Shown: piece after piece, positions 1-64,000 of the stretch
How positions within the stretch are numbered: the stretch's first letter is position 1
How the letters are laid out: every line of letters begins with the position of its first letter
DNA from: an uncultured Candidatus Binatia bacterium
Lineage (GTDB): Bacteria > Desulfobacterota > Binatia > UBA9968 > CAXXLF01
Direction of reading: 5' to 3'
Assembly: GCA_965218425.1 (NCBI GenBank)
Contig: OZ244621.1
Coordinates: 2,240,001-2,304,000, forward strand
DNA: 64,000 nucleotides
The notes under the pieces: model-generated
What the model was told of the DNA's origin: nothing
The model's input: only the letters and a program-made list of their open reading frames with translations
Databases searched by the model: none
Translations under genes and position numbers: made by a program

Positions 1-2
1 TG

Positions 3-263
3 TTCGCCGTGGTCAACGGCTGCCCTCCGGACGAGGGGGTGATGGTGGAGCTCGGCATGGCCATCGCATGGGGGAAGCCCGTGTTCCTGTTCCGGGACGA
101 CTTCCGCCGCTGCACCGACAGCGAGGCCTATCCGCTGAACCTGATGGTGTTCACCGGCCTGCCGGAGGCGGGCTGGAAGGATTACTGGTACGGATCAGTG
201 GAGGAGATCGCCGATCCCGGCAAGGCCCTCGCGCGGTGGCTGAAGGACCCCGCGCCGGCCTGA
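3..263 (+). CDS. Nucleoside 2-deoxyribosyltransferase family protein, 5' end outside window
   Basis: Motif PDEGVMVELGMAIAWGKPVFLFRDD...PLNLM; frame is open from the window start. Confidence 0.75.
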   Translation, partial: FAVVNGCPPDEGVMVELGMAIAWGKPVFLFRDDFRRCTDSEAYPLNLMVFTGLPEAGWKDYWYGSVEEIADPGKALARWLKDPAPA

Positions 264-314
264 GCCCGGCGCCTGATTGCCGGCGGGGAAGCGTCGAAAG
301 CGTCCCGATGTCCG

Positions 315-1103
315 CTACCCGCCGAACCGCCGGATGATCCCCAGGCGCACGATGCCCAGCTTGTTATCGATGTCGTAAGGGCACGCCCTTCGCGGCATCC
401 CCGGCCCGCAGGAATTGTTGCCGGAGCGGTTCACGTAATGGGTGCTCCGCCCGAAGTCCAGGTACGAGCCCTCCAGCCGCACCGTCCAGCCGTCTGCCAG
501 CGGAGCCTCTACGCCGAGGCCGATCACCCAGCCCACCTTCGTCGTGCCGTCGCGAAAGGAATCGTCGGGGTCTACCCGCGTCGTCATATTGGGGCCGAAA
601 TCGATGTCGGTCACCGAATGATCGATCCGGGCGGCCGCCGGCCCGCCGGAGGCGAACAGCGTCGCGGGGCCCACGGACCGCTCGATCCCGGCGCGCGCCG
701 TGGCGACCCATCGAAACTCCGATTTCACCGTCTCGTCCAATCCCACCGGATCGAGCCTGTCCGATGCCGCCGACAGGCCGCCGAACGTGCCGTCGAGCTC
801 GACCCTGAGCGGCACGCCGCCGATCTCGAACTTCTTCCCGAGCAGCGCGCCGCCGACGAACCCCGAATCGTGGTAGTCCACGGCCGAGCCGGGGTTGCCC
901 CAGTTCGCGAAGCCGTCGACGTCGACGATCCGGTTGTCCGCTCCGCCAAAGCCGACGAATGCGCCCATGTATGCCCCGGTCCAATCGAATCCGGCATCGT
1001 CGCTCCCTGCTCCCGCGGGACCGGCGCCCGCCAGCATCAGCAGGACCGGCAGCGCAACGGCCGCGCGCCGCCACGTGGAGCCGCGTCTCGAGTTGTCTTT
1101 CAT
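315..1103 (-). CDS. Outer-membrane beta-barrel protein (Omp25/Omp31-like, 8-stranded)
   Basis: Signal peptide; DWTGAYMGAFVGFG N-terminal strand; GWVIGLGVE; VRLEGSYLDFG; C-terminal RF; GGAAAGG RBS before ATG 1103. Confidence 0.85.
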   Translation of the reverse strand: MKDNSRRGSTWRRAAVALPVLLMLAGAGPAGAGSDDAGFDWTGAYMGAFVGFGGADNRIVDVDGFANWGNPGSAVDYHDSGFVGGALLGKKFEIGGVPLRVELDGTFGGLSAASDRLDPVGLDETVKSEFRWVATARAGIERSVGPATLFASGGPAAARIDHSVTDIDFGPNMTTRVDPDDSFRDGTTKVGWVIGLGVEAPLADGWTVRLEGSYLDFGRSTHYVNRSGNNSCGPGMPRRACPYDIDNKLGIVRLGIIRRFGG

Positions 1104-1233
1104 CGTGACCGCCTTTCCGTACCGATTGCCCGGCAAAGGCCGCAAGCGCGAATCATGCTTGAATCGATGTTCCTTTTCCTCCCGGCCGGCAGAGCCGGCA
1201 CGCCGGGGAACAGGCCATCATTATGTCACTGTG

Positions 1234-1311
1234 CCGTGTACGGTTGCAAATGCCCGGCTCGACCGCCCGGCGTGACTTTGTGCACGATCATCAAAGCGTA
1301 AATGTGCCGAC
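1234..1311. repeat. 78-bp direct repeat A, copy 1
   Basis: Matches 2869-2946 with 6 mismatches by manual alignment. Confidence 0.95.
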
Positions 1312-1497
1312 GCACAAGGCAGAAACCGGAGGAGCTTTTGAAACCGGTCGCCTAAAAAACAATCCTTTGCGGTCCTGTTTTCAAGTGTAATTTAGGGGAA
1401 GGTCATTTGGGTTCCTTGGAAAAAAAAGGTATGGTAACAAACCTCATTTTATAGATAAAAGTGTAAATTTTGTCGATTAACTGGGTAGGTTCAGAAG

Positions 1498-2355
1498 ATG
1501 CTCGAATTGCAGTTCCCAAGATTGATTACAGTTGCAAATTCAAGAAGCATTCTCCAATGCTGTAATCGTGCTTTAAGGAGCCAGTCTGATGTGCTATTTG
1601 ATTTCTCAAAGACCGAGTTCCTTACTCCATTTGGGGTTACTGTTCTAGCAGGAACAATTTCAAAGTGCCTTGATGACAAGAAGGTCTATTACAGGAAACC
1701 GGCGAAGGATGAGACGGCAGAATGGTTGTCCAGTATAAGCTTTACACGGTTTTTTAAAGTAGATCGGATAGGGGCAAAGGCAAAGCGAACGGGCATACAG
1801 TTGCGCCAGCTTGATGCCCTTGAGCCCATTTTTATAGAGACTTTGCTTGAGCTTATTGATTCTAAGGTTAACCTGTCAAAAGGCGTGCACGATTCAATTC
1901 GAATGAGCGTGCAAGAGCTTCTCACAAATGCGTTTGATCATAGCAAGTCTGATATCGGGTGTTTTGTTTGTGCTCAGTTTACTCCACATTCCCAGTTAAT
2001 TAGGGTATCAGTAACAGACTTTGGAATTGGTATTCTAAGGTCTTTGAAGACAGCAAGAGACTACTCGAACCTAAAGACATCTCATGAGGCTATCACTCTT
2101 GCCGTTGAAGAGGGAGTTAGTAGCCGCAAAAAGAAAGCTGCAGGGCTTGGGCTGCCACACATAAGGCGATTTACAAGGGTAAACAAAGCTAGAATGACAG
2201 TTATATCCGGCGATGGCAAGGTGGTCTTTTATCCTAAGGACATTGAGCAGAAACCTGTGCCTATCAACTTTCCTGGAACAACCATCGAGTTAGCCATAAA
2301 CGCAGATAAGGAAGGACTTTATTTCCTTACTTCTGAGGAAAAATACCTCTTCTAA
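1498..2355 (+). CDS. Histidine kinase-like ATPase (anti-sigma/partner-switching type) with N-terminal STAS-like region
   Basis: ELLTNAFDHS (N box), DFGIGI (G1), GVSS..AGLGL (G2), FPGT; AT-rich relative to flanks. Confidence 0.85.
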   Translation: MLELQFPRLITVANSRSILQCCNRALRSQSDVLFDFSKTEFLTPFGVTVLAGTISKCLDDKKVYYRKPAKDETAEWLSSISFTRFFKVDRIGAKAKRTGIQLRQLDALEPIFIETLLELIDSKVNLSKGVHDSIRMSVQELLTNAFDHSKSDIGCFVCAQFTPHSQLIRVSVTDFGIGILRSLKTARDYSNLKTSHEAITLAVEEGVSSRKKKAAGLGLPHIRRFTRVNKARMTVISGDGKVVFYPKDIEQKPVPINFPGTTIELAINADKEGLYFLTSEEKYLF

Positions 2356-2379
2356 TTAGATTTCTTTGGGTAACCTACA

Positions 2380-2745
2380 ATGAGAACAACAGAAATTAAC
2401 ATTAAAAAAATATTAGGGAAGCAGACTGTTACCAGAGATGATGGAGAGGTTGTCTACGATAAAATAATCAAGTTATGGGGGCAATCTGGTCAAATCACAA
2501 TCAACTTTGCAAATCTTCTGATTGCCTCTGTATCTTTCCTAGATGAAGCATTCGGACACCTTGCGTTAGAGTATTCACCAAGAGATTTACAAAAGAAACT
2601 GAGATTTGTAAAAATAAACGACTACGACCGAGCCCTTTTAAATGATATTATCCTTTCACGGGTGCGAGAAAAGAGCCTTACTGGACAGACAGCGATAACT
2701 AAACGTAAGATTCGGCACTCTCGTCAAAAGGCAAGGAAACCATAA
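2380..2745 (+). CDS. STAS-like domain protein (DUF4325 type)
   Basis: TRDDG...INFANL..SVSFLDEAFG motif; usual partner of the upstream ATPase. Confidence 0.8.
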   Translation: MRTTEINIKKILGKQTVTRDDGEVVYDKIIKLWGQSGQITINFANLLIASVSFLDEAFGHLALEYSPRDLQKKLRFVKINDYDRALLNDIILSRVREKSLTGQTAITKRKIRHSRQKARKP

Positions 2746-2868
2746 TCTTCCCGGGAAGAAGCGGCCTCCAGATTTATTACCTCAGTGAAGCACGTAGGCC
2801 GTGACCTTTTGACCTGCACCCCTTTTTGTCCTCACCTATAAGTTAGTGGTGTTTCGTTGTGGTCCGCT

Positions 2869-2946
2869 CCGTACACGGTTGCAAATGCCCGGCTCGACTG
2901 CCCCGTGTGACTTAGTGCACGATCATCAAAGCGTAAATGTGCCGAC
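2869..2946. repeat. 78-bp direct repeat A, copy 2
   Basis: Matches 1234-1311. Confidence 0.95.
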
Positions 2947-3285
2947 AAAAACAATCGGTAGTGTCTCGGTTTGAAATTCAGCGTGGCCCGAGCTTGACGG
3001 TTGTCAACCGGTAATAGACGGGGTGTTCTCGGGTCACAAGGAGGACCTGGAAGTGAAAACTTCAACTGCCGGGAAGAACAACTATGAGTGTCCGGAGTGC
3101 GGTGACGATCTTACGCGAGACCGGAAGGGTCAAGGCTTTGTGAGACACAAGAGTAATCCAGACTGCGATTATGTATTTCCCTTATTTTTGTGCTACTTTG
3201 CCGAAACTTTAATTGAGCGACGGCACTGCTGGCCCGGTTTGCAGGCGGAACTGAACACTCGCTCCGGCTTAGTGCAAGGAGTCTT

Positions 3286-3512
3286 TTAAATCACTTGGCC
3301 GTAGGAGGGGTCGAAGGCAATCTCTTTCTCCGGGGGCCTCGATCCGGCGGGGCATGGGATTCCTCCCCCAGGCGCGGGTGATCGAGGATCTTTCCAATGA
3401 CGTCCCGCCGGTCAATGAAGCTGATGGTTCTCATTTCGCCGGAGCGCCCGGGTCGGACGTGAGGATCTGTTTCGCGCGCCTGTCCGATGAAGTAAGACCG
3501 GCGCCTCTTCAG
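3286..3512 (-). mobile_element. Degenerate C-terminal remnant of an IS91-family transposase
   Basis: Manual translation LKRRRSYFI..ETDPHV...GEMRTISFIDRRDVIGKILDH..EESHAPP, one frameshift, then EIAFDPSYGQVI*; resembles IS91 C-termini with the Zn-ribbon Cys lost. Confidence 0.7.
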
Positions 3513-3519
3513 TGACCGA

Positions 3520-4479
3520 TCAGAACTGATACTTCATGTTGAGGCTGACACCCCAGAATTGAATGTCATCCGTGCTCATTTTGTATAGAACCGGATCACC
3601 GGGGCGCATATTGGTGGATTCGTGGCTGCGAAGCTGATTCCACTCTTTCTCACCCTCGAATTCACCGAAATTCGCCCAGCGGAACTTGAGCCCGATGGTC
3701 ACCAGCTCACTGACCGGATAATCCACGCCCGCGATCACCTGGTAGCCGAACAGAGTATCCGAGAGCTTGGCGCTGCCGATGGTTGTCGTGCCGGCAAGTC
3801 TTCGGTTCAGGTCCGCGGCCGTGGCCTGGTCCGCAGGAGTGCCCACGCTTGTATTAAACGTCGCTATATCGGCGGGATCGCTCCTTCGCGCAAATCGACC
3901 GGAATAATCCAGTGACACCTGCGCGAACCCCACTCCAAACCCCGCGTACGGGATAAACTTCCAGTCCGAGCGGTAGTCGTAGTACAGGTTGACGAAGAAG
4001 TTGTTCGACAGCACGTCATCCACCCCGCCCTCGATTACGCTGAGTTCTTCCAGGACCTTGCGAGTGGTCTCCGGATCGCTGATGATCGTATCGGGGTCCG
4101 TGTCATCATAGGTCGTGCCGCGATAGAAATATTCCCCCTCGACCCTGAAGCCGCCCATGCGGTATCCCAGGGTCGCCCCCGCCAGGAGCCCGGCGCCTCC
4201 GCCGAAATCATGAAACCATGCCGTTGGAGAAGGAATTGCGGTACAGTCCTTAGGATCCGTTTTCCCGCCCGGGAGCTCGGTTGTCTGAAACCCGGTCGGG
4301 TTGACGTGCCTGTCGCACGGGGTGTCATAGTCATTATCCGTGCCGTCCATTTCCATTGATGGAGCCATCGCGACGCCCAGGTCCATCCCCGCGTACCATC
4401 CGTCCTTGGCCCATGCCGGGCCGGAGGAGACCGCTAACGCCGCCGCGAGTAAGAATATTTTTATCGAGAGTTTTTGCAT
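3520..4479 (-). CDS. Outer-membrane beta-barrel protein (opacity/Msp2-like surface antigen type)
   Basis: Signal peptide ending AWA; GWYAG; FRVEGEYFYR; PYAGFGVG; FGYQVIAGVDY; terminal YQF; paralog of 24146-25018. Confidence 0.85.
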   Translation of the reverse strand: MQKLSIKIFLLAAALAVSSGPAWAKDGWYAGMDLGVAMAPSMEMDGTDNDYDTPCDRHVNPTGFQTTELPGGKTDPKDCTAIPSPTAWFHDFGGGAGLLAGATLGYRMGGFRVEGEYFYRGTTYDDTDPDTIISDPETTRKVLEELSVIEGGVDDVLSNNFFVNLYYDYRSDWKFIPYAGFGVGFAQVSLDYSGRFARRSDPADIATFNTSVGTPADQATAADLNRRLAGTTTIGSAKLSDTLFGYQVIAGVDYPVSELVTIGLKFRWANFGEFEGEKEWNQLRSHESTNMRPGDPVLYKMSTDDIQFWGVSLNMKYQF

Positions 4480-4761
4480 GATGTCGCCTTTCTTTCTTTT
4501 TTTCCTTGGAACGCCTCTTGTAAAGGATCGATGGAACAAGTTATCACTGGGCATTTTTTATTGTCAACCGGCACTGCCGGATCAGTGCCTATGGGACGGT
4601 CGGATCGAGACCGGCCCCGGACCGCGCCGCCGTCATCCCCTCGGCTTTTAGCAGGATCCGGCAATTTGTCAATCATGTGTATAGAGCCGCCGCGTATTGC
4701 GCTCTTGGGGTCTTTGCTCCATGAGAAACTGCGTGGGCGACTTCGACTCCGATCCCCGATA

Positions 4762-4800
4762 GGGCCGCATGATGGGCTCATTCACTGGAAAAGCGGTTAA
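4762..4800. repeat. Repeat family B, copy 1 (partial, diverged)
   Basis: gggccgcatgatgggctcattcactggaa matches 7823-7850. Confidence 0.85.
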
Positions 4801-4924
4801 GAAGACCGACAACAGCATTGATCATGAGAATCGGTCGTCAAGGGAGAAAATGTATTACATTGAATATTTTTGTATTTAATGCTATAGGAAGGCGGTCTTT
4901 TCGGCTACCGGTGAAAGGGGAGGG

Positions 4925-5629
4925 GTGACGGTGACCGGACGCCAAGCACAAACCGAAGATATTCGTGAACTACCCGCTTACTCGATTTCGGAGGCAGCGC
5001 ACTACCTTACTTTGCCTGCTGCGACTGTTCGCTATTGGTCGGTGGGCCAAGGCGGTCACGATCCACTCATTACGGTGCCCCAACCTTCACGACCATTGCT
5101 ACTTTCATTCCTCAACCTCTCAGAGCTTCACGTTCTCGCCGCCATTCGGCGCGAGCATGTTGTTACGATGCCAAAGGTTAGAAAGGCCATCCAGTACTTA
5201 GTGGAGAAAGTTCCAGTAGAAGGGGCTAATGGCAAACATCCGTTGCTCAATCACAATTTGGAGACAGATGGTTTGGACCTGTTCATCGAGCGGTATGGAC
5301 GATTAATCAATATTAATCGAGAGGGCCAAACTGCTATGCGAGAAATCATCAGTGCCGCCCTGAAGCGGATTGATCGTGACCTCAATGGTATACCCATTAA
5401 GCTCTATCCATTTACTAGGAATTCCATAGAAAACGCTCCGTCAGTTGTTGTCATAGACCCAACGATATCGGCTGGACGACCTGTTATCAACGGCACCGGA
5501 CTTACCACCCGGATTATTGCCGAGCGTTATAAGGCGGGTGATTCAGTCAAAACATTAGTGGCAGACTATGAACGCACTGACGCCGAAATCGAAGAAGCGC
5601 TTCGATGCGAGCTCCCACTCGCAGCGTAA
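4925..5629 (+). CDS. DUF433-containing antitoxin with N-terminal HTH (VapB45-like)
   Basis: PAYSISEAAHYL, LSFLNLSELHVL, VVIDPTISAGRPVI..GT, EIEEALRCE. Confidence 0.85.
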   Translation: MTVTGRQAQTEDIRELPAYSISEAAHYLTLPAATVRYWSVGQGGHDPLITVPQPSRPLLLSFLNLSELHVLAAIRREHVVTMPKVRKAIQYLVEKVPVEGANGKHPLLNHNLETDGLDLFIERYGRLININREGQTAMREIISAALKRIDRDLNGIPIKLYPFTRNSIENAPSVVVIDPTISAGRPVINGTGLTTRIIAERYKAGDSVKTLVADYERTDAEIEEALRCELPLAA

Positions 5630-5966
5630 AGAGCCCGTCCACCTGTTCTTGGATCGAAATCTCGGAAAACACATTATCGCCGAGGAACTCCGTTCGTTAG
5701 GGATGAAGGTTGAGGTACACGACGATCACCTTCCTCCGGATGCGCCGGACGAGGATTGGATCGCACTTGTTGGTAAAGAGGGCTGGGTTGCGCTCACTAA
5801 AGACAAGAACATCCGCCACCGAAGGGCCGAACTCGATTCCATTAGGAGGCATTCAGCACGAGTTATCGTAATTCAAGCAAAAAATGCAACGGGGTCGGAT
5901 ATTGCTGAACTGTTGGTCAAGTGAAGAAATCGGATTATCCGCTTCGCGGCAAAGACAGCCGCTCCA
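5607..5966 (+). pseudogene. VapC45-like PIN toxin, inactivated
   Basis: FLDRNLG..HDDHL..DEDWI..WVALTKDKNIR; in-frame TGA at 5922-5924 followed by RNRIIRFAAKTAAP; no canonical start at the expected overlap (GCG at 5607). Confidence 0.75.
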
Positions 5967-6003
5967 ATAAACCCCCCTCCTTGCCTCGAAGGGATAAATG
6001 CCG

Positions 6004-7452
6004 TCAGAACCGGTCGATCCGCTGCACCTGCATACCGACCTTGGCCGCGACGCATAGCTTGGTCAGGAGCGCGCTTGGGGTGATCTGGACCGGACCGAGG
6101 CTTGTTACATTTTGAACGCTGACGTTCATCTTGACGCCATGCTTGCCGAGATCGCCGGTGATCTTGTCGATCCGGGCCTGTGCCTCCCGCTCGCCGTTCG
6201 AAATTTGCTTCGACAAGTCCACCACCGCTTTTTGCTCGACCAGGCTTTCGATGGTTCTATCGTTGATCCATCCATAGACGTCCGTCGCCAGGAGGACCGG
6301 ATCGCTCGACGAGGCGGTTAGTTTGACTTGATGCACCGACACGGTTTTGCGGACGCCGTCCAGGCGGGGCATCGCCGTCATCCGGACGGTCTGGTTCTCA
6401 AGCGCATCGCTAAGCCGCCAATCCAGCCCCCAGCCGGAAAGCCGGCGATCGATCCACGCCAGAACCTTCCCCAATAAGCCGGTGGGCTGCACGGAAAACC
6501 GGGCCGTCACAAGCATTTTTCCGTCATCGGCGCCGCCCAGGGTGACGCGCTCAACGACCAATCTCCCCGAACCTTGTTCAATGACGATCGGCTTATCCCT
6601 CAACCGGTCGGCGATTGCTTTGTTCGCGGTCTTCCAATCGACCACGATCGGCAGTGCGATATTGAAGTGACCCGCAGGCGGATGGGGCGCCAGATCCAGG
6701 CTCGGCAAGCGCGTCCTGCCGGCCGACGGTTTCACGCCCGTCGCAAGAGCGGTATCTGCTTCGATACCGACGACAAGATCGACGCCGCGCTCGTCGATGC
6801 TTGGCTGCCCGGCGCTCACGCCTCTCGGACTCAGGCTCAGCCAAACCGGTGGTTGCCTGTTTACCTGGATCGGGCGATGGAGACCGGACCAGAATTTCGC
6901 CGCTTGATCCTCAATCAGCGTGCTACTCTCGAGATACTCGTTAAGGCGCCGGACTTCCTCGCTCACCGACTTGTCCAAGGGTATTTGAAGCAATCCACGC
7001 ACGCTATAGCGTATGGGTCCGATTTTTCCGGACGCCTTCGTCAGTTTGACCTTGGCGGCGCCGTTCGGCCGGACCCGCCAATCCGATGTGAGCCGCGGCC
7101 GCATGGACACCGTTACGTCCGCCTTGATCCGGTCAAGTGTTTCTTCGACCTTTCCCCATGGAGTCTTGACGTGCACGGTCACCGATGCGGCAAGCTGTGT
7201 TACCGCGTGCAGCGTATTTTGACTCGCTTTCAGTTCGATGGGCTGCCGGGCAACCGACCATTTGAGATAGCCTTCGTCGCCGCTCAGACTGAGCGGCACG
7301 ACTTCGTTCAGTCGGGCGGCTATCGCCTCCATCGGCACGTGGACGGGTAAAAGGATGCTGCTGTTCTTGCAGGCTCGATCAGGAACGGCAAGGGCGGGTG
7401 ACAACGGTAAAATCGCCAGGCCGATGCCGATTATCAGCCGGTTGCGCCGCAT
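6004..7452 (-). CDS. DUF4403-family-like exported protein
   Basis: Signal peptide ending ALA; KFWSGLHRPIQV..PPVWLSLSP; FNIALPIVV; long clean ORF. Confidence 0.7.
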   Translation of the reverse strand: MRRNRLIIGIGLAILPLSPALAVPDRACKNSSILLPVHVPMEAIAARLNEVVPLSLSGDEGYLKWSVARQPIELKASQNTLHAVTQLAASVTVHVKTPWGKVEETLDRIKADVTVSMRPRLTSDWRVRPNGAAKVKLTKASGKIGPIRYSVRGLLQIPLDKSVSEEVRRLNEYLESSTLIEDQAAKFWSGLHRPIQVNRQPPVWLSLSPRGVSAGQPSIDERGVDLVVGIEADTALATGVKPSAGRTRLPSLDLAPHPPAGHFNIALPIVVDWKTANKAIADRLRDKPIVIEQGSGRLVVERVTLGGADDGKMLVTARFSVQPTGLLGKVLAWIDRRLSGWGLDWRLSDALENQTVRMTAMPRLDGVRKTVSVHQVKLTASSSDPVLLATDVYGWINDRTIESLVEQKAVVDLSKQISNGEREAQARIDKITGDLGKHGVKMNVSVQNVTSLGPVQITPSALLTKLCVAAKVGMQVQRIDRF

Positions 7453-7798
7453 CTCGTTCTTCCCCACGGTTGACATGAGCGCCGGGAGCGGCGGTCCGTA
7501 CTCGCTCCGCAAGCGAGTCGACGCCGACTCGACCGTAGCCGAACGGACCCCTGTCGCGCCGGTTCCGAGCGCTTCCCGATACTGAAGCCGCCGTCATAAG
7601 GCATCCGCCTATCACCGTGGCGCGCAATCTGCCTTTCAGACGAATGATCGCCGAACCGGTCAGCTCCAGGTTGTCGCCGCATTGAAGGACCGAAAGTCAT
7701 CCGTGTCGCCTCGTTGCGTCCTGCGGTCATGGCTCTTACCTCGCTGGATCTGGCCGTTTACGGTACCACAGCGCCCCTTGCCGGTCCAGATACTATGG

Positions 7799-7866
7799 CA
7801 GGCTTCTCGGATCGAAACCGTGGGGCCGCATGATGAGCTCATTCACTGAAATGCGATAAAAAAAGG
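7799..7866. repeat. Repeat family B, copy 2 (full, ~68 bp)
   Basis: caggcttctcggatcgaaaccgtggggccgcatgatgagctcattcactgaaatgcgataaaaaaagg. Confidence 0.95.
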
Positions 7867-7928
7867 ACTTATATACTTTAGTATCCAAAATACTTTACAA
7901 AGAAGATGGCAAGGACTAGACAGATGGG

Positions 7929-8273
7929 ATGCAGGCTAAGAGACACGGCAGGTTCTTACTCTCGGAGGCGGCCTTGCTGTGCGGTGGGATTGGAGTAGAG
8001 GCAATGTTTCCAACTGCTACGGCGGCAATATGGTTAAGCGTGGCCGGGTTAATGGCTCTTGTGGCATGGGTATGGCCTTAGGGAAATTGAGTTGAGGTTG
8101 AAGATAAGACTGACACAAACGGCAAAGGTCGATTTTGGGAATTCTTTGAAGACGTGTTTACAAAAGATGCGAAGTATATGATGGGCAATGTTTTGTCTGT
8201 TCTGCTACCGCTCGCACTATTCGTATTTTTGATGGGATTGATAAGATTTATGTTGGGATATTTGAAGGGGTAA
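7929..8273 (+). pseudogene. Small multi-pass membrane protein ORF broken by two in-frame stops
   Basis: One frame with hydrophobic segments on both sides of TAG 8079 and TGA 8088. Confidence 0.35.
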
Positions 8274-8577
8274 CGATGCGTTTACTTCTTGGGCGTCTTC
8301 CTGGCAAACCCATAGCCCTTAACCACCGATTTAACTAGCTGCTCTGGCGTTGTGGTAGAGAGAACGCGCAGATTCTCTTTATACTGAGCATCTTTCTTAA
8401 TGGCGGTCCGGGGCTTATCCTTTTGTTCCATGGCGACTCCCTCCCATTTTGTGTTGACAACCGTATCGATATTCCTTAGTCACGGTCAAGGAGGCGCCCT
8501 ATTGAGGGGGCTTGATTTTCTTGTGAGTTGTGGTAAGCAAAGGCGCTATACATCAATAGCCTCTTGTTAAGCTCCCC

Positions 8578-9267
8578 ATGGCATATAGAAACGCTCCCCT
8601 CGTGAAGGCTGCTTTCGAGGCCCGCTTCGCTGGCGATTTGTCCATCGAGACCAAAAGGGACCAGTTTCAGCGGATGTTAAAGCCTGAACTTCCTAATCTT
8701 TACGTCCCCAATGCAGTGCTTGGCGTGGCTAATGCCCTGCAGCACTATCAGTTCAGAAAAGAAGACAACTCGGCAACAGTGAGTTTAGCCGTTAACGGCT
8801 TCTTATACGCCACGTCGCGCTATCCAGGGTTCGACATCTTTAAGGAAGATCTGGAGATAGTATGGAAACACTTCTCGGATCTCTTTGATATCCCTGAGTT
8901 CACTAGACTGGGGCTTCGATATACTAATCATCTTCCCATAATTAGAGCGGAAGACGGCACTATACCGGTAACGAAATATGTTACGTCGGATCTGAATCCA
9001 ATAACCCGGGTGCCTACCGAAAAGACCTACGAGGTGGCCGTCTCCGTCACATGTGAGATGTCTGGTGGGCAACTCCGCCTTGCGATGCAAACCGAGAAAC
9101 GGGCAGGTGGCCTGGAGATTCTAGTGCTGGACTTGGACTTTTCTCGAACGGAGGCGATCAAGAGAGAAGAACGAGAGGAGTTTATACTATCCGCCCACGA
9201 AGAGATTGAAAAGGTTTTTTCTGATTTGATCTCGCAGGATTACAAAGAAATCATGAAGGGTGAATGA
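8578..9267 (+). CDS. TIGR04255 family protein
   Basis: YRNAPLVKAAFEARF start; YPGF; RLGLRYTNHL; LVLDLD; AHEEIEKVF. Confidence 0.85.
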   Translation: MAYRNAPLVKAAFEARFAGDLSIETKRDQFQRMLKPELPNLYVPNAVLGVANALQHYQFRKEDNSATVSLAVNGFLYATSRYPGFDIFKEDLEIVWKHFSDLFDIPEFTRLGLRYTNHLPIIRAEDGTIPVTKYVTSDLNPITRVPTEKTYEVAVSVTCEMSGGQLRLAMQTEKRAGGLEILVLDLDFSRTEAIKREEREEFILSAHEEIEKVFSDLISQDYKEIMKGE

Positions 9268-9398
9268 TGAAAATGCTAACCGGCCCTATTCCGGTTAGAG
9301 ATCGAGCTTCGAATTCCACCGCATCTACGGATGCAGAGAGACCCATGATAGCTGCAACCACGATGATACCGACGCTTCGCTTCCAGACCTCCATGGGA

Positions 9399-9617
9399 TC
9401 AATTCTTCTGAGTTTCGGTGTGCAGCTTCAGGCGGGCGATCCCTTCGACCAAACCCTCAAACCGTGCCATGCGTTCACGCAGGTCTTCAACGTCCTCCCG
9501 TCCTGCGGCCACTTCGCTTTGAACCTCCGAGAGCCGACCGTTGAGATCCTTCAGGCCAAAGTGGATGAGCACCCCTAAAGCTACCCCTACCATGATGGCT
9601 ATTGTTGCTTGAATCAT
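9399..9617 (-). CDS. Small membrane-anchored coiled-coil protein
   Basis: GAGGAG RBS; N-terminal TM; LRERMARFEGLVEG coiled-coil tail. Confidence 0.6.
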   Translation of the reverse strand: MIQATIAIMVGVALGVLIHFGLKDLNGRLSEVQSEVAAGREDVEDLRERMARFEGLVEGIARLKLHTETQKN

Positions 9618-9767
9618 GCGGAAGTCGCTCCTCGAACGCTTGGCATATAGCGCAAACACTGGGACGTGTCAACAAACTTGTTGACCGGGGATGGGGATAT
9701 CCTATATTGCCGGTTAGTTTGGGCGCCTCAAGGTTTCTTGTGGGTTGCCGCACGATAGGAAGGTGAA

Positions 9768-10055
9768 ATGAATTTACGTGCAGGGGCAATAGCGACTCTG
9801 TGTGTGACATTGGCCGCATGTGGCGATGGGAATGTGAATGTTCCGATGGCGACGGAAACCCAACTCGATTACGTGAACGCCGCCCACGAGTCCCTGCGCA
9901 CCGCCAAGCTCTACGGTCGGCAGCAGGACGAGATATCGCTCGATAAGGTGGAACGCATCCTGATCCGACCGACCGGCTCTGGTCCGGCGGGCCGCCGTAT
10001 CCGATCAGGCAGGGCTAAGGCAAGCTTCTTGGATCGAAGCCGTGGGGCCGCATGA
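9768..10055 (+). pseudogene. Lipoprotein N-terminal fragment ending inside repeat B copy 3
   Basis: GGAAGGT RBS; lipobox LAAC; ORF stops within the repeat at 10053-10055. Confidence 0.55.
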
Positions 10056-10065
10056 TGAGCTTATT
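10021..10065. repeat. Repeat family B, copy 3
   Basis: caagcttcttggatcgaagccgtggggccgcatgatgagcttatt. Confidence 0.95.
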
Positions 10066-10239
10066 TTTCTAACTCTCACTCCCTTGCTCTCGTTTTACGG
10101 TCAATAGCGCATATAGCACGAACACCACCGAAAGAAGCAGTATAACCAGTTTTCCGCCATAGCGATCCCAAAATGGCGTCCTCACCTCCACATAACTTAT
10201 CTGACATCCGGCCTTCTGTGGCCGATGACGGCATCTGGT

Positions 10240-10659
10240 CTATTGTATGATAGGTTTAATATATTCGGCTCTAAAAGACAGCGTCTTTAGGATATTTGTG
10301 CCATCTTTCAATACGAACTCAAACTCTCCAGGACCGGGGAGTTTGAGGTTCTCCAGCACAAGGTCTAAATCGCTTGTGAGGAGCTTAGAGGCTGGGTTCG
10401 AGGGTTCTTTGCCTGTGGCTTGTATCTCGACATTGCCCTGCAATCGGAGGAGCTGTTTACCTTCCGCACTTTTCAACTCGACCGCTACCGAGGATTTCTC
10501 AAACTTCTCGAACTCAAGGCGAGCAAATAGATGGAATCGAGGTACCGGCTTGGTAAAATCGGTAATCCCAAAGGTCGTGAAGATGCCTATGAGACTGTGT
10601 TTGTTATTAATCTCCCGGCGAACGTCGTCACATAAAACTGCCAGCGGGGCCTTAATCAT
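10240..10659 (-). CDS. DUF6941-like protein
   Basis: LCDDVRREINNKHSLIGIF and PGEFEF motifs; 3 nt after the hicB stop. Confidence 0.7.
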   Translation of the reverse strand: MIKAPLAVLCDDVRREINNKHSLIGIFTTFGITDFTKPVPRFHLFARLEFEKFEKSSVAVELKSAEGKQLLRLQGNVEIQATGKEPSNPASKLLTSDLDLVLENLKLPGPGEFEFVLKDGTNILKTLSFRAEYIKPIIQ

Positions 10660-10662
10660 GAT

Positions 10663-11013
10663 TTAGAACTTGAGTTCGAGGATATTGCCCTTCGAAGCAT
10701 CAACCTGTATAGAGGCACGTTTGCCTGCCCCGCCTCCAACGTCTTTCGGGGACGCGATAATGGGCTCTTCATTCCACCTGCTATGGTCGGTAATGACAAC
10801 GGAACCGAGTTGGCCCGCCGGCGGTATTTTACTTTCACCGACAGCTTCGATCCATGCGTCGAGCGCCTCATCCAGTTCTTGTATTGCCTCGGGAATGGTT
10901 AGCCCTAGACCGGAGAGTCCAGGAATCTCTATAAATGTCGCCACGTACTCCCGATCCTTTACGGACCACTTGACGTAACGCGCATACTGTGGTCGCTTTA
11001 TGGTTGCCATCAC
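10663..11013 (-). CDS. hicB: HicB-family antitoxin
   Basis: WS..DREYVATFIEIPGLSGLGLTIPEAIQEL..A...W. Confidence 0.8.
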   Translation of the reverse strand: MMATIKRPQYARYVKWSVKDREYVATFIEIPGLSGLGLTIPEAIQELDEALDAWIEAVGESKIPPAGQLGSVVITDHSRWNEEPIIASPKDVGGGAGKRASIQVDASKGNILELKF

Positions 11014-11022
11014 GATTCCTCC

Positions 11023-11298
11023 TTACAGCTTGGAGAGGATACCCATTGCTTCCGCCATACGCAACATCTGTTGTACCTGGTATGCCTTGGCTTTGCCATC
11101 CCGACCTTTTTGTAGATTCAGGGGTTGAGGGTACAGATCACGAATAAGTGTCCCCTTGGGATGCTGAAATACTATGTGGCTACCTTTGCCGCCTCGGCGT
11201 GTCCATTCCAACTGTTCCGCGAGCTTGCACGCATCTTCATATCGCATTCCCGCAGGGTTTGACCGAGCCAACTCCAGCAATTTTTGGTCGACTGCCAC
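11023..11298 (-). CDS. hicA: HicA-family toxin
   Basis: GKGSHIVFQHP, LNLQ..DGKAKAYQVQQ; GTG start inferred. Confidence 0.8.
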   Translation of the reverse strand: MAVDQKLLELARSNPAGMRYEDACKLAEQLEWTRRGGKGSHIVFQHPKGTLIRDLYPQPLNLQKGRDGKAKAYQVQQMLRMAEAMGILSKL

Positions 11299-11691
11299 AA
11301 AGTCTAGACAAATTAGTATGGCTGTATAACATGCGTCAAGGGAAGACGCTGGGACTGGGGAAGAAGCCTTTCCGACACCACTGCTTACCCTTCCGTCATG
11401 CGGACCACGGTCAAACAACCGTTCACCGATTCGATCCGTGAGCGGTCTAAGAGGAGTATGGCCTCGTTGGGGATGGTGTATTTTCTACCCCCTCAATCTT
11501 CTTGTAGGCCTCTTTTTTCGATGGATCACACATGGAAACCCTCGTTTCCCTTTCCTCCATTGGCCCAATGAGGTCCCTGTGCCGTAGCCGCTTTCTGCCT
11601 ACGTCATGCCCATATGTTGCATCTGCTTTATAGTATCGGCCGGCCGGTCATTGTGCCGTCCTGAAAACTCCCCAACATACCGCCCGAACGG

Positions 11692-11934
11692 TCACTTCAA
11701 GACGGCGCGCCGCATGAACCTGACCGAGTACCCGTGCCCCGGGCCTTTCACGGCCTCCGCATCCATAGGCTCAATGTCCTCGAAGCGCCCGGGCTTGAGG
11801 CCGCCGTAGTCGTCGCGCCGGGTGAACAGCATCACCTTTTCGTACCCCTTCTCCAACGCGCCGTCCCGGCATTCCTCGTATCCAAGTATCGCGAACGCGG
11901 CCAAAAAACCGTTCATGGTCATTGGGGGTTCCAT
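11692..11934 (-). pseudogene. Fragment of a conserved hypothetical (DUF7689-like) gene
   Basis: FAILGYEEC.DGALEKGYEKV.LF and YG..V.FMRR motifs; N-terminus and middle appear missing. Confidence 0.45.
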
Positions 11935-11991
11935 AGTTGCCTTCCGGAACGGGGTCCTCGCCTGTTACGCATCAATAGCGGCAAACCATTG

Positions 11992-12055
11992 CAACTTGGA
12001 TCGAAATCGCGCCGCCGTATGATGAGATCATTTACTGAAATACGATAAAAAAAGG
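11992..12055. repeat. Repeat family B, copy 4 (abuts the slam terminator)
   Basis: cttggatcgaaatcgcgccgccgtatgatgagatcatttactgaaatacgataaaaaaagg; a further 16-bp piece caagcttcttggatcg at 12220-12235. Confidence 0.9.
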
Positions 12056-12082
12056 GGCCGGCCTCGATAGGAGCCGGCCCCC
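12047..12082 (-). terminator. Intrinsic terminator downstream of slam
   Basis: Minus strand ggggccggc-loop-gccggcccc followed by T7. Confidence 0.8.
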
Positions 12083-12247
12083 GGAGCACGATAGGATTTG
12101 AACATTTGCAGATATTTTACATCAAGCATCCAGCCCGGTCAAGAAAAAAGCGCGGGCTTATTTCATCATCCCCCCACTTTCTAATCGTCCGGGCATTGTA
12201 CCACAACCGGGCCGTCCATCAAGCTTCTTGGATCGCAGTGCCGTCCG

Positions 12248-13630
12248 CTAGAACTGGCGCACGAAGCGTAGTTCGAGGTTGGTGCGCTTGTAGTCGTAGA
12301 GTTGGGCGTTGGTGTCCCGCGCCTCGTTGGTCACCACCAGTTGCGGGCTGAAGCCGTAGGCGGTGAAGGCGCGGTTGTAGACCGAGGCGCGGAGAATGCG
12401 GGTCCTGTCCTCGCGCGACTCGCCGCCCGGCGTGAAAGGGGCCCAGCGGCCCTCGTAGTTCGTCCAGCGGAACTCGCCGCTGCCGCCCACGGTGAAGCCG
12501 AACGGCAGAGCCACCGTGGCGCCCAGCCGCCCCCAGCCGGTGATGTTCCGCCAGGTCATTCTCTCCGTGCGCTCTTTTGCATATCCGGCCGCCGCCTCGG
12601 CCCTGACGATGGGCGTTATCACCCATGCGCCGCTGAGCGACAGATCGAGCACCGAGCCGTCGAGGTAATTCTTTGTCCGGTAGTCGCGGCGGTGCCAGGA
12701 GGCCCGCCCTGTCAACGTTATCCGCCGGGTGAGCCGGCGCCTGGCTTCCAGGCGGGTGCCCAGGTCCAGGTAGTAGGGCTCGCCGCCGCGCCAGCGTTGG
12801 CGGACGTTCCCGAGCAGGCTGAGCTCGGTGTTGCGGTCCGCCAGCCAGCGCGGGCCGATATGTCCCGAAAGGAACGTCTGATCGAACCTTCCCCCCGAGT
12901 GCTCCTGCCGCGACACGTTGCCGCCCAGGCGTAGCCGGAGCCGCTCTCCCAGCGGGTGCTGGTACTCGCCCCCCCCCCACACGGAGAAGCCCACTCCCGA
13001 CTTCGCCAGGTCTTCCGCGTCGCGGATGAACTCGAACCCGCCTATGTTGATGGTGTCATCGTCCGAGACGGCGCCGATGTTGGTGCTCGGAGACACCGCT
13101 CCGCCGACGTGCACCGACCAGCGCTTGCGCGCCCGCATCGTTCTCAGGAAACGATTGACGTTGGCGACCACGGCCAGTGGCGGCTTCCCCGCCAGCACCC
13201 GCTCGAAGTGCCTGCGTGCCAGGCCGTCATCCCTCTTTAGGAAGAACACCCGCGCCAATTCGAGTCGCACCCGCACCAGGCCGGGCCGGCCGATCAATAT
13301 CGTGCGCAGCGCCCCGATGGCCTCGTCCAGGAGCGCCTTGCGGTCCTGGACGGCGATGCCCGGCCGCCGCGACGCCTGGGCCGCCGCCAGGCCCCGGAGG
13401 AAGAGGACGTCGGTCCGTTTCGGGTGGGCCTCGGCCAGGGGGCGGAGGACGTCCAGGGCCTCGTCGAACTTGCCGCTGTTTACCAGCTCCTTGGCCTCTT
13501 TCACGCCGGGGACGGCGGATGGCCGACCCGAAGCTTCTTCGGCGGCCTCGGCTGCCGCTATCGCAAATGGGGCGGACAGGAGAAACAGAGCCAGCGCCAG
13601 CGCATTGCAAAGGGGTTTGATCGTCGTCAT
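12248..13630 (-). CDS. Slam / type XI secretion translocon (TPR plus DUF560 beta-barrel)
   Basis: Signal peptide; TPR with RVRLELARVFF..A.RHFERVLA; barrel strands; C-terminal LYDYKR..LRFVRQF; adjacent to a TbpB-like lipoprotein. Confidence 0.92.
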   Translation of the reverse strand: MTTIKPLCNALALALFLLSAPFAIAAAEAAEEASGRPSAVPGVKEAKELVNSGKFDEALDVLRPLAEAHPKRTDVLFLRGLAAAQASRRPGIAVQDRKALLDEAIGALRTILIGRPGLVRVRLELARVFFLKRDDGLARRHFERVLAGKPPLAVVANVNRFLRTMRARKRWSVHVGGAVSPSTNIGAVSDDDTINIGGFEFIRDAEDLAKSGVGFSVWGGGEYQHPLGERLRLRLGGNVSRQEHSGGRFDQTFLSGHIGPRWLADRNTELSLLGNVRQRWRGGEPYYLDLGTRLEARRRLTRRITLTGRASWHRRDYRTKNYLDGSVLDLSLSGAWVITPIVRAEAAAGYAKERTERMTWRNITGWGRLGATVALPFGFTVGGSGEFRWTNYEGRWAPFTPGGESREDRTRILRASVYNRAFTAYGFSPQLVVTNEARDTNAQLYDYKRTNLELRFVRQF

Positions 13631-13683
13631 CGTCTATCTTATCTTCCTTATCTTCCGGCGTGGAACGTCAGCGGGAAAAGGTT

Positions 13684-13721
13684 AAAAAAAGAGAGCAGCC
13701 CGATGGGACCGCCCTCTTTTT
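13684..13721 (-). terminator. Intrinsic terminator between the lipoprotein gene and slam
   Basis: Minus strand gagggcggtccc-atc-gggctgctctc followed by a T run. Confidence 0.75.
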
Positions 13722-13760
13722 GAACGTTAGACCTCAAAGGTCATGATGCTCTCGGTCAGC

Positions 13761-16028
13761 TTATTGTTTCATCGCTCCGAACGCGCCCGCAACGTGCCCA
13801 TGGGAAGAATGGGCGTCGAACTCGCCGGCGACTGATCCTGGATGCTGATCATCACCTGTCGCGTCTGCGGCGGCATTGCCGAAGAATGCGCCGTTCCACG
13901 ACCCGGAGGTAACCGGGCTGCCGCCCACATTTCCCGCGCCCGACACCTCGCCGTCTTCGAAGGTAGTGGCTGTTAACTCGATCGTATTGAGCATTACCTT
14001 CCACGTACTGAGATCGTCGCCGTGCTCACCTTTGAAGCCATCAACCGTTCCGCTGATTCTATCATGCTGGCTGACAGCAATATCATCGCCGCCAAAGTTC
14101 GCCGTCAACTCGGCAGTCGCCGTGAACTCACCCTGGCGGATCGAGTCGAGGGAAGCGTTGGGGTTGAAAGTCTTCACCGCGTAGCGACCGGCCGCCGGGC
14201 CTTCATACGTCGCCGTGCCTTCTAGGGCAGTAACAGTACTACTGGTAAACGGCTCTGCGCCACCAAAGAATGTCTGGAAGGTTACGTCACCATCCTTGTC
14301 CACTATCGTCCAATATCCGAAACGCAGATAGTCCGTGTCCGGCACTGGAACGTTAGGCTCAGTCAGATCGTCTTTCCTAGTTGCTATCTGCTCATCGGTA
14401 TCACCAGCCTGAGACTCTCCATCTTCCCCAAGGTAGGCGGGGGTGAATGTCCATGCTCCCACTAAGGCAGCTGTGAACTCTCCTTTATCATCAGTTGTAG
14501 CCGTGCAAGTATCTCCTGTGCATGCATATTCGCCGTCCACACCGCCGAACGTGCCGTCGAACTTCCTCGGAGAAAAATCCTCGTCATCGGACTCGTAAGT
14601 GACCGTTGTAGTCGCCCCGCTAGTAGCAGCAATAAAATAATCTGCACTCACATGCTCGTTTAATTCATCAAAATTGCTTTCATTCAGTTCCAGCACGCCG
14701 TTAGTCACAGTGTCAATACCAGCATTGTCAGTGGGGTTATGGACATTACTAAACTTATCCATCGTGTCCTCGATGTTCGTATAGACGGTAGCGGTCTTCT
14801 TGCTGTCATCCTCATTCGCAACATCGGCTTTGTACCATCCACCGCCAACGTCGGAAGCGGAGCCTTTGGCTTCATCCATATCGGCTGTTGTATCGACCGT
14901 AACGGCGTCCCCCGTGCGTTTCGCCGTGGCAGTAATAGAGGTTATCGGGGCGGCCGCTCTCTCGCCTACACCCTTTATCGCCGCTGCATAGGGCATGGCG
15001 GACTCCGTTGTCGTGGCTTGAGCTAGTTCATCTCGCGCGGCACGGACCGCATCTCCGGCGGCATCGACGGCATTTTGCGCATAAGCCATTTGGGCGACAG
15101 TCCCGCCCGCAGCCGATGTCTGAAGGGCTACGGCTGCTGTTTGGGCCGCTTCGGCCTTTGCTACTAAATCTGTGGCATCATCCACGTTCGCATCTTCTTT
15201 TCCGTATGCGATTATGGCGGCGAGAGACGCCGTTTGGGCGGTATCGTAGCCGCTTTTGGCCACTGTATAGGCCACTGTGGCGTTGGCGGTGGCCAACATG
15301 CCTTCAAGTTCCTTTATTCTGGCGTTGGCGGTGCCCAAATCGGCGGTGGCGGTAGCCAACATGCCATTGAGTTCCATCACCCTGGCGTTGGCGGTGCCCA
15401 AATCGGCGGTGGCGGTAGCCAACATGCCATTGAGTTCCATCACCCTGGCGTTGGCGGTGCCCAAATCGGCGGTGGCGGTGGCCAACATGCCATCAAGCTC
15501 CATCACCCTGGCGTTGGCAGTGGCCAACATGCCATCGAGTTCCATCACCCTGGCGTTAGCGGTGCCCAAATCGGCGGTGGCGGTGGCCAACATGCCATCA
15601 AGCTCCATCACCCTGGCGTTGGCAGTGGCCAACATGCCATCAAGCTCCATCACCCTGGCGTTGGCGGTGCCCAAATCGGCGGTGGCGGTGGCCAACATGC
15701 CATCAAGCTCCATCACCCTGGCGTTGGCGGTGCCCAAATCGGCGGTGGCGGTGGCCAACATGCCATCAAGCTCCATCACCCTGGCGTTGGCGGTGCCCAA
15801 ATCGGCGGTGGCGGTGGCCAACATGCCATCAAGCTCCATCACCCTGGCGTTGGCAGTGGCTAAATTTTCATTGGCGGTGGCCAGCTCGCCCGTGAGCCTG
15901 GTCACCTCGGCCAGGGCCTCGTCGCGTTCCATTTTGGCCCCGTTGTTATTGCTGCTGCACCCGTACGCCACCATGGAGAATACGGCGACCATGCAGACCG
16001 CCATTAATTTATGAGCTGATGTAGACAT
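13761..16028 (-). CDS. TbpB-barrel surface lipoprotein with coiled-coil repeat stalk (probable Slam cargo)
   Basis: Lipobox AYGC; YLRFGYW; GTATYEGPAAG; LTANFG; GSWNGAFFG..PGSVAGEF; GAFGA C-terminus. Confidence 0.9.
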   Translation of the reverse strand: MSTSAHKLMAVCMVAVFSMVAYGCSSNNNGAKMERDEALAEVTRLTGELATANENLATANARVMELDGMLATATADLGTANARVMELDGMLATATADLGTANARVMELDGMLATATADLGTANARVMELDGMLATANARVMELDGMLATATADLGTANARVMELDGMLATANARVMELDGMLATATADLGTANARVMELNGMLATATADLGTANARVMELNGMLATATADLGTANARIKELEGMLATANATVAYTVAKSGYDTAQTASLAAIIAYGKEDANVDDATDLVAKAEAAQTAAVALQTSAAGGTVAQMAYAQNAVDAAGDAVRAARDELAQATTTESAMPYAAAIKGVGERAAAPITSITATAKRTGDAVTVDTTADMDEAKGSASDVGGGWYKADVANEDDSKKTATVYTNIEDTMDKFSNVHNPTDNAGIDTVTNGVLELNESNFDELNEHVSADYFIAATSGATTTVTYESDDEDFSPRKFDGTFGGVDGEYACTGDTCTATTDDKGEFTAALVGAWTFTPAYLGEDGESQAGDTDEQIATRKDDLTEPNVPVPDTDYLRFGYWTIVDKDGDVTFQTFFGGAEPFTSSTVTALEGTATYEGPAAGRYAVKTFNPNASLDSIRQGEFTATAELTANFGGDDIAVSQHDRISGTVDGFKGEHGDDLSTWKVMLNTIELTATTFEDGEVSGAGNVGGSPVTSGSWNGAFFGNAAADATGDDQHPGSVAGEFDAHSSHGHVAGAFGAMKQ
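15291..15857 (-). repeat. Intragenic tandem repeat: seven 63-nt and three 42-nt units
   Basis: TANARVMELDGMLA(TATADLG) units, nearly identical at DNA level. Confidence 0.97.
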
Positions 16029-16077
16029 ATATCTCTGATCTCCTTTTCTTTTTGAGTCTATATTATTTTAGCTCTTT

Positions 16078-16593
16078 TGGTTTCAGTCGTGGTAAAGGCA
16101 GGCAGCCTCCCCGTACGATTAACGCCGAATCTACAGCATTATCCCCGGGGTAGTCAAGCCTAAAATTAAAAAAAATTGTTTGCAATGAAAAATGCATCCG
16201 ACGGTCTATCTCTTGCGCTTCCTGAAACCTTGTTCTTTATGGGTCTATGTTTTGGCCGATGGTTTCAGTCGTGGTAAAGGCAGGCAGCCTCCCCGTGCGA
16301 TTAACATCGATATCTATAAGATTATCCCTACGATAGTCAAGCCTAAAATAAAAAAAAATTGTTTGCAATGAAAACTGCATTCGACGGTCTATCTCTTGCG
16401 CCCGCTGGAACCTGTTCTTTATGGGTCTATGTTTTGGCCGATGGCTTCAGTCGTGGTAAAGGCGGGCAGCCTCCCCGTACGATTAACGCCGAATCTACAG
16501 GATTATCCTTACGATAGTCAAGCCTAAAATAAAAAAAATTATTTGCAATGGGAAAGGCGTCCGACGGTCTATCTCTTGCGCTCCCTGAAACCT
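16078..16593 (-). repeat. ~182-bp unit repeated ~2.8 times, each with a sigma70-like promoter facing the lipoprotein gene
   Basis: Units start at 16078, 16260, 16442; minus strand T-tract, TTGACT, 18 nt, TAGAT(T/A). Confidence 0.9.
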
Positions 16594-16923
16594 TATAATA
16601 AGCCCCGCTGAAAAAGTCAAATTTTTTTTCCGATCGGAGGATCATGCGGTATTTCAAGCGGCCGGCGGTTTCGGATCGGGGGAAACGGGCGCGTCCGGGG
16701 AGTGCGGAATCTTTAAGGATGATTGGTTATATATAGGTAAGGATTTTTCAAGACGGCCGGTCCCCCCCTTGAAAACGACTAGTCGCGCAAGACCTGCCGC
16801 GCTTTCTACCTAATATATTGGCGGCTGAGGCGGCGGACGCTGGCCGACTTTATCTCCCTGGCGAGATCGGGATGGGCCGTCGATGATTTACTCAACTATT
16901 CAACTATAACGCGGGACGGATGG

Positions 16924-17013
16924 TCAAGCCATAGCCGGCGGGAGATGTCCTTTAGGTAAAAGGGCGGCGCTGATCAGAACGTTCGTGTCGAGAACGACAC
17001 GAACAGCTTTCAT
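16924..17013 (-). pseudogene. PIN toxin N-terminal stub
   Basis: MKAVRVVLDTNVLISAALLP then stop after 29 aa. Confidence 0.8.
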
Positions 17014-17166
17014 CGGCCGGAATCGCTTCGAGCTTGGCGTCCGTCAAGCTTTTCGCCGCCGCCTCCTTGCCCAAGGCGTCCATAGCCGCCGTCAGGCGCT
17101 CCCATGCGGCGCCGCGAAGCCTTTCATATTGTCGTATCGACATTATCACGCCGACCGCCCTGCCTT
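17005..17166 (-). pseudogene. Phd/YefM-type antitoxin, 5'-truncated
   Basis: GRAVGVIMSIRQYERLR...LTDAKLEAIPADES; abuts the stop of the upstream lipoprotein gene; its own stop appears lost. Confidence 0.7.
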
Positions 17167-20100
17167 TCAATTGCGTACAGCGCCGAAGACGCCCAGGAGG
17201 TTATCGCGATCGAACTTGCCGGCCGCACCCTGATGCTCGGTTCCGTAGAAGGCGCCTTCGATGGTAGCTTGTCCCACCTGCGGGTCCCGGAATGCGCCGT
17301 TCCGGATTCGTAACGCCCGCCATGACATATCGTTATGTCCCGCTTCAAAACCCGTGAAGTCGACGTCGACCGTAGCGTCATCGAAACTGACCTCAAGCCG
17401 CGCATTTCCACTCACCGGCGCATAACCTCCCGAAACCGTTTCAAAAGCACGCACTTTCCCGGACCAAACGGCTGTTCCGGATACCGGATTATGTCCCGAA
17501 GGAGTGCCATGAATGCTTCCATATGGTGTGTAATAAGTAGTTGTATTACCTGCTGTTGTGACATTCTGTTCAAGGAAAGCGCCAAATATATCGTCTCCGA
17601 ATTGTTTTCCCCAAATTCCCCACTGTTCATGTTCGTAAAACTCATACGTTCCGGAGTCATTAGTATAAGTTCCAGCAACTCTTGCAGTTCCGGTTTCCTC
17701 CAGCGTCACGGTGTCCGGCATGCGCCATGCGCCGAAGCTGCCGGTGACACTCGTTGCGTTATGATGGAACGCGCCTGCGGCTTCCTCGTGGGAGGGTCCG
17801 AAGAAGGCGCCGTCCATGCCACCGCCCCTGAATGTTCCGTCGGCTTGCAGCCCGATATCCTCGAAATCGAAGTCGTCCAACTCGCGTTTACCGCCCCTGC
17901 TCGCAACCTCCGAAAACGCCACGCCCACGCGATTGTCGGATAAGGAGAATTTTACAGTCGCGAGCCCTTGCACGAACGGATTTTCGCCCGCAGCTTGCCC
18001 GCTTTGATATCCCAGCATCGGGCCGGACCATCTTGCCAGGCCATCGGGAGGACCTCCCGACAAGGCTCCCTGGAAGCCGGCCCATCCATTATAGAAACCC
18101 GGGGGTGTGCCAATCGTGTCCATCCACTCATCCGTGTACTTCTCAAAACCGGTCCCGAACGCAACGTGCTCCAGCGTCCCCGTGTAGCTGTCAACTACAT
18201 GGCGTCCCTGAGCGCCGTCCGTAAATGCAGCCGACTGCCGCGCGATCCGAACGAAGTCATAGTCCGCGTCCAGCCTCTCTTTGCTTCGCCAGTCCCATCC
18301 GGCAGTCGAGGCAAGCACACGCTCACGGGTCGTCGTCGTCCAGTCGCTCCACCCGCCCGATGCATCATCACGCGTCTCGCAAGCAGACCCCGTTCCGCAC
18401 CGGTACTCGTACCATCCGTCGTCGGCCGGATCTGACGCGCCACGCTGGTAGGATGTTCCGGCCATATAGTCGGCGGAGGTGATCACGTCCTCGCGGCTTG
18501 GCCGGTCGTCGTGCGTGGTCCCGAAGCTTGCCAGAAGACCGGCTTGCGGGTCATGGAGCGTTCCGGCGACATCCTCATGCCGAGGTCCGTAGAAGTCCGC
18601 CAAAAGGGTCGAACTCGCCCCCGTTCCGACGATTGCGTTGTCCAACAGATCGAACGGGTAGTGCAGACTTCCGCCGGCGAAGATCTCGGGGATACCGTCT
18701 GAGTAGACTGCGAGCGACGTGAAGCTCGCCGTACCGTCCAGGGTGCCGAGGTCCACCGCCAGGTTGGCGTCTCCGGTCACCGGCGGCAGCCACGCGCGGT
18801 CGAGTGCAGCGCCGATGAGTCCGCCGGCATAGCGGACCGTGCCATGTAGACCGGCCGCCGGATAGGACAGACGGAGGTCTCCGGCACTGCGATACCCGAA
18901 CACGTCGACCCCTGCCCGCAGCAAGTCGGTGACGTCGAGCTTATGCCAGGGATTGGCCGCGCGGTCGTAGTGCGGTTGCGGGTCCGCCAGCTTCACTTGC
19001 AGGTCGCGGGATACGGAGACCGTGAACCCTGCGTAATCGGTCCAGCCCGCAAGCCCGTAGGTTTCAGGTCGGTCGCTCTCTTCCCTGATAGTTAGACCAA
19101 GATCCGCGAGGAATGCGAAGTCGATGGCATGCGGCAGGAAGCTGGGCAATGCGGCATTGGAAGCACAATAGGCCATGACCGAGGCGCAGACGCCGCTATG
19201 GACGAAATCGTACTGTGAAGCCAGTGGATCGCGCTCGCCCTCCGTCCAGACACGTGGATTAGCACTGTCCTGGAAAGGCGCGGGGCCGCCATGGACGGCA
19301 ACCACGTTCGGACCGGTCCAGGCGCCTGTCGCCGCATCGCTATAGTCAGCATAGAGCACTGTTATGGCGTCACCCCACCATGCGCCCAGCACATGACCCA
19401 TCTCATGCGTCAGCGTTCGAAATAACTGGGCCTCACCGGCCTCCTGAAGATGACCCGTGTCGATCACAATCGAGCCGAAACGGGGCTGCCATGAATCGCC
19501 GGAAGCCTGAACACCGCTTCCCCCCCGGCCGGCAAAGCCATCGGTAAAAGGCTCATATCTGACATCTATCTCGAGTCCGGTGCTGATCTCGCCTTCCGAC
19601 CCGACTCGAACCTCGGTCCTGGGGGCGGAAGGATCTCCTCTAGAGAGCCAACCCTTTAAATCGCCGGCGGGCCGCTCCCATGTAGTCCAGGTATCTGCAA
19701 TCCTGTGGCTCCATGCCTTGCCTACCCGTTCGAGCATGGCGCGGAACGCCGGGTCATCTTGCATCAATGTTCCGGCCCCTGAGAGGTTGAAGTCTATCGA
19801 TAGGGTGTCGGCCGGGCCACCCGTCCAGCGCCCGTAGGTGACGCTACGGTGGGAGCCAAGGATCCGAACTTCGTCGTCGTCGTGAAGATCCGGGGCCACC
19901 AACCCCTCGCCCTGCGTCTGCGCCGCTGCGCGAAGCGCCTTCAGATCGGCCCCATCAGCCCCTGGCGCTGGGTTCAAAAATCCTTCAGTGTTCCTCCGAA
20001 TGTGCCGGTGTCCCCAATGGTCGAGCAGGTCGGCGGCCTCCGGGTTGTTGCGCGGACGCTCGGCCAGACTGAGACCCCCGGCTTTAGTCCCCGTCACGAC

Positions 20101-20493
20101 CACATTGCCGGAGGGCAACTGGCCTTCGTGCGCCGCACTACCGTCGGGCATATCGGCGTCGGGCACGGCGTTTGATTGGCTAATGGGAAGGTTCGGTTCC
20201 GGTGTCTGTCGGGTTTGAGGCAGAGCCGTGTCTGTTGGCATGGCGGGTCCGCCGGACGATGCCGGATCGTTGCCATGCTCGTCGGGCGGATCCGGCTCGA
20301 CCTTTACCTCGTCGGCTGCGAGACCGTAGCCCGTAGAGAGGGATGTGGCTTCCTGCGACTGCATGAAGCCAAGACCCGCCATTGCTAAATTGGGACTGCC
20401 GCCACCGTTACTGACGCAACCGGATAATGCCGGCACGATAAAAACGAGTATCGCGCAAGCCGGCAAGATTTTGCTGTGCGATTTGAAGATCAT
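17167..20493 (-). CDS. Large surface lipoprotein: zincin HEXXH domain plus three TbpB-like barrels
   Basis: Lipobox LSGC; THEMGHVLG; barrel signatures FYGPRHEDVAG, FFGPSHEEAAG, FYGTEHQGAAG; GVFGA end. Confidence 0.85.
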   Translation of the reverse strand: MIFKSHSKILPACAILVFIVPALSGCVSNGGGSPNLAMAGLGFMQSQEATSLSTGYGLAADEVKVEPDPPDEHGNDPASSGGPAMPTDTALPQTRQTPEPNLPISQSNAVPDADMPDGSAAHEGQLPSGNVVVTGTKAGGLSLAERPRNNPEAADLLDHWGHRHIRRNTEGFLNPAPGADGADLKALRAAAQTQGEGLVAPDLHDDDEVRILGSHRSVTYGRWTGGPADTLSIDFNLSGAGTLMQDDPAFRAMLERVGKAWSHRIADTWTTWERPAGDLKGWLSRGDPSAPRTEVRVGSEGEISTGLEIDVRYEPFTDGFAGRGGSGVQASGDSWQPRFGSIVIDTGHLQEAGEAQLFRTLTHEMGHVLGAWWGDAITVLYADYSDAATGAWTGPNVVAVHGGPAPFQDSANPRVWTEGERDPLASQYDFVHSGVCASVMAYCASNAALPSFLPHAIDFAFLADLGLTIREESDRPETYGLAGWTDYAGFTVSVSRDLQVKLADPQPHYDRAANPWHKLDVTDLLRAGVDVFGYRSAGDLRLSYPAAGLHGTVRYAGGLIGAALDRAWLPPVTGDANLAVDLGTLDGTASFTSLAVYSDGIPEIFAGGSLHYPFDLLDNAIVGTGASSTLLADFYGPRHEDVAGTLHDPQAGLLASFGTTHDDRPSREDVITSADYMAGTSYQRGASDPADDGWYEYRCGTGSACETRDDASGGWSDWTTTTRERVLASTAGWDWRSKERLDADYDFVRIARQSAAFTDGAQGRHVVDSYTGTLEHVAFGTGFEKYTDEWMDTIGTPPGFYNGWAGFQGALSGGPPDGLARWSGPMLGYQSGQAAGENPFVQGLATVKFSLSDNRVGVAFSEVASRGGKRELDDFDFEDIGLQADGTFRGGGMDGAFFGPSHEEAAGAFHHNATSVTGSFGAWRMPDTVTLEETGTARVAGTYTNDSGTYEFYEHEQWGIWGKQFGDDIFGAFLEQNVTTAGNTTTYYTPYGSIHGTPSGHNPVSGTAVWSGKVRAFETVSGGYAPVSGNARLEVSFDDATVDVDFTGFEAGHNDMSWRALRIRNGAFRDPQVGQATIEGAFYGTEHQGAAGKFDRDNLLGVFGAVRN

Positions 20494-20869
20494 GGCCCCA
20501 CCTCCATGAATTTGTTCATCCTATCCACATTGCCAAGGACCATGTCAAACGTGTGTATTGGGCCGCCGCGTTAGCGGGCGCTTGCAGGGAGCCTCGATGT
20601 CCTGAACATCGTGCAGACGGCTTTCCTTAACCAAAGGACAGCCGGGTGCGGTTGCGAAGAATTTGCCTATTTTGCGAGTTTTGCAAGCTACTAAAAGGGC
20701 GGCGGGGTACCGGCTATATACGGCATTGAGGACCTTTATCTTTCACAGGTTGTGCGATCCTGTCGGTCGCCTTCCATATGCCCGGCATCTAGTTTATAAT
20801 GGCGGCGACGAAGGCCAGATAGCATCGTTGGCCGCTCTCATCAGATTGCTCCAATCGCGCAGGTTGTAG

Positions 20870-21268
20870 ATGTCCTTCACATTATTGTTGGGCGCTGTTG
20901 TTTCGTTGGCTGGCGGGATTATCGCGTGGTATTTGAATGAACGCAGTAAGCTGAAGTGGGAAAAGCACATACGTAAAGAGGACACATACAGAGGCTTTTT
21001 CGAATCTATACGTGGATTCTACGTCACGTCCCAGAACAAAGAACAAAAGGAAAAATTCCTTCATGAACTCAGGCTTGCTTGGTTGTACTGTCCCGACGAC
21101 GTGATTAAGGCTGGAAACGCTTTTCTCGGCACCGTTGCTGCGGAAACCCCATCCTCAGATGAAGAAAAAGAGCGAGCGCTTGCCGAATTTGAGATTGCTT
21201 TGAGACGAGACCTTCATGGGAAAACAAAGTTGACGGTCGAGGATCACCGTAATTGGCGCAGTACGTAA
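20870..21268 (+). CDS. Hypothetical protein with N-terminal membrane anchor
   Basis: TM helix; LAWLYCPDDVIKA; lower GC than flanks. Confidence 0.6.
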   Translation: MSFTLLLGAVVSLAGGIIAWYLNERSKLKWEKHIRKEDTYRGFFESIRGFYVTSQNKEQKEKFLHELRLAWLYCPDDVIKAGNAFLGTVAAETPSSDEEKERALAEFEIALRRDLHGKTKLTVEDHRNWRST

Positions 21269-21277
21269 CCGTTTAAC

Positions 21278-21655
21278 TGTACAGCTTAGGGTATTCACCT
21301 GACACTTGCCGCTCCTGGATAGGGACAGTTATAGGCGGCATTTTCCATTTTGTCCTCCTTTGGTTTCTTGGTTTTCGGCAGCAGCGGGCGAAGACATCGG
21401 CAGGTGTCCTGCCGTTCATGCCGCGGCCCTGATGGGGCCTCTGGGTGTTGTACACGATCAGATAGGCATCTAGGTCTTTCTGCATCCATCTATGCTCTCG
21501 TAGAACTTGGTTCGGCCCATGACGCGGAAGTGCTCGTCGAGGAGGGTCCTGTGCAGGCGCTCGACGAAACCGTTGGACTGGTGTCGTCGGACCTTCGTGG
21601 TGCAATGCACGATCTCCTAAAGCTGCAGGAACAACTCGTGAGGATGGCGTCCCGG
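21278..21655 (-). mobile_element. IS481-family remnant (transposase C-terminus and right end)
   Basis: HELFLQL..QSNGFVERLHRTLLDEHFR..(frameshift)..MQKDLDAYL..YN.QRPHQGRGMNGRTP; ends ...TGTACA at 21278. Confidence 0.85.
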
Positions 21656-21879
21656 AGCTCGATGGAATTGGAAAGCTCCCGGGAATTACTCAAATATATA
21701 TGTGGTGAACGGATCGTACCGCCTGCCGGCCGGAACCCGCCTCGGCGGGGTGCGTTTCCGTACCGCAAGGTCCCTGGGCATGGGGATGGTCCGCGTCCTG
21801 CGGAAATGGTCCTTGACGGTTCATCGATAAACCGGGTCTACGGATATTGTCAAGTTGAGCAGTAGCGTTTCCGGATGCG

Positions 21880-22563
21880 CTAGTCGCGTGATTCTGCCGA
21901 TGCCTTTTCGTACTCAAGACGCAGGTATCTATATTTTTTCGGCTTTTTGTTCTTGCCGGCCGGGTCGTAACGTTTAGTCTGGATGGATTCGCCAAGCGGC
22001 AGCGGAAGCCATAATGGGTTTCCTGGCTTTTTTGTTCCTTGTGTCATCCAGTCGGGCCATTTCTCCGTTTCGATCTCCTCCGACCTCTTCGGCGACATCA
22101 GGAGGAAGTGAGGGGTTACCAGTTCCCTTCCGTGGCGGTCCTCGTTGAATATGAGCTTCAATCGGTCGGCCTTCGATTTCAACTGTTCGTTCGTCCAGCC
22201 TGTGTGCGCCTTCGCTTCGATCAGGATCAGGTGCGTTTTCGGGCCGTCGTCGAAGGCCACGAGCAGGTCGATGTCCTCCGGGTTCCTGTAATACAGCTTG
22301 TCGTTTTTAATATGGGCGCGAGGCGGCGGTTTATTGGCGGCCAGATAGAGGGCCATCTGAATCCAGTTGAGATGGTAATCCATAGCGACGAATGCGCCGG
22401 GTGGAATCGACAACTTCTTTCTCGAGCCCTTGTTGAGACAGTTTCTGAGTTTTGTCCTGAACTGTTTGGAGAGGCAAAATGTGCCCTTGCCCAGCGTTTC
22501 GCGCAGCAGGAAGAAGTGTTCTTTTCGGTTGAGCAGTCGGAGGTACTTGATTATGTCGGACAT
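21880..22563 (-). CDS. Hypothetical protein with PD-(D/E)XK nuclease-like motif
   Basis: EDIDLLVAF...LILIEAK...Q; GAAAGGA RBS. Confidence 0.65.
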   Translation of the reverse strand: MSDIIKYLRLLNRKEHFFLLRETLGKGTFCLSKQFRTKLRNCLNKGSRKKLSIPPGAFVAMDYHLNWIQMALYLAANKPPPRAHIKNDKLYYRNPEDIDLLVAFDDGPKTHLILIEAKAHTGWTNEQLKSKADRLKLIFNEDRHGRELVTPHFLLMSPKRSEEIETEKWPDWMTQGTKKPGNPLWLPLPLGESIQTKRYDPAGKNKKPKKYRYLRLEYEKASAESRD

Positions 22564-22599
22564 TTATCCGTCCTTTCTTTTAGAGCTGATGTCTCCGAT

Positions 22600-22646
22600 G
22601 GAGACCGACCCGTCTCGTTTACGCCTCATGGCTTACTCTCTCATGC
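22600..22646. repeat. 47-bp repeat C, second copy at 29131-29177 (3' end of higA)
   Basis: gga.accgacccgt.tcgt.t.cgcctcatggctta...tctcatgc in both. Confidence 0.85.
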
Positions 22647-22664
22647 CCGCCGGACAAATCGAAC

Positions 22665-22709
22665 GGCAGCAAGGAGCAAGGCAGCTACCATGTATATTTA
22701 CACATTAAC
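22665..22709. repeat. 45-bp repeat D, second copy at 35628-35672
   Basis: ggc.gc.aggagcaa.gcagctaccat....atttacacattaac in both. Confidence 0.85.
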
Positions 22710-22736
22710 ACAAAAACACAAATAGGAGATAAGCTG

Positions 22737-22974
22737 CCGGCCTCGGCTTCTGTAGTTATTGAAAAACCGGAAAAACAAGCCGCGCGGGCCACGGGACCCG
22801 TATCGGAGGGGCGGAATCGGCTCCGGACGGGACGTTCTCAGGTGGGCCTGAGAAATAGCCGTCAGGGGTTGCAAATCGTGGGAACGAATTGATATTGACG
22901 GATTATCGCCACGGCGCGTTTTGCTGGGCATGGCTAAGGTAGAGCAGGGCGCCGCGTGGCATGGCGAGGCTTGG
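22737..22974 (+). repeat. ~240-bp upstream module E, second copy at 35010-35258
   Basis: Shared ttctcaggtgggcctgagaa hairpin, ccgtcaggggttgcaaa, gaattgatat, aaggtagagcagggcgc. Confidence 0.9.
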
Positions 22975-23001
22975 AGAAACAATCAGGAAGGAGACAACCC
23001 C

Positions 23002-23262
23002 ATGGCTGACCAAAGTCAATCCGTTGCCAAGGTCGTGGAGGTTCAAGCCTCGTGGGACCCGGAAGCCAAGGTTTGGGTCGCTACTTGCAGTGAGATCGAA
23101 GGACTGGTGACCGAAGCACCGACCAAGGAAGAGTTGGAGCAGAAGCTGCGGGTCATGATCCCCGAGCTTTTAGAGCTGGACGGAGGGTCCGGGTCCGGTC
23201 TCCCGGAAGTGCCGTTTGTAGTTAAGGAAGGGCAACTTTCCCAGGGACGCCTCCGCACCTAG
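23002..23262 (+). CDS. DUF1902 / HicB-like antitoxin
   Basis: WDPEAKVWVAT..I.GLVTEAPT.EEL..KL..MIPELLEL; AAGGAG RBS. Confidence 0.85.
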   Translation: MADQSQSVAKVVEVQASWDPEAKVWVATCSEIEGLVTEAPTKEELEQKLRVMIPELLELDGGSGSGLPEVPFVVKEGQLSQGRLRT

Positions 23263-23265
23263 ACA

Positions 23266-23460
23266 ATGGCTGGGTATGGCCGGGATGTTCGTAAAATACT
23301 GAAGGACGCCGGCTGGCACCTCTATCGACAAAGTAGGGGCGACCATGAAATTTGGGCCCACCCGAATCGAGATACAAAGATCACCGTCGATAACAATATC
23401 AAGTCTCGTCATACCGCTAATGCGATACTGAAGGCTGCGAGACTATCCAAGAAGTTCTAA
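23266..23460 (+). CDS. hicA: HicA-family toxin
   Basis: ILKDAGW..RQSRGDHEIW..SRHTANAILK. Confidence 0.85.
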   Translation: MAGYGRDVRKILKDAGWHLYRQSRGDHEIWAHPNRDTKITVDNNIKSRHTANAILKAARLSKKF

Positions 23461-23756
23461 TCTTCTTCTTTCTGTGAGGCCTCCCGCTCCAAGTCATCGA
23501 TTTCCAGTCTCCGCTCTCGCAGAGTCCCGCCGCAAGACGGGCGGATTCCGCTTAACTTGAAAATACACCCGCCGGCGCTGCGCCCGCAGCCGAAGTTGCA
23601 ATCATTTCCCGGCTCATGCTTTAACCCCTGTTCCCCGGATGAGCCGAGGATTTTGCAACGTAGCAAAGAGATTCTGATATAAGGGTCAAGATGTTGCCGT
23701 CGGAATGGATCGGAAGTTCGACTACTCCGAAGAATCCGAAATTAAAGGAGGTCGGG

Positions 23757-23996
23757 ATGAAGGTCTCCGCCGAATCAATCGTCGGTATCCCGGCTATCTT
23801 GGCTTTGTCGCTGATTGCGGCCTCGGCCTTAGACCCCGCAGCGACGCCGGCCGGTGCCGCGACATATCGCGTCGTCTCGGAAAACAGGCAGACCCATATT
23901 CGAATAGGTGGCTACGAGTATGAGTTGGAAGGTGTATCGGGCCGCCACATCTTGCACTTGCCGGCGGTTGAGCCGGGTTGTATAACTCCTGACTGA
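23757..23996 (+). CDS. Short exported protein or gene fragment
   Basis: AAGGAGG RBS; signal-like hydrophobic N-terminus. Confidence 0.4.
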   Translation: MKVSAESIVGIPAILALSLIAASALDPAATPAGAATYRVVSENRQTHIRIGGYEYELEGVSGRHILHLPAVEPGCITPD

Positions 23997-24145
23997 CGAC
24001 CGGCACAATAAAAGGTCGCGCCGTTTGCGGCAATAAGGAAACGAACACGAAGTAAATGTCGTGTGCGTATTTGCCTCGCGCAGCACGACAGGGAAAAGCC
24101 CGTTCGGGGCGGGATTATTTCTTGGGGCAGAGGAGGAAACGCAGG

Positions 24146-25018
24146 ATGAAATTATTGAGGATGAAGTTGGCAGCGGCCGCCTTTCTCCTGGCGGCGGCGC
24201 CGTTACTGTCCGCCGATGCCGCCGGGATGGACGGATGGTATGGCGGCATGGAGCTGGGGGTGGCGATGTCTCCGAAGCTCACGATAAAAGGTCTGGATAA
24301 CGATTTCGCGGATAGCAAGAAGTGCGACGGTTTCCCCGTCGTCGCGTTGGGGAGGGATAACCCGGATAGTGCGCCGGACAGTCCCGAGTGTGCTACGGAT
24401 CGTGGGAACGATTGGGCGAGTACGTTTGATGGGGGCACGGGCGTCTTGTCCGGGCTTGTGTTGGGCTATCACTTTAAAGACTTCAGGATCGAGGGGGAAT
24501 ATTTCTATCGCACCGCAGGTCATGACCAAGAAACCGTGCCCTCGATCGGCGGGAAAATTTATGGGGAAGAGCAGGATATCATTCCCTACAACAAGCTCGG
24601 TGATATTCACTCCCACAACATCTTCGTCAATGCCTATTACGACATCCCCATCGAAACGAAGCTTCGGCCGTATGTCGGGGCAGGAGCAGGTTGGTCGCGC
24701 GTCAACCTTGATTATGCCGCCAGATTTACGCGAATTAGTAACGGAACGACCACCGTCGCCATCGAGACATTTTCGAATGGTGTGTTCGGTTACCAGTTGA
24801 TCGCCGGCGTGGATTATCCGCTCGGCGACCGGGTCACGATTGGGTTGAAAGGTCGCTGGGCTAATTTTGGTGAATTCAAGATCGAAGGGGAATCCTGGGA
24901 CCTCCTTCGCAGCCATGCGTCGCTCACCGGCCCCGGCGGCGATCCGATCCTCTACGAGGTAAAGACGGACGATATCCGGTTCTGGGGATTGAGCCTTGCC
25001 TTGAAATACCGGTTTTGA
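24146..25018 (+). CDS. Outer-membrane beta-barrel protein, paralog of 3520-4479
   Basis: GAGGAGG RBS; DGWYGGMELGVAM; FRIEGEYFYR; DDIRFWGLSLALKYRF. Confidence 0.85.
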   Translation: MKLLRMKLAAAAFLLAAAPLLSADAAGMDGWYGGMELGVAMSPKLTIKGLDNDFADSKKCDGFPVVALGRDNPDSAPDSPECATDRGNDWASTFDGGTGVLSGLVLGYHFKDFRIEGEYFYRTAGHDQETVPSIGGKIYGEEQDIIPYNKLGDIHSHNIFVNAYYDIPIETKLRPYVGAGAGWSRVNLDYAARFTRISNGTTTVAIETFSNGVFGYQLIAGVDYPLGDRVTIGLKGRWANFGEFKIEGESWDLLRSHASLTGPGGDPILYEVKTDDIRFWGLSLALKYRF

Positions 25019-25028
25019 ACGATGACCG

Positions 25029-25073
25029 ATCCCCGTCGGCGGGAGTTTTGAGATCGCCGGCGGGGGATTTTTT
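25029..25073 (+). terminator. Intrinsic terminator
   Basis: atccccgtcggcg...cgccggcgggggat then a T run. Confidence 0.7.
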
Positions 25074-25085
25074 CACTCGGGACGC

Positions 25086-25276
25086 GGTATCCGTATTTTT
25101 TCGGCTTCTTGTTCTTGCCGGCCGGGTCGCAACGCCTGGCCTGGATGGATTCCCCAGGCGGAAGCCGTAACGGTTTTGCCGTGTTTTTTGTTCCTTGTGT
25201 CATCCGGTCCGGCCATTTCTCCATTGTGATCTCCTCCGACTTCTCCGGCGACATCGGGAGAAAGTGAAGGGTTGCC
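25086..25276 (-). pseudogene. Diverged duplicate of the 3' part of gene 21880-22563
   Basis: LHFLPMSPEKSEEI..EKWPDRMTQGTK..DPAGKNKKPKKY aligns to 21924-22120. Confidence 0.9.
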
Positions 25277-25450
25277 CGTAACCGGCATGCCGAAGTGATC
25301 TTTACTGTAACGGGGATTGCCGAGGCCTGCGGCGGGCGTTCTTCCCGGTAAGTATGTTGTTGACTTCGTGTCGACATATGGACTACATGCCGTATTATAG
25401 GGAATTATATATCAAAGTCGCATTTTTTCCCTGAATTATATAGGAGAATT

Positions 25451-26200
25451 ATGGACGCCTGCGTCAAATTTTATAGGTTCTTCCTCATGGTTGTCATTGC
25501 CGTTGGTCTTGTGAGCGGCCCGGCGCTGCAATCCAGGTCTCACGCAAATGGGGACCCCGCTCCTCCTGGAGCCGGCGCAGGCGCAGGAGACCCATGGGAA
25601 AAATTCAACAGAAAGATGTTTTCATTTAACCGGGAAGTCGATCGCTGGTTTCTGGAACCGGTTGCCGCAGGATACGACTTCGTCCTTCCCGATGTGGCGC
25701 AGACCGGCGTCAGGAACGCTATCAGCAATATCGACGTGGCGCGCCGACTGGCAAATAGCCTCCTGCAGCTCAAGTTTGAAGGAGCGGCGCGGGAAATCCT
25801 TCGCTTCACCATCAACTCTACTTTCGGTATCGGCGGGCTAGTCGACTTTGCAAAAATCTCAGCGGGGATTCCACAAAGCGACGAGGATACCGGGCAAACC
25901 ATGGGAGTTTACGGCATAAAGCCCGGCCCCTATTTGGTCCTTCCCTTTTTTCTTCCCCCCATGACGGTTCGCGACGGCATCGGCGCCATATGTGACCGGG
26001 CCATGAATCCACTCCTTTACGTCGGTATGTTCGTGGACGGAGCAACCGGGGTAGGCAACGGCGCCTCTGCCCTCAACGCCGTCAACGAGCGCTCCCGCAA
26101 CCTGGAGGCCTTTAAGCGGCTTGAGGACTCGGTCGATGACCTGTACGGCGCCGTGCGCAACGCCTATCTGCAAAAACGGGAAGCCGCCGTCAGGGAATAA
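25451..26200 (+). CDS. mlaA: MlaA/VacJ family protein
   Basis: DPWEKFNRKMFSFN; RFTINSTFGIGGL.D; EDTGQT.G.YG..GPYLVLPF; D.YGAVRNAYLQ.R. Confidence 0.92.
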   Translation: MDACVKFYRFFLMVVIAVGLVSGPALQSRSHANGDPAPPGAGAGAGDPWEKFNRKMFSFNREVDRWFLEPVAAGYDFVLPDVAQTGVRNAISNIDVARRLANSLLQLKFEGAAREILRFTINSTFGIGGLVDFAKISAGIPQSDEDTGQTMGVYGIKPGPYLVLPFFLPPMTVRDGIGAICDRAMNPLLYVGMFVDGATGVGNGASALNAVNERSRNLEAFKRLEDSVDDLYGAVRNAYLQKREAAVRE

Positions 26201-26224
26201 CCGCCCGGTCGTCATAATCAACTC

Positions 26225-26300
26225 GTGGACAGCGGCCTTCGCCTTCGACACGAAGCGCAAGGCGGTCTTGCTCGTTGCGGGGGACGAATCAGGCGGCGGC
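26225..26300 (+). pseudogene. Internal fragment of a RelE/ParE-type toxin
   Basis: WTAAFAFDTKRKAVLLVAGDESGG motif without its N-terminus. Confidence 0.65.
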
Positions 26301-26503
26301 AAGGAACAAGGCGGCCGCCGTCCGGAGGATCCTCAAAGAATCCGGGGGGCAGAAGCGCTGGAACGGATGCTTGAGGAGCGCCCGCAGTCTCCGGTTCTTT
26401 AACCCTAGCGGCCAGGCCGCCGCTGAGCCGAAACATATAAGAGTCGCCTGTCGGAAGCCGCTAAAAAGGATTTTAAAGCAATATGTTATGAGGCTGTCCT
26501 TTC

Positions 26504-26545
26504 GGTAAAAGGGCGGCGCTGATCAGAACGTTCGTGTCGACGAAC
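26504..26545 (-). pseudogene. Second PIN toxin stub
   Basis: VDTNVLISAALLPKG; 36-bp identity with 16955-16990. Confidence 0.75.
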
Positions 26546-26605
26546 TGGTGAACGATGCTGGTCCGTGAGGCCTGACGCCTTCCCGGAAAGATCGTCCGCG
26601 ATCTC

Positions 26606-26636
26606 TTGAAGCTATATAGCGGATACGCTATATAGC
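26606..26636 (+). promoter_or_regulatory. Promoter with overlapping palindromic operator, probably leaderless
   Basis: TTGAAG-17-TATATA; perfect inverted repeat gctatatagcg-gata-cgctatatagc; ATG 6 nt after the -10. Confidence 0.75.
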
Positions 26637-26640
26637 CGGC

Positions 26641-26964
26641 ATGGCATGGACGGTCGAAACCGTCTCCAGTGTCGATGCCGAAATCGAGGCCCTGCCCGTG
26701 AAGTTGCGCGCCCGGCTGGTTCGGCTGCTGGAGACGATAGAGAACGTCGGTCTGGAAGCGCTCCGTGAACCGCATGTCAAGCATCTCGACGGCAAGCTTT
26801 GGGAACTGCGGGTCAGGGCTGAAGGGGGAACCGCCAGAGGGATCTACGTGACGGCACAGCAACAGCGGATGGTGGTCCTGCATGTCTTCGCGAAGAAGTC
26901 GCAAAGGACGCCGCGGCGAGCGCTGGCGACCGCCCAGGAACGCATGAAGCAGGTGAGGCCATGA
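26641..26964 (+). CDS. higB: RelE/HigB (Gp49-like) toxin
   Basis: EPHVKHLDGKLWELR; VLHVFAKKSQRTP. Confidence 0.88.
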   Translation: MAWTVETVSSVDAEIEALPVKLRARLVRLLETIENVGLEALREPHVKHLDGKLWELRVRAEGGTARGIYVTAQQQRMVVLHVFAKKSQRTPRRALATAQERMKQVRP

Positions 26965-27245
26965 CGAGACTGAAGGAACTGAAGAAACGCCTCATGGAAG
27001 ACCCGGAATTTCGGGAGGAATACGCGCGGGCCGATGACGAGTTCAGGCTGATCGAAGCACTGGTTCGTGCCCGTATGGCGGCCAAGCTGACGCAGGCGGA
27101 ACTCGCCCGGCGCCTAGGGACGACCCAGTCCGCCATCGCGCGGCTGGAGAGCGGCGGCGTTTCGCCGTCCTTTACTACCTTGCGCCGCTACGCCGAAGCG
27201 ACCGGGACGCGGCTGACCGTCGGCTTGGTACAGGCTGACCGCTAA
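26961..27245 (+). CDS. higA: HigA-type Xre HTH antitoxin
   Basis: LTQAELARRLGTTQSAIARLESG; ATGA overlap. Confidence 0.9.
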   Translation: MTRLKELKKRLMEDPEFREEYARADDEFRLIEALVRARMAAKLTQAELARRLGTTQSAIARLESGGVSPSFTTLRRYAEATGTRLTVGLVQADR

Positions 27246-27347
27246 ACGGGCCGGAGTGCATCGCTGATTCGGCGATTCACAAACTACCGTCGCAGTCGTT
27301 ACCCGGCGCCTTAGGCGATCATGCCGGCGATGCAGGTGGCGGTGACT

Positions 27348-27710
27348 TCAGAAGATCGTTAAGGAATTTTTAAAAAGCGTGTTTCGAAGTGCCATTGCTT
27401 CATTGGCCAATGAATCGGCTTGAAACCTGGCAGCATCGGCATCCTTTGACAAGCGTCTATGCTGTGGGTTGTAGCCTCCATCATTACCCCATGGTGAAAC
27501 TTTCTTTAAGCGTGCCTTTGTCGGTTTCCATCGTTCCTGTGCTGTCTCATATGCTTTATAGACAGACGACCCCATGACTGCATCGTCAGCGCGCTTGTTT
27601 GCCCTTTTGCGAATTTCCTTGGCGAGCTGGCGGAGTTCGATTTGACGTTCAGCCTCGGCAATGTCCGCTTGAGTATCCGCAAAGGCCGGGGAAGCGAGCA
27701 AACCGCACAA
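27348..27710 (-). CDS. Hypothetical exported helical protein, 5' end uncertain
   Basis: Partial signal peptide LASPAFA; coiled-coil-like body. Confidence 0.45.
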   Translation of the reverse strand: MCGLLASPAFADTQADIAEAERQIELRQLAKEIRKRANKRADDAVMGSSVYKAYETAQERWKPTKARLKKVSPWGNDGGYNPQHRRLSKDADAARFQADSLANEAMALRNTLFKNSLTIF

Positions 27711-27729
27711 AATGAGAACGGCTAGGGCC

Positions 27730-27972
27730 TTATGGTAGATTGATTGGAAGAATCACCACAGTGGCAAAAGTGGCAAGGCTGATCGTGATGCTGAGTCCGA
27801 TCATCCACATGAGAATGGAGCGCGTCGCGGCTAAATCGGCTTTAGTGGCAAGATGGCCGAAGTCGTTTTGAACGTTGCGGACAATCTCGGCTACCGCTTC
27901 GGCTTGCTCGTGTCTCATGCCTGCGGCTTCGAGTTTGCGTGCGGCTTCAAGTGTGTCGAAAGTCTGACCCAT
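27730..27972 (-). CDS. DUF1640/CCDC90-like small protein
   Basis: FDTL.AARKLEAAGM..EQAEA..LATKADL plus C-terminal TM. Confidence 0.75.
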   Translation of the reverse strand: MGQTFDTLEAARKLEAAGMRHEQAEAVAEIVRNVQNDFGHLATKADLAATRSILMWMIGLSITISLATFATVVILPINLP

Positions 27973-28110
27973 GGCCGTTCCCTATAGCTTTTTATGCCTA
28001 GAGTCAAATGACCCCGGATTTGCGATTCTTTGCCGGGGTAGTATTCTTTTACTACAATGACCCTGACTCCGGGTTGGGGTCAACCCCCTAGTCCCTGCCC
28101 TGCTGAACGC

Positions 28111-28335
28111 CTAGTTGGTTTTTAGCCGGAAATCGCCGCCCAGGCCGGCCCGCATCTCGTCGAGGTCGCCGTCCCAGCCGGACCCGCGAAGCCGTCGGGC
28201 TTCATCGATGCCAAGGGGCTGTGCCGCAAGGGCTCGAAGCGCAAAGTTGACCGCCTCGCGCTTTGTTTTCAGACGGTAACGGCGCATGACCTCCGCGCAC
28301 GCCTCATCGTCGATATCCACATTGGTGCGTGACAT
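28111..28335 (-). CDS. vapB: Orphan VapB antitoxin, copy A
   Basis: MSRTNVDIDDE..TKREAVNFALR..GSGWDGDLDEMR; no toxin follows. Confidence 0.85.
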   Translation of the reverse strand: MSRTNVDIDDEACAEVMRRYRLKTKREAVNFALRALAAQPLGIDEARRLRGSGWDGDLDEMRAGLGGDFRLKTN

Positions 28336-28516
28336 ATACCCAGCATATACCGTAATGGGATGCCGGCCAATGGTCTTGAGGCGTGTGACGCGGAGCCCCA
28401 GCCAGGATTTCACTCATGGGCCGGGGCTCCGCCTGTAGCTGTTTAAATGGGTTTTTCTTGCCCATTTAAGCCCTATTTAACACCCGTAACCGGCATGCTG
28501 AAGTGCTCGTTGCTAT
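28143..28516. repeat. Segmental duplicate F: matches 32768-33055 joined to 34269-34323
   Basis: vapB plus ggctccgcctgtagc, then tttaacacccgtaac..catgc.gaa.tgctcgttgctat; lacks the intervening 1.2-kb lipoprotein gene. Confidence 0.85.
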
Positions 28517-28643
28517 AATGTGGTTTTTTTCGTAATCCGGACTCGGCCGGACCGCAGCCATGGCGACCGCCCAATGAGACAATGCGCCCCGCACAAGGTC
28601 CTTACGACGACCCTGCGGGTCAGGCCCGGCACGGTCCATGCGG

Positions 28644-28865
28644 TCAAAAGAGCACTGCGCATCGCAGTGTGCAGGTTCCCAGTCGATTCCCCAGATTCCG
28701 ATCCTCGCTGTTGGCCACGCACACCGATATGCACATCTGTTTCATGGTGAGGGGTCGGGCTGAAAGCCCTTGTCCCTGCCCCAGAACGAGGTTCACCGGC
28801 GAGGCGGCCACGATGGCCGCCAAAATGGCCAGCGCGGCGAGTATGGTGATGATATTGCGGTTCAT
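28644..28865 (-). CDS. Small secreted protein with two CxxxC motifs
   Basis: GGAGG RBS; signal peptide; CISVC and CTLRC. Confidence 0.6.
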   Translation of the reverse strand: MNRNIITILAALAILAAIVAASPVNLVLGQGQGLSARPLTMKQMCISVCVANSEDRNLGNRLGTCTLRCAVLF

Positions 28866-29171
28866 GGTGTTTCCTCCTATGCGGTAGCTTTCATGTTAAA
28901 GTCGCGGCGATCCGATTCGACGACCGCCCGGAGACCCTGCGCAATCGTCTGCTCCACCGACTGCGGGTACGGGTAGTCCCGCTTCTTGTCGCATCGTGCG
29001 CTGCCGCGGCGGCTACCCTTGCCGGCCCGACGACCGTGACGGTCGGGGCTCTCGCGTGCTCTTGCGGCCGGTTTGTTTCACTCCGCTGACGGGCGCTCCT
29101 AAATAGTGGACCACTGGAAAAGTGTCAACCGGAAACCGACCCGTATCGTCTGCGCCTCATGGCTTATTGTC

Positions 29172-29486
29172 TCATGCTCCTCGCTCGCTGAGCGCACGCA
29201 CGACCGCCTCGGGGTCACGGTCGATGACTGTCAGCAGGACGCGGGCGGCGCGACCTGGAACACGGCGCCCCTGTTCCCAATCTTGCACGGCGCGCGCGTC
29301 GAGACCGAATCGGTCCGCGAACTTCCGGCGACTCAACTTCATACGCTTCCGTAGCGCAAGAATATGCTTTGCAGATGGATCGTCGACAATGCGGCACGGC
29401 AGATTCACTTCGCCGCGCACATGGGCAAGAACCTCGCCCAAGGCTGCCTCTACCTCCTGACCCGCCTGGGTTCGTCCTGTCTTCAT
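29172..29486 (-). CDS. higA: HigA-type HTH antitoxin
   Basis: LSRRKFA.RFGL...VQDWEQGRR.P..AARVLL.VI.RDPEAV. Confidence 0.88.
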   Translation of the reverse strand: MKTGRTQAGQEVEAALGEVLAHVRGEVNLPCRIVDDPSAKHILALRKRMKLSRRKFADRFGLDARAVQDWEQGRRVPGRAARVLLTVIDRDPEAVVRALSERGA

Positions 29487-29815
29487 CGGCTTGCCTCCTC
29501 TTTCTTGATCGCGGCCACCAGCCGCGACAGGGTTTTTCTGTCTGCCGGAGTCAGGTCGTCACGGTCGGCCTTTGCATAGGCTGTCAGCATGTAGATTGTC
29601 TCCGGTCCTGCGTGATGGAAGTAAATCGTCCGGATTCCACCTCGCTTCCCTCGTCCCGATCCTGTCCAACGCAACTTGCGAATACCTCCCGTTCCCCGAA
29701 GCAAAGGCGCTCTGCCGGGATCGGCACCGATCGCCGCCTCCATTTTCCGGCGATCATCTTCCGACATGAGCTTGCGAACGGCGCGCTCGTAGGTCCTGGT
29801 GGTGAAGATTCGCAC
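29483..29815 (-). CDS. higB: HigB2/RelE-type toxin
   Basis: GTGGIRKLRW..GRGKRGGIRTIY; YAK..DDL; upstream palindrome gcggca-a-tgccgc. Confidence 0.88.
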   Translation of the reverse strand: MRIFTTRTYERAVRKLMSEDDRRKMEAAIGADPGRAPLLRGTGGIRKLRWTGSGRGKRGGIRTIYFHHAGPETIYMLTAYAKADRDDLTPADRKTLSRLVAAIKKEEASR

Positions 29816-29888
29816 AGGTCTTAACTATGCGGCAATGCCGCGCAATTATCAAGGGCGGCCTCACTGACGACTTCAACTTAGAAGCGGC

Positions 29889-29961
29889 GCTGTTGCGCGA
29901 TTCAACCCAGGCGCGGGCGGGGCCGCTTTCCCGACCTCTCGTTCACGACACCACGGCGGCG
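29889..29961. repeat. 73-bp direct repeat G, copy 1 (includes the last codons of norB)
   Basis: Matches 32532-32604 with 7 mismatches. Confidence 0.95.
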
Positions 29962-32243
29962 GCATCGTCACGCGTGCCGCGAATCGACCATCCGGTGGTC
30001 AGCCCGACGACGAACCAACCCATCGCCAGCATTCCGGCGGCGAACACGGTGTCTCCGATCGCGCGGAGCCAGCGAAAAGTCTCCATTAACGGTGTCTGGA
30101 GGAATTCGGCGGATCGCGCGTACCACATCCCGTGCTCGACACTGGCCCAGGTCTGTGCGAGTCCGACCGGGAGCAGGCTGAGGACGACCATCAACCCCAG
30201 GCCGATGTTCATCGCCCAGAAGGCGAAGGTCAACGCGCCGGTGCGCCAGGCCTGGCGCATCGTCAGAACACGGAGGCTCAGAAGCGTGAGACCGATGCCC
30301 AGCATGCCGTAAACGCCGAAGAGGGCGGCATGTGCGTGCACCGGCGTCGTATTCAGGCCCTGCATGTAGTAGAGCGCGATCGGCGGGTTGATCAGGAACC
30401 CGAACAGTCCGGCTCCCACCAGGTTCCAGAACGCGACGGCAGTGAAGAAATAGATGGGCCACTTGTAGTTTCGGACCCAGGAAGTCAGGCGGGTCAGGGA
30501 CCAATTGTCGTAACCCTCGTAACCGATCATCACCAGCGGCATGAGTTCCAGCGCGCTGAAGGTGCCTCCGAGCGCCAGGACGGCGGGAGTCGTCCCTGTG
30601 AAGTACAGGTGGTGAAACGTGCCCAGCACGCCGCCGGTCAGGTAGAGGATGGTCGTGAACAGTACGGCCATCGTCGCGGACCGGACACGAACCAGCCCCA
30701 GCCGCGTGAACACGAAGGCGATGATCGAGACGGCGAACACCTCGAAGAAGCCTTCCACCCACAGGTGGACGACCCACCAGCGCCAGTACTCTGCAATCGC
30801 CAGGTTCGTTTCCCGCCCCCACATCAGGCCGGCGCCGTAGAACAGGGCGATCGCCCCCACCGACAGCGTGAAGACCCACAGCAACTGGCGGTCTACGCCG
30901 CTGGCCCGCCGGAGGGCCGGCCGGATGGCCCGCAGCATCAACGCCAGCCAGAAGATCAGTCCGGCGAAAAGAAGAATCTGCCACAGCCGCCCCAGATCGA
31001 CGTACTCATACCCTTGATGACCGACCCAGAAGTTGAGGATGTTTCCCAGTTTCTGGTGGATGGCGAAGGCCTGCCCTGCCATCGAGCCTCCGACGACGAG
31101 GATAAGCGCCGCGAAGAGCGTGTTCACCCCGGCTCGCTGGAACCTCGGCTCGTGCCCGGCAATGATCGGCACCAGGCAGAGGCCGGTGGCGAGCCAGGAC
31201 GTCGCGATCCAGAAGATGCCGAGTTGCACGTGCCAGGTGCGCGCGAGCGAATACGGCACCCAGTCGGCCAGCGGGATTCCGTAAAATGCCGTGCCCTCCA
31301 CACCGTAGTGGGCGGTTACGATTCCGGCCGCCATCTGGACGAGCAGCAGTGCGCCGACGACCCAGAAGTACTTGGCCGTGGCCCGCATGGAAGGCGTCGG
31401 CTCGACACCGATGAGCGGGTCCCTGGGCGGCGACGCCTGCGAACTGCTCCAGTCTCGGCGCGTCGCGGCGTAGAACCAGGCCAGCCCTCCGATTCCGCCC
31501 AGGAGCAGTACGAAACTCCCCACCGACACGAGCACGATCAGGCCGGTCGGTCGGTTTCCGATCAAGTCTTCAGGAGGCCAGTTGTTCGTGTAAGTGATGT
31601 CGCGGCCGGGGCGCTCGGTCGCGCAAGCCCACGTGGCCCAGAAGAAGAAAGACGCCAACTCGACGCGGCGTTCGTGGGTCGACACCGTGTCGGGCGGCAT
31701 CGCGTAGCTTTCCCGCAAGGCGGCCATTTCCGGATCGCGCCCGAACAGCCCCGTATAGTGACGCTGGACGGCGCGGATGGCTTGTGCCCGTAGCGGCGAT
31801 ACGCGAACCGTCCCGGTCGCCGGGTCATAGGTGTTGGTTCGTATTTCCGCCTCCAGTCGCGCCCGCAGCGCGGCCCGGCGTTCCGGATCCAGTTCCGCGT
31901 ACGCCCGGTTTGATTCGTCCTTCGCCCAGGCGTCCAGGATCCAGACGGCTTCTCGATGGAGCCAGTCCGCGGTCCAATCCGGCGCGGTATATGCCCCGTG
32001 GCCCCAGATCGATCCCAGCTCCTGGCCTCCGGTCGATCGCCAGACGTCCTGGCCGGCCCGGATTTGATCGCCCGTGAAAAGCAGCCTTCCGTCGGTGGTT
32101 TCGACCCGCTCGGGCACGGGCGGCGCTTCCTGGTAGATCTCGCCGCCGTAATACAACAGCACGCCGAACGAAGCGACGACGACCGCGGCCAGGACTATCC
32201 AAAGATAACGCAGGCGCGGGTCCGCCGTGTTCTGATCTGTCAT
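29943..32243 (-). CDS. norB: Quinol-dependent nitric oxide reductase (qNOR)
   Basis: GSIWGHGAY.APDWTADWLHRE; YWRWWVVHLWVEGFFE; GTFHHLY; FSALE; HAHAALFGVYG; AGGAG RBS. Confidence 0.96.
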   Translation of the reverse strand: MTDQNTADPRLRYLWIVLAAVVVASFGVLLYYGGEIYQEAPPVPERVETTDGRLLFTGDQIRAGQDVWRSTGGQELGSIWGHGAYTAPDWTADWLHREAVWILDAWAKDESNRAYAELDPERRAALRARLEAEIRTNTYDPATGTVRVSPLRAQAIRAVQRHYTGLFGRDPEMAALRESYAMPPDTVSTHERRVELASFFFWATWACATERPGRDITYTNNWPPEDLIGNRPTGLIVLVSVGSFVLLLGGIGGLAWFYAATRRDWSSSQASPPRDPLIGVEPTPSMRATAKYFWVVGALLLVQMAAGIVTAHYGVEGTAFYGIPLADWVPYSLARTWHVQLGIFWIATSWLATGLCLVPIIAGHEPRFQRAGVNTLFAALILVVGGSMAGQAFAIHQKLGNILNFWVGHQGYEYVDLGRLWQILLFAGLIFWLALMLRAIRPALRRASGVDRQLLWVFTLSVGAIALFYGAGLMWGRETNLAIAEYWRWWVVHLWVEGFFEVFAVSIIAFVFTRLGLVRVRSATMAVLFTTILYLTGGVLGTFHHLYFTGTTPAVLALGGTFSALELMPLVMIGYEGYDNWSLTRLTSWVRNYKWPIYFFTAVAFWNLVGAGLFGFLINPPIALYYMQGLNTTPVHAHAALFGVYGMLGIGLTLLSLRVLTMRQAWRTGALTFAFWAMNIGLGLMVVLSLLPVGLAQTWASVEHGMWYARSAEFLQTPLMETFRWLRAIGDTVFAAGMLAMGWFVVGLTTGWSIRGTRDDAAAVVS

Positions 32244-32531
32244 ACGAGCTCCTTGCAAGGGTCAGTCAAAAGTTTCGAAAGTGACGGCGATGCGGTCGGG
32301 GGAGGCGCGGGGATCGCCTGTTTCCGGACGTATGGGGAGCCGATTGTCTCTTTCTCCGGCTTGAACCCGGCGGAAAGCTGCACTTTTCCTCCTCCCATTA
32401 TTTGCGCGGCTGCTGAAATCGAGTCGCCGGCGTTCGCGTCGCGTCGTCCCGGCTTACCGCCGGGTTCATCCCCGTTTGCAGACGCATCCGATTGTATTTG
32501 TTATCAGGACGAAATTCCAGCCATTCGAATT

Positions 32532-32604
32532 GCCGTTGCACGATTCAACCTCGGCGCGGGCGGGGCCGCTTTCCCGACCCCTCGTTCACGACGCCGCGGC
32601 GGCG
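32532..32604. repeat. 73-bp direct repeat G, copy 2
   Basis: Matches 29889-29961. Confidence 0.95.
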
Positions 32605-32637
32605 ATCAACGAACAGAGGTTTGTGCAAAGGAGCGGT

Positions 32638-32760
32638 TTAGCAAAATCCGGCGCCGCAGACCGCAATCTCGCTGTCGAGCGGCTCATCGACGCGATTGCA
32701 GACCCCGGACCCGGCGTCGGGAAGAAACTCCACCCATGCGGGCGTATCGATCAGAGTCAC
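32638..32760 (-). pseudogene. vapC: VapC PIN toxin, truncated after ~40 aa
   Basis: (M)TLIDTPAWVEFL.D.GS.VCNRVDE...IAVC then stop; GTGA overlap with vapB. Confidence 0.8.
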
Positions 32761-32960
32761 GTCGACCGGCCGGCCCGCATCTCGTCTAGGTCGCCGTCCC
32801 GGCCGGACCCGCGAAGCCGTCGGGCTTCATCGATGCCGAGTGGCGCCGCCGCAAGGGCTCGAAGCGCAAAGTTGACCGCCTCGCGCTTTGTTTTCAGACG
32901 GCAACGGCGCATGACCTCCGCGCACGCCTCATCGTCGATATCCACATTGGTGCGTGACAT
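32757..32960 (-). CDS. vapB: VapB antitoxin, copy B
   Basis: Near-identical to 28111-28335. Confidence 0.85.
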   Translation of the reverse strand: MSRTNVDIDDEACAEVMRRCRLKTKREAVNFALRALAAAPLGIDEARRLRGSGRDGDLDEMRAGRST

Positions 32961-33036
32961 ATGCCCGGCATACACCGTAGTAGGATGCCGGCCAAGGGTC
33001 TTGAGGGCGTATGAGAGGGCTCCGCCTGTAGCCGTT

Positions 33037-34161
33037 TTACGGGTTTTTCCTGCCGAGGAAAGCTCCGAGAAAGACGCCTCTGCTTCCGTCGTCTTCAAGA
33101 AATTCCCCCCCGGTTGTCCCTACGACCAGGCGGGGGTCGCCGACGCTGTCGGGGACGTTGGAGAACTTTCCGCCCCATGCCCCGCTCGATCGGGTAACCG
33201 TGCGCCCGGGACTCACCACCCTTACCTCGTTGCTTCGGAAGGTCCCGTCCGAAGCAAAGGGCGTCTCGCCAAGATGGATCTGAACGTTGGTAGAGTCGGT
33301 AATCCCGATCGTTCTCCCCGATGACCCATCGACGCGGTAGCCGCTAAGCGTGACCGCGCCCACACAGCCGACGCAGCCGTCTATGGTGCCGTCGCCGAAG
33401 TCGGCGGTTAGGGAGGCGGTCCCGAAGTATTCCCCGACCTCGGCGCTTCCCTGAGCAACGTCGGCCCAGTTGTATCCGTATTGGTAGGCATAGAAACCTT
33501 GGGCCGGTCCATTGTAGATCGCGCGTCCCTGGATAGGCAGGGTCGGCGGGTTGGATAATGAGAATTCGGGGCCGTGGACGAAAGCTCCCGCCTCGATATC
33601 TCCGGTGAAACTCAGGTCATCGCCGCGGGGAAGATAGAGCCAATAGCCGCCCGCCAGGTAGTCTGACGGGTCATCGTTGACCCAACTGACCACGGTATAT
33701 GCGACGGCGGCGGCATCTCTCGTGACGCTCAACAGCCCCCAGTCGCGTGTGGAGTATCCCGCTATGAGGGGGGTGCCGAGAGCGGTCGTGACGGCGTTTC
33801 CGGCCGTATCGAGCCTGATGGAGCTCCCATCCTCGCGCATGATGTTCACGGTCAGGTTGCGACCGTCGAATGTCGTGGTGGCGGTGTCGGAGGATACGCC
33901 GTTATTCCTGTTCGTCGACTGCGTGACGCTCCCGAACCGCGGAAGGGCGGTGGCCGCTTCGGCTGCGGCGTCCAGCGCCTCGGCCGGCTTGGCCGTCTGG
34001 ACATCGCTGAGCGGGAGATCGGGCAGAAGATCCGTTATGGCGTCAACGATCGGTCCGCGGGCGCTGCCGCTGCCGCCGAAACAGCCGGACAATACCAGCG
34101 AAAAAGACGCGGCTATGGCTAGTGTCGCCGGGGACGAGAGTTTGTTCATCTGGGAAAACAT
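33037..34161 (-). CDS. TbpB-barrel surface lipoprotein
   Basis: Lipobox LSGC then Gly/Ser linker; DYLAGGYW; G.A.YNG.A.G; LTADFG; GAWGGKF; GAF C-terminus. Confidence 0.82.
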   Translation of the reverse strand: MFSQMNKLSSPATLAIAASFSLVLSGCFGGSGSARGPIVDAITDLLPDLPLSDVQTAKPAEALDAAAEAATALPRFGSVTQSTNRNNGVSSDTATTTFDGRNLTVNIMREDGSSIRLDTAGNAVTTALGTPLIAGYSTRDWGLLSVTRDAAAVAYTVVSWVNDDPSDYLAGGYWLYLPRGDDLSFTGDIEAGAFVHGPEFSLSNPPTLPIQGRAIYNGPAQGFYAYQYGYNWADVAQGSAEVGEYFGTASLTADFGDGTIDGCVGCVGAVTLSGYRVDGSSGRTIGITDSTNVQIHLGETPFASDGTFRSNEVRVVSPGRTVTRSSGAWGGKFSNVPDSVGDPRLVVGTTGGEFLEDDGSRGVFLGAFLGRKNP

Positions 34162-34423
34162 GGATAGGGGCGCCTCTCCTTCGTCTCGTGTTCTGATGAA
34201 CCGGAGCGCGTAGATGCGTCGTGGTGGCCTCACAGGCATCCGTATCATGTATGATTATCGATTATAGCCTATTTATGCCCCTTTTAACACCCGTAACGGA
34301 CATGCCGAAATGCTCGTTGCTATGGAGCGGCGGCCCGGGGCGTTGACTGTATTGTCAGGAAGCCGAACGGGGGCCCATGATCGGATGTGAGCCCCCGTCG
34401 CCGGTTGGTCGTTTTGGAGGTGA

Positions 34424-34921
34424 TTACCTTTTCCGATGTCGGCCGCGCCCGCCTCGCCCTGAGAGCAAGCGCATGAACCAACGGTCGGCTTTTTTGATTT
34501 GCTCAGGACTAAGAACGTTGCGTGTGGTGAGCACCGTATCCGTGCGCAACCGCAGACGCCGCTGCCTGAGTTTTCCGATCTCGTCCAGTTTTGCGCTGAT
34601 TTTGTCTTGATCGACTTTCTCCTGGGTCACAAGCTCGCCCAGCTCGATGCGGGCCACTCTCAGATCGGCCCTGAGCTTTATGGACTTTTTCCGAGCATTC
34701 CTCAGTATTCCACGGACCTCTTTGGCCTGGTCGTCACTCAGTCCAAGCCGATCTTGCATTCGTCTCATGCCGCGGCCGCGCCGCCCTCTATCGGCGCTTC
34801 TGACATTGACCGGTCTCGTTTCGGATACTGCCGTCCCGCTATCGGGCGCCTGGCCGAGAGCGGTGTCCGCGAGCAGGCCCATTGCGAACAAAGGGATCAT
34901 CAGGATCGGGATCTTTTTCAT
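34424..34921 (-). CDS. Spy/CpxP-family periplasmic protein
   Basis: Signal peptide; LGLSDDQ and VLSPEQ LTxxQ-like motifs; AAGGAGG RBS. Confidence 0.85.
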   Translation of the reverse strand: MKKIPILMIPLFAMGLLADTALGQAPDSGTAVSETRPVNVRSADRGRRGRGMRRMQDRLGLSDDQAKEVRGILRNARKKSIKLRADLRVARIELGELVTQEKVDQDKISAKLDEIGKLRQRRLRLRTDTVLTTRNVLSPEQIKKADRWFMRLLSGRGGRGRHRKR

Positions 34922-35310
34922 GCTGTCCTCCTTTAAGAAACGGTTTTCGGTGATTAGACGGCACCGGGTTCCGGGGTACGAGGGTAGCCGTTTTATGTTT
35001 TTTTCGGAGTCCGCCCCGGCCTCCTGTAGTTCAATGGCATCTCAGATCATCCCGGATAGTCCCGGATAGTCCCACATGAACAAGCCGCTCGGGCTCCAGA
35101 CGGGGGTTCTCAGGTGGGCCTGAGAAATAGGCCGTCAGGGGTTGCAAACCGTGAGAATGAATTGATATAGACGGAGTAGCCCATATTATCGCTACGGCGC
35201 GTTTTGCCGGGCATGGCTCAAGGTAGAGCAGGGCGCGGCGTAGCATGGCGAGGCTGGGTGTAGGGTTGGACGCTTTCAAAGATTTCAACGCTAGTTTCAG
35301 GCGCATGCGG

Positions 35311-35577
35311 ATGGGGTCGGAGGCGCTCATTATCGACACCCACGCCGACATCCAGGAATTGGTGAAATCCGGCATGGAGCAAGCCACGGCTGAAACCTTG
35401 GTGCGCCAACGTGTGCGGCTGTTGGAGAGCAACATCGTCACCAAGGACAACATAGACTTGCTACGGCAGGAAACCGCGAGACTGACAGCCGCTGCCGCGA
35501 CCAAAATTATCAAGTGTGTTGTCGTCACCGGTTTAGCGGCAGTCGGCCTGGTCATCGCCGCGATAAAATACCTCTAA
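35311..35577 (+). CDS. DUF1640/CCDC90-like small protein
   Basis: IDTH..IQELVKSGM..ATAE..VTKD; C-terminal TM. Confidence 0.65.
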   Translation: MGSEALIIDTHADIQELVKSGMEQATAETLVRQRVRLLESNIVTKDNIDLLRQETARLTAAAATKIIKCVVVTGLAAVGLVIAAIKYL

Positions 35578-35769
35578 CCCCCGTCGTGAAGGTCAGGGTC
35601 AGAGCCTATTAACTAAAGGGGCCTTGCGGCGGCGAGGAGCAAAGCAGCTACCATCCCCATTTACACATTAACGCAGATCGAGAGGCTCGACCGCCCAACC
35701 TCATGTACAAGAAAGGGCGGCGGTTTTCATCGTCGCCCCAAAAAATGACCGAATCACGATACGAGCCGG

Positions 35770-36160
35770 TTACTGGCTTCCCGGCGTCGTTTGTGCGGCG
35801 CCAAAGGCTCCGACTATGCTGTCCTTATCGAATGTGCCGCCGACTTCCTCATGTGCCGTACCATAAGAATCGGCCTTGGATTGTTCCATCGGGTGCTTTG
35901 AAATCACCATTCGCGACGTCGACGTCCCTCCATGTCATGTCGTCACGGCTGGTACCGCGATTGAGGTCGTAGATTTTGGTGAAGTCAATATCCATGTTGG
36001 CTTGATCTAAATCAAAGGTAAGGGAAACCTCGCCTTGGAGCGTGTTTACCTTGTATTCCGTATCGCTTATGTCTCTGCCAACCATGACGCCTACCCACGC
36101 GGCATCGCCGGAGGGATTGGAACCCGATGCCTTACTAACGGAGATGGTACGGACTCCGTT
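35770..36160 (-). pseudogene. TbpB-barrel C-terminal remnant with a frameshift
   Basis: GSNPSGDAAWVGVMVG..IDFT..IQGRF, extra T near 35866, then YGTAHEEVGGTFDKDSIVGAFGA. Confidence 0.85.
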
Positions 36161-36307
36161 TGAACTTTACCAATAAAGAAAACAGAGAAGAAAAGAACCC
36201 GGAAGCCAAAATACGACAAGGCGGTCCGCATAGATGGATCGCCTGAAGAGGCCTAACTCGTCGCGGGAGCCGGCCCCGGTTCGGCCCCGGCGCGGCCCAG
36301 CCTCGCT

Positions 36308-38848
36308 TCACAACGATACTTTGGCGATCAGGAATATCGTGCGTCCCCGGACGGAATCCAGAGTCTCTTCCGCGGTCAGCGCTCCAGGGTCCGTGGGGTC
36401 GGTGGACGGACCGCGATCGCCGACGTTGAGGACGCCGCCGACGAGGTCCATTCCGCTCAGGCCGAACGCACCGCTCCAGCGCAGCGTGACGTCGTGCCCC
36501 ATCCACGCCTTGTAGCGGGCGGTTCTCTGGCGGTTCCAGTGGCCCGAAACTCCATAAACGCTCCAGTTGGCGGTAATGACGCCCCTGGTGGCGCGAAGCG
36601 ACGCATGGATGCGGTTGCGCGGGTAGTCGCTCGGTTCCAACTCACCGGCCACGCGCTCCTCGTACCGGGTCAGGTGCGACCAGCGGGCATCAAAGGTCAT
36701 GTCCACCCAATCGGCTTTCCAGCCGGCCCGCCCCCGCAAATCGATACCCGAGACATTGGTTTCCCCGCTGTTGACCAGCGGGCTCTCGATCCGTGTGATG
36801 AGACCTCCGTCGCGCACGACTGCCGCGCCGGACGGCAAGCGCCCCTCCGCGTCCAGGTCGATGACGGACTGCGCGGATAATGTAGCCGGTTGGTCGGAAA
36901 TCCCGATCCGAAACCAGTCCACGCTCAGGGAAAAGGGACCCAGGCCGGCCACCGCGCCGAGGCTGAAGCTCTGGGCTTCATCCGGCTTCAGGTTCGGATT
37001 GCCTTCCCTCACGCGCTCCACCTGAGTTTCGTCGCAATCTTTCAGGTCGCCGGCATGAGTTTTCGTGTCGCAGACGTTCGGATAGTCGATTGCCTCGCGC
37101 AGGTGCAGATCACGCAGGCTTGGCGCCTTCGAGCCCTCGCTCCAGGACCCGCGGAACGTGAGGAACTTGTTCAACCGGTACCGGCTCGCTACCGAGTGGG
37201 AAACCGTCGCGCCGACATCGTCATGGTCATCGCGCCGCACGGCGAGCACGACATCCCAGTCGCTGTGCAACGGCAGGGAAACCTCGGCGAACCCTGACCA
37301 GCGCCGGCGCTTGCCCGCCGCCGAAATGCCGCCGGATCCGAGCACGTCGCCCGCTTGATGGGAACCGCCGAGAACGTCCTTATAATCGTAGACGTTCCGC
37401 CAATCCTCGTAAGCGACCTCGGTGCCCGCCGCCCACCGCACATCGCCGCCGCTTAGCGCGAACGCCGTTCCGTCCAAGGATACCCGAGCCGCCTTGTGGT
37501 CCGTGACCCGATCGCGGTCCAGCAGGAGCCCGGTCTCGCGAATGGCCCCCAGGTGCCCTTTGAGATCGTACCGCCTCTCGTCGATGGCCCTTTGGACCGC
37601 GCTTTCGCTTACGAAGGTACCGCCATCCTCGGCGGTATCGTGACGATAGTACCGGAAGTGCGCGTCATAGCCGATGCCGACCGCGAATCGTCCCCGGACG
37701 CCGAGCGTGAGTTCGTATTCCTCAAGGTCCGTGCGCCAGTCGCGATTGCCGTGGCCGATGAACCGATGGGCCACTCTGATTCTGTCCGGAATATCGCTGA
37801 TTCCGAGATCCCGTTGAAGTTCGCTGCGGAGCTCCGCCGGGGGCGTGAAGGAGAAGGTGCCGACCGACGGGGCGTAGCGGAACTTGGTGTCGCCCCGTGC
37901 GGCCCGGGCGTCGACGTACACGCCCGCGGCCTCGCCAAGCGGGTGATCGAGGTTGAGAAACAGGCTCTCCTTCTTGACACGCTCCGTATTCCAAGCGATC
38001 TCGGGCCAGGCGAAGCCGCAGCCCGTGCCGGGAACACCGATGGGCTTGGTGAGCACACCGGTGTACGCGCTTCCCCGGCAGTCGCCGAGGGCACGCGCGA
38101 CCGAGCCGTCATCGGTGCTGATGAATAGGGTGTTGCCGCCCACCGAAACGTTGGACGCGTCAGCGAACGGGCCGCCCGGCGTCCACGAAGCGCGGCTGTA
38201 GTCCCGGTCCGCACTGCGGATTTCCTGCCTGCGGAAGACGTCCGCGCCGATCACCATGTGACCTCTTCCGAGCGCGCCGCCCCACAGACCGCTCAGGTGC
38301 TTGGTATCGCCGCCCGCGCCGGTGGGCCGGTCGAGGCTTCCCTGGACCTCGACGCCCTCATAATCGCGCCTGAGAACGACGTTGACCGCGCCGGCAATGG
38401 CGTGTCCACCGTGCAAGGCGGCCGCGCTGTCGCTCAGGATCTCGATGCGCTCGACGGCCGATAGCGACAGGAGGTCGAGGTCGAATGTCGAATCCGAAAC
38501 GCGGCGCCCATTGACGAGAACCGCGACCCGGCCGCTCCCGAGGACGAACGGCCGGTGGGCGCCGAAGCTGTTGTAGTGCAAACGCCCCAGCAACAGGTCC
38601 GAGACGTTCTTCATGCCGGACAACTCGATATCCGTCCGGTCGATCACGGCGAGGGGGCGCGCCGCGTCCGCGGCGGCGGCGGGAATGTGGCTGGACACCC
38701 CGAGGCCTCCGCCCGCCGCCTCGACTTGCGGCGAGGCCGCGCATGTCACCGCCACGATCGCTAAGGCGGCGACCGGCCGAAGTATCGCACGGGCTCGGCG
38801 TTCGCGGACCGGCAAGCGCGGAAGCCGAATACGTAGTGCTCCGTTCAT
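36308..38848 (-). CDS. TonB-dependent outer-membrane receptor
   Basis: VLVNGRR; VERIEIL.D.AAA.HG..AIAGAVN plug; GNPNLKPDEA; GRTIF C-terminal strand. Confidence 0.92.
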   Translation of the reverse strand: MNGALRIRLPRLPVRERRARAILRPVAALAIVAVTCAASPQVEAAGGGLGVSSHIPAAAADAARPLAVIDRTDIELSGMKNVSDLLLGRLHYNSFGAHRPFVLGSGRVAVLVNGRRVSDSTFDLDLLSLSAVERIEILSDSAAALHGGHAIAGAVNVVLRRDYEGVEVQGSLDRPTGAGGDTKHLSGLWGGALGRGHMVIGADVFRRQEIRSADRDYSRASWTPGGPFADASNVSVGGNTLFISTDDGSVARALGDCRGSAYTGVLTKPIGVPGTGCGFAWPEIAWNTERVKKESLFLNLDHPLGEAAGVYVDARAARGDTKFRYAPSVGTFSFTPPAELRSELQRDLGISDIPDRIRVAHRFIGHGNRDWRTDLEEYELTLGVRGRFAVGIGYDAHFRYYRHDTAEDGGTFVSESAVQRAIDERRYDLKGHLGAIRETGLLLDRDRVTDHKAARVSLDGTAFALSGGDVRWAAGTEVAYEDWRNVYDYKDVLGGSHQAGDVLGSGGISAAGKRRRWSGFAEVSLPLHSDWDVVLAVRRDDHDDVGATVSHSVASRYRLNKFLTFRGSWSEGSKAPSLRDLHLREAIDYPNVCDTKTHAGDLKDCDETQVERVREGNPNLKPDEAQSFSLGAVAGLGPFSLSVDWFRIGISDQPATLSAQSVIDLDAEGRLPSGAAVVRDGGLITRIESPLVNSGETNVSGIDLRGRAGWKADWVDMTFDARWSHLTRYEERVAGELEPSDYPRNRIHASLRATRGVITANWSVYGVSGHWNRQRTARYKAWMGHDVTLRWSGAFGLSGMDLVGGVLNVGDRGPSTDPTDPGALTAEETLDSVRGRTIFLIAKVSL

Positions 38849-39182
38849 TCTAGATCCTTTCGGTGGCGCGACGGTCCGGATGAGGGAACCGGTATCATTC
38901 GTTTTGCTGATCGGTTCTCGCCGAAAAAGTCATTTTTTCTCAGGTCTCTCCAGCGATTTACGGTACCAAAATGCCGTGCGTAAACTAATAACTCGACAAT
39001 AAGGTATCAAGATATTGATTCTTGTAGCAGAATCCCCCATCCAATTGAAGATCATGATCGTTCTTTAAAAGAGAACCGCGAGAGTTTGTTCCTTATGGGG
39101 GCGTGGAAAGGGACAGGGATTTCTTGACATATCATTATTTGTCATGACATGCTGAGGTTAGAGGAGAGAGGAGAAGTGTGCC

Positions 39183-39410
39183 ATGCCCCGGACTCGTGAG
39201 AAATTTGCTACCCAGGTCAACGCCGAGATTCTGGCCACGGTCCGCGCGATCGCGGAGAAAGAGGGCCGCCAGCTTCAAGCGCTCGTGGACGAGGCGCTGG
39301 CCGACCTGATCGAGAAGCGAAGACAGGCCCGACCCCGTCCGCACGTCATGGCCGCCTATCTCGGCAGCCATGACAAGTACGACGATCTCTACAAGAAGCT
39401 CGCGAAGTGA
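39183..39410 (+). CDS. Antitoxin partner of Doc
   Basis: REKFATQV..EGRQLQALVDEAL..LYKKLAK; GTGA overlap with doc. Confidence 0.8.
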   Translation: MPRTREKFATQVNAEILATVRAIAEKEGRQLQALVDEALADLIEKRRQARPRPHVMAAYLGSHDKYDDLYKKLAK

Positions 39411-39784
39411 CGGACTACCTCACGCCGGTGGAAGTTCTCGCCATTCACGCGGATCAGATCGAGCGGTACGGGGGGTCGCCCGGCGTCCGGGACCCTGGTC
39501 TTTTGGAGGCGGCGCTCTATCGGCCGCAAACCGGCTACTACGCCGATCTCGTTGAGGAAGCCGCTGCGCTGTGGGAGAGTCTGGCCCAAAACCATCCGTT
39601 CATCGACGGTAACAAGCGCACGGCCTTTGCCGCGACGTACACGTTTCTGGCGATCAACGGCGCACAACTCACGGTCGACGCCGGTGAGGCCTACGCCTTC
39701 ATTTCCGGACTGTACGAAGCAGGAACGTTCCGCTTTGACAATTTGGAACCGTGGCTGCGGCGCAGCGTCAAGGTTGGCGCGTAA
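39407..39784 (+). CDS. doc: Doc/Fic-family toxin
   Basis: HPFIDGNKRTA motif; GVRD.GLLE.AL.RP. Confidence 0.92.
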   Translation: MTDYLTPVEVLAIHADQIERYGGSPGVRDPGLLEAALYRPQTGYYADLVEEAAALWESLAQNHPFIDGNKRTAFAATYTFLAINGAQLTVDAGEAYAFISGLYEAGTFRFDNLEPWLRRSVKVGA

Positions 39785-40109
39785 ACAAAACAAGACGGGC
39801 CGCACGTCTATACTTGACGCGTCGTCAAGCATTTCTATGTTTTATCAATATCTTCCATCTCTTCAAAGGAACTCGTTTTGCAGGAAAACAAGCTAATATG
39901 CTGAAAATGCCTTTGAATGCCTTTTTCTTAGCTATACTAATCTACTTGTTCTTCTAATTGTTCTTACTGATTCAATGATCCGGGTAAATCTGCGGTTAAG
40001 GCTCTTTACGCCTTTAGTGTCTCGGCGCGAAAAACTTTGTGGACCGGTGTTGTTGAGGATTCCATGGGTTAAGATCCAACAGGTCAGGGGAGCAGTGAAT
40101 TTTTCCGGT

Positions 40110-41153
40110 TTATTTCTTGGCAGTGAAGATCAGGGTCTTCGGGTAATGGTCCACCCAACCGAACCAGAAGGAGGGGGTGACAGGTACGGCCTCCAACCTT
40201 TGACCTTTCATTTGACCCTGAACGGCCTTTCCCGTTAGCCCATTCCACACGGAGCCGGTTGTGTCGTCGGTAAGAAAGGTGCCTTTGTAGTTTTCCGGCT
40301 GCGTCTTCTTGAATGTAAGAACCCGGTCTTTCACCTGGCGTTTAAACACCATCCCCGTCGCGCTGTCCTTTTCGAAGACCGCAAGAATTGGGATCCCTTG
40401 GAATACGTCATTGACCACCGGCTGCTTGCTCAGGACGGAATAGGGGTAAGCCTTCGCTTTTCCATCGATCACTAATCCAAGTACGTATTCTTTGGGATAG
40501 ACCCTCTTATCAGACAAGCGAGTGGGAATAATCCCCGTGTCTGCGGAACTATAGTATGATTCGTAAGGGTCCCGTCCCAAGCTGAGGGGAAAAGGCCGTC
40601 CACTGGTTAAAACCTTGGAGTCCGGGTAGAGTCCCATCCAGGTCCCCCAACGAGTAAACGTGGATTCCATGGGTTTGAGCTTGTTCCCGTCCATTGGGCC
40701 TTTGACCGCCGCTCCCACCAGGTGGCTCCAGAGGCTGTCCGTTTGGTGGTCGTACATTATCAGAGAATTGGCATGGAGTTTCCCTGAGACCCCAAAGGTC
40801 AACTCCTTGTCTGCGATTCTACGGTCATACACGATGGCCGTATAACAGAGGGGTCACCAGGTGACCGCGATGGGTATGCCGCCAACTTTGTCGTTGACGA
40901 TTTCAACCCGGCTCAGTGTGGCTACGGGGTAGGCGCGACTGTCCCCATTGATTTCCACACCGATGACGGATTCGTCCGCCTTGAGCCATTGGGCACTTTT
41001 GCCGTCCTGGAACTCGGGGGAGAGGATGGCCGCAATGGCATCCTTGGCCAGGACGGTAATAATCTCATTCGGACGAAGGTCTGCCGCATGAGAATGATTT
41101 GGCAGGAATAGTAAGACCAACAGGATCAGCCATAGGGGAAGACAGTATTTCAA
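40110..41153 (-). CDS. DUF3179-domain exported selenoprotein (Sec at TGA 40854-40856)
   Basis: Two track ORFs in one frame joined as AVTW-U-PLCYTA; EIVND; FGVSGKL; MYD.QT.SLW; TTG start with signal peptide. Confidence 0.88.
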
Positions 41154-41166
41154 TGGGCCCTCTTGT

Positions 41167-41985
41167 TTAGCTCTGGATAGGTTTGGAAGCGGACCGGGCG
41201 AGGTGCAGGAGCTCCTGGATGGGTCTCTTGGAAACCAGAAGGCAGATTCGTTCTCCCATGCGGTGCATGACCCCATTTATCCCATCGTTGGAGAAAGTAT
41301 AAAAACTGACCTTTCTCTCCGGATCAAAGAGCCTGCGGGCTTGTGGTGGAGCGTCTTGTTCCGTGCCGAGAAAGGTAAAACAACTGACAGAAGGACCGGT
41401 GCCCTCGTACACGGCAATGAGGATATCGCGATTGCCGACTTCTTTGACCGTGCCGCCGACGGCCTTTAATCCCGCGGAGGATAGATCATAACCCATTGGC
41501 GCGAATTTGCCCTCCATGGCCTGGTGCAATTGGTTTTTAATTGCTGATGGGCTTTCGGCTCGGACAAAGGAAAGGTCGCCTGAAGCAATCTGTGCATGCG
41601 CCTCTATGGCTGCCAGAGGCATAGGCTGACCGGTCGGCCAGGTCAGGTAAAATAAAGGGACGAGCAGTAAAATCAGTGCGGCCGATGCAAAGGCGGGGCG
41701 GGTGATGAAATTGGGTGTCCGGGAGAACCCTTTACAACCTTGGGTTGGTTCGGTGGCCTGAGGTGAGATATGGTGATCCGCGAGGATCTTTGCTCTGAGA
41801 TCGGAGGGGGCGGACACTTTGGCGCCGATGGAAAAGAGCTGTTTTTTGAGCTCCTTTTCCTGCTCAAATACGGTTTGACAGTTCACGCAATTTTTTAGAT
41901 GGCTCTCTATGGCCTGTCGCTCGAGGTCATTTAGTTCGCTATCCGCTAGAGCGGTTATAAGCTCCTCGGCCTCTTTACAAGTCAT
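41167..41985 (-). CDS. Zinc-finger (HxxxCxxC) transmembrane anti-sigma factor
   Basis: MTC..D.EL..HLKNCVNC; single TM. Confidence 0.88.
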   Translation of the reverse strand: MTCKEAEELITALADSELNDLERQAIESHLKNCVNCQTVFEQEKELKKQLFSIGAKVSAPSDLRAKILADHHISPQATEPTQGCKGFSRTPNFITRPAFASAALILLLVPLFYLTWPTGQPMPLAAIEAHAQIASGDLSFVRAESPSAIKNQLHQAMEGKFAPMGYDLSSAGLKAVGGTVKEVGNRDILIAVYEGTGPSVSCFTFLGTEQDAPPQARRLFDPERKVSFYTFSNDGINGVMHRMGERICLLVSKRPIQELLHLARSASKPIQS

Positions 41986-42202
41986 TTCCGTTACTTTCCT
42001 TCCTCCATGCACAATAGCTATAACCTATACAACGTCGTTCCTACCCCAGGAGTTCCCGAAATATTACCCCTTTACGGCGGCAAATCGATATCATAGCTCT
42101 TGGATGATCCGGGTGATTGTGGTAAGGGGTCTCTTCGTTCCGTGTCTTGTCCTAGAAAATATTCTGCACGGAGTCTTGCACGATGACAAGGGGAGAAAGT
42201 TT

Positions 42203-43573
42203 ATGACCACGAAATACGATGCCATCGTTATCGGTACAGGCCAGTCGGGCCCTTCCCTGGCCGCGCGGATGGCGGGTGAAGGAATGAAAGTTGCCATCAT
42301 TGAACGCAAGTCGTTTGGTGGCACCTGCGTTAATACCGGTTGAATACCCACCAAGACCCTGGTGGCCAGTGCCCATGCCGCTCACATTGCAAGGCGTGGG
42401 GCTGAATACGGGGTGATGATCGGCGGGCCGGTCACCGTGGATATGAAAAAGGTCAAGGAGCGTAAGGACAAGGCGGTGCAGCGGTCCAATCAGGGAGTGG
42501 GCAATTGGGTCAAGAACCTGAAGAACGCTAAGGTTTACGAAGACCACGGGCGGTTCGAGGGACCCCACGCGGTGCGTGTGGGAGGGGAGCTCATAGAGGC
42601 GGATAAGATTTTCATCAATGTCGGCGCGCGCGCGTCGGTAATGGACCTCCCTGGGGTAAATTACTTCACCAATTCGAGCATCATGGAGGTGGATTTTCTC
42701 CCAAAGCACCTGATCGTGGTCGGCGGAAGCTACATCGGCCTGGAGTTTGGTCAGATGTACAGACGCTTCGGCAGCGAAGTGACCATCGTGGACCGTGGGC
42801 CTCGGTTGACCCAGCAGGATGATGAGGACACTTCCCTGGCGATCAAGGAGATTTTGGAAGCGGAGGGGGTGAACGTTCGGCTCGAAGCTGAATGTATTTC
42901 TGCTGCGCAAAAGGGCGATCAGATCACCGTCAATTTGGACTGCAAAACCGGAGGTAAGGAGGTAACGGGTACCCACCTGCTGCTCGCCATCGGACGGCGT
43001 CCCAACACGGACGACCTGGGCATAGATAAAGCAGGCCTCGAAGTGGATCGGCGGGGGTACATCAAGGTGGACGATCGGCTTCAGACCAACGTGCCTGGAG
43101 TTTGGGCCATTGGGGACTGCAATGGCAAGGGAGCCTTCACCCACACCTCGTATAACGACTATGAAATTGTTGCGGCCAATCTGTTCGACGACGACCCACG
43201 CCGGGTCAGCGACCGAATTTTAACCTATGGGATGTTTATCGATCCGCCCCTCGGACGCGCGGGAATGATCGAAGATGCAGTGAAAAAATCAGGCCGCAAA
43301 GCGTTGATAGCAAAGAGGCCCATGACTCGTGTGGCGCGCGCCGTGGAGAAAGGCGAGACACAGGGATTTATGAAGATCTTGGTGGATGCCGAAACCAAAG
43401 AGATCCTCGGGGCCGCCGTCCTTGGTGTTGGTGGCGATGAAATCATTCATTCCATCCTGGATGTGATGTACGCCAAGGCGCCCTGCACGGTTATTCAGCG
43501 GGCTGTCCACGCCCACCCAACGGTGTCGGAGCTGATACCCACCATGCTGGGGGACCTGAAGCCGCTGGAGTGA
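42203..43573 (+). CDS. Class I flavin disulfide reductase (MerA/RclA/Lpd-like) with TGA at the second redox Cys; probable selenoprotein
   Basis: GTGQSG; GGTCVNTG-TGA(42341)-IPTK in frame; GGSYIGLE; GR.PNT; HAHPT.SE; rest of frame intact. Confidence 0.85.
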
Positions 43574-43727
43574 TGTGTCCTTCGCTTGGGCAAATGAGCA
43601 TCAGGGCAAGCCCATCAATTATGAACGGCTAATCTGGACCCTTCCGCGGCTGGTACAGTGCTTGTACGTGTTTCGACCAGTTCGCAAGATGGATGATGCA
43701 TGCCCCGGGCTGAGACCCGGGAAGTCT

Positions 43728-44318
43728 TCATTCTCGCTTTTTCCCGCCTTGTTTAACCTCTTCCACCATGTAGCATCGTAGGTATTGGTGAAGGTATTTT
43801 CTACCCCGGGAAAGTCTGGAGCGAATGGTTCCCAAGGGGCATGAGAGCACCTCCGAGGCCTCTGCATATGAAAGCTCTCCCATGTCCACCAGTACAATGG
43901 GCGCTCTAAATTCTTCAGGGATTTTGGTCAGGGCCTCATTGACCTTGACGCTCAATTCTTTAGTGTAGACATTGTCTTCCGGCCCTGGCTCCGGTCCCGG
44001 AAGCGTCTCCCAATAATCTAAGCCCTCTTCGTCCCAGAGACCCCGTCCTTCCACGGCCGCCCATCTTCTCTTCCTGTGGTGGTGATCGAGAAAAAAGTTA
44101 TAGAGGATCCGACTCAGCCACGCCTTCAGGTTGGTTCCAGGGGTGAACTGTTCGAATGAATCAAGGGCACGTAGATAGGCTTCTTGGACAAGGTCTTGAG
44201 CTTCCTGAGGGTCCCTCGATAGGTGTAGGGCAACTCGATAAAGGTGATCGAGGTGTTGCAGCGCCTCTTGGGCGAAGCGCTCTCTCCCGGCTTTGGTGTT
44301 TTTGCCCCTCCGTATCAC
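43728..44318 (-). CDS. ECF sigma-70 factor
   Basis: AQDLVQEAYLRA; NLKAWL.RI; LSY.E...L..PLGTIRSRLSRGR. Confidence 0.92.
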   Translation of the reverse strand: MIRRGKNTKAGRERFAQEALQHLDHLYRVALHLSRDPQEAQDLVQEAYLRALDSFEQFTPGTNLKAWLSRILYNFFLDHHHRKRRWAAVEGRGLWDEEGLDYWETLPGPEPGPEDNVYTKELSVKVNEALTKIPEEFRAPIVLVDMGELSYAEASEVLSCPLGTIRSRLSRGRKYLHQYLRCYMVEEVKQGGKKRE

Positions 44319-44346
44319 GCGGCCATTCTAGCTGAGGGGATGGCCC

Positions 44347-44540
44347 GTGTCTACTTACTTAAATAGTGGTTCAGGTTTCGAGTCCACCACACCCGTGGGC
44401 CGATTCCCTCTGGGGAAGAGTTCCCACGGGCTCTACGACGTGGTGGGAAACACCTTTAGAGTGGACCTCCACGCCCGGAGAATAGTTTTGAAGGGATGTT
44501 CCTGGGATGATTTACCCGGCGCCTGTGGGGCGGCGCAAAA
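44347..44540 (+). pseudogene. Fragment of an FGE-sulfatase (SUMF1/EgtB/PvdO) domain gene
   Basis: TTPVGRFP.G.S.HGLYD..GN and VLKG.SW motifs only. Confidence 0.65.
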
Positions 44541-44678
44541 AACCGGAGGCGGCGGGAAGTGGGTTTATCCGGGTTGAAGTGGGTTGATGCGGGCTGACGG
44601 AACGAAGATGTTGATTTTGACTTGCCGCGAGATTGCTGATATTACCGAAATCAATCTGGTCGTATCGAAGAGGCGTCT

Positions 44679-45641
44679 ATGCAGAGCTTCGCTGAGAAAA
44701 TAAGACAAAGCGGCGACAGCTTCCTCAAGCGCAAGGTGGAAACCCTGCAGGTTAACATGGGGAAGTACTGCAACCAGGCATGCCTGCACTGTCACGTGGA
44801 GGCGGGACCCACCCGGAAGGAAATCATGACTCTGGAAACGGTAGAGTCGGTGCTCCGTTTCCTCGAGAAGTCCGATGTGCCCACAGTGGACATCACGGGG
44901 GGCGCGCCGGAGCTCAACCCGCATTTCGACTACCTCGTGGAGCGCAGCGTCCAGCTTGGCCGCCACGTGATGGACCGATGCAATCTCACCGTCATCTTTG
45001 AACAGGGGAAGGAGTATCTCCCGGACTTCTTTCAAAAAAACCGGGTGGAGCTGATCTGCTCTCTTCCCTGCTACACAGAGGGGAACGTAGACCAACAGAG
45101 GGGCAAAGGGACCTTCAATCTGAGTATCCGGGCGCTGCGGCTTCTGAACGGCCTGGGATATGGAGTCGAAGGCACGGGTCTGGAGCTGCAATTGGTCTAT
45201 AACCCGGTGGGGGCTTACCTTCCGTCGCCCCAGGAACGATTGGAACAGGACTATAAGACTATCCTCAAGGAAGAATACGGCATCGTTTTTAACCATCTCT
45301 ACTGTCTTACCAATGTGCCCATCACTCGATTTGAGACCTTTCTGAAGGTGCGAAACGAGTATGACCGGTATATGGAGCTGATCCAGTCCGCGTTCAACCC
45401 GGATACCGTGGACAAGGTCATGTGCAGAAACATCTTGAGCGTAGGATGGGAGGGGTCCGTTTACGACTGTGACTTCAATCAGATGCTGGAGCTGCCGGTC
45501 TCGAACCGACAGGGTAAGCCGCTAAAGATCCAGGACCTCCATGCCGATGGCCTGGAAAATCAATCAATCGTGGTCGGAAATCACTGCTACGCCTGTACGG
45601 CGGGAGCCGGGAGTAGCTGCGGCGGTTCATTAATAGCGTAA
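44679..45641 (+). CDS. arsS: ArsS-family radical SAM protein (DUF3641 C-terminus), Cys form
   Basis: LQVN.G..CNQACLHCHV; DITGGAPEL; YDCDFNQML; HCYACTAGAGSSCGG. Confidence 0.85.
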   Translation: MQSFAEKIRQSGDSFLKRKVETLQVNMGKYCNQACLHCHVEAGPTRKEIMTLETVESVLRFLEKSDVPTVDITGGAPELNPHFDYLVERSVQLGRHVMDRCNLTVIFEQGKEYLPDFFQKNRVELICSLPCYTEGNVDQQRGKGTFNLSIRALRLLNGLGYGVEGTGLELQLVYNPVGAYLPSPQERLEQDYKTILKEEYGIVFNHLYCLTNVPITRFETFLKVRNEYDRYMELIQSAFNPDTVDKVMCRNILSVGWEGSVYDCDFNQMLELPVSNRQGKPLKIQDLHADGLENQSIVVGNHCYACTAGAGSSCGGSLIA

Positions 45642-46035
45642 CCGCCGCTTTGCGCTGATGGTAAAACGCAAAGCGCATGGCGCTATACGCAAAGCGTCTT
45701 TTCAGTGACGGGTTACGAGTACCGAGTGGAAATTGAGGGTGGGTCAAGGGTGTAGTGAAGTCCGCACTGTCAACCCTCCACTCCCTAACCTGACCCTTAA
45801 ACACTTTCCACCGGCTACACCGTTTTCTGCTTACTGCGATCTTCATACGGTTTTCTTTGGCGTCTTGGCGCGAAAAACTCTTTTGAATTCGTTCTTTTAA
45901 AGAATTGATGGGTAGAATTCTAACGGCAAGGCGGGGCCGTGCAGGTCAGGCAGTGAGATTGAGGCGCCTAGACCCGGCCCCCCACAGGACCCGCAATTCG
46001 TTTGGGTTTTGCTCAGCTAGATGGTAAATTACCCC

Positions 46036-46215
46036 ATGGCTGATACATTCCTAAAGCGCAAGAAGGAGCAGGATCGGCAGAAAAAAAAGAGGGAAAAAGA
46101 GGCCATGCGACAGGACCGTAAAGCGGAAAAAGCGAATCGTAGGCCCCTGACTCCAGGCGAAGACCCTGACATCGCGGGGATCAAGCCCGGCCCTCAACCG
46201 CCGATCGACTGGTAA
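46036..46215 (+). CDS. Small basic hypothetical protein
   Basis: TF.KR.KE..R..K..EK..EDPDIAGI.PGPQP pattern. Confidence 0.65.
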   Translation: MADTFLKRKKEQDRQKKKREKEAMRQDRKAEKANRRPLTPGEDPDIAGIKPGPQPPIDW

Positions 46216-46380
46216 TCCGCCCCTTCACGAGCAACCTGACGTCCTTCCGCATTCACCCCTTGGACCAGAGGCCAAGTGCCGTCCTCTTTCAGCCTTATGA
46301 AAGACTTTTGCATGTCTCCGAACCCGGCGTTCTTTACCGCTCTCTGCCGGCAATCGTTGATCCGAATCGCTAAACGCGAA

Positions 46381-47685
46381 TCAGGCGCTATCCTCTGCTT
46401 TACTCTGCTTCCGATCCGACTCCAGTGACGCCAGCGCCTCCTTTACCAGCTTGCGCCGTAATTCTTTCTCTTCCTCGCCCGTCAGGTTTGCCGCGCCGGT
46501 GACGTGGACTATGCCGTTGCCCAAAACGACGCGGTTGGAACCGACCATCTTTGCAATGGGCATGGCCGAGGTAATCTGGACCACCGGGATGCCCGCCTTT
46601 TCCAGCTCGGTTGATATCGCAGCTCCGCTGCGAGTGCTCGTTCCTCAGGTGGAGGTGAGGATGACGGCGTCGACCTCCTCCCGCTTCACTTTTTCGGCCA
46701 TCTCCCTGCCCAGGCGCCGCGTGTTCGAGAGCGGGTTCGATAGACCAGATGTGGAGATGAACTCGTGGTGGAGTTTTCCGATCCTGCCGCTTCTTTCCAT
46801 CTCGCGCATGGCGTCGAGGGGCACGAGACGGTCCGGATCCTGTTGAACGAATCTCGGATCATAGCCGCCGTGAGAGATCTCGTAGTCCTCCCCCCTGAGA
46901 TCATCCCGGCCGTCGATGCTATAGGAGCCCCACCGGGTGGCGGCTTGTCCTTCGATTTTGTCCGGGTTGCCCTTCGGAACGAGGCCGCCGTCGGTGATGA
47001 GCATGACCTTGGCCTTCGAAAGATCCCCCACGGCGGAGGGCATGGGAACCGGTTTAAAGGAAGTCGGCAACATCTCAGACTCGAAGGGCTCTCCTTTCAC
47101 TTTCGTCAGGAGCATATCAACGAGCCGGACGGCGGCCGTCCGATCCGCCAGTTGATCGCGCAGGATACCCCGGGAAAGGTAGCCTTCCTCTGCGGGCAGC
47201 CCGATGGACTTACCGTGGACGAGCTTTCCTCCCAGACGCGCCATTTTGGTTAGGACTTGCCGCATCTTGGCGGGGCTCGCACCCGAATTCACGATATAGA
47301 GCGCTTCCCGGTTGAGATCCGCCCCCGGGTTCTCGCTGCCCATCCCGGTAACGACGGGAATCCCCAGGTTGGACTGAACGGCGGCGCAGAGGGACCCCGC
47401 CGCCATCCCATATCGACCCGCTTCGAAGCAAGGACCGGCAACGAACAGCTCTGCACCCGCCTCCCGGACCTTTGCCAGCACCGCGGCCGTCAACTCCTCC
47501 TGGTGTTCCACGGCATGGTTGTCTCCGGAAATGAGGGTCATAACCACACGTGAGCCATCGCCCAGCAGTTGTTCCAACAGCCTCCCCGGTCCTACGGCCC
47601 CCTCACGCGCCTCAAGGGGCATGCCCGCCTGCTCCTCTCCCCCGACTCCGCCGAAAAACTGATTCAAATAGTGTACGATTCGCAT
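46381..47685 (-). CDS. grdB: Glycine/sarcosine/betaine reductase selenoprotein B (Sec at TGA 46645-46647)
   Basis: MRIVHYLNQFFGG.GGEE; AGP.F.AGRYG; TDGGLVPKGNPD; HGGYD; ILTST-U-GTSTRSGA; in-frame continuation to 46381. Confidence 0.93.
46617..46633 (-). promoter_or_regulatory. SECIS-like hairpin of grdB
   Basis: tcgcagc-GGA-gctgcga starting 11 nt after UGA. Confidence 0.8.
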
Positions 47686-47718
47686 TTTTTGACCCTCCTC
47701 ACCGGATTCGCGACTGGA

Positions 47719-48999
47719 TCAAGTGACCAAAGCCCGCATTCTCGAGGCTCCCTGTTGATTGGTGACGCCGGCAACGTTCGCAGCGGCGACCTTCGTCGGT
47801 CCGGCCAACACCCTCCTCAACTCCGGGGTCGCGGCGATGATCCGATCCACCGGTGCCAACGTGTAATTCGTTCCGTTTCCGCCGTTGTATACGATGGCAT
47901 TCACCTCCGGAAAGTTGAAGAGCAGAGCCGACTCGACCCGCCTGTCCCTTGCCATGTCCGAGACCATGACAGTGGTTTTTATGCCCATACCTTCCAGGAG
48001 CCGAGCGGTCTCCGCCAAGTCGGCATGGGGAACACCGCCGCCGTACTTGGTTAGAATGACGGCGTCCGCTTTCAACGCCCACCTGACCAGATTCGCAGCC
48101 GTCCGACAGTTTCGGTCGCGGTCGAAGTTGTCGGAACCGGCAACGGTCGCCACCGTGCCCACGAAGTTGAGATGCCGCGCATGGTGGCGACCGTAGAGCT
48201 CCAGGATCACGGGGTGATTTTGATAGAAGTAGGTTTCCGCGCCGCCGATGGAAGAATGGTACGATGGGACGACGGCGCCGTCCAGCCACTCGTCGGGATG
48301 AAGCGGGATGGGCAGCATCCCTTCCGTGTTGGCGCCATAGAGAATGGGCTCGTCCACGCCGGGCTTTCGCTGGCGCGAGAAGATCTGGCCTACATATGCG
48401 ACCCGGGGAAGCCCCTCGCGTCCCGCCTCCGCGGGACCCGCCGGGTCGAATTGACGGGTGGATGCCGCAGGCTGACTCGCCGCAATGCGGGCCATATGAA
48501 CCGAGAGCCTGAGACCGGCCCGACGATACGCTTTTCCGATGCTTTGAGCGGGCAACTCCGAACGCGTACGGGGAATCGCCACCAGGTGGTGCAACGAGGA
48601 GTAATTGCTGCCTTCAGCGGCTGCCCCGCTCATCTCCAATACCCGGCCCGTCACGCCCCTGGACTCTCCCGGAGACCTCTCCGCCAGAACGGTGACGACG
48701 GCTCCTTCGAGCACATGGGTCGTCCCCATGCCCGCCGTTTCCGGCGCACCCAGGATGCCCGGGAAATCAGGGCTTGAGCCCTCTCCTTTAGCTCTGGGCT
48801 CGATGATGTCGAAGACGGGCGCGGCCCGACAACTCTCGCCGGGGCGCACGATTTGGAAATCCACGCCGGTAAGGGCATCGTCTTCAAGAACCAACCGGCG
48901 CAGTTCCTCCGGATCGACGACGAGGACCGAGCCGTCGAGACGGGCCGGTGTTTCCAAGCGGATCTCCGTGATGGGGTGACATGCCAGGGTCAAACGCAT
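47719..48999 (-). CDS. grdE: Glycine/sarcosine/betaine reductase component B proprotein-type subunit (GrdE/GrdG/GrdI family)
   Basis: PGES.R..V.DIIEPRAK; G.G.THVL.G; LHP.E..DGA.V; TY.YQNHPVI; G.KT. Confidence 0.88.
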   Translation of the reverse strand: MRLTLACHPITEIRLETPARLDGSVLVVDPEELRRLVLEDDALTGVDFQIVRPGESCRAAPVFDIIEPRAKGEGSSPDFPGILGAPETAGMGTTHVLEGAVVTVLAERSPGESRGVTGRVLEMSGAAAEGSNYSSLHHLVAIPRTRSELPAQSIGKAYRRAGLRLSVHMARIAASQPAASTRQFDPAGPAEAGREGLPRVAYVGQIFSRQRKPGVDEPILYGANTEGMLPIPLHPDEWLDGAVVPSYHSSIGGAETYFYQNHPVILELYGRHHARHLNFVGTVATVAGSDNFDRDRNCRTAANLVRWALKADAVILTKYGGGVPHADLAETARLLEGMGIKTTVMVSDMARDRRVESALLFNFPEVNAIVYNGGNGTNYTLAPVDRIIAATPELRRVLAGPTKVAAANVAGVTNQQGASRMRALVT

Positions 49000-49119
49000 T
49001 TTTCTTTCCTCTCGTGAAGACCCGGCAAGGGACCGGGAGTCCTCCAGGAGCGAGCGCAATCTCAGACCGGCTACTGCTCTGCTTATACCTCAAAGCAAGC
49101 TTGCCGCCAAGGGTTCAGC

Positions 49120-49587
49120 TTATCCGTCGGCGAGCCCGGAGCGAACCTCCCGCATCGCCGTGGCGATAGCCTCGGTTTCCACTGCCATCTCGATCAGGCC
49201 CACCTCGTCGGCGTAGGTCTCGGGGTCCACCTGCTCCTTGATCTCGGGCTCGGTGATGTGGAAGACGGGGAGTTTCAAGCCGACGCCGCCGAGCGCTCCC
49301 GCCCAGGTCGGATCCCCATCGGTCATGGTCAGGCCGAACAGTTTGCTGCTCTCTGCGGTGGGAGTTCCGAGAAGGACAACGACACCGGCAGTCCCCGTGG
49401 CGTCTACCTTCCGTTTGATTTCTTCTTGACCTTCCAGGTCAAGCGCGCCCGACGCCGTTCAGACGAAACAGTGGGTGAGTTCAAGGATGACTTCGGCGCC
49501 CGCGCTTTTCGCGCAAAGAGCGATGGAGTTGCCTTGAACGCCGTCTCTTTCTCCCAGAACAATGACTTTCTTCCCGTTCAGCTTCAT
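49120..49587 (-). CDS. grdA: Glycine reductase selenoprotein A (Sec at TGA 49459-49461)
   Basis: KKVIVLGERDGV; CFV-U-TASGALDLE.Q; GDPTWAGAL.GV.L.L.V.HI.E; 155 aa on readthrough. Confidence 0.95.
49425..49443 (-). promoter_or_regulatory. SECIS-like hairpin of grdA
   Basis: cttgacct-GGA-aggtcaag starting 15 nt after UGA. Confidence 0.8.
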
Positions 49588-49770
49588 AACGCCCCCGTCA
49601 TTCATATCGAGCCGAGACTACGACCTCGCCAAGCCGGAACATCTAGCAGAGGACAGTAGGCGGCAAGAAATCAACCTCTTGACCTTACTTTTCTTAAATT
49701 TAGCTTTGACCGCCGCATACCGCTTACTGCGAACTGCTTACTGGTTTCGCTTTGCGCGAGTCATCCCCGG

Positions 49771-51222
49771 TTAGTTTTTCGGGTTACGCTCCAATACAAA
49801 GGATAATCCGTCCGCCATCTGAGTCATGCGGCCTAAAAACAGGCTCCCTTTGGCCAAGAACATGGCTCGATCCATAGCCCCCGACACGATACGGTCCACT
49901 GCGTGCCCCAGGAAAGGGATCGCCGAGGCGATATGGCCCTGAGTCGGGGCATAACCGGGCATTCCGTGTGTTTCCGCAAAACTTGAAATCTCGTTAGGGG
50001 CGATCTCTTTGTTCCGCGCCGCCAGGGCGGCGATAAGCCTGTAGTTCGTCAACGGAACGTTGCCGTTTCCGGACGGTTCCGTCACCTCCGGGTTGTGCAG
50101 CTCGGTGGCGTACTTGTCGATATCCCCGAAGCGCAATTTTAGTTTCTGCAGCGGCTCGGCCACCAGTGAGCCGAAGACGGCCTGCTGGCTCGAGCCGGCA
50201 CCCACCCGGTGCATACCGACGGAATCCAGCCTTAGCCAAGGATGTTTCCCGTCGTCCCCGGAGACGTGGATGGCAACTCCCGCCAAAACATCCTCCAAGA
50301 CCGGTTGTTCGTGTTTGAGATGGCCTTGAAACTTCATCCCGAGTTTCGCCAGAGAGCCGCCCCCGACGACCACCACATTGCGGAACACACCCGCGCTCAC
50401 GAGGCTGCCGGCCAGCAGCAAAGCATGGTTCGGACCCGAGCAAAAGCCTTTGACGTCGACCCCGCTCGCCATGGAGCACCCGCACATTTCCCCGATGGCC
50501 TTCGCCAGGTTTCCTCCGCCGCGCTGGTAACGGTCGCCCACCGCCTCCTCGCCGCTGTTTAGAACATAATCAATGGCAGCGGCCTGTGCGCCTTCACCCT
50601 TCAGGAGCGTCTTCAGGGCCACTACCGCCGTCGCCTTGCAGGCCAGGTTCTCGAGGAGAATGTCGGGCGCAAGGGAGCGGTCCTCCCGATCGCCCGGCAG
50701 GACGCAGCCCACCAATTGCCCGTCCCGCAGATTGAGGGGGAGCGCGGGCGACGGACCGTCGATCCGAGCCTCGATGGCGGAGAGCGGCTTGCCGTCGTTG
50801 AGGTTCGCGGCTTCCACCTTCCCGAAGAGCGGATGGAGTTCCAACGCCCGCCGCGCCGTCCCGAGAAAACCTTCCTCGAGCCAAAGCAGCCCGAAGAGAT
50901 CGCAGAGCTTCATGACGGCGTAAAACTCCTCTTCCGGCATGAATTCACCATGCCGTTGCCGCCGTTCCGTATCCTGTCTCACGGCAAACCAGGGCCGTTG
51001 GAGGGATTTCAGTTCATCGGGGTAGATGGATCCTAGAAATACCCGGTTCGGCGGATAGGACAAAGCGTCCTCGAAGGAACGGAGCCGCTCCCGAATTCGT
51101 TCGCTTACCGCCGCTTCCCGGACGATTTCACGCGCCGGTTTCGAGCCGTGGGTGACAAGTCCGGGCGTATGAGATAAAAAGTAGCGAACGGCCTTGATGA
51201 CTGGTTGATTTCCCGGGGGCAT
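49771..51222 (-). CDS. grdC: Glycine reductase component C beta subunit
   Basis: YPPN.V..G; LENL..KAT; EEAVGD.YQRGGGN.AKA; TELHNPE.T; GMPG.APTQGHI; KGSLFLGRMT. Confidence 0.92.
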   Translation of the reverse strand: MPPGNQPVIKAVRYFLSHTPGLVTHGSKPAREIVREAAVSERIRERLRSFEDALSYPPNRVFLGSIYPDELKSLQRPWFAVRQDTERRQRHGEFMPEEEFYAVMKLCDLFGLLWLEEGFLGTARRALELHPLFGKVEAANLNDGKPLSAIEARIDGPSPALPLNLRDGQLVGCVLPGDREDRSLAPDILLENLACKATAVVALKTLLKGEGAQAAAIDYVLNSGEEAVGDRYQRGGGNLAKAIGEMCGCSMASGVDVKGFCSGPNHALLLAGSLVSAGVFRNVVVVGGGSLAKLGMKFQGHLKHEQPVLEDVLAGVAIHVSGDDGKHPWLRLDSVGMHRVGAGSSQQAVFGSLVAEPLQKLKLRFGDIDKYATELHNPEVTEPSGNGNVPLTNYRLIAALAARNKEIAPNEISSFAETHGMPGYAPTQGHIASAIPFLGHAVDRIVSGAMDRAMFLAKGSLFLGRMTQMADGLSFVLERNPKN

Positions 51223-51347
51223 GGTCCAGCACTATATCCATTAGGGGCTTACCGGGTCAATCCTGCTCGAAACGGACGGACACAGTTGAATACTCTCTCG
51301 CAATCCTACGTTTCCTCCCACGCCGAGGCTGCCGGGGCGAATCGCTG

Positions 51348-52847
51348 ATGATCCGTCTCTCAACGATTCCCAATCGGGCGCACCTGATCAACTGGTTTGA
51401 ATGGGGGGAAGAGGCGTTCCGCGCGGCTCGAGGCCACAATAAGCCCTTGATGCTTTTTTTGCACGCCTTTTGGTGCCGTATCTGCCAGCGAATGGACGAG
51501 GACGCCTTCTCTAACGACGAGAATATCACGTTGCTGAACGCCTACTTCGTCTCGGTCCGGGCGGAGAACGCGAAGCGGCCCGACGTGGACGTTCGCTACA
51601 ATCAAAACGGGTGGCCCACGATTGTTTTCATGACCCCGGAGGGGGAACAGCTCGCCTGCGCGAACAGCCTTGACGCGGAGGCGCTCGGAAGCCTTTTGGT
51701 TCGGGTCTATGAGGCTAATCGGAAGATTCGAAACGAAGTTCGCGGGAAAAAGGGAACACTCGCACGGGCCCCACGCGAGGCCGCGAGTCGGCCGGACCCC
51801 ATCGACCATCGGGACTCTGGCGTTTCGGAGATTACCCAGCTGATCATGGGGCTCGCCGACCGCGTTCACGGCGGCTACGGGCATGGTCGGAAATATATCC
51901 ATTCGGATGCGAACGATTTTTTGCTCTCCCGTTATGGAGCGGCAAAGAATTCCGACTATCTCGATCACGTGTGTTTAACTCTCGACCGGATGCGGGAGAG
52001 TCCGATCCACGATCGTGAAGAGGGCGGGTACTACCGCACTGCCTCCGGTGAGGACTGGAGCGGCCCCCACCGGGAAAAGCTTCTGGCGGATCAGGCGGGC
52101 ATCCTTAACAACTGCCTGGGGGTTTTCGAGATCACTAAAAACCCAACCTATGCGCGTATGGGTGAAGGCATTATCGACTACCTGAATAACAGGCTTTTGG
52201 ATTCTTGCAGCGGAACCTATTTCGGTTGCGAGGATTTTATTCGAAGCGAAGACAAGGATGCTTCTTCCCGGGCAGGGTATTTCTCCATCCTGGACGACTG
52301 TATTTACACGGACGCGAACGCCGACGCCATCGGCGCTTACCTCAGAGCCTATGCCGTGTTGGGCAAGTCGGCCTGCAAGGAGATTGCGTTAAAGGCGCTG
52401 GAATTCATCTGGGACAAATGCCGGAGTCCCCGAGGGGGAGTCTATCATTACTTCGACGGCGCGCCTCACGGGCCGGGATTGCTCGATGATCAAGCGCGCC
52501 TGGGCGCGGTGTTGGTGCATGCATGGAAAGCCACCGGCGAAACTCGGTATCTGGACCGCGCGAAGGATTTGGCCGAATTCATTCTGGCGAGACTGAGAAA
52601 CCCGGCCGGCGGCTACTACGATCTTTCGGCGCCGGGAGCCGCATACCTCCGCTACCCGCTGACTCTGATCGAACGGAACGGAGCCGCTGCGGCGTTTTTT
52701 TTCGCCCTCGCCGAGTCCAGAGGCGAGGCCAAATACCGGGACGCAGGGGTTTGGGCCATCGGCGCGTTCACGGGAGATTTCGGTCGGTACGGAATTCACG
52801 CGGCGGGGTTCGGTCGAGCGCTCGCTGAATTCGTGCGGCGTCCTTAG
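51348..52847 (+). CDS. DUF255 thioredoxin-like plus alpha/alpha-toroid protein (YyaL-like)
   Basis: INWFEWGEEAF; WCRIC; RPDVD.RY..GWPT; HD..EGGY.R; PH.EK.L.DQA. Confidence 0.85.
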   Translation: MIRLSTIPNRAHLINWFEWGEEAFRAARGHNKPLMLFLHAFWCRICQRMDEDAFSNDENITLLNAYFVSVRAENAKRPDVDVRYNQNGWPTIVFMTPEGEQLACANSLDAEALGSLLVRVYEANRKIRNEVRGKKGTLARAPREAASRPDPIDHRDSGVSEITQLIMGLADRVHGGYGHGRKYIHSDANDFLLSRYGAAKNSDYLDHVCLTLDRMRESPIHDREEGGYYRTASGEDWSGPHREKLLADQAGILNNCLGVFEITKNPTYARMGEGIIDYLNNRLLDSCSGTYFGCEDFIRSEDKDASSRAGYFSILDDCIYTDANADAIGAYLRAYAVLGKSACKEIALKALEFIWDKCRSPRGGVYHYFDGAPHGPGLLDDQARLGAVLVHAWKATGETRYLDRAKDLAEFILARLRNPAGGYYDLSAPGAAYLRYPLTLIERNGAAAAFFFALAESRGEAKYRDAGVWAIGAFTGDFGRYGIHAAGFGRALAEFVRRP

Positions 52848-52923
52848 TGCAAGCGGCTTGCGAAGGATACTCGCGCGGGATAAGACTTCACTCATCGACT
52901 CACCTAAGGAACGGGAGGAAAAA

Positions 52924-53328
52924 ATGGCTGAAAGCGCGCTTCGAGGGAGTTGTCTTTGTAAATCGGTTCAGTATGAGTTGTGGCCGCCGTTAACGAGGTT
53001 TAACCACTGCTATTGCTCGAGGTGCAGGAAGGCCACGGGAGCCGTGCGGGCAACGAATCTCGGGGTGCCCGTCAACCAGTTCCGTTGGACCAAAGGAGAG
53101 GAGATGATCTCGCGTTACGATCTTCCCGAGGCAAGAAGCTTTGCCACGGCCGTCTGTACCCGATGCAATTGTCCCGTGCCTCATGCCTCTCGGAACGGTG
53201 AGCAAATGGTTGTCCCCTCGGGTACGCTGGACACCGATCCGGGGTCCAAACCTACCGTTCACAGGAATTGGGGCAGTCGGGTGAGTTGGGCGGCCCTGGA
53301 CGAGTCCCACCTGCCGTGTGAAGAGTGA
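52924..53328 (+). CDS. GFA (glutathione-dependent formaldehyde-activating) family protein
   Basis: GSCLC; HCYCSRCRKATG; CTRC. Confidence 0.88.
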   Translation: MAESALRGSCLCKSVQYELWPPLTRFNHCYCSRCRKATGAVRATNLGVPVNQFRWTKGEEMISRYDLPEARSFATAVCTRCNCPVPHASRNGEQMVVPSGTLDTDPGSKPTVHRNWGSRVSWAALDESHLPCEE

Positions 53329-53454
53329 AAAAAAAGTAAAAGGGTAAAAGTCCGTCCGGCGCCCTTATGTTACCTGATGAGCGGACCCCGGGCACGGCAA
53401 ATTCGTAAGATCGGAACGCCCGCCGCCGGGCTTAAGTTTGGGGTGGATTAATAT

Positions 53455-54642
53455 ATGAGTGGATTGCGCGTACTGGTCGGCACGCGAAAGGGAGCATTTA
53501 TCCTGACTTCGGACGCAGTGCGCCGGCGGTGGCAGGTCAGTGGTCCCCATTTTGCGGGCTGGGAGATCTACCATGTGAAAGGCTCTCCCGTGGAACCGAA
53601 CCGACTCTATGCATCGCAGTCCAGTGGCTGGTTCGGGCAGATCATTCAACGTTCCGATGACGGCGGCAAGACTTGGCATCAACCCGGTACACCAAAGGGG
53701 GAGCCCGCCGCCACCCCGCAAGGCATGCCCAAGAGCGAGAGCAACAGGTTCGTTTACGATTCGTCTCCCGAAACCGGCAAGCCGCTTACCACGCACCAGT
53801 CGTACGACGGCACTCCACAACCGTGGGAGTTCAAGCGAGTCTGGCACCTCGAACCTTCGCTGAGCGATCCTGACACTGTCTATGCCGGAGTGGAAGACGC
53901 GGCCTTGTTCCGCTCCACCGACGGCGGGCAGACGTGGCAAGAAGTCTCCGGTCTGCGCGGCCACGGCACGGGATCTTCATGGCAGCCGGGTGCGGGTGGG
54001 ATGTGCCTGCACACGATCCTTCTGGATCAGAGCAACCCGAACCGGATCTTCACCGCCATTTCGGCCGCGGGCGCCTTCCGCAGCGACGACGCCGGCAAAA
54101 CGTGGCAACCCATCAACAGCGGTTTGAAGTCCGAATACATTCCCGACCCAACAGCGGAGGTGGGGCATTGCGTGCACCGCCTCGCCATGCATCCTTCGCG
54201 TCCGGACGTGCTTTTCATGCAGAAGCACTGGGACGTCATGCGAAGCGATGATGCCGGCGGATCATGGCGCGAAGTGAGCGGCAATCTGCCCACTGACTTC
54301 GGGTTTGCCGTTGACGTTCACGCGCATGAGCCTGACACCGTCTACGTGGTTCCCATCAAGAGCGACTCGGGGCATTTCCCTCCCGAGGGAAAGCTCCGGG
54401 TGTACCGCAGCCGCACGGGTGGAAACGAGTGGGAGCCGCTTACCAAAGGGCTGCCGCAGCGCGATTGTTACGTCAACGTGTTGCGCGACGCCATGGCAGT
54501 GGACTCGCTGGATTTGTGCGGCGTGTACTTCGGCACCACCGGCGGGCAGGTATACGCCTCAAGCGACGCGGGTGACAGCTGGATCCCCATCGTTCGGGAT
54601 CTCCCGGCTGTGCTTTCGGTTGAAGTCCAGACTCTGCCATGA
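53455..54642 (+). CDS. BNR/Asp-box beta-propeller (sialidase-like) protein
   Basis: Multiple RSxDGGxTW boxes; [10 protein letters not shown] start. Confidence 0.9.
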
Positions 54643-54935
54643 TCCGGGTGGCGCTCCCTACGCAACTCAAAAAACTCGCGCGGGTCGAGGGTGAGGTAAG
54701 GCTCCAAATCGAGGGTCCGGTCACGCAGGGCTCGGTTCTCGATGCCCTCGAAGCCCGGTATCCGATGCTCCGCGGGACCGTCCGCGATCAGGTCACGCAA
54801 AAGCGGAGAGCGTTCGTGAGATTTTTCGCCTGCGGAGAGGACCTGTCCCATGAAACGCCGGACACCGCGCTGCCTGAAAAGGTCGCCACGGGCGCGGAAC
54901 CGTTTCTGATCGTTGGCGCCATCGCCGGGGGCTAG
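54639..54935 (+). CDS. MoaD/ThiS ubiquitin-like protein
   Basis: C-terminal AIAGG; ATGA overlap with the BNR gene. Confidence 0.9.
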
Positions 54936-54982
54936 AGCCGGCAAGGCATCGTGCAAGTTGCTATTATGTCCCCGGAACTCGA

Positions 54983-55052
54983 AAGTAAATATGTCGAAGT
55001 CCGTCCCCGAATACAGGCGATGTTTGCGGCGAGAAAATAAATCCGTCCCCAT
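54983..55052. repeat. Cluster of REP-like gtcccc motifs
   Basis: gtccgtccccga and atccgtccccat, plus atgtccccgga at 54966. Confidence 0.4.
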
Positions 55053-55410
55053 TGATGATTACTGATTAACTTCGCGGCCGTCTTCGAGTCTCAATCGGAG
55101 GCACTCATCACCGACGTTAAAGAAGCGGCTTTTGCACGTCCAGTCCTCACCTCGATAGTTCAGCTTTGCTTGTTTTCCCGGCAATCATGTTGTGAAAAGC
55201 AAAACGTAGAGGCGCGGCACGTATTCACTTATGCGGTGGACGAATCACAGGCCGCGGGAGATCGTCAAGATTGAAAGGCCTGACCCCGTGACCGTGACTG
55301 ACCCCGGCCACACTCTCCACATCGCCCGTTGCCTTGACAGGCAATAGGACGAGTGATATTGCCAAAGCACGGATACTCTGGTGCGATGAGGCAGTGACAA
55401 AGGAGGCGAG

Positions 55411-56895
55411 ATGGCTTTAGGGACGGCTGAGATTGTGAAAGACGGCACCGATAAACCTTCGCAGGCCCCCCTGCTTCTGACCCGCGACCTGCATGGTTTT
55501 GTCCGGGAGTACGAGCGGGCCTATCCCGACGAGGTGGTGCACATCGAGAAACCGGTCGACGGCAAATGGGAGATCACCGCTCTGACCATGAAGCTGGAGC
55601 AGGCGAAGCGGTTCCCTTTGCTGGTCTTCCATAACGTCCTCATTAACGGCAAGCGGGCGGAGATGCCGCTGATGACCTTCATGATGGCAAGCCGCCTCAG
55701 GCTCGCTCGCGCCATGGGGGTTACGGTGCAGGAGGCCGGGATAGACTGTTTCGAGCGGGTGCAGCGGCGCGTGAAGCCCGTGGTGGTCTCCCGGTCGAGA
55801 GCCCCGGTCAAACAAGTGATCGAGAAAGGGGCGGAGATAGACGTTCGGCGCTTTCCCGCGCCTCACCATCACAAGATGGATCCCGGAAGGTACATCACCG
55901 AGGGACTGTTTCTGACCTTCAACCGCACGAGCGGCCTCGACAATTCCGCGTATCATCGCGGCTGGCTCTCGGGACGCGACGAGATTCGCGTCCACCTGGG
56001 TCCCCATTCACACAACAGACGCAATCTCCGGGAGTACGAAGGGGCCGGCGAGGACATGCCCGCCGCCTATTGGATCGGCCATCACCCGCTGGTCCTCCTG
56101 GGCGCGGAAAACCATATCGGACCCGATGAGAGCCATTACGAGACCGCCGGGGGGACCCTGGGCAGTCCCATGAGGCTCGCACCGTCGGAAACTCTGGGAG
56201 AGAACTTTCTCGTGCCTGCGGACGCCGAAGTGGTCATCGAAGGCTACGTGCCCCGCAACCTGCGGGGGCCCGAGGGACCCTTCGGGGAATTCACGCGCTA
56301 CGTGGGGCCCCAGAACTGGGGGCCGATGTTCAAGGTCACTGCGGTCACCCGCCGCCGGGACGCCTACTGGGACGACGTCATGGTCGGGCACACCCACTGG
56401 CTGAGCAGCCTGACCAAGGAAGGCGACGTGCTCCGGGCCGTGCGTAAGCTCGTCCCGGGCGCCAAAGCCGCCCATGCCCCTATGTCCGGGTGCGGCGTGA
56501 TGCACATGTACCTCCAGATCAAAAAGACCCTGGAAGACCACGGCAGGTCGGCCGCCATCGCGGCGTTCGGCTCGAGCCCCGGGATCAAGCATGTGTTCGT
56601 CTTCGACGAGGACGTGGATATCTTCCAGGAGAAGGAGGTCCTCCTGGCGCTCGCCACCCGATTCCAGGCGGACCGCGGCCTCATCGTCTTGAACGACATG
56701 ATCGGCACCGCCCTGGACCCCAGCTCCCCTGGAAAGACCCGAACAACCAAGATCGCCTTCGACTGCACCAAGCCGTTGGGCAAGCCCTTCGCCGAGCGAC
56801 TATCGATCCCGGAGGAGATCCTCGAAAAGATGGACCCGCTGGAGCTGGTGGGAGGGGATCGTTTCGAAAAGATCCCCATGGAGCCCTGGGGTTAA
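55411..56895 (+). CDS. UbiD-family prenylated-FMN decarboxylase
   Basis: D.GRYIT; VPADAEVVIEG; EGPFGEFT; DEDVDI; ALATRFQAD; K..FDCTKP. Confidence 0.92.
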   Translation: MALGTAEIVKDGTDKPSQAPLLLTRDLHGFVREYERAYPDEVVHIEKPVDGKWEITALTMKLEQAKRFPLLVFHNVLINGKRAEMPLMTFMMASRLRLARAMGVTVQEAGIDCFERVQRRVKPVVVSRSRAPVKQVIEKGAEIDVRRFPAPHHHKMDPGRYITEGLFLTFNRTSGLDNSAYHRGWLSGRDEIRVHLGPHSHNRRNLREYEGAGEDMPAAYWIGHHPLVLLGAENHIGPDESHYETAGGTLGSPMRLAPSETLGENFLVPADAEVVIEGYVPRNLRGPEGPFGEFTRYVGPQNWGPMFKVTAVTRRRDAYWDDVMVGHTHWLSSLTKEGDVLRAVRKLVPGAKAAHAPMSGCGVMHMYLQIKKTLEDHGRSAAIAAFGSSPGIKHVFVFDEDVDIFQEKEVLLALATRFQADRGLIVLNDMIGTALDPSSPGKTRTTKIAFDCTKPLGKPFAERLSIPEEILEKMDPLELVGGDRFEKIPMEPWG

Positions 56896-57004
56896 AAGAG
56901 ATTAGCTGAGGGAGATCCCAAACCGAAGGCGACCTCGCTTACGTTGATTCCCTCCGGGCTATTTGCAAACGGCAATAAGGCAAGCCTGCCCCCTCCAAGT
57001 CGTT

Positions 57005-60001
57005 TCAGGCCTCGGGCCGTTCGTACGTCAGACCGAACACCGTGTCCGTCATCCAACGCCGAAAAGACTCGTTGTCCATGAACTGCTTGAAAAGCTCGGT
57101 GTCGTCCTTGAGCACGGCCGTCATCACGCGCGCCAATGCCTTATCGTGCTCGATACGGGCGTTCTGCTTGTCGGAGTTCCGCTTCGCGTTCCGGTAGGCC
57201 GTGTCCGCCGCGACGCGATTCGGGATGTCCTCGGTGATCAGCCTGTGCACCCGGTCCGAGTCGGTCCACCGGATATTCCCGAACATCTCGTTGAAGGTCT
57301 TGAGGATGTTCGAGAGGCGGTCGAGTTCGGGTTCAGGTTTACGGCCGCCGCCGCCGGCCGGCACCGGCCCGATCTCGGCTTCCTCGTCCGGCAGTCGGAC
57401 CTGCATCGCCGCCTTCTTCTCGACCCGGTAGCTGTCCATGTCGATGGACTCAAGGATGCCTCTGGACAGATCCTCTTCCACGGGCGCGGGGAGCTTCGGC
57501 ACGAGGAAGTTCAGGAAGATGGAGAGCCTCTCCCACTCGGCGTTCGTGTAGGGCAGGATAGCGGCGAGGAAGTCGTACGCGCGCCCGAACGCCTTGGCCT
57601 TGCCCTTGAAGTCCACCTGCCCGTCCTCGTCGAGCTGCTCCCTGTAATGCGCAACGCAGGCGTCGAGGATGGGGTCGAGCCGGTCGCGGTCGGCCCCACC
57701 GAGGTAGAGCGTCACGAGCCGGTCGATCTCCGCGTCGGCATAGACCTGGTAGCCGTCGAGGGCGGCCTTGAGGTCGTGCAGCTTGTTGGGATCGGTCTCC
57801 TCGCTCAGGATCGTCGTCCGGTAGTAGTCGGCGAACGCCGCTTGGATGGTGTTGGCATCGTTCATGAAGTCGAGGACGAACACGTCGTGTTTCTGCGGGT
57901 GCGCCCGGTTGAGACGCGACAGCGTCTGGACCGCCTTGATCCCGGACAGGACCTTGTCCACGTACATCGTGTGCAACAGCGGCTCGTCGTACCCGGTCTG
58001 GAACTTGTCGGCGCAAATGAGGAACCGATACGGGTCCTGCCGGATCTCGTCGGCGATCCGCCCGGGCGGGAAGCCGTTGAGGGACGCCTCACTGACCTTA
58101 CCCCCGCCATACTCGTGCTCGCCCGAGAAGGCCACGATGGCCTGATACGGGCTCCTGCGCTCCAGGAGGTACTGCCGGATCGCGTGGTAATACTGGACCG
58201 CGCGCTCGATGCCGCCCGTCACCACCATCGCGCGGGCCTTGCCGCCGATCTTGTGGAGCGCCAGCACCTGTTCGTGGAAGTGGTCCACCATGATCTCGGC
58301 CTTGAGCCGGACGGCATGGTCGTGGCTCTCGACGTAGCGGCGCAGCTTCTTGCGGGCGCGCTTGGTGTCGAACTCGGGATCACCCTCGATCTTCTTGACG
58401 AGCTTGTAGTAGCTCTCGACCGGCGTGTAGCGCCCGAGCACGTCCAGGATGAAGCCCTCCTGGATCGCCTGCTTCATGGTGTAGCCGTGGAACGGTCGGC
58501 GCCTGGTCTTCCCGCCCGCGTCGTACGCTTCGCCGAAGGTCTCCAGCGTCTTGTTCTTGGGCGTGGCGGTGAAGGCGAAGTAGCTCGCGTTCGTGAGGAG
58601 CTTCCGCGCGTCCATGATGCGGTTGATCATGTCCTCGGCGGTCTCGTCCTCCTCCTCGGCGCCCGCCTCGGAGAGCGCCATGTTGAGCGCTGCCGAGGTC
58701 CTGCCGCCCTGGCTGGAATGCGCCTCGTCGATGATGATGGCGAAGCGCCGGCCCCGCTGCTCGTTCCCGATCTCTTCGAGGATGAACGGGAACTTCTGCA
58801 CCGTCGAGATGATGATCTTCTTGCCGCTCTCGATAAACGCGCGGAGGTCGCCCGAGCGTTCGGCGTGACCGACGGTGGCCCCGACCTGGGCGAACTGCTT
58901 GACCGTGTCGCGGATCTGCTTGTCGAGGATGCGCCGGTCGGTTACCACGATGATGGAGTCGAACGCCTCCGCGCCGTCTTTCCTGAGCCCGATCAACTGG
59001 TGGGCGAGCCAGGCGATGGAGTTGGACTTCCCGCTGCCGGCCGAGTGCTCGATGAGATACCGTTTCCCTGCGTCGTGCCGGCCGACGTCCGCCAAGAGGT
59101 TCCGCACCACGTCGAGCTGGTGGTAGCGCGGCCAGATCTGCACCGCACTCCTCTTGCCCGTCTTCTCATCCTTGGCCTCGACGACCTGCGCATAGTTCTC
59201 CAGGATGTCGGTCAGCCCGTTGCGGGTAAGCAGGCGCTTCCAGAGGTAGTCGGTCTTGAGGCCGTTCGGGTTGGGCGGATTGCCCGCGCCGTCGTTCCAG
59301 CCCAGGTTGAAGGGCAGGAACCACGAACCCTTGCCCTTGAGGTGCGTGCAGAACCGCACCTCGTGGTCGTCCACCGCGAAGTGCGCCACGCAGCGGCCAA
59401 ACTCGAAGAGCTTCTCGCGCGGGTCGCGGTCGCGTTTGTATTGCTGGACGGCGTCCTCGACAGTCTGCTTGGTGAGGCTGTTCTTCAGCTCGAAGGTGGC
59501 TACCGGCAGGCCGTTGATGAACAGGCCCAGGTCGAGAGCGAGCTGCGTCTCGTCGCGGCTGTAGCGGAGCTGGCGCGTGACCGAGAAGCGGTTCTGGGCG
59601 TAGCGTTCAGCGGCGAGGGGGTTGCCGGGAGACGGCGCGCCGTAGAAGAGTTCGGCGTGATGCGGCCCGTCCTTGACCCCCTTGCGGAGCACGTCGATGA
59701 CGCCGCGCTTGCCGACCTCGCCTTGAAGACGCGCCAGGAACTTGCGCCGCGTCGGGCCGTCCTCTTCCAGGGCGAGCACCTCGGACGCCTTCGGTTGCGT
59801 CTCCCGCAGGAACTCCGAGAGCTGGACCAGGTCCACGCAATACTCCCGGTCGTAGTCGTTCGGGTTGCCGCAGATCCAGCCGGCGCCATAGGCGGCCGGA
59901 CGCTCGCGCACCACGCCCGCTTGCGCCGGATCGCAGGGGGCTCCCGTCAGAGCCGCGCAGATGAGGCTTTCAAGTCCCTTCTCGCCGGTGTCGGTGGTCA
60001 C
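57005..60001 (-). CDS. hsdR: Type I restriction endonuclease subunit R
   Basis: D..LFINGLP..FELK; HSAGSGKS; DEAH; FTATP; KFQTGYD.P; QTLSRLNR. Confidence 0.96.
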   Translation of the reverse strand: MTTDTGEKGLESLICAALTGAPCDPAQAGVVRERPAAYGAGWICGNPNDYDREYCVDLVQLSEFLRETQPKASEVLALEEDGPTRRKFLARLQGEVGKRGVIDVLRKGVKDGPHHAELFYGAPSPGNPLAAERYAQNRFSVTRQLRYSRDETQLALDLGLFINGLPVATFELKNSLTKQTVEDAVQQYKRDRDPREKLFEFGRCVAHFAVDDHEVRFCTHLKGKGSWFLPFNLGWNDGAGNPPNPNGLKTDYLWKRLLTRNGLTDILENYAQVVEAKDEKTGKRSAVQIWPRYHQLDVVRNLLADVGRHDAGKRYLIEHSAGSGKSNSIAWLAHQLIGLRKDGAEAFDSIIVVTDRRILDKQIRDTVKQFAQVGATVGHAERSGDLRAFIESGKKIIISTVQKFPFILEEIGNEQRGRRFAIIIDEAHSSQGGRTSAALNMALSEAGAEEEDETAEDMINRIMDARKLLTNASYFAFTATPKNKTLETFGEAYDAGGKTRRRPFHGYTMKQAIQEGFILDVLGRYTPVESYYKLVKKIEGDPEFDTKRARKKLRRYVESHDHAVRLKAEIMVDHFHEQVLALHKIGGKARAMVVTGGIERAVQYYHAIRQYLLERRSPYQAIVAFSGEHEYGGGKVSEASLNGFPPGRIADEIRQDPYRFLICADKFQTGYDEPLLHTMYVDKVLSGIKAVQTLSRLNRAHPQKHDVFVLDFMNDANTIQAAFADYYRTTILSEETDPNKLHDLKAALDGYQVYADAEIDRLVTLYLGGADRDRLDPILDACVAHYREQLDEDGQVDFKGKAKAFGRAYDFLAAILPYTNAEWERLSIFLNFLVPKLPAPVEEDLSRGILESIDMDSYRVEKKAAMQVRLPDEEAEIGPVPAGGGGRKPEPELDRLSNILKTFNEMFGNIRWTDSDRVHRLITEDIPNRVAADTAYRNAKRNSDKQNARIEHDKALARVMTAVLKDDTELFKQFMDNESFRRWMTDTVFGLTYERPEA

Positions 60002-60019
60002 GCTATCCCTCTTCCATCT

Positions 60020-60337
60020 TCAGATCGGGACCTCTCTCAGTTCACCGGGGCGTATTTCGTCAAGGACAGTGCGATTCTCTTCTATCCGCGGCTGGATATA
60101 GGGCCATGCCGTGGACAGCAGGACGACAATCGCCAGTCGCCTATCTGTGAGATTCCGCTGGTATCGCATATTCTGGTCAGTGGTGATGAGGACTTCGTAG
60201 CCTTCCTGCTCGGCCTCCTCAACCAAGTCTCCATTTCCGAGTCCTGACTATCCTTGCTCCGCTGCCGTATCCACCGAGTGTCCGTGCAGATGCCCTCGAA
60301 GCGGCTTAGGCGTTCCCTGGTCGAATAGAATCTTCAC
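60020..60337 (-). pseudogene. DUF5615/PIN-like toxin with a nonsense codon
   Basis: MKILFDQGTP.PLR..QG-TAG(60248)-SGL.NG.L; ITTDQN. Confidence 0.8.
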
Positions 60338-60561
60338 GGTTCTACGGAAACTTTGAGGGACTTTGCCGCGTGTTCGAGAACGGCTCTGACCTTCCATTCC
60401 TCCACGCCCTCGAACCAATCCAGGAACTGTTCTATCGTGGCGCCGCTCTCAAGGTTCTCGAAGAGGGCAGATACGGGCACTCTGGTTCCGGTGAACACCC
60501 AGGCTCCACTAAGCCTGCCGGGTACGCTTTCGACTGCCGGGCACTTTCCCCAGTCCGTCAT
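60334..60561 (-). CDS. DUF433 antitoxin
   Basis: SGAWVF.GTRVPV.ALFENL..G....FL.WF. Confidence 0.9.
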   Translation of the reverse strand: MTDWGKCPAVESVPGRLSGAWVFTGTRVPVSALFENLESGATIEQFLDWFEGVEEWKVRAVLEHAAKSLKVSVEP

Positions 60562-61364
60562 ACCGTCACCTCGGCAGGAGGGTGTAGGTTTCTATCTACA
60601 CGGTCTGTCAATGGGCCGTCTTCCTCTGACGAGTCCTGCTCGTCCGCCTCATCGGGCAACCGTGCCGCCGCTTCGCGAACGTCGAGCTTGCCGGTGACCA
60701 CGTCGGCGATGAGGCGGGTGCGGTACTCGCGGAGGAGGTTGATTTGGTGCTGGGCGCGGTCAATAGCAACGTCGATAATGGCGGCAGCTTTGTCGAGATA
60801 CGTAACGATGGCGGCTTGTTCGGGGAGGGGGGGTAAAGCAAGGATGAGAGCTTTGACCATGCCCGAGTTAAGCCCGCGCATGATCGAACCCTTCCCCGCA
60901 ACCGCGATCTGCTTCTTCACATAGGTGGACTCGTCAATAAGCCGCGAGGCGAATCTGACATTGATGCTAACGTCAGTTCGCAATCGAAGGAGATGCGAAT
61001 CCATGATACCCATGGGGGCATCGTCAGGAACATAGGTACACCTTCCGGTTGTTCCCATCATCGTCACCAACAGATCATTTGGGAGCACTTTGCAAGCGGA
61101 TAGTTCGTTGAATTTCTCTTGGTCGACGAATTTCGTGCCGCGATCAAAGTCCCTGGCAATGACGTTGGCCTGGCCGTACACTTTGTAACCCGATGGTGAC
61201 ATCTGTTCGAGCTTCAGTTGGCTGCCGAAAGGGCCGATCTTAATCCCGTCATAAGTGCGGAGCTTTCGGCGAAGTGCGTCAACCTCCCAATGCACTGGAA
61301 CCTCGCCCAGCCATGGCACGCCAGAGTCCTTCATCGCGGGGTAGGGCTTGAGATCGGCGATCAT
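60558..61364 (-). CDS. hsdS: Type I specificity subunit, single-TRD form
   Basis: KDSGVPWLGEVP.HW; one TRD; PPL.EQ..I; LL.EYRTRLI.D.VTGK. Confidence 0.85.
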   Translation of the reverse strand: MIADLKPYPAMKDSGVPWLGEVPVHWEVDALRRKLRTYDGIKIGPFGSQLKLEQMSPSGYKVYGQANVIARDFDRGTKFVDQEKFNELSACKVLPNDLLVTMMGTTGRCTYVPDDAPMGIMDSHLLRLRTDVSINVRFASRLIDESTYVKKQIAVAGKGSIMRGLNSGMVKALILALPPLPEQAAIVTYLDKAAAIIDVAIDRAQHQINLLREYRTRLIADVVTGKLDVREAAARLPDEADEQDSSEEDGPLTDRVDRNLHPPAEVTV

Positions 61365-61515
61365 GCTTCAGCCTCTCTGTTACCCATTTGCTTTTCGAAG
61401 GCTTGGCGCACGAGGCCCATCACGTAAGGCGGTTCGTCCGGCGTGCTCAAGACTACCTCCACGTCGCCGTTTCCACTGTGACCGATTCCCGTCATATCCC
61501 GAGCCTGACCCCTGG
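61361..61515 (-). pseudogene. C-terminal remnant resembling the DUF5655 tail of GmrSD-type (DUF262) nucleases
   Basis: GLARDMTGIGHSGNGDVEV.LS..DE.PYVMGLVRQAFEKQMGN; stop overlaps the hsdS ATG. Confidence 0.65.
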
Positions 61516-61689
61516 GACTGGTTGCATTTCATTGCGCCTGCATCGCGCTGCGTAGGCATTGAAGTTCTCCGGAAAAGCGCGTTTGAACTGAAGCGCAATT
61601 CCGCGCCCCATGACCCCGACGCAGTTGACGGTATTGACCAGAGCTTCGGCTTCTTCGGCGAGGATGTCGCCGGTCTTGTATTCGATCAT
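61516..61689 (-). pseudogene. darG: DarG macrodomain antitoxin, N-terminal ~57 aa only
   Basis: GDIL..AEALVNTVNCVGVMGRGIALQFK.AFPENF. Confidence 0.85.
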
Positions 61690-61707
61690 GGCCTTTCCCC
61701 TTCCTCG

Positions 61708-61820
61708 TCAGTAATACCACTCTTTCTTGATTTCAACAGGAGATCGTTCTCGGGAATGATAGAAGGCAGACGGTCTACATGGACGATGTGGTAGATCTTG
61801 GGATCGGCGGGTACCGGCAT
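61708..61820 (-). pseudogene. darT: DarT (DUF4433) toxin with a large internal deletion
   Basis: Start MPVPADPKIYHIVHVDRLPSII joined out of frame to terminal VEIKKEWYY*. Confidence 0.8.
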
Positions 61821-62326
61821 GGTCAGTACTCGGCATCCGACAGTTCGACATCTTGGTCAATGGGTTCGCGCCATTCCTCAAACTCATCGACTGGCTCCGG
61901 TCCCTCGACCTCGTCCGGGAGTCTTGCCGCCGCCTCGCGCACATCGAGCTTGCCGGTGACAATATCGGCGATGAGTCGGGTGCGGTATTCGCGGAGAAGG
62001 GCAAGTTCGCCGTGCGAGAGGTCAATAGCACGCCGTGCGTCTGCCGACTCTTTGCCGACGACCTCGACGATAGTGCGCTGCTCCTCCTGTGGCGGACACA
62101 GCAACTTGATACGAAGGAACTCCTCCGGGTACATCCTCAGTCGTGACGAGCGGATACCCGTTGACCGGCGGATGTACTCGCTCTTATATGACGCCGTACG
62201 CAGCAGGAGATCAGCGTACTCGGCAAGCAGTCTCGAAGAGCGGTGTGGTTGGTAGACAGTGACCTTGCCCCCTAAAACGAGTCCAGGTGAAATGTTAGGG
62301 ATTTTGATTTTAGGAAGGAGGCAAGG

Positions 62327-62605
62327 ATGGCAAGAAAGCGATTTACGGCCGAGCAGATTATCCTCAAGCTGCGTGAGGCGGAGGTGAGCTTGGCCCAAGG
62401 GAAGGCGGTGGGCCAGGTGTGCAAGCAGGTGGGGGTAACCGTGCAGACCTACTACCGGTGGAGGAAGGAATATGGAGGCCTGAAGATGGATCAGGCCAAG
62501 AGGCTCAAGGCCTTGGACAAGGAGAATGCGCGGTTGAAGAAGCTGGTGGCGGATCTATCGCTGGACAACCAGATCCTGAAGGAAGTGTCCTCGGGAAACT
62601 TCTAG
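62327..62605 (+). CDS. IS3 OrfA (HTH)
   Basis: [41 protein letters not shown] slippery site at 62593. Confidence 0.92.
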
Positions 62606-63498
62606 GCCCGGCGAAGAGGAGACGAGCGGTGATATGGGCCAGAGAAAGATTGGGACCTGATCGAGTCTCCGAACGCCGGGCTTGCCAAGTGTTGGGACAG
62701 CCGCGATCGACGCAACGAAGAGTCCGAGAGATCCCGGAAGAGGAAGCAAGACTAGTGGCTCGGATGATGGAGCTGGCCAGCGAATACGGGCGATACGGCT
62801 ACCGGAGGATTACGGCCATGCTGCGTGGGGAGGGGTGGAAGGTCAACCACAAGCGAGTGGAGAGGCTCTGGAGGCAGGAAGGGCTGAAAGTCCTCAGCCG
62901 TCAGCCTAAGCGAGGGAGGCTCCGGTTGACTGATGGCTCCTGCATTCGCCTGAGACCGGCGCATCGAAACCATGTGTGGAGTTATGACTTCGTGCACGAG
63001 CGAACCGAAGACGGTCGGGCCTTTCGGCTGTTGAGCATCCTGGATGAATACACCCGGGAGTGCTTGGCGATTGATGTGGCCAGACGGATGAATCACCGGG
63101 ATGTGCTGGAACGGTTAGCGGAGCTATTCGTGGAACGGGGCGTGCCGCAGTCCCTTCGGTCCGACAATGGCCCCGAGTTTACGGCTCAGGCTATCCGGGA
63201 CTGGCTCAAGGCCATTGGTGTCAGGACACTCTACATCGAGCCTGGCAGTCCTTGGGAGAATGGCTACGTGGAGAGTTTTAACGGAAAACTCAGGGATGAG
63301 CTGCTCAACCGGGAGGTGTTTGAAACCCTGAGGGAAGCTCAGGTGCTGATCGAAAGATGGAGAAGAGAGTATAACCAGCGGCGGCCTCACAGCGCCCTGG
63401 GCTATCGTTCTCCGGCACCGGAGGCCTTTCTGCCCAGAGCGCAGGCTGGGAATTCATCCCCATGGGCTGGACTCCAGATAATTCCGGCTCTAACTTAA
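62602..63498 (+). CDS. IS3 OrfB DDE transposase, reached by -1 frameshift
   Basis: [43 protein letters not shown]. Confidence 0.92.
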
Positions 63499-64000
63499 AG
63501 GGTGGTACCACTCCTGGGGGCAGGTCAACAGCATACGAGGGGCTGACTATTCCAGTCTGCCTAGCAACGCCCAGAGCGCCCATCCAAGCCCACATCGTAT
63601 TGATGACCAGATCGCCGGGCCTACACAACTTGTGCCCGACGTTCGACACCGCCATAAACATCGTGATGTTCTTCTCACTTCGCGGCGTTACTCCGGTAAT
63701 GTGAGACACGGACAGCAATTCCTCTGAGCCGGTCTCAGAGCGCTCATCCGTTTCCCGGAAGCACCATTTCGCTGGCCTTATTTCCCAATGCGCCGGCACC
63801 TTTCCCAGCCACTCAACGCCGGAGTCCTTGTAGGCCGGGTAGGGCTGGCCGGTGCAGATGTCCACTTGGCCCGTGACGGCGCGGTGGATGATGGCCTGCT
63901 TCTGCTCCTCCAGCAACTTGATCAGCTTCTGCTTGGCGCGGATGTAGCGCCGGATGCGCCGGTCGGCGTGGTCGAGGAAGCGGACGATGGCAGCCTGTTC

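Follow-up and report, generated by a model that had tools for sequence, protein, structure and literature searches.

The class I fold of flavoprotein disulfide reductases requires both the first beta-alpha-beta unit of the FAD domain and the two residues of the redox pair for a functional reductase. Among the characterised members, RclA of E. coli, Har of S. pneumoniae and the staphylococcal 'MerA', all hypothiocyanous-acid reductases, share with the protein described here the same fold, CxxxxC position and HPxxSE dyad. RclA-type enzymes are described as stress-induced small-molecule reductases that cycle via an active-site dithiol/disulfide, with C43 and C48 of RclA as the essential pair that alternates between the two states (PMC9335216). 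All three of these enzymes use two Cys residues, whereas the gene at the present locus encodes one Cys and a predicted selenocysteine (Sec), and it is not a member of the RclA family by its NF040477 score (323.7 bits vs a cut-off of 740).

The animal high-molecular-weight thioredoxin reductase, which is also a class I enzyme and uses selenium in the form of a selenenylsulfide, is to our knowledge the only well-known flavoprotein disulfide reductase to use this element. In that enzyme the N-terminal CVNVGC by the FAD is all-sulfur and the Sec lies in a C-terminal GCUG on a mobile arm; in contrast, the protein considered here is predicted to carry Sec inside the flavin-adjacent motif and has no C-terminal extension. 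Table 1 of PMC13188914 lists two enzymes of the FAD/NAD(P)-binding, two-dinucleotide-domain kind in which an active-site Cys has become Sec, but they belong to other families and have a single redox Cys/Sec rather than a CxxxxC pair. As far as their tables and main text extend, current selenoprotein catalogues are without the selenium-form CxxxxU reductase: the family is missing from a 2026 catalogue of 119 selenoprotein families, and a CxxxxU class I reductase is not described in PMC13188914 (Table 1 and text) or in the main text of PMC9312934, PMC2398784, PMC12013277 and PMC13326102. Full-text searches of the freely available literature returned none either.

A class I reductase frame with an internal TGA

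The window, a 64,000-nucleotide stretch from an uncultured Candidatus Binatia bacterium, contains a reductase frame of 456 codons followed by a terminal TGA, and its sole internal stop is the TGA at codon 47, within GGTCVNTG-U-IPTK (Table 1). Translation bore out the description in the first-pass annotation of a frame intact but for this codon. Pfam matches were obtained for Pyr_redox_2 (PF07992; E = 8e-62, residues 5-316), Pyr_redox (PF00070) and Pyr_redox_dim (PF02852), and the features of a class I flavoprotein disulfide reductase are all present, namely GxGxxG, the CxxxxC position with UGA as its second member, the NAD(P)H domain, the dimerisation domain and the HxxxxE dyad. In alignments, C42-VNTG-U47 matches CLNVGC of the dihydrolipoyl dehydrogenase (Lpd) 2eq6 (GGVCLNVGC) and CINIGC of RclA 6kgy (C43/C48) column for column, Cys42 occupying the column of the first Cys in each, and H438-PTVS-E443 aligns to HPTLSE of 2eq6 and HPSMSE of 6kgy.

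Table 1. Positions in the window of the reductase gene, its motifs, candidate hairpins and neighbouring genes
Feature	Position	Strand	Basis or remark
Predicted Sec-form class I flavoprotein disulfide reductase, PRK06370-type 'FAD-containing oxidoreductase'	42203..43573	+	translation, Pfam, NCBIfam
Shine-Dalgarno-like GGGGAG	42190..42195	+	7 nt 5' of ATG at 42203; read from sequence
FAD-binding GxGxxG (IGTGQSG), codons 10-16	42230..42250	+	translation and Pfam
Cys42 (TGC), first (interchange) Cys of the redox motif	42326..42328	+	aligned with Lpd 2eq6 and RclA 6kgy
UGA codon 47, putative Sec, second (flavin-proximal) redox position of CxxxxC	42341..42343	+	sequence, alignment, orthologues
His438...Glu443 (HPTVSE), Lpd/GR-type acid-base dyad, dimerisation domain	43514..43531	+	alignment
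Hairpin CUGG-UGG-CCAG of the first-pass annotation, 4 bp, triloop, weak SECIS candidate	42359..42369	+	-2.1 kcal/mol
Hairpin H1, CCACCA-AGACCC-UGGUGG, in minimum-energy fold	42348..42365	+	competes with the first-pass hairpin
Hairpin H2, 14 bp with bulge, alternative SECIS candidate	42367..42404	+	-19.3 kcal/mol; apical loop 38 nt past UGA
zf-HC2 (RsrA-like) anti-sigma factor, divergent neighbour	41167..42012	-	same arrangement in same-genus locus L055
ECF-type sigma-70 factor, convergent neighbour	43728..44318	-	same arrangement in L055
DUF3179 selenoprotein, VTW-U-PLC, TGA 40854-40856	40110..41276	-	downstream of anti-sigma gene

With U read as C, the protein scores above the cut-off of the NCBIfam model NF004992 (PRK06370.1-4, FAD-containing oxidoreductase; 775.3 bits vs 629) and below that of the sibling model NF004990 (783 bits vs 842). 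Cys-type orthologues of this assignment (NF004990/NF004992, PRK06370) have the same domains and the same GGTCVNTG-x-IPTK at no more than 78% full-length identity, but take their flavin-proximal Cys from TGC or TGT where the window gene has UGA; we know of no member among them with a known substrate. Several better-studied identities were rejected. Mercuric reductase MerA is characterised by a C-terminal Cys-Cys pair and the NmerA metal-binding domain, and the present protein, which ends in ...GDLKPLE, has neither the C-terminal Cys pair nor an N-terminal extension and scores 309.7 bits against a cut-off of 454.45 with TIGR02053. Dihydrolipoyl dehydrogenase (TIGR01350, 352.9 bits vs 408.8), HOSCN reductase (NF041853, 302.2 bits vs 650), the TGR model TIGR01438 (145 bits vs 476) and the CoA_CoA_reduc model TIGR03385 (79 bits vs 579) were likewise below their cut-offs, and a high-Mr thioredoxin reductase selenoprotein was set aside given that there is no GCUG (or CC) arm or any other extension at the C terminus.

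Conservation and occurrence of the TGA codon

Taken together, the comparisons below indicate that this is very probably a genuine Sec-decoded reductase gene in which UGA codon 47 specifies selenocysteine. The Sec machinery, whose presence the first-pass annotation had left to be confirmed, was found complete in the same genome, with tRNA-Sec and with selB (413 bits), selA (592 bits) and selD (378 bits) all above their cut-offs. Orthologue codons were read from a homologue search over 40 genomes. The genome of the same genus, G001 (91% identity), has TGA at codon 47, four others (G003, G007, G021 and G027; 68-73% identity) have TGC, and two that belong to a sister family (G009 and G037; 44% identity) have TGA at the same codon. 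The gene differs between G001 and the window's genome, G000, at 112 synonymous and 42 non-synonymous codons, and dN/dS is 0.095 upstream of the TGA (dS 0.42) and 0.083 downstream (dS 0.56), indicating purifying selection on both sides and a downstream frame that is not evolving neutrally. Intact orthologues with TGA at codon 47 also occur in six further group-A species from other phyla, and selB was above the cut-off in all five of these genomes that were tested. The earlier proposal that the codon specifies Sec, and is neither a nonsense mutation nor an error, gains from the presence of the machinery, from the retention of the TGA within the genus and from its recurrence in other phyla in genomes that have selB, with G001 and the six further species supplying independent orthologues of the kind that the first-pass annotation had proposed to count.

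One-genome-per-species contigs were scanned with a degenerate pattern in which this codon must be TGA, and 44 loci were returned, more than chance would explain. The frame behind the TGA was open at full length in 36 of these, open to the contig end in four and interrupted by an early stop in four, both archaeal matches being among the last; selB was not above the cut-off in the two archaeal genomes. The 36 intact genes span all three reductase families, that of the window gene and the two sister families treated below. In metagenomes, a CV-type pattern covering the window gene's family and the CVNYGUTPTK sister gave at least 120 matches, and of the 80 examined, 35 were intact, 37 were open to the contig end and 8 had an early stop. 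A phylum-wide survey added at least two further homologues in 400 genomes, a figure that is an under-count because only four candidates per genome were scored.

In a tree of 12 Sec and 60 Cys group-A sequences, the two forms are intermixed, such that the starred branches need at least three changes, and the Sec form L046 groups with the Cys protein P0065 as its sister (100% support). All seven public matches with at least 86% identity are N-terminally truncated proteins of 385-403 aa that begin just after the TGA. The full-length database homologues, all at 78% identity or less, have Cys in 112 of 113 cases, the odd one (P0101) giving no match to the motif search. Judged from these gene sequences, the predicted Sec form recurs in many uncultured bacteria, and gene callers split the gene in two.

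Hairpins downstream of the UGA and alternative readings

The first-pass annotation had pointed to a short hairpin, ctgg-TGG-ccag, which begins 15 nt past the UGA, the same offset as that of the grdA hairpin. Both offsets were confirmed (grdA UGA at 49459-49461, minus strand), but the hairpin is a weak SECIS candidate, in that it reaches only -2.1 kcal/mol, lies outside the minimum-energy fold and is present in the Cys orthologue L006; it is intact in only 9 of the 14 distinct Sec-form sequences. H1 is found in Cys forms too, and H2-like helices occur in two of them, L006 and L220. Counted from the UGA, the first 70 nt have a folding energy of -29.6 kcal/mol (z = -3.0), and synonymous differences between G000 and G001 are depleted over codons 48-75 (2 observed vs 6.9 expected). 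Criteria of the bSECISearch type call for a loop of 3-14 nt with G in its first two positions, located 16-37 nt after the UGA. H2 falls just outside these criteria, with its loop 38 nt from the UGA and no G in the first two positions, and a scan along the same lines yielded for the reductase gene only candidates of -3.5 and -2.1 kcal/mol, with Cys forms equalling or outscoring Sec forms. A stem at +20..+41, homologous to the sister-family hairpin, was rejected as a SECIS: four of its pairs are forced by Val-Ala...Ala-Ala codons, and the unconstrained pair 23-38 forms in only 4 of 14 Sec forms, no more often than chance would give. RNAalifold found no shared structure among 13 Sec-form sequences of the subfamily (-2.9 kcal/mol), and Rfam gave no family match, with two sub-threshold mir-486 matches that merely reflect the hairpin. 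A synonymous-codon shuffle test of minimum free energy on 13 Sec forms, 28 Cys forms and the sister families showed no separation, and is uninformative because it failed on the Nitrospirota positive control as well. All of the candidate hairpins, i.e., that of the first-pass annotation, H1, H2 and the +20..+41 stem, are largely imposed by the peptide and shared with Cys orthologues.

Unlike the subfamily of the window gene, its two sister families have well-supported SECIS-like hairpins. Both carry TGA at the homologous codon in intact frames, at 29-44% identity to the window's protein; one is a Nitrospirota family of NF004947 type ('dihydrolipoyl dehydrogenase'/mycothione-reductase-like) and the other is a CVNYGUTPTK type that is PRK06370/RclA-like. 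In the one sister-family host genome tested (L028), selB is present. The Nitrospirota Sec forms read TAT CCG GNN GAT AGR in 12 of 12 cases, giving the hairpin CUAUCC-GGN-GGAUAG, which only 1 of 17 Cys forms with the same YPADR peptide is able to form. For the CVNYGUTPTK family, 25 of 26 distinct sequences pair bases 23 and 38, which lie at free third codon positions (G-C in 18, C-G in 6). These patterns suggest that the sister-family hairpins are maintained by Sec-specific or compensatory codon choice, pointing to SelB-dependent decoding.

The lack of an unambiguous SECIS for the subfamily leaves room for two other readings of the codon. Were the TGA a true stop, the locus would be a pseudogene or a split gene, with a 46-residue peptide followed by a 403-residue protein that has a start of its own, as might be suggested by the 385-403 aa products called past the TGA and by the further early stops, which occur in 4 of 44 genome loci and in 8 of the 80 metagenome loci examined out of at least 120. 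However, the 46 upstream codons bear GxGxxG and Cys42 and evolve with the low dN/dS given above, the TGA occupies exactly one codon in 7 group-A species of several phyla with about 410 codons open behind it, the broken frames coincide with genomes without selB (the two archaeal matches), and a product without the first beta-alpha-beta unit of the FAD domain and half of the redox pair would be a non-functional reductase. We give this reading very little credence. We regard as only marginally less improbable a read-through of the UGA that is not, or not only, by Sec, through near-cognate Cys or Trp insertion or through Cys delivered by tRNA-Sec at scarce selenium, in which case the UGA would throttle the expression of what is functionally a normal CxxxxC reductase. 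Two points favour it, namely that no clear SECIS specific to the subfamily was found and that close relatives have fully functional Cys forms, as in the pairing of P0065 with L046; on the other hand, UGA is not generally reassigned, since the gene's own terminator is TGA, the TGA forms occur only with selB among six genomes with intact genes tested, except L060, and the sister-family hairpins at the same site are kept by what appears to be Sec-specific codon choice.

A sequencing or assembly error for TGC or TGT, for which a one-base difference would be enough, is effectively refuted by the same TGA in an independently assembled congener that differs at the numerous codons listed above, and in dozens of unrelated assemblies. 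With Sec as the preferred reading of codon 47, a Cys42-Sec47 selenenylsulfide would be expected, because these residues are homologous to the redox pairs of Lpd and RclA.

Genomic context, proposed mechanism and role

The ECF sigma factor, the zinc-finger anti-sigma factor and the DUF3179 selenoprotein gene are conserved neighbours within the genus, DUF3179 being listed as a selenoprotein family in Table 1 of PMC13188914. As a clue to substrate, neighbourhood conservation was of no help, with nothing kept beyond the genus in two scans, one of 36 of 46 ORFs of at least 90 aa at 7 loci (the ten omitted being reductase pieces or ORFs overlapping the reductase) and one of 59 of 106 ORFs of at least 100 aa at 17 loci, these being hand-picked nearest neighbours with those of L037 omitted. 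No promoter for the reductase gene was identified at the locus.

As the first-pass annotation had stated, three other Sec genes lie within 8 kb, with their TGA codons in the DUF3179 gene, in a GrdB-like gene (46645-46647) and in GrdA. It had further suggested that the reductase supplies electrons to the nearby glycine/sarcosine/betaine-type reductase (Grd) in place of thioredoxin reductase and thioredoxin. GrdB-like, GrdE/G-like, GrdA and GrdC genes are indeed 3-8 kb away, and no trxA or trxB gene was found in the window, in that no thioredoxin WCGPC motif occurs in any frame and a thioredoxin reductase above the cut-off is encoded only outside it. Against the proposal, that enzyme, the only one above the cut-off in the genome (G000:C1:2334737-2335642; 422 bits vs 343), is a canonical one. 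Moreover, the reductase gene is on the opposite strand, between the sigma and anti-sigma genes, with ArsS and other genes lying between it and grd; none of the seven other group-A loci, same-genus included, has grd within 4 kb; and the protein is without a C-terminal redox arm or a Trx-docking extension. A dedicated role as electron donor to Grd is very improbable, and this part of the earlier interpretation is not supported.

For the Sec-decoded reductase that we favour, the following mechanism can be proposed. The product would be a 456-residue, homodimer-type NAD(P)H:FAD disulfide reductase of the PRK06370/RclA-related class I branch, with UGA47 recoded to selenocysteine by the host SelA, SelB, SelD and tRNA-Sec. 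Its redox centre would join Cys42 and Sec47 in a selenenylsulfide where a disulfide is usual, and the selenium would face the flavin. NAD(P)H would reduce the FAD, and the reduced flavin would attack the selenium of the selenenylsulfide to give a selenolate-FAD charge-transfer state; Cys42 would then act on the substrate, with the selenolate re-closing the Se-S bond. Because selenium surpasses sulfur both as an electrophile and as a nucleophile or leaving group, faster flavin-to-centre and resolving steps are expected, and selenium should also resist irreversible over-oxidation.

By analogy with the nearest characterised relatives (RclA, Har and the staphylococcal 'MerA') and from the flanking ECF sigma/anti-sigma pair, we tentatively put forward, as the likeliest role, that the enzyme is induced under stress and reduces either a small electrophilic oxidant or a disulfide of low molecular weight. 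The stress-regulon part of this proposal rests on two closely related genomes, because the context is not conserved outside the genus. A more speculative idea, about which we are rather doubtful, is that selenium at the flavin-proximal charge-transfer position represents a distinct and recurrent catalytic solution, with at least three class I families having swapped this residue and never the interchange Cys. If so, flavin C4a-selenium adduct and selenolate-flavin charge-transfer chemistry would be implied, for which we know of no studied natural precedent, and the swap may lower the potential of the centre or suit it to substrates such as selenium/sulfur species and strong electrophilic oxidants. 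Repeated switching between Sec and Cys may have been helped by the peptide-imposed mRNA hairpins past the codon, which could act as latent SECIS elements.

These results would add a widespread family to the bacterial selenoproteome, with 36 intact one-per-species genes and at least 120 metagenome matches, and they expose a systematic annotation error by which all Sec-form public calls seen lose the FAD-binding motif and half of the active site. With a natural enzyme that places selenium against the flavin, the effect of this element on flavin-to-dithiol electron transfer could be tested directly.

Reading frame and protein family of the reductase

Translation of the reductase gene confirmed in every particular the 456-codon frame with a TGA within CVNTG-U described in the first-pass annotation. 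The sole internal TGA is codon 47, in the context GGTCVNTG-U-IPTK, and a Shine-Dalgarno-like GGGGAG lies ahead of the ATG. The protein contains the Pfam domains Pyr_redox_2, Pyr_redox and Pyr_redox_dim and belongs to the PRK06370 'FAD-containing oxidoreductase' type in NCBIfam (NF004992, 775 bits vs a cut-off of 629), while scoring under every NCBIfam cut-off for Lpd, MerA, RclA, HOSCN reductase, glutathione reductase and mycothione reductase. No selenoprotein-specific model was matched in NCBIfam release 20. In the best solved-structure matches, T. thermophilus Lpd (2eq6) and E. coli RclA (6kgy), the redox-active Cys pair aligns with C42 and U47, and the HPxxSE dyad with H438...E443. Unlike MerA, the reductase has neither a C-terminal Cys pair nor an NmerA domain, and unlike TrxR it lacks a TrxR-type arm. 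In glutathione reductase and Lpd, the flavin-proximal charge-transfer thiol is the second Cys of CxxxxC. We predict that the reductase is a genuine selenoprotein and that this Sec variant of a known family of enzymes places selenium on the flavin side of the redox pair.

Features discussed in the text (window positions unless another locus is named)
Feature	Position	Strand	Remarks
TonB-dependent receptor ORF	36167-39055	minus	846 aa with table 11; readthrough of two TGAs would give 962 aa
DUF3179	TGA 40854-56		known selenoprotein family
zf-HC2 anti-sigma gene	41167-42012	minus	flanks reductase in genus; followed by DUF3179 gene
ECF-type promoter-like sequence	42031-42056	minus	GGAAC-N17-CGTT, ~20 nt upstream of anti-sigma gene
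Reductase gene	42203-43573	+	456 codons, TGA terminator
Internal TGA of reductase	42341-42343	+	codon 47
Hairpin H1	42348-42365
Hairpin ctgg-TGG-ccag	42359-42369
Hairpin H2	42367-42404
ECF sigma gene	43728-44318	minus	flanks reductase in genus
Region upstream of sigma gene	44319-44564	minus	compared with L055:1937-2042
ArsS-type radical SAM (seleno)protein family member	44679-45641	+	TIGR04167, 443 bits
GrdB-like	46381-47685, TGA 46645-47	minus	known selenoprotein family
GrdA	TGA 49459-61		known selenoprotein family
499-aa protein	51348-52847	+	N-terminal thioredoxin-like DUF255/Thioredoxin_7 domain; adjoins grd genes
True Lpd	L060:2774-4042	minus	TIGR01350, 505 bits, over cut-off; 413 open codons after TGA

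Comparative evidence for selenocysteine

The Sec machinery is present in the host genome (G000; one contig, 4.46 Mb), which encodes tRNA-SeC, selA, selB and a UGA-containing selD. Among 40 relatives compared, the orthologue from a second species of the genus (G001, 91% identity) shares the TGA, four orthologues (68-73% identity) have TGC, and two genomes from another family of the order encode a paralogous type (44% identity) with TGA at the homologous codon. A degenerate pattern demanding TGA at the redox codon, applied to one genome per species, recovered 44 loci, in which the frame behind the TGA was open to full length (36), open off the contig (4) or interrupted by an early stop (4). Both archaeal loci are broken frames, and no selB over the cut-off was found in their two genomes; selB exceeded it in 5/5 tested genomes of family A, the reductase's own PRK06370 type. 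A narrower TGA pattern gave at least 120 matches in metagenome contigs, and the 80 loci taken from these comprised 35 intact frames, 8 with early stops and 37 still open where the contig ended.

The first-pass annotation had favored Sec over a nonsense mutation. Between G000 and G001, dN/dS was 0.095 upstream of the UGA (dS 0.42) and 0.083 downstream (dS 0.56), indicating that the downstream frame does not evolve neutrally and ruling out a decaying gene. These values, together with the recurrence of TGA across the 44 loci, also rule out a sequencing error. The Sec reading is very probably right on comparative evidence, and the hairpin behind the UGA was not used as a basis for it.

Orthologues with TGA at this codon came from seven family-A species in the genome scan, the same-genus L055, which has the same CDS as G001, being counted as one of them. 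The groups given in the family-A record titles are SAR324, Acidobacteria, Planctomycetota, Syntrophobacteraceae and Binatia. Family B is PRK06370/RclA-like with the motif CVNYGUTPTK, and family C, an NF004947 'dihydrolipoyl dehydrogenase'/mycothione-reductase-like type, makes up most of the genome-scan matches; 25/44 loci have Nitrospirota-type titles. At one further locus, L060, the redox codon of a true Lpd is likewise TGA, and selB was not found in the 2.7 Mb MAG that contains it. This Lpd represents either a fourth Sec family or else an error or pseudogene.

In a family-A tree built from 12 Sec forms and 60 Cys forms, the latter drawn from every second of 112 database matches plus four loci, the two forms were intermixed, with at least three changes forced by well-supported branches. 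In one case a Sec form and a Cys form were sisters at 100% support. Within one acidobacterial class (201 genomes sampled), 28 genomes had an orthologue: 26 with Cys, one with Sec and one with two TGAs.

The closest database proteins (at least 86% identity; 7 of the best 120) are without exception truncated, with calls of 385-403 aa starting right after the TGA. Full-length matches among the best 120 are named merely 'FAD-containing oxidoreductase' or E3 component, and 112 of these 113 have Cys at the motif, the other (P0101) having no motif match. Family C proteins follow the same pattern of truncated Sec calls vs full-length Cys forms. None of the 119 prokaryotic selenoprotein families in Table 1 of a 2026 review (PMC13188914) is a class-I CxxxxU reductase; the table's sole flavoenzymes are the CoA-disulfide-reductase type and type III SQR, and its 'putative mercuric reductase' is a UxxU metal-binding domain. 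Term searches in the open-access main text of further selenoproteome literature turned up no CxxxxU class-I reductase.

Candidate SECIS elements

The hairpin ctgg-TGG-ccag, noted in the first-pass annotation, does begin 15 nt after the UGA, the same offset as the grdA hairpin of the window. It is a weak SECIS candidate: at -2.1 kcal/mol it is displaced in the minimum-energy fold, and it is intact in 9/14 distinct Sec-form sequences and also in a Cys form (L006). The 70 nt of reductase mRNA from the UGA fold into two hairpins, H1 and H2 (-29.6 kcal/mol, z = -3.0), and codons 48-75 show 2 synonymous differences between G000 and G001 vs 6.9 expected (one-sided P ~0.02, post hoc). The conserved peptide mostly determines H1, H2 and the +20..+41 stem, all three of which are seen again in Cys forms, and no consensus fold was found for family A. 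One SAR324-like subclade forms an 8-bp hairpin of its own, CCYUGGUG-GCUAG-CGCCAGGG, using an AGG Arg codon that same-peptide Cys forms do not use, a comparison confounded with lineage.

For family C, 29/30 loci could be parsed for codon comparison. The peptide Y-P-(A/G)-D-R is written TAT CCG GNN GAT AGR in 12/12 Sec forms, producing a hairpin, CUAUCC-GGN-GGAUAG, ~22 nt after the UGA that 1/17 same-peptide Cys forms could form. In family B, a 7-bp stem spans +20..+41, and its free third-position pair is paired in 25/26 distinct sequences (G-C in 18, C-G in 6). Codon choice gives a clean SECIS answer for family C but no such answer for family A, where the hairpins of the reductase mRNA are candidate elements.

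Gene neighborhood and possible function

The three other Sec genes reported within 8 kb of the reductase were found: DUF3179, GrdB-like and GrdA. The proposal that the reductase supplies electrons to the Grd system was not supported, given that trxB is present in the genome, adjacency to grd is unconserved even in the genus and the reductase lies outside the grd transcription unit; a Grd link is unlikely. The GrdB-like selenoprotein reads LTST-U-GTSTRSGAA, or UxxSxxS; the GrdB motif is UxxCxxC in the 2026 review (PMC13188914). The GrdB-like protein passes the broad TIGR01918 model only, and not those for GrdB, GrdF and GrdH, and could be a diverged B component specific for a particular substrate. 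The ArsS-type gene stops at TAA after GSSCGGSLIA; it is of the Cys type and no fourth Sec gene. The 499-aa protein weakly resembles the selenoproteins TsoB and Trx7/PDZ. A TonB-dependent receptor type is among the selenoproteins listed by the review (PMC13188914).

The order sigma / reductase / anti-sigma / DUF3179 is identical in the second species of the genus. The -35 of the putative anti-sigma promoter is kept in G001; at L055 it is GGGAAC and the -10 is AGTT. It is unusual for sigma and anti-sigma genes to be separated, as here, by a reductase gene of opposite orientation. Upstream of the sigma gene, this genome has ~115-140 nt more sequence than L055, and the two have in common only the proximal 45 nt and the word CCAGGAAC. 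Outside the genus, the neighbors are glucose-6-phosphate dehydrogenase (L046), a MerR regulator (L048) and unrelated genes at other loci. At 5/10 scanned Nitrospirota loci (L029, L059, L061, L064, L069), the family-C Sec reductase is adjoined by a protein of ~400 aa whose C-terminal domain is of the class II aldolase/adducin type.

According to PMC9335216, the nearest characterized relatives reduce hypothiocyanous acid via their Cys pair. Because of this activity, we favor a stress-linked role for the reductase, whose substrate would be some small oxidant or low-molecular-weight disulfide.
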